Origin: Candidatus Wukongarchaeum yapensis
GTDB lineage: Archaea > Asgardarchaeota > Wukongarchaeia > Wukongarchaeales > Wukongarchaeaceae
Assembly: GCA_016840425.1 (NCBI GenBank)
Contig: JAEOSI010000060.1
Coordinates: 1-10,350 of the forward strand
Length of the DNA stretch: 10,350 nt
Direction: 5' to 3'
Positions 1-10,350 of this stretch are shown piece by piece. A program made the position numbers and the translations under genes. Within the stretch, counting starts at the first letter, position 1; the number at the start of each line of letters is the position of its first letter. Below the pieces are notes generated by a model. That model did no database searches, was not told the DNA's origin, and worked only from the letters and a program-made list of their open reading frames with translations.

Positions 1-323
1 CCATGTTTTGTCTCAGTTATTATCATTTTTTGTCTCATACGAATAATAGAGCGTGCTTCACGCAAAATAACTTCAACATGACTTGGAGGCTTATCAATCA
101 ACTTGGTAATACTACAAGCAAACTCTGAGGGAGAAACCTTTGTTAAATCGATAACGCGTCCCCCAGCCGTTGAAACAATTTTAGAAGTAACAACAAGAAC
201 ATCCCCCTCCTTAAACCCTCCAACATTTTTCTCAGCAGAACTAATTAAAATCTCAGAAACATCATCACCAATCTTTACAATCGGTGTAGGTAAAGGAAAT
301 AAACCTATCTCCATCATCTTCAT
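1..323 (-). CDS. cofE: Coenzyme F420-0:L-glutamate ligase, N-terminal part (truncated by the left window edge; not in the ORF track)
   Basis: Manual translation from ATG at 323 (alternative ATGs at 317 and 314): MKMMEIGLFPLPTPIVKIGDDVSEILISSAEKNVGGFKEGDVLVVTSKIVSTAGGRVIDLTKVSPSEFACSITKLIDKPPSHVEVILREARSIIRMRQKMIITETKHG. This carries the CofE hallmarks P-x-(V/I)-x-x-GDD, GD(V/I)LVV(T/A)SKIVS-x-A-x-GR and ITET(K/R)HG. An AGGGTTG purine tract precedes the start. Confidence 0.9.
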   Translation of the reverse strand, partial: MKMMEIGLFPLPTPIVKIGDDVSEILISSAEKNVGGFKEGDVLVVTSKIVSTAGGRVIDLTKVSPSEFACSITKLIDKPPSHVEVILREARSIIRMRQKMIITETKH

Positions 324-620
324 CAACCCTAAAAACCGAAAAACCAGCCCCTATTTAAAAACTATAACATTATTTATAATGGGATAAATAACAAATCCTT
401 ACCAAAAAACGACTGAAAACATCAAAAAATGCTAAAAAATGAAGATTAAGAAAGAATAGTCAGATTAAATTAAAGATATTAAGAAGCTTTTAACTATTTT
501 AAAAGATTAAAAAAGAGAAAGAAAAGCTAAGTGCTTTTTTTTGCTATTTTCTTGATTTTTCTACTTACACTCAGCTTTAAAGCAGTCATTATCATTATTT
601 AAGATGTTTTAATTTTTGTT

Positions 621-1610
621 TTAGCCGAATTTGGGCTTGATGCTTTCACCAAAGATCTCTAAGGCTCTCTTCTTTTTCACACCTATCGGACTGCCTACCA
701 CGAACTGTGTTACGCCTGCCTTTTCCAGCGCTTTTATCCGGTCTATGCAGTCGTCCGCTTTTCCAGCCACTGCAAAAGCGTTAATCATATCTTCAGTTAC
801 ACTTCCGAAAGCCGTGCCGAAATCACCTTTTGCAATTGCATCCTTTATTTTATCTGCATCGCTTACGGCTATACCATGGTGTTCTAAGACGGGAGGCGGC
901 GAACCAGCTACTATAAACGCAACCACGGATGAAGCTTCTTTTCTTGCAGCTGCCGCATCATCATCTACTGAGAAACACGTATAACCTACAACATCGACAT
1001 CGCTTAAAGATTTGCCAGCAGCTTCGCAACCTTCTTTTATATTAGGCAAAGCTACATCAAAATCTTTCGGACTTGAAGCATTAATCAAAACGCCCTCGCC
1101 ATATTGGGCTGCTGTTTTAAGCATTTTTGGTCCCTGAGCACCTATATAAATCGGGATACTTCTTTTGGTTTTAAAGTTAAATTTCGCGCCAGAAATCTCG
1201 AAAACTTGACCCTTCAGTTTAGACTTTTCGTTGTTAAGGAGCGTGCGGATTATTTGAACCGCTTCTTTAACCGCAGTTAGGGGTTTTGTCCAAGGAATAC
1301 CTAACTGTGCTAGGGTGGCCTTATCACCTGCTCCAATACCGAAGACAGCTCTACCGTCTGAAACTTCATCTATAGAAGCTATTGCGGCAGCCGTCCAGCA
1401 AGGATTGCTAGTATAAGGGTTAGTTACACCAGTACCGAGAAGCAGTTTTGAAGTTTGAGCGGCGATAGCGCCTAAGGAAACATACACGTTACGGTTGTTA
1501 TAGTGATCAGTCACCCAACAGAATTCAAAACCTCTTTGCTCTGCATCAACCGCAGTTCCTACTAATTTCTCAATTTTAGTTGCAGGCAATAACTCTATTC
1601 CAAATTTCAT
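621..1610 (-). CDS. mer: F420-dependent 5,10-methylene-tetrahydromethanopterin reductase (luciferase-like TIM barrel)
   Basis: 329 aa with the Mer motifs MKFGIE, W(V/I)[47 protein letters not shown] and [21 protein letters not shown] lies 10 nt upstream. Confidence 0.95.
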
Positions 1611-1620
1611 AGCGATTTTT

Positions 1621-1626
1621 CCTCCT
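1621..1626 (-). promoter_or_regulatory. Shine-Dalgarno site of mer
   Basis: cctcct on the + strand is AGGAGG on the - strand, 10 nt before the ATG at 1610. Confidence 0.75.
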
Positions 1627-1849
1627 TATTTAACAAGTTTTAAAATTTTTAGAAAAATATTTTCAGCATTTTCTAATTTGCGCGCCTTTTTTTAATTTTT
1701 TCGATTTTTACGCGAGAATTTAACACTTTATTTTTTCAAAAAAAGAGTTTTCAGCGACTATTTAGGCAAATAAGGATTATTAAAGGTTAAAAATGTTTCG
1801 GCAAAAAATAGGTTATAGAAGGGAAAATCGAACAAAAAAATAAACATTT

Positions 1850-1951
1850 TTAAGATTCGAATAGTTCAAGAAGTTCTTTTTCGTATTTTTCTTTCAGTTC
1901 TTCAAGTTTTATTTTCACTTCAGGATTGTTCGGCGTTTTTAAACAGGTCAA
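1850..1951 (-). CDS. Candidate 33-aa small protein or pseudogene remnant
   Basis: TTG start, translation (M)TCLKTPNNPEVKIKLEELKEKYEKELLELFES-TAA. It has an amphipathic E/K/L helix pattern and purine-rich codons like the real genes here. No clear RBS and no ATG start. Confidence 0.3.
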   Translation of the reverse strand: MTCLKTPNNPEVKIKLEELKEKYEKELLELFES

Positions 1952-2139
1952 AAGATTTACAGCGTTTATTCAAACCTAAAAAAACGGGGTATTTTTCAGT
2001 TAATTGATTTAAAAATAACTCTATAAATTGAGAATAGGTTTTTCTAAAAACGCCAAAAATCAACTTTAATTTGGGATAAATGATTATGTGAATTGTTCTG
2101 CCCTTAAGGAAGGGTTTTCTTATATCTTAATTATTAAAA

Positions 2140-4401
2140 TTATTTTAGATATGCAGTCTTTTGATAGGGCTTTATGCTTTTTTTAGTAAGTAGAATAAAT
2201 GCTAAGATAAATAAGAGGGCAAAAGTCCCTGAAATTGCTGTCCCGATTAACCCTATCGTTCCTTCCTGAATTGCAAAAAATATAGACGTGGCTATTAATA
2301 CTGTCGCTAGAATCAGGGTAAGAAGCGGGACGTACTTTGGCATTTCAATCTTAGAACGGCGGAAAAATATCTCTATCGGTTTTTTCTGTATGAATATTCT
2401 TTCAACAGTTTTTCCTAGCTTAACTTCCTCGCTCCCTACCTTTAGACTAAATTCTATATTGAGGGGGAAGTCTCCGAGTGCTAAAGGTTTAGCCTGGAAC
2501 TTTATCTCCTTTTTTTTCCTCTCTAATATCTCCTTTATTCTTATTTTTAAGCCGGTTGGGATTATTTTTAAAGCTGTGCATGCAGGCATGATTTTAATAA
2601 CCCCTTCAGAAACTATTTCTGGATTGATTTTTTCCATTTCTAAAGCTTCTGGAGGTTTTTTAATGGAAATTCCGATCTCGTAATCTCCTTTTATGGCCAT
2701 CCTCTGCCAATAAATTATTTCGCAGTGTTCCTTAATCATCTTCCTCAATTTTTCAGCAATAGCTTCTAATTCAGCTCCTTCCTCCAGCATACTAGGAGTA
2801 GTAATAACCTCTTCCTCCTCTTCTTTAACCTTTTCAGCGGCCATAATCTCCTCTTCAGGGACTTCCCTCTCAACTATTTCTTCTTCTCCTATGGTCTCCA
2901 TAACCTCCTCTTTTTCAACAACTTCTATGGCCTCCTCCACAGGAGCTTCTTCCAGTTCCTCTTCTTCCCCTATTTCTAATATTTCCTCTTTTGGTTGCCA
3001 AACAATTTTCTCTTCTCTCATCATTGATAGGGCTTTGGTAAGATCTTTTGATAGTGTTTTCATTTGCTCTTTAAGCATATCAGTATCCTCAGAAGAGGAA
3101 AGAAGGGGCGTAATTATGCGAGGAGTAGTTTCAGGGATAGAAGTTTCAATTTCCCCAAGAGAAGGTTCTGCACCTATTTTTATGGAGACAAAAACATTGC
3201 TTATCGGATACTCTATGCTTAAAACGTGTTCAAGCTCAATAGCCTCTTCTCCCACATAGTAATCTTTTTGAATCTTCTCCATTTCAGGAAGCATCGTCTC
3301 GATTTTTGGATAACCTACCAACGTAGGCATAACTACCCTAGGTCTATTTTCCCCAGAAAAACCTGCTTTTGTGATATCAGCTCCTATATCCAATATAATC
3401 GGGACTTCAAAAGTTTCAGCTATCTTTTCAGTTTCAGGATCAGGAGACGTGCTCATAATCGTTTGAAACCTTTTCTCTTCAATTATCGAAACGCCCTTCT
3501 CCTCAAATGCTTTCTTTGTTATCCATAACCTGTTTGATGTTTTAATGGAAGTAAGAATGCTTGCGCCAACCCACTCTCCATGTTGAGATTCTGCGGGTGC
3601 AAGAATTTTAGCCTTGTAATTTTTAGGCAAAAGCCTTTTTAATTCCTTTAAAAGCCTCTCCTTCAAACCTGGTAAAGCACTTATTTCCCCAGAAACTACG
3701 ACTGATTCCACGATTTCTTTACGTAGATCATCATCACATCTATCCACTGCTTCCACTATCGCTTCAGGCAGCGATTTTTCGTCGATTTCACCTATAGAGG
3801 GGGTGAAAAGGATTTCGGGTGCCATAAATCGTTCAGCATTAAGCGTTATTATCTCCCCAAAAGGAGTCTCATAAACCTTTTCTATAGCCTCGGGTTTTTC
3901 CGCAATTTTAACTTCTTCATCAAAGTCTAAAGATACATAACAAAACTTTTCCTTAATATCTTTCAAAAATCTCTTTTCTGGACCCGTTGTAAATAACATA
4001 CCTTTTTCGCCCAGAAGTTTTTCAAGAGTTTTCGTAATTGTTTTACCACCAAGTTTAAGAGAAACCATGGCTTCAACTATCGGCCTTGCATCTTTAATAG
4101 GCACAATTTCAGTAAAGTCTTCCCCTATATTAACGATAATACCTGTAACTTTCCCTGTACTAAAAAGCGCAAGAACGTTTTTATCCAGCAACATTACTGC
4201 AGGAACATTTATTCTTTCAAAACAAAACCTTACCAAGGTTTCTCTTTCGCTTTTCGTAATCATCACGGAGTCTGGGAAAACGAGGGGATGAAGAGTAGAT
4301 TCCACACGAAAGGTTTCTTGAAGAATATAGTTGATCATTTGCTCTAAAGCATCCCAATTTTTAATAGCTCTAACAGGGAAAACCTTACTTATCGCCATCA
4401 C
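2140..4401 (-). CDS. Circularly permuted, membrane-anchored actin-related protein (actin fold + acidic stalk + predicted beta-sandwich + 2 TM helices)
   Basis: aa ~7-312 match actin ~68-375: NWDALEQM~NWDDMEKI, FERINVPA~FETFNVPA, DIKEKFCYVSLDF~DIKEKLCYVALDF, ERFMAPEILFTP~ERFRCPETLFQP, WITKKAFEEKGVSIIEEKRF~[20 protein letters not shown]. aa 334-401 match actin ~7-72: IILDIGADITKAGFSGENRPRVVMPTLVG~[29 protein letters not shown], and QKDYYVGEEA...LSIEYPI~QKDSYVGDEA...LTLKYPI. Hydrophobic segments occur at aa ~691-710 and ~715-738. Start is GTG 4401 or ATG 4398, after GAGGGTTGA. Confidence 0.9.
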   Translation of the reverse strand: MMAISKVFPVRAIKNWDALEQMINYILQETFRVESTLHPLVFPDSVMITKSERETLVRFCFERINVPAVMLLDKNVLALFSTGKVTGIIVNIGEDFTEIVPIKDARPIVEAMVSLKLGGKTITKTLEKLLGEKGMLFTTGPEKRFLKDIKEKFCYVSLDFDEEVKIAEKPEAIEKVYETPFGEIITLNAERFMAPEILFTPSIGEIDEKSLPEAIVEAVDRCDDDLRKEIVESVVVSGEISALPGLKERLLKELKRLLPKNYKAKILAPAESQHGEWVGASILTSIKTSNRLWITKKAFEEKGVSIIEEKRFQTIMSTSPDPETEKIAETFEVPIILDIGADITKAGFSGENRPRVVMPTLVGYPKIETMLPEMEKIQKDYYVGEEAIELEHVLSIEYPISNVFVSIKIGAEPSLGEIETSIPETTPRIITPLLSSSEDTDMLKEQMKTLSKDLTKALSMMREEKIVWQPKEEILEIGEEEELEEAPVEEAIEVVEKEEVMETIGEEEIVEREVPEEEIMAAEKVKEEEEEVITTPSMLEEGAELEAIAEKLRKMIKEHCEIIYWQRMAIKGDYEIGISIKKPPEALEMEKINPEIVSEGVIKIMPACTALKIIPTGLKIRIKEILERKKKEIKFQAKPLALGDFPLNIEFSLKVGSEEVKLGKTVERIFIQKKPIEIFFRRSKIEMPKYVPLLTLILATVLIATSIFFAIQEGTIGLIGTAISGTFALLFILAFILLTKKSIKPYQKTAYLK

Positions 4402-4560
4402 TCAACCCTCAAAATAGGAGTAGGTGAACTCCTCAATTCCTTAATCATTTCAAATAAACACTAAACTAAAATCTATGCCTTGGCTAAACCCTACCTAAAC
4501 TATTGTTTATCTAAGTCTCCTTTATTAATCTTTTTAAGTTTATTTACCTTACAAAACCTT

Positions 4561-4600
4561 AAAAAAATCCACAAAATAAAATTAGGAGAAAGAAGAAGTT
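4561..4600 (-). terminator. Possible archaeal oligo-T terminator downstream of nadC
   Basis: Minus strand reads ...cttcttctttctcctaattttattttgtggattttttt, a pyrimidine/T-rich tract about 80-120 nt after the nadC stop. Confidence 0.3.
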
Positions 4601-4678
4601 TGTGATCTACCAGTTTATCGCCTTTAAAACTTATTATCAATTTTTTAAAAACCAGTTTCTAAGTTTTTTCATATGGAA

Positions 4679-5527
4679 TTAAACGGGTTCAAGTTTTAGG
4701 GAGAAATCAAGGGCTGGGGCTGAATGTGTAATACACCCCATAGAAATCACGTCGACACCCGTTTTCCCAAACTCAGCAATATTTTCGAGAGTTACGTTAC
4801 CAGAAACTTCAATAATCACTTTATCACGCAAATTTTCTTGGCTGATAAGCTTCAAAGTTTCCCTTATTTTTTCTGGTGGAAAATTGTCAAGCATTACTAT
4901 ATCTGCTCCCGCCTTAATCGCGGTTAAAGCATCTTCAGAACTCTCTACTTCTACTTCTACTTTTTTCACAAAACTTATCCTTTTTTTTACTTCTCCAACC
5001 GCTTTTGCTACGTCGCCTATAATGGCTAAATGGTTTGTTTTAATCAAAACACAGTCATCAAGCCTATATCTGTGTGTATCTCCCCCTCCATTTTCTACCG
5101 CTTTTTTTTCCATAAAATGCATATCTGGTAACGTTTTCCTTGTGGCAGCTACGCGGGTATTTAAACCTAATTTTTTTAATTCCGAAACTGCTAGGAAGGT
5201 TAAAGTAGCAATGCCAGACAGATGCATTAAAAGATTTAAAGCGACACGCTCTCCTAAAAGGATAGATTTTGCAAGTCCCTCAAGCTCCATTACTTTCTCC
5301 TCTGAAACAACCTTATCTCCATCAAACTTTAAAACACGCACCTTAACACCCAATAACTCAAACAGTCTTGAGGCATATCTTACCCCAGATAAAACCCCCT
5401 CCGACTTAGAAATGATATAACCTCGAGTTTTTTCGCCTTCAGAAATCACGATATCCGACGTTAAATCGCAAAAACCCACATCTTCCTCTAAAAAACGAAG
5501 AAGCAACTGATCAATTATGGGGTTCAT
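4679..5527 (-). CDS. nadC: Nicotinate-nucleotide diphosphorylase (carboxylating), i.e. quinolinate phosphoribosyltransferase
   Basis: 282 aa with L-x-EDVG-x-x-DLTS, LLGERVALN, ATRKT-x-P, HRYRLDDCVLIKTNH, VEVEV, ADIVMLDNF, IEVSGNVT and GVDVISMG-x-ITHSAPALDFSL. AGGAGA RBS at 5537-5542. Confidence 0.96.
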   Translation of the reverse strand: MNPIIDQLLLRFLEEDVGFCDLTSDIVISEGEKTRGYIISKSEGVLSGVRYASRLFELLGVKVRVLKFDGDKVVSEEKVMELEGLAKSILLGERVALNLLMHLSGIATLTFLAVSELKKLGLNTRVAATRKTLPDMHFMEKKAVENGGGDTHRYRLDDCVLIKTNHLAIIGDVAKAVGEVKKRISFVKKVEVEVESSEDALTAIKAGADIVMLDNFPPEKIRETLKLISQENLRDKVIIEVSGNVTLENIAEFGKTGVDVISMGCITHSAPALDFSLKLEPV

Positions 5528-5589
5528 AGTCCATAATCTCCTTAAGCTTAGTTAAAAGGGTGTTAAGAACTTGGAACAAACATAATGTG

Positions 5590-5641
5590 TAAGAGACTCT
5601 TCTATCGCTTTAATATAAGAGACTCCTCTATTGGTTTAATA
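5590..5641. repeat. 26-bp tandem direct repeat (2 copies, 23/26 identical) between nadA and nadC
   Basis: taagagactcttctatcgctttaata (5590-5615) followed immediately by taagagactcctctattggtttaata (5616-5641). Confidence 0.9.
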
Positions 5642-5649
5642 CATGTTTT

Positions 5650-6582
5650 TTAGCTGCTTAGTTTTAACATTTTTTTGATCGCTTTTTCTACCTTTTCCGC
5701 TATTTCTTCAGGAACTGAAATGATTTTGTTTTCTTTTTCTAGAACTTCTACTATCTTTTCTAAGTTGATTCTTTTCATTTGGCGGCATATTGCTGTAGAT
5801 AAGGCGGGAATAACCTTTTTTCCGGGTAATGTATACTGTAATCTTTCAATAAGCCCGATTTCGGTAGCAATTATAACGGTTTCGCTATCTGTTTCTTTGG
5901 CAAATTTTATGAGTTGGGCGGTACTTCCAATAAAGTCTGCAATTTGTTGAAGTTCAGGATCACATTCAGGATGAACTGCAAGAACAGAATTTTCATAACT
6001 ATCTTTTAAATCTAATACCCTATCAATTTCAAACGTTTTATGAACGTAACAATAACCTTTCTTGGGATAGTTTATCACTTTCACGCCTGACTTTTGAGCG
6101 GCAAACCATCCTAAATTAGCATCTGGGCCAAAAAGAACCTTGTTATCTTTAGCAACCGCTTTAGCGATTTTAGGCGCATTAGAGCTTGTACAAATCACAT
6201 CACACTCAGCTTTAGTCTCGGCAAGAGTGTTAATGTAAGCAACAAAAGGTATGTTTGGATGCTCTTCTTTAGCGCGAATTACTTCTTTTGGAGGCAGTTG
6301 AGCAGCCATGGGACAACGTGCACTTAAATCCGGTAAAAGAACGCTTTTATCAGGGTTCAGAATGCTCGCGGTTTCGGCCATGAAATCAACGCCACAAAAG
6401 CATATAATATCCGCATCATGAGCGTTTTGAGCAGTTCTTGCAAGTTCCAAGCTATCTCCCACAAAATCTCCCACTTGCTGAACCTCGAAAGGTTGATAGT
6501 TGTGAGCCAAAATGATGGCGTTTTTCTCCTCTTTCAACTGATAAATTTTCTCTTGAAGCTTCTGTATCTGTAAAGTTTGCAT
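5650..6582 (-). CDS. nadA: Quinolinate synthase A ([4Fe-4S])
   Basis: 310 aa with ILAHNYQ, GDSLELA, FCGVDFMAETA, CPMA, AYINT, CTSSNA, FGPDANLG, CYVH, HPEC, GSTAQL, TEIGL and C-x-x-MKRI. The three cluster-ligating cysteines are present. Confidence 0.96.
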   Translation of the reverse strand: MQTLQIQKLQEKIYQLKEEKNAIILAHNYQPFEVQQVGDFVGDSLELARTAQNAHDADIICFCGVDFMAETASILNPDKSVLLPDLSARCPMAAQLPPKEVIRAKEEHPNIPFVAYINTLAETKAECDVICTSSNAPKIAKAVAKDNKVLFGPDANLGWFAAQKSGVKVINYPKKGYCYVHKTFEIDRVLDLKDSYENSVLAVHPECDPELQQIADFIGSTAQLIKFAKETDSETVIIATEIGLIERLQYTLPGKKVIPALSTAICRQMKRINLEKIVEVLEKENKIISVPEEIAEKVEKAIKKMLKLSS

Positions 6583-6709
6583 GGTAGAAACCTCTGGACA
6601 TCCTGTTAACTTTTATAGTAACTTTTAAAACAAGTTAGGGCTAACATTAATATCCGACTAAAAAATAAAAATATCACCATTTATAGATATCTTTCGCTTT
6701 AAAAGTTTA

Positions 6710-6715
6710 AGGAGG
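6710..6715 (+). promoter_or_regulatory. Shine-Dalgarno site of the FrhB/FpoF-like gene
   Basis: AGGAGG 8 nt upstream of the ATG at 6724. Confidence 0.75.
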
Positions 6716-6723
6716 ATTACTAA

Positions 6724-7785
6724 ATGAGTGATGTAGACGAAGGATTCGATGTATTAAAAGAATTCGTTATAGATAGAGGTACATGCTGTGGTTGTGGCTT
6801 GTGTGTCACTATGTGCACCAAAGGCTTAATTGCTTTTGACGGAATCCCAAAACTTGTAGGTGAATGCACGGAATGCGGAAGGTGTAACTGGAATTGTCCA
6901 AGACTCCCTTCAGCAGAAACTGGCGAGGTCATCCCTTCAGTGCCCAAGGCTGAAAACGCTACAGAAGACGAATTAATCGGGCCATATAATGAACTATTGG
7001 GCGGAGAAGCTGTTAAGAACGAGATTTTAGAGCGGTGTCAGGATGGTGGTGTAGTTACGGCGATCTTGTGTGCTTGCTTAGAGAGCGGGTATATTGATGG
7101 GGCTATTGTTACTGGGATTGATCCTGGACATCCTTGGAAGGCTAAACCGATGGTGGCTACAACAACGGATGAGATAATAGCTGCAGCAGGCACGAAATAC
7201 CTATACCCTGCAGAGCTCTCCATGATCAAAAAGGCCATAAAAGAGTCAAAGCTTGAAAAAATCGCCGTTGTTACAAGACCTTGTGGCGCCCAAGCTGTCA
7301 GGAAAATGCAAAATTCCGATAAAAAAGCCATTCAAAGAATGGGCGAAAAGGTCAAACTACTTTTAGGTCTTTTCTGCATGGAAAGCTTTTCAGACGATTT
7401 TCTGCAAAAAGAAGCTGCAGAAAAGAGAGGAATAGCTTTAGAAGACATAAAAAAAGTTAACATTAAAAAAGACTTCATAATAACTCCAAAAGCCGAAGAA
7501 AACGTTGTTATACCGATGGACGAAGCTTCCTCTTACATCAGAGACGGCTGCCACTTTTGCGCAGATTTTGCTTCAGAGTATGCTGATGTTAGTTGCGGAG
7601 CCGTAGGAACAAAAGAAGGTTCATCCACAATAATAGTACGCAATAATACAGGCAAAGAAGCTGTAGAACTTGCAACCAGCAACGGATGGCTCAGCACAAG
7701 AACCGTTTCAGAAAAAGCCCTAAAAGTACCACAAGCCCTATCTAAACGCAAAAAAGAACATGCAAAACCCATACCTTCAAGATAA
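6724..7785 (+). CDS. Coenzyme F420 hydrogenase/dehydrogenase beta-subunit family protein with N-terminal 2x[4Fe-4S] ferredoxin domain (FpoF/FqoF-like architecture)
   Basis: N-terminal CxxCxxCxxxC twice (CCGCGLCVTMC and CTECGRCNWNCP). FrhB-family motifs: QDGGVVTAIL, AAGTKY, VVTRPC, LGLFCMESF and CHFCADF-x-S-x-x-ADVSCGAVG. Confidence 0.9.
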   Translation: MSDVDEGFDVLKEFVIDRGTCCGCGLCVTMCTKGLIAFDGIPKLVGECTECGRCNWNCPRLPSAETGEVIPSVPKAENATEDELIGPYNELLGGEAVKNEILERCQDGGVVTAILCACLESGYIDGAIVTGIDPGHPWKAKPMVATTTDEIIAAAGTKYLYPAELSMIKKAIKESKLEKIAVVTRPCGAQAVRKMQNSDKKAIQRMGEKVKLLLGLFCMESFSDDFLQKEAAEKRGIALEDIKKVNIKKDFIITPKAEENVVIPMDEASSYIRDGCHFCADFASEYADVSCGAVGTKEGSSTIIVRNNTGKEAVELATSNGWLSTRTVSEKALKVPQALSKRKKEHAKPIPSR

Positions 7786-8310
7786 AAAAATAAACAAAAT
7801 AAACTCCACACACAAAAATCGACTAAAACATGCTAAATTTTTATTTTATCCATGTGGGCGAGAAGGCTCCATACAGAAGGATAGAGATGAAAACCCGCAG
7901 GCCTTAGATATGCCGGTTTTCTATACCCTAATAAAACAGCCTTTTAGGCTACATGCTCAAGAGCAGGACTGTCCTATGCCTGGATCATGTATAAATGGAA
8001 GTGAACCAGCTCAAAACTCCCCCAATGGACAGTGAACTTTTAGAGATTCAGCATGCGAGAGAAGAAGTTCCCCGCAATATCTGAGATTAGTTCACGAAAT
8101 ATCGTTGCAAAAGAGCTTATACTTCCACAAAAAAGTAGAAAGCGATGAAATGCAACTAAAAACAAAACGCTTTCCTACTTCCCTATTTTTCGCCCCCTCT
8201 AAGCCCATCCTACCTTCATTCACCATTTCGCTAATGGAAAGTGGGAAATGTTTTTTTATAAAAGAAAACATAAAAAAGCATGTTTTTTGAAGATGAGGAT
8301 TGTGTGAAAA

Positions 8311-10020
8311 TTGGGTAACAAAAGGGAGAAAAAAAAGGAAGAGGAATTAGTTGAAGAAGAGGGGGAAGAGGAGGAAGAGGAGGAAAGGGAAGAAGAAGTA
8401 GAGGGAGAGCTTGAGGAAGAAGAGGAATTAGTTGAAGAAGAGGAGGAAGAGGAGGAAAGGGAAGAAGAAGTAGAGGGAGAGCTTGAGGAAGAGGAACCTC
8501 TTGTCTGGGAAGAAACGGTATGGAAAACCACGCCTGTTAAGATTGGGGAAGAAATCGAGGAAAAAGAAGAAGGAGAAGAGGAGGTAGAGGTAGGAATACC
8601 AACAGAAGAGGAAATAACGATAAAAGTAGAGTCCCCAACACCCATAGAAGAAGAGGAGTTAGAAGCTTTAATAGAGGAAGAAGAGTTAGAGGAAGAGGAA
8701 GTTGGTGGAGAGTTAGAAGAAAAAATAGAGAAGATATTGGAGAAGCAGGTAGAGCAAGTTAGTGAAGAAGTAGAGGAAGAGGAGTTACTAGAGGAGGAGG
8801 AAGAAGAAGAGGAGGAAGAAGAAGAGGAGGAAGAAGAAGAGGAGGAAGAGGAGATTGGTGAAGAAGTAGAGGAAGAGGAGTTACTAGAAGAGCGGGAGAT
8901 AGAGGACAAACTTTCAAAAATTGGCATATCTTATGAAAAAGATGTCATGGAAACAGTAAAACCAAAACCTGAAGACATCTTTGAAGAAATACTTAATGAC
9001 CAAAAAAGCATTTATGAAAAAGTAATAGAAACGATAAAAGTGCCATTACCCCTCTTTTTGCCAATTTTTATCTTGATAGTATACGGCTTATTTTCAAGCA
9101 CGATCAATTTTTACGGTAATTCAAAAGACTGGGATCTACTATTAGAGGATTGGGTAACTCCATTTTTAATATCCGCCGCCATAACCTCTATGTGGGGTTT
9201 TATCATCATAGGTTCAAGAACAGCAAGGAATTTTTATTATGAGATTAACGACCAGGTTAACGCGCCGAAAAAAGCTTTTCAAAAGCTTTTCTTAAAAGAG
9301 GTTAAAAAATTTTTAAAAGATTGGAAAATCCCCATATTAGGCCTCTTTATTGCCCTAGGCGCCGTTTTGCTTGTAAGATCCAGTAGCAGCTGGTACTCCT
9401 CAAAAGTTGCCACAAACACCCACTACGTCGTTTTAGGTCTTTCGTTCTGGTTCCTCAGTATTGGTCTTGGGATACTTCTTAGAATGGTGTCTTTTACAAG
9501 ATCAATGGGGGGAGTAAATTTCCACGTAAACTTTTTCCACCCAGATGAAAATGCAGGTCTCCTACCTTTAGGGAACCTAAGCCTAAAAATTGCGTCCATG
9601 ATCGCCATAATTTTCAGCCTCCTAACAGCAGGCCTCGTCGGGATTTTAGATAAAAGCGGGAACGATGCTAATAAACTCATCTTATGGAGTTTCCCCCTAG
9701 CCTGTGTTATTTTATCTGTTTTTCTTTTCATTTCCCCCCTATTTAGCTCTCACGATCTTATTGTAAAAGAAAAAAAGGCGGAAATGTTAAATTGGAAAGG
9801 TAGTTACGGAAAACTTGCAAAAGAATTCTTCCTCTACCTAACCGAACACAAAACCATAGATCTACAGACAGGGATAGGCATTCAAGTCCTAAGTAACATA
9901 TATCGGGAGATAAAAAAGGTGCCTAATTGGCCTTTTAACACAAAAATTATCATGAAATTAACTTTGATTGCGCTACTCCCCCTTCTAACATTCCTATTTA
10001 CAAAAGAAATAATCATTTAA
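8311..10020 (+). CDS. Uncharacterised polytopic membrane protein with a ~200-aa poly-glutamate N-terminal region
   Basis: 569 aa from a TTG start (in-frame TGA at 8305-8307 upstream; first ATG is at 8947). aa 1-201 are about 56% Glu by hand count. About 7 hydrophobic segments follow from aa ~245, with FHPDENAGLLPLG and PNWPF motifs. Confidence 0.8.
   Translation: MGNKREKKKEEELVEEEGEEEEEEEREEEVEGELEEEEELVEEEEEEEEREEEVEGELEEEEPLVWEETVWKTTPVKIGEEIEEKEEGEEEVEVGIPTEEEITIKVESPTPIEEEELEALIEEEELEEEEVGGELEEKIEKILEKQVEQVSEEVEEEELLEEEEEEEEEEEEEEEEEEEEEIGEEVEEEELLEEREIEDKLSKIGISYEKDVMETVKPKPEDIFEEILNDQKSIYEKVIETIKVPLPLFLPIFILIVYGLFSSTINFYGNSKDWDLLLEDWVTPFLISAAITSMWGFIIIGSRTARNFYYEINDQVNAPKKAFQKLFLKEVKKFLKDWKIPILGLFIALGAVLLVRSSSSWYSSKVATNTHYVVLGLSFWFLSIGLGILLRMVSFTRSMGGVNFHVNFFHPDENAGLLPLGNLSLKIASMIAIIFSLLTAGLVGILDKSGNDANKLILWSFPLACVILSVFLFISPLFSSHDLIVKEKKAEMLNWKGSYGKLAKEFFLYLTEHKTIDLQTGIGIQVLSNIYREIKKVPNWPFNTKIIMKLTLIALLPLLTFLFTKEIII
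8338..8490 (+). repeat. Intragenic tandem duplication (81-bp and 72-bp units)
   Basis: EEELVEEEGEEEEEEEREEEVEGELEE (8338-8418) and EEELVEEEEEEEEREEEVEGELEE (8419-8490) are identical at DNA level apart from a 9-nt indel. Confidence 0.9.
8762..8888 (+). repeat. 31-bp direct repeats flanking a (GAGGAGGAAGAAGAA)x3 minisatellite within a run of 21 Glu codons
   Basis: gtgaagaagtagaggaagaggagttactaga occurs at 8762-8792 and 8858-8888. The 15-mer is repeated three times at 8794-8838. Confidence 0.88.
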
Positions 10021-10229
10021 AGATAAACTTTTAGATTAAAAAAACCTATTCTAAAAACTAGAAAAAAACATCACTATTTCTCTATAAATATGACATAAAC
10101 AAAAGACTAATATCTCACCTAAAAAAGTCTTTACGTGAGGTTTTCAAAGCGATAAAATCTACGTAAAATTAATATTTGAGACAATCAAGCAAAAAAGAAA
10201 CCAACTAAAAAAGAAACTTGAAAATATTC

Positions 10230-10236
10230 GAGGTGA
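10230..10236 (+). promoter_or_regulatory. Shine-Dalgarno site of mch
   Basis: GAGGTGA (canonical archaeal SD) 7 nt before the ATG at 10244. Confidence 0.75.
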
Positions 10237-10243
10237 AAAATTA

Positions 10244-10350
10244 ATGGTTAGCGTAAACACTCAAGCAACCAAATTAATAACCGAATGCATGATGAAAGAT
10301 CTAGAGCGGATAAATTGTCGAGCAACCAAGTGGAGCAATGGTGCAACTTG
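10244..10350 (+). CDS. mch: Methenyltetrahydromethanopterin cyclohydrolase, N-terminus (truncated by the right window edge; not in the ORF track)
   Basis: MVSVNTQATKLITECMMKDLERINCRATKWSNGAT resembles the Mch N-terminal pattern M(V/L)SVN-x-x-A-x-K(I/L)...(L/E)NG(A/S)T(V/I)ID. It has a strong SD and lies near mer. Only 35 codons are visible. Confidence 0.8.
   Translation, partial: MVSVNTQATKLITECMMKDLERINCRATKWSNGAT

Follow-up and report, generated by a model that had tools for sequence, protein, structure and literature searches.

A circularly permuted actin family with a predicted membrane anchor in one genus of Asgard archaea

Results

Gene layout and block order

The window (the whole 10,350-nucleotide stretch of Candidatus Wukongarchaeum yapensis DNA analysed here) contains a single open frame of 753 amino acids at 2140-4401 on the reverse strand (P0001), the strand on which all features below lie. 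Judging from the sequence, translation probably begins not at the GTG at 4401 but one codon later, at the ATG at 4398, which would give a protein of 752 residues: the orthologues begin MAISK, and the ESM Atlas entry starts at residue 2. A GAGG at 4407-4410, 8 nt upstream of this ATG, reads as a putative Shine-Dalgarno-like element. Translation of the ~270-nt AT-rich intergenic region upstream of the frame revealed no actin remnant. The neighbouring genes (nadC, nadA, an FrhB-like gene, and mer) are housekeeping genes, with no cytoskeletal or operon partner among them.

The first-pass annotation had proposed that the frame encodes an actin fold out of order, and both the swapped blocks and their coordinates (aa 312 at nt 3466, aa 334-401 at nt 3402-3199) were borne out. 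The Pfam Actin profile (PF00022) matches the translation in two blocks, profile positions 69-409 followed by 6-70, with a joint score of 288.8 bits against a cut-off of 27. Searched separately, each piece still matches: aa 12-311 correspond to profile 69-409 (E 5e-74) and aa 334-405 to profile 6-70 (E 1.4e-12). The same non-collinear order, 69-409 before 6-70, is found in 9/9 family members. A phmmer search against PDB sequences returned the same two swapped stretches for every actin, with 9wc4 (‘HC1 actin’) as the best match (E 1.4e-88) and an ungapped alignment of aa 13-312 to yeast actin 76-375. Sequence comparison thus confirms that the two blocks are complementary and make up one actin, with its old termini joined by a linker.

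The C-block (aa 12-312, nt 3466-4368) corresponds to actin ~75-375 by Pfam profile, ungapped alignment and residue table, and comprises the rest of subdomain 1, subdomains 3 and 4, and the actin C-terminus. It is followed by the joint of the old C- and N-termini (aa 313-333, nt 3403-3465), which consists of QTI, Met316 and ~17 further residues. The N-block (aa 334-405, nt 3187-3402), assigned by Pfam profile, alignment and residue table to actin ~5-72, supplies the phosphate-1 hairpin and subdomain 2 with the D-loop. Ahead of the C-block, aa 1-11 (nt 4369-4401) carry what motif comparison suggests is a relic of actin strand 65-72 (KVFPV... for LVYPI...). This segment recurs at the end of the N-block, and subfamily B (see below) does not have it. 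Two further claims of the annotation hold: alignment and motif comparison agree with a joint of ~21 residues between the old termini and, together with the residue table, place the new termini in the His73 sensor loop.

The frame does not end at nt 3199 but extends to nt 2140, ~350 aa more. The N-block leads first into a Ser/Thr/Pro-rich segment and a predicted helix (aa 406-469, nt 2995-3186), conserved within subfamily A only and with no family match in the Pfam search. An acidic low-complexity spacer follows (aa 470-560, nt 2722-2994; 40% Asp+Glu, net charge -27), the length of which varies between orthologues. The next segment (aa 561-690, nt 2332-2721) is a beta-rich domain conserved in both subfamilies, with W565, R567, M568 and C608 invariant, and is modelled as an Ig-like beta-sandwich in an AlphaFold2 model of the tail (mean pLDDT 65, core 73-85). 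Foldseek searches with this model returned only generic Ig-like, PapD, MSP, CARDB and macroglobulin domains (TM 0.25-0.45). In some AFDB matches, a comparable tail of sandwich and hairpin is attached to a TIR or STAS head, an observation that we record as a lead only. The best result of an ESM Atlas feature search with the tail (0.88, Asgard clusters) fell under the counting level.

The protein closes with two hydrophobic helices forming a putative membrane hairpin (aa 691-740, nt 2182-2331) and a basic C-terminal tail of net charge +5 (aa 741-753 and the stop codon, nt 2140-2181). Kyte-Doolittle windows exceed 1.6 at aa 685-701 and 714-726, the helices are joined by a loop of 4-5 residues (QEGT), and the flanks carry charges of +2 and +5. 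Both helices also appear in the AlphaFold2 tail model, and the segments are conserved in A and B. There is no N-terminal signal sequence in the frame. We predict from hydropathy and the model that the hairpin is a membrane anchor of transmembrane-length helices. Under the positive-inside rule, the charge of the basic tail implies that it would lie in the cytoplasm, and the membrane topology is likewise inferred.

Paralogues, independent assemblies and selection

The same genome encodes another permuted paralogue (B) on contig C97, separate from the contig that carries the gene described above (A), and A and B are unlinked. Both are also present in the sister species (G002), so that each of the two genomes of this one Asgard genus carries the pair, and A and B co-occur in the same metagenome sample. 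The two are only 38-47% identical, and differ in the D-loop, the plug and the W-loop.

At least five independent assemblies contain the 753-aa frame intact; paralogue B is intact too, and the JGI, ENA, Logan and NCBI assemblies agree on the block order. The junction at 3402-3466 is crossed, with zero joints or indels, by contigs from two further public runs (run X4 spans 2561-4312 and run X7 spans 3154-3754). The annotation had named reads failing to span this junction as the sign of a chimera; these contigs span it, and that reading is refuted. In A, the dN/dS estimates are 0.20-0.34 (C-block) and 0.05-0.21 (N-block, the lowest of the gene); in B, the values are 0.13-0.20 and 0.09-0.14, and the joint stands at ~1. 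Both blocks are under purifying selection, and the gene is real and chromosomal.

The truncated copies and lost active-site residues look degenerate, as a functionless, decaying remnant of two tandem actin genes would. We consider such a remnant very improbable, because the frames of both paralogues are intact, synteny is conserved, and dN/dS is well below 1 in both actin blocks, the sandwich and the membrane hairpin. An assembly chimera of two actin genes, an idea that the fragmentation of the source MAG (277 contigs) might invite, has next to no chance of being right given the agreement of independent assemblies, the contigs from other runs that cross the junction, and a 46%-identical paralogue with the same permuted order.

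We also considered whether the order could be restored at the RNA level through a circular RNA, as it is for permuted tRNA genes. This idea was dropped because the frame is continuous, the N-block leads straight into the conserved tail, and no joints were observed. One RNA library (X20) contains five short contigs within the gene, which we do not count as expression because DNA carry-over cannot be excluded.

Active site and surface residues

Every member of the permuted family carries Q137K, D154N/S, S155I and H161E, has G15 replaced and lacks R335 and K336. By contrast, DNGTG, Q137 and DSGDGVTH are all retained in the canonical actins that these genomes encode. The C-block of A has Q137K (K74), D154N (N91), D157E, G158D, H161E (E98), G302E and K336Q, so that K74, N91 and E98 stand at the three catalytic positions, and its phosphate-2 loop reads NIGEDFTE in place of the canonical DSGDGVTH, without the DxGDG pattern. 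In the phosphate-1 loop, A keeps D11, G13 and K18 and carries N12I, S14A and G15D; G15 is E or K in subfamily B. The adenosine pocket retains K213 and E214, with G302E in A and G302 kept in B. Since the hydrolysis residues are lost and the phosphate loops altered, the actin module probably no longer hydrolyses ATP as actin does, and since D11, G13, K18, K213 and E214 are kept, it may still bind a nucleotide.

The barbed-end cleft is altered family-wide (F352S, A144S, Y143F/I). Compared with the canonical actin of its own genome, B is 72% identical in subdomains 2 and 4 and 49% in subdomains 1 and 3 (OR 2.7, p 3e-5), while A has a trend only (OR 1.4, p 0.14); comparisons of canonical actins with one another give OR 0.6-1.6. 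The D-loop region of B is nearly identical to that of lokiactin, and the D-loop and W-loop of A have diverged.

Predicted fold of the actin part

When aa 322-412 and aa 1-318 were folded as separate chains, they docked with actin-like strand pairing at an ipSAE of 0.82 (best control 0.00), a mark attained by 58/80 solved complexes and 2/110 mismatched pairs. At least 96% of contacts were shared across three runs, with partner pLDDT at or above 80. The top contacts join aa 38-42 to aa 334-338, equivalent to actin 101-105 with 7-11, and aa 6-16 contact aa 397-407. Because the structure of actin is already solved, this result may stem from the predictor's memory, and we read it as a measure of likeness only. 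Single-chain AlphaFold2 on aa 1-412 with the nine-sequence family alignment gave an unusable model (pLDDT 32). The expectation in the annotation that the N-block docks into the rest of the fold stood in the two-chain prediction, with the same reservation about memory, and the assignment of the fold rests on the sequence and this prediction.

Distribution and origin

Among 1.84 billion representative proteins, the family forms only two clusters at 50% identity, and of 400 Asgard genomes only those of a single genus carry a permuted actin. A and B fall into one clade (SH-aLRT 99), which points to a single origin, and the family groups with Asgard actins in a tree that holds no labelled Arps. In NCBIfam there were only sub-threshold matches to actin-like families. 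Between the same two genomes, the permuted proteins are 83% identical and canonical actin 98%, a roughly ten-fold faster evolution. The family is a lineage-specific invention within Asgard archaea.

The joint looks like the relic of a head-to-tail actin-actin fusion that kept the start Met and N-terminal extension of the second copy. Canonical Asgard actins end in ...IHRCF and start with M and ~7-20 residues before a (K)PxVxD motif. The junction in A reads ...EEKRF-QTI-M-(17 aa)-PIILD, and that in B ...HQKR-K-M-(16 aa)-PIVID, with the Met one residue past the old C-terminus. HC1 actin's own N-terminal extension also aligns with the joint, and in A the KVFPV/EYPI segment is duplicated at the new termini. 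These similarities (the Met with its extension and the duplicated strand) are short and were assessed by eye, without statistics. We propose that two head-to-tail genes of lokiactin type fused, the first copy losing residues ~1-70 and the second everything beyond residue ~72. Trimming of this kind would join the old C-terminus to the start Met and extension of the second copy. A single fusion event would then have given rise to the family, which later split into paralogues A and B.

No tandem or fused full-length intermediate was present among the matches listed (best 150 of 1,064) from the 400 Asgard genomes; matches that span the junction score highest and so head this list. The only actin-actin fusions found were eukaryotic gene models (EukProt MAKER, Anaeramoeba): P0009, P0013 and P0111, three long proteins that extend across the junction of the profile, are such models and not permutants. 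Junction-spanning matches in other Asgard genomes that run through stop codons (e.g. G137, G002:C44) were set aside as weak extensions into upstream DNA.

Discussion

Proposed function

We interpret the protein as a fused, permuted, membrane-tethered pseudo-actin that would dock onto lokiactin, an explanation that, taken whole, we give an even chance of being correct. The C-terminal two-helix hairpin would hold the actin module at the cytoplasmic face of the membrane, connected to it by the Ig-like domain and the long acidic spacer. The pointed-end half, which is still actin-like and comprises subdomains 2 and 4 and the D-loop, would dock on the barbed end or face of lokiactin, and the docked pseudo-subunit would tether lokiactin filaments to the membrane and probably cap them. 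This specific role in tethering and capping seems plausible to us at somewhat below even chances. The pointed-end asymmetry speaks against the mechanism in so far as it is significant for paralogue B only, and evolution at about ten times the rate of canonical actin would also fit a different role that does not involve binding actin. Rather more tentative is the suggestion that A and B jointly make up a built-in site at which lokiactin filaments are attached to the membrane or nucleated.

An alternative that we consider unlikely is that the permuted actins polymerise themselves, or A with B, into a membrane filament or lattice independent of lokiactin, in the manner of MreB or FtsA. An actin fold with a linker and membrane anchor is the FtsA/MreB design, both blocks are under purifying selection, and two paralogues are kept in each genome. 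To our knowledge, however, ATP hydrolysis drives the dynamics of all known actin-like filaments, and the residues for it have been replaced here. The family-wide changes in the barbed-end cleft also argue against self-assembly, as do the low identity of A to B and the differences in their D-loop, plug and W-loop.

An A-B heterodimer that mimics the short-pitch actin dimer and nucleates lokiactin as an Arp2/Arp3-like seed at the membrane would fit a family of just two paralogues, which occur together in both genomes of the genus and in one metagenome sample and are predicted to share a membrane. We regard this as quite improbable: the barbed-end half, the side from which Arp2/3-type seeds grow, is the more diverged half, and the A and B genes lie apart. 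Slightly less probable again is a membrane-tethered decoy or scaffold that acts off filaments and recruits profilin, gelsolin, ADF-H proteins or unrelated partners. Loss of catalytic residues and fast evolution are seen in many pseudoenzymes and would agree with such a role, but the barbed-end cleft of actin, the binding site of profilin, gelsolin and cofilin, is altered in this family and now carries the joint.

Significance

Few proteins are as conserved as actin. The family shows that new termini at the His73 sensor loop, together with a covalent bridge from residue 375 to residue 1, are compatible with the actin fold. Protein engineers can exploit this tolerance (tags, sensors, split designs), it helps in understanding the folding of actin, and the visible relics of fusion offer a clean example of permutation by duplication. 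We know of no natural circular permutation reported for actin or another cytoskeletal ATPase. The annotation knew of none for actin either, and we found no earlier description of a natural permuted actin in the literature searched, which included recent papers on the Asgard cytoskeleton and was of incomplete coverage. If the permutation stands, it would be the first natural one described for a cytoskeletal ATPase fold. How actin filaments link to the membrane and shape protrusions is a question in the study of Asgard archaea, and a membrane-fixed actin paralogue without the residues for ATP hydrolysis is a testable candidate for that link. If the proposal is true, a close prokaryotic relative of eukaryotes would have a direct actin-to-membrane link made of actin itself.

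Comparison with known systems

Lokiactin, the canonical Asgard actin (in this genome a gene on contig C185; structure 9wc4), is homologous to the permuted protein over the whole actin fold, and identity to the organism's own actin is 39-57%. They have in common the Asgard-type insertion of two residues in the D-loop region, as well as the motifs DIKEKLCY and GLKERL. Unlike lokiactin, the permuted actins have the swapped block order, changes at Q137, D154, H161 and both phosphate loops, a fusion to a spacer, beta-sandwich and membrane hairpin, and the ten-fold faster evolution.

Arp2 and Arp3 are a diverged pair of actin-fold proteins that form no filaments of their own and dock on actin as pseudo-subunits. 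The permuted actins also come as two diverged paralogues, but the Arps are collinear with actin and soluble, still bind and hydrolyse ATP, and function as part of a seven-subunit complex.

FtsA and MreB likewise combine an actin fold with a flexible linker and a membrane-binding element, and FtsA has a rearranged subdomain layout. These proteins use amphipathic helices, bind ATP and are not circular permutants, whereas the permuted actins have a predicted transmembrane hairpin. Neither P0001 nor P0006 (a subfamily-B protein) matched an FtsA or MreB model in NCBIfam; the Pfam MreB_Mbl profile gave a sub-threshold match to paralogue B of the same genome.

Saposin/swaposin and some DNA methyltransferases are examples of natural circular permutants with an origin in duplication and fusion. 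Their evolutionary route is the one proposed here, with tandem copies fusing and being trimmed at both ends. In the permuted actin, the fossils of the process are visible as an internal start Met with its N-terminal extension and as the duplicated strand relic.

An open frame with the actin blocks swapped

The permuted actin gene is one uninterrupted frame of 753 aa on the minus strand (window 2140–4401), and its start codon is probably the ATG at 4398, which has GAGG ahead of it. The Pfam Actin profile (PF00022) matches the predicted protein, P0001, twice and in swapped order: aa 12–311 correspond to profile positions 69–409 (E = 5e-74 for this piece alone) and aa 334–405 to positions 6–70 (E = 1.4e-12 alone). 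In a PDB sequence comparison, all actins yielded the identical pair of stretches, the top match being the actin of HC1, a cultured Hodarchaeales strain (PDB 9wc4, E = 1.4e-88). Residues 13–312 align with actin 76–375 without gaps, so the actin number equals the residue number plus 63, and aa 335–404 pair with actin 8–75. These alignments bear out the coordinates of both blocks in the first-pass annotation; the gene it had placed at 3199–4401 was cut short, since the frame goes ~350 aa further, to nt 2140.

The protein begins with a relic of actin strand 65–72 (aa 1–11), followed by the C-block (aa 12–312, actin ~75–375), a joint (aa 313–333) and the N-block (aa 334–405, actin ~5–72), which comprises the phosphate-1 hairpin, subdomain 2 and D-loop. 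As aligned, the two blocks meet at actin residues ~72–75 and jointly make up one complete actin.

Conservation and distribution

All genomes used here are metagenome-assembled. The source genome (2.16 Mb in 277 contigs) carries a normal actin on contig C185 and, on contig C97, a second permuted gene (B) whose blocks are arranged alike and which shares only ~46% identity with the window gene (A). Its sister species in the genus also has A, B and a normal actin. Independent assemblies from JGI, ENA, Logan and NCBI contain full-length orthologues; at NCBI the copy is annotated as 'hypothetical protein, Candidatus Hodarchaeota archaeon'. Runs from 14 studies, which sampled marine sediment, marsh and mangrove, contain the window stretch, and contigs from two runs besides the probable source cross the junction (2561–4312 and 3154–3754) with no joints, indels or loose ends. 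In subfamily A, dN/dS is 0.20–0.34 for the C-block and 0.05–0.21 for the N-block; in B the values are 0.13–0.20 and 0.09–0.14, with the joint near neutral. Five short contigs of metatranscriptome run X20, an RNA library labelled leaf-litter metagenome, are 97–99% identical to the gene (window 2595–2836 and 3533–3970); they are compatible with its transcription without proving it.

Among 1.84 billion representative proteins, a profile search returned only two full-length permuted clusters, A and B; the next junction-bridging matches were eukaryotic actin–actin gene models. Among the best 150 of 1,064 matches to a junction-spanning query in 400 genomes of the phylum, only this genus matched across the junction. 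The genome of the order's only other family has two nearly identical canonical actins (contigs C42 and C5) and no permuted copy. A full-text literature search, with many subscription journals outside its coverage, found nothing on 'permuted actin' and nothing relevant under related terms, and recent Asgard cytoskeleton and structure-survey papers are silent on it; an earlier description may exist elsewhere.

Synteny is conserved at the A copy, which adjoins nadC (quinolinate phosphoribosyltransferase, 4679–5527, minus strand), nadA (quinolinate synthase, 5650–6582, minus) and a gene (6724–7785, plus) for an FrhB/FpoF-like F420 subunit that begins with a ferredoxin part. These neighbours are housekeeping genes, as is methylene-H4MPT reductase (Mer; 621–1610, minus, 460 bits). 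The orthologous contig encodes MCH as well, which points to an H4MPT C1 pathway. The ORF cut off by the edge of the window (3–326, minus) resembles F420-0:gamma-glutamyl ligase (CofE) and may encode this enzyme. A 569-aa ORF (8311–10020, plus) combines a ~230-aa poly-Glu N-terminal half with a multi-helix hydrophobic C-terminal half; it had no Pfam or NCBIfam match, and the orthologous JGI contig has a 551-aa gene without recorded family at this position. Its acidic region is similar to the spacer of the permuted actin. A poly-Ser ORF on the opposite strand (8256–8927) is its mirror image and not a gene.

Predicted fold and active site

AlphaFold2 gave no usable single-chain model from the shallow family alignment (pLDDT 32). 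The C-block (aa 1–318) and N-block (aa 322–412) were next modelled as separate chains, with the corresponding parts of canonical actins included in each alignment. The N-block docked on the C-block with an ipSAE of 0.82 (best of three controls, 0.00), passing a mark attained by 58/80 solved complexes and 2/110 mismatched pairs; runs shared at least 96% of contacts, with partner pLDDT of at least 80. The surest contacts pair aa 38–42 with aa 334–338 (actin 101–105 with 7–11), in the model the first strand of the subdomain 1 sheet and its neighbour, and the helix at aa 277–281 (actin 340–344) touches the N-terminal hairpin. Because actin is already a solved structure, this result indicates likeness to actin rather than proving the fold, and it may reflect solved actins that the predictor has memorised.

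Q137K, S155I, H161E, D154N/S, D157E/Y, N12I/M, V339E and G343A are shared by all nine family members, which also have G158 and G15 replaced and have lost R335/K336. DNGTG, Q137, DSGDGVTH and SGGST are intact in the canonical actins of these genomes, so actin-type hydrolysis has likely been lost in the permuted family. D11, G13, K18, K213 and E214 are still present, and nucleotide binding may have been retained.

A predicted membrane tail

The tail of P0001 consists of a Ser/Thr/Pro-rich segment with a helix (aa 406–469), an acidic spacer of variable length (aa 470–560; 40% D+E, net charge −27), a conserved beta-rich domain (aa 561–690), two hydrophobic helices (aa ~691–711 and ~715–740) separated by a loop of 4–5 residues, and a basic end (aa 741–753). 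In the tail model (pLDDT 65, core 73–85), two helices come after an Ig-like sandwich; fold searches with this model matched generic sandwiches only. P0001 has no N-terminal signal sequence and the hairpin is flanked by basic residues on both sides, which under the positive-inside rule predicts a cytoplasmic actin part, spacer and sandwich.

AlphaFold DB clusters (A0A524DJ52, A0A497R462, A0A849WH45 and others) include proteins in which a similar sandwich-plus-two-helix tail is joined to a different cytoplasmic head (STAS, TIR or anti-sigma antagonist), at low TM-scores of 0.3–0.45. These models hint at a reusable membrane-tether module. The source genome's B (C97, 1–1713 of its locus, minus strand) is truncated by the contig end; its missing sandwich-plus-hairpin tail is probably the start of contig C22, where positions 19–492 match aa 596–749 of P0001.

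Surfaces and proposed function

Subdomain limits and residue roles follow established knowledge of actin structure. Identity between B and the organism's own actin reaches 72% across the pointed-end half (subdomains 2 and 4) but drops to 49% across subdomains 1 and 3 (OR 2.7, p = 3e-5); comparisons between canonical actins show no such bias (OR 0.6–1.6), and A leans in B's direction without significance (OR 1.4). The D-loop region of B is almost identical to that of lokiactin. Barbed-end cleft residues are altered throughout the family (Y143F/I, A144S, F352S), and the old C-terminus, situated at this cleft, now bears the joint.

Our best reading, in which we infer topology, ATPase loss and actin binding from sequence and models, is a membrane-fixed, non-hydrolysing actin module that tethers lokiactin filaments. 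Its actin-like pointed face would sit on the lokiactin barbed end or barbed face, so that filaments would be tethered, and probably capped, at the membrane, with the acidic spacer as a flexible stalk. Rival readings of the family are that permuted actins self-assemble into a membrane lattice, that A and B together form a nucleation seed, or that they act as a decoy for actin-binding proteins.

Probable origin by duplication and fusion

Canonical Asgard actins end in ...IHRCF and start with Met and roughly 7–20 residues before a (K)PxVxD motif. After the old C-terminus (...EEKRF), A continues with QTI, Met316, ~17 residues and PIILD; in B, a Met one residue past the old C-terminus precedes ~16 residues and PIVID. 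Given this spacing, the joint looks like the initiator Met and N-terminal extension kept from a second, downstream actin copy. The new N-terminus of A also repeats the strand that closes the N-block (KVFPV and EYPI), the overlap expected after independent trimming of two fused copies. These relics are short motifs assessed by eye.

A tree was built from 'un-permuted' family heads together with nine Asgard actins and 38 further representatives of actin. In it, A and B fall into a single clade (SH-aLRT 99) with long branches (stem 0.44, A 1.0, B 0.29); this clade lies among the Asgard actins, its placement there unresolved. Between the same two genomes, canonical actin is identical at 368/374 positions and permuted A at 83%. 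We read this as a single permutation event, after which the gene duplicated to give A and B and its evolution accelerated. Together with the independent assemblies, paralogue, spanning contigs, dN/dS and synteny, this evidence of origin disfavours a pseudogene or an assembly chimera.

Three eukaryotic gene models of 740–830 aa (P0009, P0013 and P0111 of the representative-protein library) consist of two head-to-tail fused actins. They come from EukProt MAKER models and from Anaeramoeba ignava and A. flamelloides, and are either true fusions or merged tandem genes. They share their architecture with the presumed intermediate of the permutation.

Follow-up and report, generated by a model that had tools for sequence, protein, structure and literature searches.

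A predicted membrane-tethered, circularly permuted actin in Candidatus Wukongarchaeum yapensis

Canonical actins and Arps are soluble proteins. In bacteria, the ASKHA proteins FtsA, MreB, PilM-PilN and GspL/EpsL place an actin-like fold at the cytoplasmic face of the membrane; FtsA and MreB attach there by amphipathic helices, and GspL, which is bitopic, has its actin-like domain in the cytoplasm. Cultured Asgard archaea have dynamic protrusions filled with actin (PMC13716822; bioRxiv 10.1101/2025.02.26.640444). In the Asgard literature that we searched, we found no described protein linking actin filaments to the membrane, and neither permuted nor membrane-integral actins came up in our literature searches. 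A true actin with its own membrane-integral part would offer a direct candidate for the filament-membrane link, or for a membrane-bound factor regulating it. Here we describe a gene of Candidatus Wukongarchaeum yapensis whose product combines a permuted actin with a predicted membrane hairpin.

The window that we analysed is the whole 10,350-nt stretch of contig JAEOSI010000060.1, and all coordinates refer to it. An open reading frame at 2140..4401(-) comprises 753 codons, with 2140-3198(-) encoding aa 402-753 and the stop codon. Translation probably begins at the ATG at 4398, as every orthologue opens with MA or MV, which gives a gene at 2140..4398(-) of 752 codons plus the stop codon at 2140-2142. 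The upstream interval, 4402-4678, is AT-rich and non-coding, and Rfam and tandem-repeat scans of the gene region returned nothing. A first-pass annotation made from the letters of the sequence had proposed an actin fold followed by a short helix, an acidic spacer, a beta sandwich and a transmembrane hairpin. That order was borne out, and the motifs that it quoted lie where they had been placed (the helix motif at aa 441, the strands at aa 574, 601, 633 and 645, RRSK at aa 681 and KKSIKPYQK at aa 740).

As the genome is a fragmented metagenome bin of 277 contigs, we considered whether the gene might be an assembly artefact, a pseudogene or a recent chance fusion without function. The fusion of actin to the membrane part was found in a single uncultured genus among the 400 Asgard genomes searched, a restriction that would suit such an origin. 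However, the full architecture is kept in four orthologues (70–97% identity) from separate assemblies held by Logan, NCBI, ENA and JGI, and the gene is present in approximately 20 runs from 14 studies. Independent contigs from other samples bridge all junctions; one of them shows 3 differences across 1900-4312, and the permutation junction described below is covered by others. The frame is open across all 753 codons, and comparison of the window gene with the P0005 gene gave dN/dS values of 0.13–0.38 for the actin, sandwich and transmembrane parts. The same genome also carries a paralogue of the same layout, 47% identical, which we designated type B, with the window gene and its orthologues as type A. 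We looked for homologues lacking the stalk and transmembrane part, and every permuted actin that we found carries the membrane module. Together these observations make an artefact or functionless fusion extremely improbable. Contigs from one RNA library are small and cover just 2595-2836 and 3533-3970, too little to support a claim of transcription, and the evidence for expression is weak.

The N-terminal half of the protein belongs to the actin family. PF00022 matched at 288.8 bits (cut-off 27; E = 7e-86), and phmmer matched HC1 actin, a solved Asgard actin (PDB 9wc4), with E = 1.4e-88. The fold is not collinear with that of actin, however: profile positions 69-409 come first, at aa 12-311, and approximately 5-70 come second, at aa 335-404, which is the arrangement of a circular permutation. 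By PF00022 and gap-free phmmer alignments to solved actins, actin residues 76-375, comprising part of subdomain 1, subdomains 3 and 4 and the native C-terminus, are encoded at 3466..4365(-) (aa 13-312). Residues 8-75, with the phosphate-1 loop and subdomain 2 including its D-loop, are encoded after the rest of the fold, at 3190..3399(-) (aa 335-404). For this second stretch phmmer aligned aa 335-404 with actin 3-70 of chain 8thx_A, and aa 319-405 with HC1 actin 16-103 (i-E 2.9e-15). Between the two HMMER stretches lies a new linker, conserved in the orthologues, at 3400..3465(-) (aa 313-334), which connects the two native ends of actin, C-terminus to N-terminus. The head retains all four subdomains and the D-loop, and after re-ordering it is 40–41% identical overall (144/353) to the canonical actin of the host. 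A full-length AF2 model, built from a 7-sequence alignment, gave pLDDT below 50 for the actin part, so that sequence alignment is the basis for the permuted fold. Both ends of type A carry remnants of the breakpoint motif, as would be expected from duplication followed by truncation. A natural permutation that cuts actin at the boundary of the sensor loop and subdomain 2 would indicate that re-wiring is tolerated at that position.

The host genome encodes a canonical actin, profilin and gelsolins. By gap-free mapping, type A carries the replacements G15D, Q137K, D154N, D157E, G158D, H161E and G302E at positions that are all kept in the host actin, and it retains D11, K18, G156 and E214. Both types share the derived losses Q137K, D154N, V159F and H161E, and G15 and G158 are replaced in both; G302E is an additional change in type A. 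These substitutions suggest that the actin head has probably lost ATPase activity and is catalytically dead. With the residues for ATP hydrolysis lost, the head is most likely a binding surface and not a dynamic, polymerising ATPase. We also compared filament-contact surfaces with the host actin, the one reference actin used. Type A is identical at 12/36 positions of the pointed face, 17/44 of the barbed face and 2/11 of the plug, against 41% overall. As its contact residues are conserved no better than average, co-assembly of type A with host actin is doubtful. The first-pass annotation had suggested that the protein could anchor, cap or seed actin filaments; for type A, the loss of ATPase residues and the average contact surfaces appear to weaken this proposal.

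Type B differs in this respect, as it keeps 28/36 positions of the pointed-end face and 19/44 of the barbed-end face, against 56% overall. One reading of this asymmetry is that types A and B form a self-contained membrane filament or pair, in which they bind each other or themselves at the inner membrane face. Such an assembly, either a short oligomer or a heterodimer resembling Arp2/3, would shape the membrane or else seed or cap host actin, with type B supplying the actin-compatible face and type A acting as a divergent partner. Co-occurrence of the two types, seen in both genomes of the genus and within one sediment sample, is consistent with such a pair, as are the derived substitutions that they share and the retention by type B of its pointed-end face but not its barbed-end face. 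The contact-surface counts are small and come from a single reference actin, however, type A retains neither face, and the two genes are unlinked, type B being on contigs C97/C22. On balance we regard this pairing as unlikely. A more specific version holds that type B docks on the barbed ends of filaments with type A as an Arp-like partner, together providing an adaptor-free, membrane-embedded seed, cap or tether. Barbed-end docking would fit the selective conservation of the pointed-end face, and we consider this version decidedly unlikely. If it were true, it would represent an independently evolved archaeal link between membrane and cytoskeleton that underlies Asgard protrusions.

C-terminal to the actin head the chain becomes variable and largely disordered. 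A spacer rich in Pro, Ser, Thr and Glu at 3091..3189(-) (aa 405-437; pLDDT below 30) is the least constrained part of the gene, with a dN/dS of ~1.1 against the P0005 gene. It is followed at 3013..3090(-) by a putative amphipathic helix (aa 438-463), a low-confidence prediction assigned by DSSP on the full-length AF2 model (pLDDT 26–45). The dN/dS of this segment is 0.22, and in alignments it is kept in the type A orthologues and missing from the type B paralogue. We considered residues 441-461 as a WH2-like motif and dropped this assignment, as the hydrophobic spacing, judged by eye, did not seem to fit that motif. The remainder, at 2767..3012(-) (aa 464-545), is a disordered Glu-rich linker (AF2 pLDDT below 35). 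The low-complexity spacer that had been noted at aa 470-545 is indeed strongly acidic, with 33 Glu in 76 residues and 43% acidic residues compared with 14–18% in the other soluble parts. Its length varies among strains by in-frame indels in the orthologues, and a variant with a 33-bp in-frame deletion was seen in a mangrove metagenome.

The hairpin proposed at the C-terminus was well supported by hydrophobicity. Hydrophobic windows are confined to aa 680-745, and the only hydrophobic stretches are aa 691-711 and aa 715-743, with 19-residue Kyte-Doolittle means of up to 2.6 and 2.3, respectively. On an approximate Hessa scale, helix 1 scored -3.4 and helix 2 -2.0 kcal/mol, whereas every other window of the protein scored at least +2, and both segments are helical in an AF2 domain model (pLDDT ~85–92). 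Predicted transmembrane helix 1 is encoded at 2269..2331(-), after a +4 basic patch, and helix 2 at 2173..2259(-); helix 2 contains a Ser-Gly pair, S724 and G725, invariant in the 7-sequence alignment. A basic C-terminal tail follows at 2143..2172(-) (aa 744-753). Its K-P motif, K744 and P745, does not vary among the 7 aligned sequences, and almost all members of a 20-sequence family alignment keep the Pro; a last strand (residues 203-207 of the domain model) is predicted to join the sandwich that precedes the hairpin.

The earlier suggestions that a signal peptide is absent and that the actin domain faces the cytoplasm also held up. The N-terminus is actin sequence without a hydrophobic segment. 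The flanks of the hairpin carry charges of +4/-1 and +4/0 and its 3-residue acidic loop 0/-1, a charge pattern that is repeated across 20 family members, and elsewhere the same membrane part carries Ras-like GTPase, TIR and TPR domains, which are typically cytoplasmic. A cytoplasmic orientation of the actin part is thus well supported by the charge pattern and the family context. Two other arrangements would place the beta domain outside the cell or turn the helices into a monotopic, non-spanning wedge. The loop of only ~3 residues in type A could suit either, and helix 1 of other family members, being Gly/Ser-rich and weakly hydrophobic (approximate dG +1.6 to +5.5), would suit a re-entrant helix. 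In type A, however, the helices are 21–29 residues long and both have negative approximate dG, and the basic flanks and acidic loop argue against both arrangements. An extracellular beta domain would moreover require export of ~690 residues with a folded actin and no signal peptide, and the heads fused elsewhere in the family are of cytoplasmic types. We therefore find these topologies very unlikely.

Between the linker and the hairpin, a leading helix and a beta sandwich are encoded at 2344..2766(-) (aa 546-686; AF2 pLDDT ~85). AF2 modelling of aa 545-753 with a 20-sequence alignment gave a mean pLDDT of 84.2 and a pTM of 0.70. The model begins with a helix, continues with a sandwich of ~10 strands and then two long helices, and ends in a strand that returns to the sandwich. 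Fold searches with Foldseek and VIA supported the Ig-like assignment that had been made from strand pattern. VIA matches to solved structures reached Z 8.0–9.2 with an rmsd of ~3 A over 95–113 residues, and included domains of Integrator, protein 4.2, transglutaminase, complement MG and amylopullulanase. The sandwich resembles MG, transglutaminase-C, CARDB/NEW3 and PapD/MSP-like folds (Foldseek E ~1e-5), with no subfamily standing out.

The sandwich and hairpin recur together in other proteins. A profile search with this module returned 15 representative clusters, and by HMMER it is fused elsewhere to Ras-like GTPase (Ras/Roc), TPR, TIR, SPFH and LRR domains. Pairwise BLASTP matched the module of this gene to a stand-alone protein, P0009, with E = 1e-16 over 205 aa, and to a Ras fusion, P0010, with E = 2e-12. 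Three motifs mark the module, W-x-R-M at its first strand, I-Q-x-K-P-I ahead of the hairpin and K-P following helix 2. None of them varies in the 7-sequence alignment, and the 20-sequence one retains them for the most part, with conservation of 90% or more at P71, I127, Q128 and P201. Stand-alone copies occur in 13 genomes of another Asgard family, in a tally that pooled three families and 88 genomes. These proteins (~320–340 aa; P0009 and P0011-P0013 are examples) are homologous over the whole module, with profile E values down to 1e-62, and share with this gene the disordered linker before the sandwich, the W-x-R-M and I-Q-x-K-P-I motifs, the hairpin and the K-P tail; where this gene has its actin head, they have an N-terminal transmembrane helix and a basic patch. 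Searches of Pfam and NCBIfam with the module found no family, a feature search of the ESM Atlas returned only the module family's own Asgard clusters, with scores below 0.9, and we found no description of the module in an eLife 2020 paper on conflict systems (PMC7159879). From these sequence relationships, the sandwich and hairpin together are a portable, unnamed membrane module that would tether varied cytoplasmic signalling domains.

In AlphaFold DB, bacterial TIR, CHAT, caspase, vWA, effector-associated-domain and STAS proteins have C-terminal regions predicted to share this fold arrangement, with Foldseek E values from 7e-9 to 1e-6 and TM by query of 0.36–0.45; many of the alignments take in both helices. 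ESM Atlas entries with TIR_2 had TM 0.45–0.47 to the module. The likeness to these bacterial regions is structural only, at 8–18% identity and TM below 0.5, whereas sequence links extend only to the TIR, Ras, TPR, SPFH and LRR fusions. Such company suggests a non-cytoskeletal reading in which the module is a membrane signalling or effector unit and the dead actin head serves as a sensor or decoy; by analogy with the TIR, caspase or GTPase heads of related modules, it might for example detect actin-targeting factors of viral or cellular origin. The heads carried by the module's sequence relatives and the proteins to which its structural neighbours belong would both fit this role, and loss of catalytic residues would fit a head that only binds. 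Against it, conservation of the stand-alone module is strong among the genera of one Asgard family, unlike that of fast-turnover defence genes, and defence-island neighbours are absent at both actin-fusion loci. We hold a sensor or decoy function to be possible but improbable.

We favour, with a probability of roughly 45%, the reading that this is a cytoplasm-facing integral membrane protein in which a pseudo-ATPase, permuted actin head serves as an attachment point for the host actin system on a recruited tether. In this model, the two C-terminal helices would form a hairpin through the membrane with about three residues outside, and the Ig-like sandwich would rest directly against the inner face of the membrane, fixed on one side by the strand that leads into helix 1 and on the other by the folded-back C-terminal tail. 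A disordered acidic linker of ~140 residues (aa 405-545) would join the sandwich to the permuted actin, which it would leave at the boundary of subdomains 1 and 2, near actin residue 70-75. The head could bind host actin, the paralogue or actin-binding proteins, and the linker would space it ~10–30 nm off the membrane. The tether would have been recruited from a pre-existing portable membrane module and not invented for actin, and a single fusion in the genus, followed by duplication, may have given rise to the fast-evolving type A and to type B. We infer the attachment role for the host actin system, and further observations count against it. The genes nearby are metabolic (NadA, NadC, FrhB-like, a luciferase-like oxidoreductase and CofE) and give no cytoskeletal context, and no shared or cytoskeletal neighbours were found around the type A, type B, stand-alone module or Ras fusion loci. 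In addition, the presence of the module's predicted structural neighbours on TIR, caspase, CHAT and vWA proteins appears more typical of conflict or signalling systems.

Set beside described systems, the protein recalls the Arp2/3 complex and the barbed- and pointed-end cappers in the idea of non-treadmilling actin-fold proteins that template or cap filaments; unlike Arp2/3, it lacks Arp-specific insertions and is predicted to be membrane-integral. FtsA, MreB, PilM-PilN and GspL are alike in principle, placing an actin-like fold at the membrane, but they are distant ASKHA relatives and not PF00022 actins; MreB and PilM profiles reached E values of ~0.01–0.03, on type B paralogues. These bacterial proteins use other anchors, have no Ig-like domain or acidic stalk, and are not permuted in the same way. 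By sequence the protein clearly belongs with the Asgard and eukaryotic actins (PF00022), including lokiactin and HC1 actin. It departs from them in its permuted fold with new termini near residue 70-75, in the replacement of catalytic and phosphate-loop residues, and in ~350 extra C-terminal residues that end in the predicted membrane hairpin.

The longest open reading frame (ORF) of the window, taken from the ORF list and its translation, spans 2140..4401(-) and comprises 753 codons. Translation most likely begins at the ATG at 4398, since every orthologue starts from that Met; upstream of the gene, 4402-4678 is AT-rich and non-coding. The region on which the first-pass annotation had focused, 2140-3198, encodes aa 402-753 and the stop codon, and all the parts described there lie in the protein where they had been placed: a helix motif following the actin moiety at aa 441, four strand motifs at aa 574, 601, 633 and 645, and a C-terminal hydrophobic pair between the basic flanks RRSK..PKY and KKSIKPYQK. 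The spacer at aa ~470-545, said to be Glu-rich, has 33 Glu among 76 residues and is 43% acidic, compared with 14-18% for the other soluble parts.

The Pfam Actin model matched the protein with E=7e-86, placing residues 12-311 on profile positions 69-409. Using phmmer against solved actins, we found that aa 13-312 correspond to actin 76-375 free of gaps, and that aa 335-404, which follow, correspond to actin 8-75, so that the fold is circularly permuted. The closest solved actin was that of the cultured Hodarchaeales strain HC1 (9wc4, E=1.4e-88). The same genome carries a divergent second copy, type B, on contig C97:1-1713(-), and its C-terminal end appears to continue on C22:4-504(+), the gene being apparently split over two contig ends; full-length type B orthologues are P0006 and P0007 (715-716 aa). 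The order of parts in type B is that of type A (the window gene and its orthologues), with a permuted actin, a charged disordered linker, a sandwich and a hairpin. When the permuted sequences were re-ordered, for analysis only, type A was 38-40% and type B 56-57% identical to the canonical actin of the host (contig C185), and the two types were 47% identical to each other. The single canonical actin gene of the host, G000:C185:3758-4840, runs off the contig end, and an actin C-terminal fragment at C43:5-169 probably supplies the rest of it. Type A has remnants of the breakpoint motif both at the N-terminus and at the end of the N-like block, as expected from duplication followed by truncation. 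Types A and B have Q137K, D154N, V159F and H161E in common, and in both G15 and G158 are replaced; S14A and G302E are additional in type A. That the breakpoint and these derived residues are common to both types suggests a single origin and a later duplication.

Four orthologues, recovered from Logan, NCBI (a Candidatus Hodarchaeota MAG), ENA and JGI assemblies, are equal in length and layout to the window's protein, with 70-97% identity over aa 400-753. The gene's 31-mers were recovered in ~20 runs belonging to 14 studies, which sampled marine sediment, marsh and mangrove. One contig from a different sample spans 1900-4312 with three differences, and further contigs run across the permutation junction and across the linker; that the gene is an artefact is essentially excluded. 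Relative to the gene for orthologue P0005, dN/dS was 0.13-0.21 in the actin blocks, 0.38 in the sandwich, 0.22 in the hairpin and about 1.1 at aa 405-437. A junction-spanning query of 400 genomes of the phylum matched end to end at only four places, namely one type A and one type B gene in each of the two genomes of the genus, the window's and one other, and all remaining hits were N-termini of ordinary ~380-aa actins. Neither this query nor the orthologue search found a permuted actin without the module (the beta sandwich plus the transmembrane (TM) hairpin). Homologues lacking the stalk and TM part, as after a recent chance fusion, had been named as a refuting condition; with the architecture conserved in orthologues and in type B, this condition does not refute the first reading, and the fusion is not a chance one.

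AF2 modelled aa 405-545 without structure, with pLDDT mostly <35, the exception being a low-confidence helix at 438-463. In the alignment, orthologues vary across aa 405-545 by in-frame indels. A mangrove metagenome contig (run X13) has a 33-bp in-frame deletion at window 2772-2806, in the acidic linker, around which P0004 and P0005, both type A orthologues, also vary, by in-frame deletion and duplication. Judged from sequence and model, aa 405-545 behave as a flexible acidic linker, which may serve as a 'stalk' keeping the head off the membrane. Between head and acidic linker, window 3013-3090 (aa 438-463) encodes a conserved, predicted amphipathic helix seen in type A only (dN/dS 0.22), which could contact a partner or fold back onto the cleft of its own head.

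With A3, a 20-sequence family alignment of the module, AF2 modelled aa 545-753 at a mean pLDDT of 84.2 and a pTM of 0.70, as a leading helix, a sandwich of about ten strands, two TM helices and a last short strand. In the model this strand (aa 747-751) pairs with the sandwich and, if real, would pin it to the membrane surface on either side of the hairpin. The fold matched MG domains of complement and bacterial macroglobulins, C-terminal domains of transglutaminase and protein 4.2, an archaeal amylopullulanase domain and PapD/MSP-like domains (Foldseek E ~1e-5 to Ig-like sandwiches; VIA Z 8.0-9.2, ~100 residues aligned at ~3 A). These varied matches back the first-pass annotation's Ig-like assignment, so that the modelled beta domain is supported as Ig-like, the best matches favouring no one subfamily.

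The only hydrophobic stretches of the protein are aa 691-711 and 715-743, both long helices in the AF2 model, with Kyte-Doolittle 19-residue means of up to 2.6 and 2.3. On an approximate, position-independent scale of the Hessa type, the two segments gave dG ~ -3.4 and -2.0 kcal/mol and the remaining windows were all at least +2 kcal/mol. The N-terminus is actin sequence without a hydrophobic segment and therefore provides no signal peptide, as had been proposed. Since the helices form a hairpin, the chain comes back to its side of origin. Charges are +4/-1 in the 12 residues before helix 1 and +4/0 in the 12 after helix 2, and the loop between them has one Glu and no basic residue. By the positive-inside rule, under which the basic-flanked side is the cytoplasm, the soluble part of the protein would lie on the cytoplasmic side.

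Searched against 1.84 billion representative proteins, the module profile returned 15 clusters only. A stand-alone form of ~320-340 aa occurs in 13 genomes of one other Asgard family, with an N-terminal TM helix, a basic patch, a disordered linker, the sandwich and the hairpin, in that order. Elsewhere the module has other partners: in P0010 a Ras/Roc-type small GTPase, in P0014 TPR repeats, in P0019 a TIR domain and in P0021 an SPFH/Band 7 domain plus a zinc ribbon. P0020 has a large N-terminal region that contains a TM segment of its own, and in P0016 LRRs follow the module. Family members in other Asgard genomes are at loci L010-L018 (proteins P0009-P0021). The window's module matched the stand-alone protein with E=1e-16 over 205 residues and the Ras fusion with E=2e-12; searches of Pfam and NCBIfam yielded no model for it, and it merits description as a family of its own. 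The heads carried by the module are of cytoplasm-working types, in line with the charge-based topology. A different topology, an unlikely rival reading, would have to be weighed against the basic flanks, the acidic loop and these head types, which agree with the cytoplasmic actin head first proposed. ESM Atlas gave two Promethearchaeota clusters (TM 0.63-0.64). The nearest neighbours in AlphaFold DB were C-terminal parts of TIR, CHAT, caspase, vWA, effector-associated-domain and STAS proteins, many of the matches taking in both helices; at TM scores of 0.36-0.45 this likeness is a lead only. A non-cytoskeletal role in signalling or conflict, with the dead actin as sensor or decoy, is a rival reading. 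Taken together, we put at about nine in ten the probability that the gene encodes a membrane-integral, cytoplasm-facing permuted actin-fold protein with a flexible acidic tether, which has recruited a portable membrane module.

The host has the actin toolkit usual for Asgard archaea, with a single canonical actin, a profilin and several proteins with gelsolin domains. We compared filament-contact residues, in sets that we take to be established by the structures of canonical actin, with the host actin as single reference and small counts. Type B kept the pointed-end face (28/36) and not the barbed-end face (19/44) at 56% overall identity, and type A, the window gene, kept neither (12/36 and 17/44, at 41%). 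Should one of the copies dock on host filaments, these counts suggest type B, on barbed ends; type A may have a different binding partner, perhaps type B itself. A rival account is that A and B pair, or that the protein self-assembles, on the membrane. As the most likely role we tentatively favour a candidate site at which the actin system is attached to the membrane or organised there, and which would act through binding, not through ATP-driven polymerisation. The window gene's neighbours are metabolic (NadA, NadC, FrhB-like, luciferase-like oxidoreductase, CofE) and syntenic in an orthologue's contig; the gene neighbourhoods of type B and of the stand-alone module held no informative neighbours. 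Downstream, window 1611-2139 (~530 bp, 29% GC) is AT-rich, with no ORF of at least 60 aa and no Rfam match; the orthologous contig L040 instead holds a Ras-family gene fragment there (12737-12910). The 569-aa ORF at window 8311-10020(+) had no match in Pfam; purine and GC skew are extreme at 8500-9000, and L040:4790-6445 has a 551-aa unannotated ORF at the syntenic place.

No description of an actin that is circularly permuted or integral to the membrane, whether from Asgard archaea or from other organisms, emerged from full-text literature searches, and recent papers on Asgard actin and strain HC1 make no mention of one. The finding would surprise specialists and is relevant to the way in which Asgard filaments join the membrane, its reach being bounded by a one-genus range. 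By sequence the gene belongs to the actin family, from which it departs in two defining features, the collinear order of the fold and the catalytic residues. Actin-fold proteins that work at membranes are known from bacteria in FtsA, MreB, PilM-PilN and GspL. The window gene resembles these in placing an actin fold at the membrane, a similar working principle; unlike it, they are distant ASKHA relatives with other anchors.

Follow-up and report, generated by a model that had tools for sequence, protein, structure and literature searches.

A circularly permuted Asgard actin with a degenerate nucleotide pocket, a probable pseudo-ATPase

Can an actin domain whose nucleotide pocket is extensively substituted still bind and hydrolyse ATP? 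The question is raised by a gene in the 10,350-nucleotide stretch of DNA that we analysed (the window; Candidatus Wukongarchaeum yapensis, contig JAEOSI010000060.1), for which a pseudo-ATPase had been proposed from the sequence (the original prediction). We give a probability of about 0.65 to the reading that the actin domain is a pseudo-ATPase, which would keep the actin fold but neither run nor sense the ATP hydrolysis cycle. Judged from the comparisons below, the loss of hydrolysis is well supported and the loss of ATP binding is not.

The open reading frame (2140-4401, reverse strand, as are all features given here) encodes 753 aa from a GTG codon at 4399-4401, from which we count residues. 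Translation probably begins at the ATG of 4396-4398, giving 752 aa, because the orthologues open with MAISK; residue numbers in orthologues are therefore one less than the GTG-based ones. The protein consists of a circularly permuted actin, an acidic linker, a C-terminal domain and a transmembrane hairpin, in this order. It belongs to the actin family, since the Pfam profile Actin (PF00022) matches it with 288.8 bits (cut-off 27, E=7e-86), and the matches to PDB actins range from 1e-79 to 1e-88, the best being HC1 actin (9wc4, 1.4e-88). The Pfam match falls into two stretches that are not collinear: profile positions 69-409 come before positions 5-69 in a single reading frame. The equivalent of actin 76-375 comes first (aa 13-312, 3466-4365), comprises part of subdomain 1 and subdomains 3 and 4, and aligns without gaps to 1yag, 8thx and 9wc4 in HMMER. 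It holds K74, the P2 phosphate loop and the adenosine motif. By alignment, 21 residues (aa 313-333, 3403-3465) connect the original C-terminus of actin to its original N-terminus; a helix at 322-328 within this linker was seen in both AF2 models. The equivalent of actin 7-75 follows (aa 334-404, 3190-3402; HMMER and MAFFT), with the P1 hairpin, subdomain 2, the D-loop and a remnant of the sensor loop.

The motif register on which the pocket comparison depends is right, as two methods agree on it without indels in the motifs. HMMER aligned aa 13-312 to residues 76-375 of yeast actin (1yag) with zero gaps, and aa 334-404 to actin 7-75 with a single two-residue insertion, after the D-loop; MAFFT with nine Asgard actins gave the identical register, indel-free in every motif. 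The AF2 model (pLDDT 77) superposed on actins in Foldseek with TM-scores of 0.70/0.78 and an rmsd of about 1.9 Å over 298 columns. It has the two-lobe, four-subdomain actin/ASKHA fold, which is confident over aa 13-340 and of low confidence in subdomain 2 (aa 351-405). Within the core (aa 20-330) pLDDT was mostly 80-98, with lower values around aa 270-290 (73-77) and at 311-320 (66), and it fell below 50 at the tip of the P1 loop (aa 341-343) and over aa 351-405. A second model, for which canonical actins were split into N- and C-terminal fragments to give deeper cover of aa 334-405, was worse (pLDDT 52.9), and the first was kept.

The original prediction placed the altered pocket at 3364-4182, and this span and its residue numbers match exactly when recounted from the GTG codon. 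The alignment verifies three glycines replaced by acidic residues in this protein (G15D, G158D and G302E), together with S14A, D154N, Q137K and H161E, and retention of the equivalents of D11, G13, K18, G156, G301, K213 and E214. The predicted K336Q (Q273) is also present but uninformative, because canonical Asgard actins have R, Q, H or M at this position.

In actin, Q137, D154 and H161 position the lytic and helper waters; roles have also been described for the P1 loop (13-16), the P2 loop (156-159) and the bond between G158 and H73 (PMC9618068). Following the chain of the permuted protein, K74 (4180-4182) replaces Q137, which holds the lytic water. The nine permuted actins all have Lys here and the nine canonical Asgard actins all have Gln, and Lys is absent among the eight commonest residues listed for the column in 172 actin-family domains. 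The P2 phosphate loop (aa 91-98, 4108-4131) reads NIGEDFTE where actin 154-161 reads DSGDGVTH (D154N, S155I, D157E, G158D, V159F, H161E). It comprises N91, G93, E94, D95 (4117-4119) and E98, and D154N and G158D break the D154-x-G156-D157-G158 pattern of competent actins, while K74 and E98 stand in place of the water-positioning Q137 and H161. The equivalent of R177, which we take to have a phosphate-release ('back door') role in actin, is S114 (4060-4062); every canonical Asgard actin has Arg here, and every permuted one either Ser or Thr. N111 is changed as well. K150 and E151 (3949-3954), corresponding to K213 and E214, are present in every sequence compared. The adenosine motif (aa 238-243, 3673-3690) is GEISAL instead of GGSTMF (actin 301-306), so that G238 retains G301 and both the second glycine (E239, 3685-3687) and the adenine-side residues are altered (G302E, M305A, F306L); of 156 actin-family domains aligned at G302, 152 have Gly and none has Glu. 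In the P1 phosphate loop (aa 338-345, 3367-3390), DIGADITK replaces the DNGTGLTK of actin 11-18 (N12I, S/T14A, G15D, L16I): D338, G340 and K345 keep three elements of the D11-x-G13-x-G15 plus K18 pattern, and A341 and D342 (3376-3378) occupy positions 14 and 15. Finally, the H73/G74 sensor is lost at the permutation point, as predicted. YPISNVF (aa 398-404, 3190-3210) stands for YPIEHGI of actin 69-75 (E72S, H73N, G74V) at the C-terminal end of the domain, where the chain exits the fold, and the N-terminal end carries a mere remnant of the loop, FPVRAIKNWD.

We compared nine canonical Asgard actins, including the copy in the same genome (contig C185), with nine permuted actins. The latter form two paralogous families, A and B (47% identity), which are restricted to the genus of the source organism and both present in both of its genomes. 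All nine canonical actins are invariant at D11, N12, G13, G15, L16, K18, Q137, D154-H161, R177, G182, K213, E214, G301-F306 and R335. Every permuted actin is altered at positions 12, 15, 137, 154, 155, 157, 158, 161, 177, 305, 306 and 335. Among 28 pocket positions, our own selection on the basis of actin structures, only two were variable in the canonical actins, against 121 of 330 positions elsewhere (p=8e-4), whereas in the permuted actins, close kin for which column statistics overstate independence, 17 of the 28 were variable against 200 of 330. The same lack of difference is seen within family A (5/28 vs 62/330) and family B (6/28 vs 61/330). By this measure the pocket of the permuted actins is without the extra purifying selection seen in canonical actins and evolves no slower than the remainder of the protein. 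The pocket of family B (58% identity to canonical actin) was changed out of proportion (14/26 positions vs 61/209 elsewhere, p=0.014); in family A it was not significantly more altered than the remainder (17/26 vs 107/209, p=0.21).

The shared changes and the variable ones tell apart what is ancestral from what is local. Q137K, H161E, S155I, F306L and the loss of D154 (Asn in eight, Ser in one) are common to all nine permuted actins, which probably dates the loss of catalysis to the ancestor shared by both families. Fixation of H161E in all nine looks more like rebuilding than decay; Asp or Glu at the equivalent position is usual in MreB, ParM and Hsp70. The acidic residues behave differently. 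Position 15 is D, N, S, E or K and position 158 is D, N, T or M: the orthologues of this protein in family A (79-89% identity) carry N or S at 15 and N at 158, one of them (P0003) with an additional G156E, and family B has E or K at 15, T or M at 158 and Tyr at 157. At 302, Glu is fixed within family A, and family B retains the glycine. As a conserved feature, the suggested mimicry of ATP by acidic side chains is not supported; the acidic residues of this protein are, on the sequences compared, a lineage-specific state. We also dropped the change of three glycines to acidic residues as a family signature: besides the variable acidic states, a fourth such change (G268E) is found away from the pocket, and this protein has changes at eight of the 22 glycines invariant in canonical actins. 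Of these 22, no more than three (G15, G158 and G343) are substituted throughout the nine permuted actins.

The proposal of a pseudo-ATPase thus stands in part. What holds is that the apparatus for hydrolysis and sensing appears dismantled (Q137K, D154N/S, H161E, the clamp-tip glycines, H73, R177 and N111); what does not follow is that ATP is excluded, given the precedent of Arp7 discussed below. In the sequences, the clamp-tip glycines G15 and G158, replaced in every permuted actin, drift freely, the water-positioning residues are rebuilt as Lys and Glu with D154 lost, and the permutation has cut the H73 sensor loop in a domain that has also lost R177. In the mechanism that we propose, canonical Mg-ATP binding would have been abandoned; the clearest case would be family A, with the side chain that G302E introduces at a near-invariant glycine of the adenosine motif. 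Side-chain contacts may hold the cleft instead, the fixed K74/E98 pair being the candidate. The domain would bind proteins as a static module, suspended from the membrane by the acidic linker and the transmembrane hairpin. Because the residues that grip and split ATP are lost, the permuted, membrane-tethered actin is probably a passive scaffold and not a dynamic filament builder. The filament-contact surfaces of family A have diverged (canonical residues at 3/11 positions of the D-loop, 1/6 of the target cleft and 2/8 of the W-loop), as would suit a module that does not polymerise and can do without hydrolysis coupled to polymerisation. Family B keeps the canonical pointed face (D-loop 8/11, SD4 contacts 12-13/16) and has an altered barbed face.

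Whether the cleft is empty is a separate matter, and the alternative that survives best, unlikely as we consider it, is a pseudoenzyme with a structural nucleotide: ATP or ADP would stay bound as a lasting cofactor, keeping the cleft shut without being hydrolysed, as in Arp7 of the Rtt102-Arp7/9 complex or in Arp4. D11, G13, K18, G156, T160, K213, E214 and G301 are kept across the permuted actins (save G156 in P0003), which argues against an empty cleft and may still permit nucleotide binding of a modified kind. Retention of G302 in family B points the same way, as does S or N at position 15 in family A orthologues; Ser or Thr at this equivalent is normal in ParM, MreB and Hsp70. A conserved nucleotide site is harder to reconcile with a fixed Glu at 302 in family A, with Met or Thr at 158 and Tyr at 157 in family B, with the alteration of the adenine-side residues M305, F306 and R335 in all permuted actins, and with pocket columns no more conserved than the background. 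The weight of this alternative comes from Arp7, which binds ATP with a KD of 12 uM alone and 94-200 nM in the complex and has no ATPase activity, with 9 of 26 pocket residues conserved and K18 and D11 absent (PMC5969521). Sequence degeneracy alone therefore cannot prove that ATP is excluded. The original prediction had likened the protein to Arp7 and Arp9 as nucleotide-independent; this is apt for Arp9, which is nucleotide-free in Rtt102-Arp7/9, but not for Arp7 (PMC5969521).

A more specific and doubtful possibility is that the permuted actins are a nucleotide-independent, locked actin fold, with families A and B together forming a static cap or anchor that ties the ends of lokiactin filaments to the membrane. 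The fixed Lys74-Glu98 pair would close the cleft together with the variable acidic/amide cluster, which may bind a bare cation. If true, this would be an archaeal actin-to-membrane linker made from actin itself.

We regard a working ATPase with rebuilt chemistry as very unlikely. Here E98 would be the general base, the part that Asp or Glu plays at this position in ParM, MreB and Hsp70, with K74 stabilising the transition state. Both residues are invariant in all nine proteins across two families only 47% identical, which resembles selection and not drift, and an Asp or Glu is the last residue of the generic ASKHA phosphate-2 motif. Yet D154, the metal- and water-binding Asp found superfamily-wide, is Asn or Ser in all nine, and the clamp tips carry variable, bulky or charged residues that a conserved active site could not tolerate. 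In yeast actin Q137E is lethal and H161 is required (PMC5969521). A decaying duplicate or an assembly artefact, with motifs degenerate in a non-functional gene, is hardly credible: the branch leading to family A is fast (0.87 substitutions per site) and its dN/dS of 0.33 is high for actin, but this value and the 0.21 of family B indicate purifying selection, dN/dS is well below 1 for both domains in both families, the reading frames are intact (740-763 aa, no frameshifts) in five assemblies from four sources, gene order is conserved on an independent metagenome contig, and the AF2 core is confident.

In the tree, families A and B form a single, fast-evolving clade (support 1.0) that adjoins the lokiactins of the source organism's own order. 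The neighbouring genes encode a luciferase-like monooxygenase, NadC, NadA and FrhB, and we found no functional link among them. The top matches outside the two families in a search of 1.84 billion proteins (P0009, P0010 and P0013) seemed to follow the permuted order, but were rejected as permuted relatives, being really eukaryote-like tandem actin-actin proteins. In the collection of papers searched, nothing relevant on circularly permuted or transmembrane Asgard actins came up.

Other uncharacterised actin-family proteins share G15D and G158D with the permuted protein, among them P0060 (MFX0092632.1, Candidatus Hodarchaeota archaeon), which also has Q137S, and P0079 (a JGI 'actin-related protein'). 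Unlike it, they are collinear, have no C-terminal anchor and retain Gly at 302. P0060 was considered as a collinear intermediate and set aside, its placement relative to the permuted clade being weak (support 0.51). The closest known relatives are canonical Asgard actins (lokiactins; the C185 copy and HC1 actin, 9wc4), which share PF00022 and 36-41% identity over the actin fold. They are collinear, soluble, about 375-400 aa long and near-invariant in the pocket, whereas the permuted protein is membrane-tethered, with a degenerate pocket and diverged filament contacts. Arp7 and Arp9 resemble it as actin-fold, non-catalytic structural subunits whose pockets, compared by published description, are heavily substituted, including Q137 and H161 (PMC5969521). 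They differ in being eukaryotic, nuclear, collinear and soluble, with obligate HSA-helix partners, and the permuted protein keeps K18 and D11. The likeness would be one of function, with no homology implied beyond the actin family.

Pseudo-ATPase relatives of actin are already known, and the permuted protein would be a further variant among them. A degenerate pocket alone is a modest finding, and the nucleotide-free cleft remains a putative state. For biochemistry, the targets are the Lys/Glu pair at 137 and 161, fixed across two families, and the joint recurrence of G15D and G158D in other divergent actin relatives. The pocket is one part of a larger oddity, a circularly permuted, membrane-tethered actin, from which a scaffold or anchor is to be expected and not a treadmilling polymer. 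Non-catalytic actin-fold proteins are familiar from the eukaryotic Arps; here the same route would have been followed within a lokiactin-derived Asgard lineage, and the step from a working actin to a static, actin-shaped subunit would have been taken outside eukaryotes as well.

The permuted actin is encoded on the minus strand at 2140-4401 (753 aa counted from GTG), in an ORF that opens with directly adjoining GTG and ATG codons (4396-4401, minus strand). Because every family A orthologue opens with MAISK or MVASK, and the permuted actin start codons are preceded by a GAGG motif, the true start is probably the ATG, one codon downstream of the GTG; published-style residue numbers would then drop by one. 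Pfam Actin matched two stretches of the protein (288.8 bits). In HMMER comparisons with PDB chains, aa 13-312 aligned with actin residues 76-375 with zero gaps, and aa 334-404 with residues 7-75 with a single 2-residue insertion. The swapped order of these two pieces identifies a circularly permuted actin fold, to which the sequence adds an acidic linker, a C-terminal domain and two hydrophobic helices. An AF2 model (pLDDT 77, but <50 at the tip of phosphate loop 1, aa 341-343, and at aa 351-405) matched actins with TM-scores of 0.70/0.78, at about 1.9 Å over 298 columns. Each end of the permuted domain carries the sensor-loop segment (actin about 66-78), as KVFPVRAIKNW (4354-4386, minus strand, aa 6-16) and EYPISNVF (3190-3213, minus strand, aa 397-404), a trace that a tandem duplication, later truncated on either side, would have left had it produced the permutation. 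The C-terminal module that the permuted actins carry, a beta-rich domain with a pair of hydrophobic helices, also occurs, apparently as a free-standing ORF, in 11 genomes from a different family of the phylum (f33; L030-L039, genomes G320-G394). These ORFs are mostly 320-430 aa long, with a few shorter ones, and matched with E-values of 1e-10 to 1e-15 in ten genomes and 2e-4 in one.

The genome of the window (92% complete, 277 contigs) encodes two further actins besides its family A copy. One, on contig C185, is a canonical actin of the 375-aa class with all motifs intact. The other is a family B permuted actin split by a contig break: it begins on contig C97 (L002, 1-1713, minus strand) and its C-terminus carries on in contig C22 (L019, 19-492, plus strand). 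Its identity to the window's protein is 47%, the value also found between the two families over the actin domain, and its identity to canonical actin 58%. Its pocket motifs (DMGAELTK, SIGYTSTE, GG kept) are degenerate differently from those of family A. A 404-aa ORF on contig C187 (L007, 544-1758, plus strand) scored 21 bits against Actin, below the cut-off of 27, and may encode a very divergent actin-fold protein.

Full-length family A orthologues (79-97% identity) occur in four other assemblies (Logan, NCBI, ENA and JGI), of which the NCBI one is named Candidatus Hodarchaeota archaeon. When 1.84 billion representative proteins were searched exhaustively with HMMER, matches collinear with the permuted order came only from clusters A and B, the next being eukaryote-like tandem actins; among 400 genomes of the phylum, collinear matches were confined to this genus. 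Three candidate relatives from the protein database search (P0009, P0010 and P0013, 742-767 aa) were rejected as eukaryote-like actin-actin proteins, whose tandem repeat mimics the permuted order; their halves have degenerate phosphate loops (e.g., DSGLDVTQ, IGHGSTQ). In a tree of de-permuted domains, A and B formed one clade (support 1.0) adjoining this order's lokiactins, with a shared stem of 0.42 substitutions per site and a further 0.87 leading to A. The dN/dS values of 0.33 (A) and 0.21 (B) indicate that both are maintained genes.

The original prediction held that the nucleotide pocket is degenerate. A codon check placed K74, N91, G93, E94, D95, E98, K150/E151, G238, E239, Q273, D338, G340, A341, D342 and K345 where it had put them, and their coordinates reproduce the span 3364-4182. 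In the ungapped register (actin numbering is query+63 for the large piece and query-327 for the hairpin of phosphate loop 1), G15D, G158D and G302E were borne out, as were S14A, D154N, Q137K, H161E and K336Q and the retention of D11, G13, K18, G156, G301, K213 and E214. The proposed alignment with Asgard actins, done with MAFFT against nine of them, gave the same columns with zero indels in any motif, both after in-silico de-permutation and with the canonical actins as separate fragments. The K336Q substitution is real but uninformative, since canonical Asgard actins have R, Q, H or M at this position. The sensor is indeed lost at the permutation point, where the chain exits the fold (YPISNVF, versus YPIEHGI in actins).

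In actin, phosphate loops 1 (13-16) and 2 (156-159) clamp the phosphates; the lytic water is held by Q137, and the helper water by D154, H161 and the carbonyl of V159. A bond from the G158 carbonyl to methyl-His73 in the sensor loop couples both lobes to the nucleotide state (PMC9618068). Every one of these elements (clamps, lytic- and helper-water residues, G158-His73 link) is altered in the window's protein, and the permutation breaks the chain in the sensor loop, so that the predicted loss of hydrolysis and nucleotide-state sensing is well supported.

Nine canonical Asgard actins, including the C185 copy, are invariant at D11, N12, G13, G15, L16, K18, Q137, D154-H161, R177, D179, G182, R183, K213, E214, G301-F306 and R335. 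Positions 12, 15, 137, 154, 155, 157, 158, 161, 177, 305, 306 and 335 are changed in all nine permuted actins (five of family A, four of family B). Q137K, H161E, S155I and F306L are fixed in both families, and D154 became N in eight proteins and S in one. Since key changes are common to A and B, the loss of hydrolysis and of state sensing probably goes back to the ancestor of both families. With its fixed residues, the K74/E98 pair suggests rebuilding, not decay, and may take over from the gamma-phosphate and water network in bridging the cleft.

The constraint on the pocket was compared at 28 positions picked beforehand from knowledge of actin structures; the tests are indicative only because the sequences are close kin. 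Variable columns were rarer in the pocket than elsewhere in canonical actins (2/28 vs 121/330, p=8e-4), whereas the proportions were 5/28 vs 62/330 in family A and 6/28 vs 61/330 in family B. Hence, the special constraint is gone. Changes fell disproportionately in the pocket of family B, 58% identical to canonical actin (14/26 vs 61/209, p=0.014); the excess in the more diverged family A was not significant (17/26 vs 107/209). Of the 22 glycines invariant in canonical actins, three alone have been replaced throughout the nine permuted proteins: G15, G158 and, by Ala, G343.

The idea that the acidic side chains of D342, D95 and E239 fill the cleft, mimicking or excluding ATP, does not hold as a conserved mechanism. 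In orthologues of 79-89% identity, Asn or Ser occupies the sites of D342 and D95 (positions 15 and 158), and family B has Lys, Glu, Thr or Met there. Position 15 drifts through D, D, N, N, S in family A and E, E, K, K in family B, and position 158 through D, D, N, N, N and T, T, M, M; one orthologue has Glu in place of G156, another Asp in place of G182. Net pocket charge shifts from about -3 in the window's protein to about 0 to +2 in family B. On this variation, the acidic filling is a lineage state. A phosphate-mimicking Asp pair (G15D and G158D) is possible in the window's protein itself, because among 172 actin-family domains Asp is the commonest replacement at 15 and the second commonest, after Ser, at 158, and the pair recurs in unrelated clusters. 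One of these is a collinear Hodarchaeota paralogue, P0060 (NCBI MFX0092632.1, Candidatus Hodarchaeota archaeon, 433 aa, Pfam 337.7 bits), which carries G15D, G158D, Q137S and a Cys-rich C-terminal tail, and could bear on whether pocket loss came before permutation.

The suggested analogy with nucleotide-independent Arps fits Arp9, whose nucleotide site is empty, but not Arp7: this protein lacks K18 and D11 and conserves 9/26 pocket residues, yet it binds ATP (KD 12 µM alone, 94-200 nM in complex), which it does not hydrolyse (PMC5969521). The window's protein, unlike Arp7, keeps both residues. Exclusion of ATP thus does not follow from degeneracy alone, and Arp7 is the precedent for the main rival, a nucleotide bound permanently without hydrolysis. 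For family A, this rival is made less likely by G302E, which is fixed there (Gly is kept in family B), at a position occupied by Gly in 152 of 156 aligned actin-family domains and by Glu in none.

The genes neighbouring the permuted actin are metabolic (NadA, NadC, FrhB and a luciferase-like monooxygenase). An independent contig from estuarine sediment (L045; JGI 3300002052, SMTZ1, 34 kb) shares the FrhB-NadA-NadC-actin block in synteny, its order FrhB-like, NadA, NadC, permuted actin matching window 4679-7785 plus the actin; neighbours in window and contig gave no functional clue. Immediately downstream of its actin gene, where that contig ends, there is a weak Ras-like fragment. In the window, a 569-aa ORF (8311-10020, plus strand) without Pfam match lies in a strongly GC- and AT-skewed stretch. 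Filament contacts have diverged in family A (D-loop 3/11, target cleft 1/6, W-loop 2/8, plug 3/13), which fits a non-polymerising module. Family B keeps 8/11 of the D-loop and the SD4 contacts, with a changed barbed-face groove, and is possibly a filament-end binder.

The original observation is confirmed and its interpretation partly supported. Pseudo-ATPase actin relatives are already known as a kind, the Arps; we found no description of a circularly permuted, membrane-tethered actin in the literature searched, and the degenerate pocket is notable mainly for this setting. The window's protein is probably an actin fold dead for hydrolysis, its pocket freed from nucleotide-specific selection.

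What the first reader, a model, noticed from the sequence alone, without database searches (positions are those of the whole stretch)
3199..4401. Circularly permuted actin
The actin fold is encoded out of order. The protein starts at the equivalent of actin residue ~68 (FPV..IKNW), runs to the actin C-terminus (SIIEEKRF~SIVHRKCF, aa 312, nt 3466), passes through a ~21-aa linker (QTIMSTSPDPETEKIAETFEV), and only then supplies the actin N-terminal block (aa 334-401, nt 3402-3199: phosphate-1 hairpin, D-loop/subdomain 2, ending YPI). The two blocks are complementary and together make almost exactly one actin, which argues against two random fragments. In known actin structures the N- and C-termini both lie in subdomain 1, so a 21-aa joint is plausible. 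The new termini fall in the 70-78 sensor (methyl-His73) loop. I know of no described natural circularly permuted actin, but I cannot verify novelty here.
Basis: partly seen in the sequence, partly recalled or inferred. Interest (0 to 1): 0.95.

Follow-up and report, generated by a model that had tools for sequence, protein, structure and literature searches.

The report
Membrane-anchored circularly permuted actin
An Asgard archaeon encodes a conserved protein whose actin fold is stitched together in swapped order, has lost the ATP-splitting residues and is tied to the membrane by a long acidic tether; no actin built this way turned up in the literature searched.

Summary
One ORF (window 2140-4401, minus strand, 753 aa) matches the actin profile twice. 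Residues 13-312 correspond to actin 76-375. After a 21-aa linker, residues 334-405 correspond to actin 7-75.

It is not an assembly chimera. The same order occurs in ten sequences from at least five independent assemblies. These form two paralogous clades, cpA and cpB, that group together in a tree. Both paralogs sit in this genome beside a normal actin.

With a deeper alignment AlphaFold2 gives a confident model (pLDDT 88.7, pTM 0.87). Its large block superposes on actin at Z 34.5.

- The ORF runs on for another 350 aa: a roughly 150-aa poly-Glu tether, an Ig-like β-sandwich and a two-helix membrane hairpin.
- The ATP-site residues are replaced in every member (Q137K, H161E, and G15, D154, D157, G158).
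- The family has two paralogs.

dN/dS is 0.2-0.4, against 0.04 for the canonical actin, so the genes are functional but freed from actin's extreme constraint.

Most likely this is a non-hydrolysing, membrane-tethered actin-fold subunit that links canonical actin filaments to the membrane. That function is inferred, not shown. I found no published description. The family was seen in one genus among 400 Asgard genomes and in 2 of 1.84 billion protein clusters.

The parts
2140..4401 (-). Whole ORF, 753 aa (P0001). GTG at 4401; the likely real start is the ATG at 4398, with GAGGGT 6-7 nt upstream. Stop codon at 2140-2142.
   Evidence: Full-length orthologues of 740-763 aa.
4366..4398 (-). N-terminal stub, aa 2-12 (MAISKVFPVRA). 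It is a second copy of the actin 64-75 segment, so it overlaps the end of the N-block. Predicted beta-strand 5-13.
   Evidence: Actin profile positions 63-70 are matched at both ends. VIA aligns model residue 8 to actin residue 72. DSSP of the model.
3466..4365 (-). Large actin block, aa 13-312 = actin residues 76-375. It covers the rest of subdomain 1, subdomains 3 and 4, the phosphate-2 and adenosine motifs, and the C-terminus (KRF).
   Evidence: gapless, offset +63. Structure: Z 34.5, rmsd 1.7 Å over 304 residues.
3403..3465 (-). 21-aa acidic linker, aa 313-333. It joins the old actin C-terminus to the old N-terminus. pLDDT about 69.
3187..3402 (-). Small actin block, aa 334-405 = actin residues 7-75. 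It covers the phosphate-1 hairpin, subdomain 2 with the D-loop, and ends at YPISNVFV.
   Evidence: pLDDT 87-95. Lowest dN/dS of any segment, 0.12-0.21.
2737..3186 (-). Acidic tether, aa 406-555. 29% Glu, net charge -30, mostly predicted disordered with one helix at 438-462.
2332..2736 (-). Conserved beta-sandwich (Ig-like) domain, aa 556-690, with the IYWQRM motif. No Pfam family.
   Evidence: pLDDT 55-80. VIA Z about 9 to transglutaminase and macroglobulin beta-sandwiches, a generic fold. Homologous between cpA and cpB, E 2e-20. No Pfam hit.
2143..2331 (-). Two hydrophobic helices, about aa 691-711 and 714-744. Lys/Arg flank both outer ends and the loop is short, so this is a membrane hairpin with both ends in the cytoplasm.
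   Evidence: Kyte-Doolittle scan. Helices 692-711 and 716-742 in the model. Conserved in both clades.

Best explanation
SHOWN.
- The gene encodes one polypeptide in which a complete actin fold is circularly permuted. The order is actin 76-375, a 21-aa linker, then actin 7-75.
- This is followed by a roughly 150-aa poly-Glu tether, an Ig-like beta-sandwich and a C-terminal two-helix membrane hairpin.
- It belongs to a small conserved family with two paralogous clades, cpA (this gene) and cpB.
- Both clades share the permutation and the tail, group as one clade in a tree, and coexist with a canonical actin in the same genome.
- All members have replaced the actin catalytic and phosphate-binding residues: Q137K, H161E, and G15, D154, D157, G158, R177 and K336 changed.

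INFERRED, origin.
- A canonical Asgard actin gene was duplicated in tandem and fused in frame.
- It was then trimmed at both ends, leaving the 63-75 segment at both termini.
- This happened once, before the cpA/cpB split, and the ancestor already carried the tail.

INFERRED, mechanism.
- The head no longer hydrolyses ATP, and cpA probably no longer binds it.
- It sits in the cytoplasm on a long flexible acidic leash fixed in the membrane.
- It works as a membrane-attached actin-fold subunit that binds the organism's canonical actin filaments, most likely through its better-conserved subdomain 2/4 (pointed-end) face. In that way it would couple filament ends or sides to the membrane.
- The permutation moves the chain exit away from the canonical C-terminus in the subdomain 1 barbed-end groove. 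A long C-terminal tail can then be attached without blocking that surface.

Confidence by step: real permuted gene family about 0.95; degenerate ATPase about 0.8; origin by duplication about 0.7; filament-to-membrane linker about 0.4.
For: Permutation
- Pfam and PDB alignments.

Reality of the gene
- Ten sequences share the order.
- An identical cpB protein occurs on 5 contigs from three sources. cpA occurs on contigs of 26.7 and 34 kb with conserved FrhB-NadA-NadC synteny.
- No actin-coding remnant lies upstream.

Fold
- AF2 gives pLDDT 88.7 and pTM 0.87, with the N-block at pLDDT 87-95.
- Model residues 8-312 match actin 72-375 at Z 34.5 and rmsd 1.7 Å.

Selection
- dN/dS is 0.28-0.37 for cpA and 0.24 for cpB.
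- The neighbouring enzymes give 0.17-0.22 and the canonical actin gives 0.04.

Single origin
- cpA and cpB form one clade, SH-aLRT 96.
- Their tails are homologous, E 2e-20.

ATP site
- Residue table. The organism's own canonical actin keeps every one of these residues.

Membrane anchor
- Hydropathy scan and helices, conserved in both clades.

Face conservation
- cpB against the organism's own canonical actin: SD2 73% and SD4 70%, versus SD1 52% and SD3 47%.
- cpA shows the same trend: 46% and 46% versus 37% and 38%.
- The N-block, which holds the D-loop, has the lowest dN/dS.
Against: - No experiment or interaction prediction supports binding to canonical actin.
- SD1 and SD3 also hold the mutated nucleotide motifs, so their lower identity need not reflect the filament interface.
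- Several barbed-groove and W-loop residues differ (cpA: Y166K, G168A, Y169R; cpB: L349K/R). Hydrophobic-plug positions 266-267 differ too, so normal co-polymerisation is doubtful.
- No cytoskeletal genes lie nearby.
- Placement of the N-block in the model was not verified with a non-sequential superposition.
- The first AF2 run, with 10 sequences, failed for the head (pLDDT 20-40).
- The successful run used canonical-actin fragments in the alignment, which biases it toward the actin fold.
- Linker similarity to the actin N-terminal leader is not above chance, so direct relics of the duplication are limited to the terminal overlap.
Confidence: 0.5

Rival explanations
1. The permuted head does not touch canonical actin. 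It forms its own membrane-bound homo-oligomer or filament, or a cpA-cpB heteropolymer, much as MreB and FtsA do. That would be a nucleotide-independent membrane skeleton.
For: Two paralogs are always found together in G000 and G002. The D-loop hydrophobics are kept (L/M44, M/V47) along with much of the groove (L346, T351, L355). Membrane tethering is typical of bacterial actin homologues (established knowledge of MreB and FtsA).
Against: Nothing was tested. The 150-aa flexible tether is an odd design for an ordered membrane lattice. cpB is still 57% identical to the canonical actin, which fits retained recognition of actin or of actin partners.
Confidence: 0.2
2. It is an actin-fold pseudo-enzyme that scaffolds non-actin partners at the membrane, as nuclear Arps scaffold remodellers. 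Candidate partners are profilin, gelsolin-like proteins, small GTPases or ESCRT components. The Ig-like domain would supply further binding.
For: The ATP site is degenerate. dN/dS is ten-fold more relaxed than for actin. There is an additional conserved beta-sandwich domain of unknown partner. A Ras-like fragment lies downstream on one contig.
Against: No partner gene is conserved in the neighbourhood. The best-conserved parts, SD2 and SD4, are actin-actin contact regions.
Confidence: 0.22
3. It is an artefact: a chimeric assembly of two actin genes, a fused gene call, or a decaying tandem duplicate with no function.
For: The window comes from a fragmented MAG (277 contigs). Eukaryotic tandem-actin gene models that mimic the junction exist in databases.
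Against: The same junction, linker and tail occur in independent assemblies from different samples and pipelines. The frame is open over 740-763 aa in all of them. dN/dS is below 0.4 in every segment. There are two diverged paralogs with the same architecture.
Confidence: 0.02

Closest known systems
Canonical Asgard actin (lokiactin type; the genome's own copy at G000:C185, and PDB 9wc4 'HC1 actin') and eukaryotic actin
   Same: Full actin fold. Pfam Actin scores 289 bits. Identity is 41% (cpA) and 57% (cpB) to the organism's own actin and about 37% to eukaryotic actins. There is a gapless 300-residue alignment to yeast actin. The two-residue D-loop insertion typical of Asgard actins is present.
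   Different: Chain order is permuted, with new termini at residues about 64-76. Old termini are joined by a 21-aa linker. Q137, H161, D154, G15, D157 and G158 are replaced. A 350-aa tail with a membrane hairpin is added. dN/dS is about ten times higher.
Actin-related proteins (Arps), including nucleotide-site-degenerate members
   Same: Diverged actin-fold paralogs that coexist with actin and serve as specialised, often non-polymerising, subunits (established knowledge).
   Different: Arps keep the canonical N-to-C topology and are soluble. In the tree the cp clade does not fall inside any sampled canonical group, but named Arp sequences were not included, so the relationship was not tested.
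FtsA and MreB (bacterial membrane-binding actin homologues)
   Same: The functional logic matches: an actin-fold protein held at the membrane by a terminal membrane-targeting element on a flexible linker. FtsA also shows a topological rearrangement of a subdomain (established knowledge).
   Different: This is an analogy only. Pfam MreB_Mbl gives E 0.01 on cpB, below its cut-off. The anchor here is a transmembrane hairpin rather than an amphipathic helix. The sequence is clearly eukaryote/Asgard-type actin.
Circular permutation by tandem duplication, fusion and terminal trimming (general mechanism known from other protein families)
   Same: The two blocks are complementary, a linker sits at the old termini, and a short segment (profile 63-70) is present at both new ends.
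   Different: I found no report of this for actin. No tandem-actin intermediate was found in Asgard genomes; the tandem forms in databases are eukaryotic gene models.

Membership tests
Actin family (Pfam PF00022) | Sequence match to the Actin profile above the curated threshold | tested here: met
   288.8 bits against a cut-off of 27. Each block also passes alone, at 249.7 and 47 bits.
Actin family (Pfam PF00022) | All four subdomains present once | tested here: met
   Profile positions 6-70 and 63/69-409 are covered once each. AF2 gives a single compact model, pTM 0.87.
Actin family (Pfam PF00022) | Canonical N-to-C order of the fold | tested here: not met
   Actin 76-375 precedes actin 7-75 in all 10 members.
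Actin family / ASKHA ATPases | Phosphate-1, phosphate-2 and adenosine motifs with catalytic Q137 and H161 | tested here: not met
   Q137K and H161E are found in all members. G15 becomes D/N/S/K/E, D154 becomes N/S, D157 becomes E/Y, G158 becomes D/N/M/T, and K336 becomes Q/S. G302E occurs in cpA only. The organism's own canonical actin keeps all of these residues.
Actin family | ATP-dependent polymerisation into double-stranded filaments | not testable with these tools
No biochemistry is available.
Actin fold (structure) | Three-dimensional match to solved actin | tested here: met
   For the 304-residue block: VIA Z 34.5, rmsd 1.7 Å; Foldseek E 1e-34, TM (target) 0.78-0.85. The position of the 72-residue block is supported only by pLDDT 87-95 and was not superposed.
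Permutation by duplication | Complementary blocks, a linker at the old termini, and an overlap at the new termini | tested here: met
   Similarity of the linker to the actin leader is not above chance.
FtsA / MreB | Match to the family profiles | tested here: not met
   Only MreB_Mbl at E 0.01 (15 bits against a cut-off of 27) and PilM_2 at E 0.012, both on cpB.
Integral membrane (hairpin-anchored) protein | Two hydrophobic helices of about 20 aa or more, with basic flanks | tested here: met
   Kyte-Doolittle above 1.6 for windows starting at 685-701 and 714-726. Helices 692-711 and 716-742. Flanks are RRSK...PKY and KKSIKPYQK. No dedicated TM predictor was available.

The most novel reading that the evidence does not exclude
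A natural circularly permuted actin exists, and it is a membrane-integral, nucleotide-independent actin subunit. It would physically couple Asgard actin filaments to the cell membrane by capping or seeding them. That makes it a one-protein solution to a task that in eukaryotes needs separate linker or nucleator proteins, evolved in a lineage close to the eukaryotic stem.
Probability: 0.35. Interest if true: 0.92.

Novelty: new variant of a known kind. Interest (0 to 1): 0.82.

Why it matters
Actin is among the most conserved proteins known, and its chain topology is treated as invariant across actins and Arps. A natural permutant that is kept by selection shows the fold tolerates re-threading at the sensor loop.

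It also gives a design rule. C-terminal tags sit in the barbed-end groove and are poorly tolerated; the permutant shows where a large cargo can be attached to an actin fold without using that terminus.

It occurs in an Asgard lineage labelled Hodarchaeota by NCBI. Cultured relatives of that lineage build actin-filled, dynamic protrusions (bioRxiv 10.1101/2025.02.26.640444; PMC13716822). A membrane-anchored actin-fold paralog is therefore a concrete, testable candidate for how these cells join cytoskeleton to membrane, an open question for eukaryogenesis models.

Its degenerate ATP site would also make it a natural example of a nucleotide-free actin fold.

Tried and rejected
1. AF2 on the full-length protein with only the 10 family sequences (A2). 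The head failed (pLDDT 20-40) and only the tail domain was usable.
2. A deep alignment that included canonical N-terminal fragments (A3). MAFFT aligned these fragments to the subdomain 3 adenosine region, the internal duplicate of the actin fold, and dragged the C-terminal 75 residues out of place. A3 was discarded. A4, without the N-fragments, was used instead.
3. Complex prediction of the cp head with the genome's own canonical actin. It was not folded, because of a tool rule on eukaryote-like chains. There is no verdict and the rule was not probed further.
4. A relic of the second actin copy in the tail (aa 406-560), and similarity of the linker to the actin N-terminal leader. Neither is convincingly above chance. 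The tail gave 6/300 shuffles, probably a Glu-composition effect; the linker gave 421/1000.
5. Actin N-terminal coding remnants upstream of the start (nt 4402-4700). None were found.
6. Tail homologues outside the family. None were found among shorter proteins or proteins of similar length, and there is no Pfam family. ESM Atlas hits score below 0.9 and are leads only.
7. Fold search of the tail domain. It returns only generic beta-sandwiches at Z about 9, so no functional assignment is possible.
8. Gene neighbourhood. cpA sits among NAD biosynthesis and F420-related genes and cpB among miscellaneous housekeeping genes. No cytoskeletal partner was found.
9. Bacterial-type promoter and terminator scan, Rfam and tRNA scans. 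Nothing informative came back.
10. Literature searches for a prior description. None was found. Subscription-only papers are not covered.
Full report
WHAT IS THERE

The window carries one long ORF on the minus strand, nt 2140-4401, 753 aa (P0001). A TGA stop lies directly upstream of the GTG at 4401. The next codon is ATG (4398), preceded by GAGGGT. Further upstream lies 277 bp of AT-rich, stop-filled spacer before nadC. That spacer has no actin-like coding potential in any frame.

The neighbours are archaeal housekeeping genes: CofE, a luciferase-like F420 oxidoreductase, NadC, NadA and an FrhB-like protein. The closest named relative is a 'Candidatus Hodarchaeota archaeon' MAG protein annotated only as hypothetical (MFX0162413.1). 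The host is therefore an Asgard archaeon, not a eukaryote.

CHECK OF THE OBSERVATION

Pfam Actin hits the protein in two stretches. Residues 12-311 match profile positions 69-409. Residues 334-405 match profile positions 6-70. Each stretch is significant on its own (E 5e-74 and 1.9e-12).

Against PDB sequences, residues 13-312 align to yeast actin 76-375 with no gap at all. Residues 334-404 align to actin 7-75 with only the two-residue D-loop insertion that Asgard actins share. The best hit is the Hodarchaeales 'HC1 actin', 9wc4.

Profile positions 63-70 are matched at both ends of the head. So the segment around actin 64-76 (YPIEHGI...) survives twice: as FPVRAI at the N-terminus and as YPISNVF at the end of the small block. 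That overlap is the classical footprint of permutation by duplication and trimming.

IS IT REAL?

Yes, for the following reasons.
- The 5.8-billion-protein search returned six clusters of 715-763 aa with the same order.
- Including the sister genome G002 and a second copy in this genome, ten sequences align end to end.
- They come from independent assemblies: JGI 3300002052 (a 34-kb contig), JGI 3300027901, ENA ERZ27275860 (21 kb), NCBI GCA_048886645.1 (26.7 kb) and Logan.
- The FrhB-NadA-NadC-cpActin synteny is conserved.
- dN/dS between orthologues is 0.28-0.37 for this gene. It is lowest, 0.12-0.21, for the small actin block.
- For comparison, dN/dS is 0.24 for the paralog, 0.17-0.22 for the neighbouring enzymes and 0.04 for the canonical actin of the same two genomes.

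The gene is therefore maintained by selection, but it has escaped actin's extreme constraint.

THE FAMILY

The window's genome (2.16 Mb, 92% complete) has three actin-family genes:
- a canonical actin (at least 374 aa; its ORF runs off the end of its contig) with every nucleotide-site residue intact;
- this gene, cpA;
- a second permuted gene, cpB, on contig 97, cut by the contig end.

G002, of the same genus, has the same three genes.

I re-ordered the blocks in silico and built a tree with 9 Asgard actins and 39 cluster representatives. cpA and cpB form one clade (SH-aLRT 96). cpA sits on a long stem of 0.94 and cpB on a shorter one of 0.28.

The tails of the two clades are homologous (27% identity, E 2e-20). 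The simplest history is one permutation event in an ancestor that already had the tail, followed by duplication.

cpB is still 57% identical to the organism's canonical actin and cpA is 41% identical. This points to origin from the lineage's own lokiactin-type gene. The tree does not resolve the exact donor.

DISTRIBUTION

Reading all 1.84 billion cluster representatives, only two (one per clade) match the permuted head in a single stretch. The next-best hits are eukaryotic tandem-actin gene models from maker/snap or fungal and amoebal annotations.

Among 400 Asgard-phylum genomes, a junction-spanning match in a long open frame occurs only in G000 and G002. The third genome of the same GTDB order and class has only canonical actins.

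STRUCTURE

AF2 with the ten family sequences alone failed for the head.

A deeper alignment was then built. It held the ten family members, seven natural 'windows' cut from eukaryotic tandem actins, and 41 canonical C-terminal fragments. I checked that MAFFT had not mis-threaded it.

This alignment gave pLDDT 88.7 and pTM 0.87. The large block scored 88-98 and the small block 87-95. The linker scored about 69.

Foldseek and VIA-align place model residues 8-312 on actin 72-375: Z 34.5, rmsd 1.7 Å, 304 residues, 36% identity.

Both aligners are sequential, and coordinates are not exposed. The docking of the small block into subdomains 1 and 2 therefore rests on AF2 confidence and on matching secondary structure, not on an independent superposition. 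The alignment also contained canonical actin fragments, which biases the model toward the actin fold.

In the model the two overlapping terminal segments are both strands (5-13 and 400-408). This suggests they pair and zip the new termini together, which is an inference.

After residue 405 the protein continues as follows.
- About 150 residues with 29% Glu and net charge -30, mostly disordered.
- A conserved domain of about 130 residues, predicted as a beta-sandwich. It has only generic Ig-like matches at Z about 9 and no Pfam family.
- Two hydrophobic helices, about 691-711 and 714-744, separated by a short loop and flanked by Lys/Arg on both outer sides.

By the positive-inside rule this is a membrane hairpin with both ends cytoplasmic. 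The actin head is therefore cytoplasmic and leashed to the membrane. No homologue of the tail was found outside the family.

I used the gapless mapping to yeast actin numbering.
- Every family member has Q137K and H161E.
- G15 is replaced by D/N/S (cpA) or K/E (cpB).
- D154 is replaced by N/S.
- D157 is replaced by E/Y.
- G158 is replaced by D/N or M/T.
- R177 is replaced by S/T.
- K336 is replaced by Q/S.
- cpA also has S14A and G302E.

In established actin biochemistry, Q137 and H161 position the attacking water, and the glycine-rich phosphate loops grip the β- and γ-phosphates. I therefore infer that the heads are not ATPases. cpA, with acidic side chains at positions 15, 158 and 302, probably does not bind nucleotide at all. 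D11, G13, K18, K213, E214 and G301 are kept.

HOW IT MOST LIKELY WORKS (INFERENCE)

A stable, nucleotide-independent actin-fold module on a long leash fixed in the membrane is best explained as a membrane attachment point for the cell's real actin filaments.

Two observations lean that way.
- Subdomains 2 and 4, which form the pointed-end face that docks onto a filament's barbed end, are the parts most like the canonical actin. For cpB the identities are 73% and 70%, against 52% and 47% for SD1 and SD3. cpA shows the same trend.
- The block carrying the D-loop has the lowest dN/dS.

Conversely, barbed-face elements are altered. In cpA these are the W-loop changes Y166K, G168A and Y169R. In cpB they are L349K/R and the loss of F375.

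A subunit that can add to a barbed end but cannot accept the next subunit would be a membrane-tethered cap or anchor. I give this about 0.4.

The permutation itself makes mechanical sense. The canonical C-terminus lies in the barbed-end groove of subdomain 1. Moving the chain exit to the sensor-loop region lets a large tail leave the fold elsewhere.

RIVALS

- The heads form their own membrane-bound polymer (0.2).
- The head is a pseudo-enzyme scaffold for non-actin partners (0.22).
- It is an artefact or a decaying gene (0.02).

Cultured Hodarchaeales and Lokiarchaeia build dynamic, actin-filled protrusions (bioRxiv 10.1101/2025.02.26.640444; PMC13716822). Neither paper mentions such a protein.

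COMPARISON AND NOVELTY

By sequence it is an actin-family member, but it fails two defining features: canonical topology and the ATPase motifs.

Functionally the nearest analogy is FtsA or MreB, actin-fold proteins held on the membrane. It is not a member of those families.

Full-text searches returned nothing relevant. I searched for 'permuted actin', for circular permutation combined with actin, Asgard, Hodarchaea or ASKHA, and for membrane-anchored Asgard actin-like proteins. Databases call the protein 'hypothetical' or, for fragments, 'actin-related protein'.

I rate it a new variant of a known kind: an actin fold with an unprecedented topology and a built-in membrane anchor. Interest is high because actin topology is otherwise invariant and because of the lineage it occurs in.

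LIMITS

- No coordinates were available for a permutation-aware alignment.
- No expression data are available.
- Subscription literature was not searched.

Noticed in passing
G000 contig C97 (L002:1-1713, minus strand); G002 contig C7 (L018:694-2784): A second permuted-actin paralog (cpB; 696-716 aa in full-length relatives) is in the same genome, cut by the contig end. It is 57% identical to the canonical actin, has the same tail architecture, and keeps G302/T303 but shares Q137K and H161E.
   Followed up: yes
G000 contig C185 (L001:1462-2583): A canonical actin gene with all ATP-site residues intact, 98% identical to its G002 orthologue (dN/dS 0.04). It coexists with both permuted paralogs. 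Its ORF runs off the contig end.
   Followed up: yes
window 8311-10020 (+): A 569-aa ORF with an extreme poly-Glu N-terminal half (runs of more than 20 E) followed by a multi-pass hydrophobic C-terminal half. It has no Pfam hit. Syntenic genes of 551 and 573 aa with no Pfam hit lie on the related contigs L031 and L035. It causes the strong purine skew at 8000-9000. Like the cpActin tail, it combines an acidic region with a membrane region.
   Followed up: partly
window 4679-7785: The FrhB-like / NadA / NadC block next to cpA is conserved in order and orientation on contigs from three other assemblies (L031, L035). This looks like plain synteny among close relatives, not a functional link.
   Followed up: partly
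window 1611-2139: About 530 bp of AT-rich spacer (GC about 29%) lies downstream of the cpActin stop. It has no ORF of 60 aa or more, no Rfam hit and no tRNA.
   Followed up: partly
alignment A3: MAFFT consistently aligns isolated actin N-terminal fragments (phosphate-1 hairpin) to the subdomain 3 adenosine region (IVLSGGST...). This makes the ancient internal duplication of the actin fold visible at sequence level. It is a trap when building alignments for permuted actins.
   Followed up: yes
P0009, P0013, P0014: Eukaryotic 'tandem actin' proteins of 570-770 aa in public sets (maker/snap models, Anaeramoeba ignava, Psilocybe cubensis) mimic the C-term-to-N-term junction. They are probably fused gene predictions of tandem actin arrays, not permutants.
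   Followed up: partly
L031:12737-12910: On one related contig, a fragment of a Ras-like small GTPase (weak Pfam hit) lies just downstream of the cpA orthologue, at the contig end. It is not present at that position in the window.
   Followed up: no
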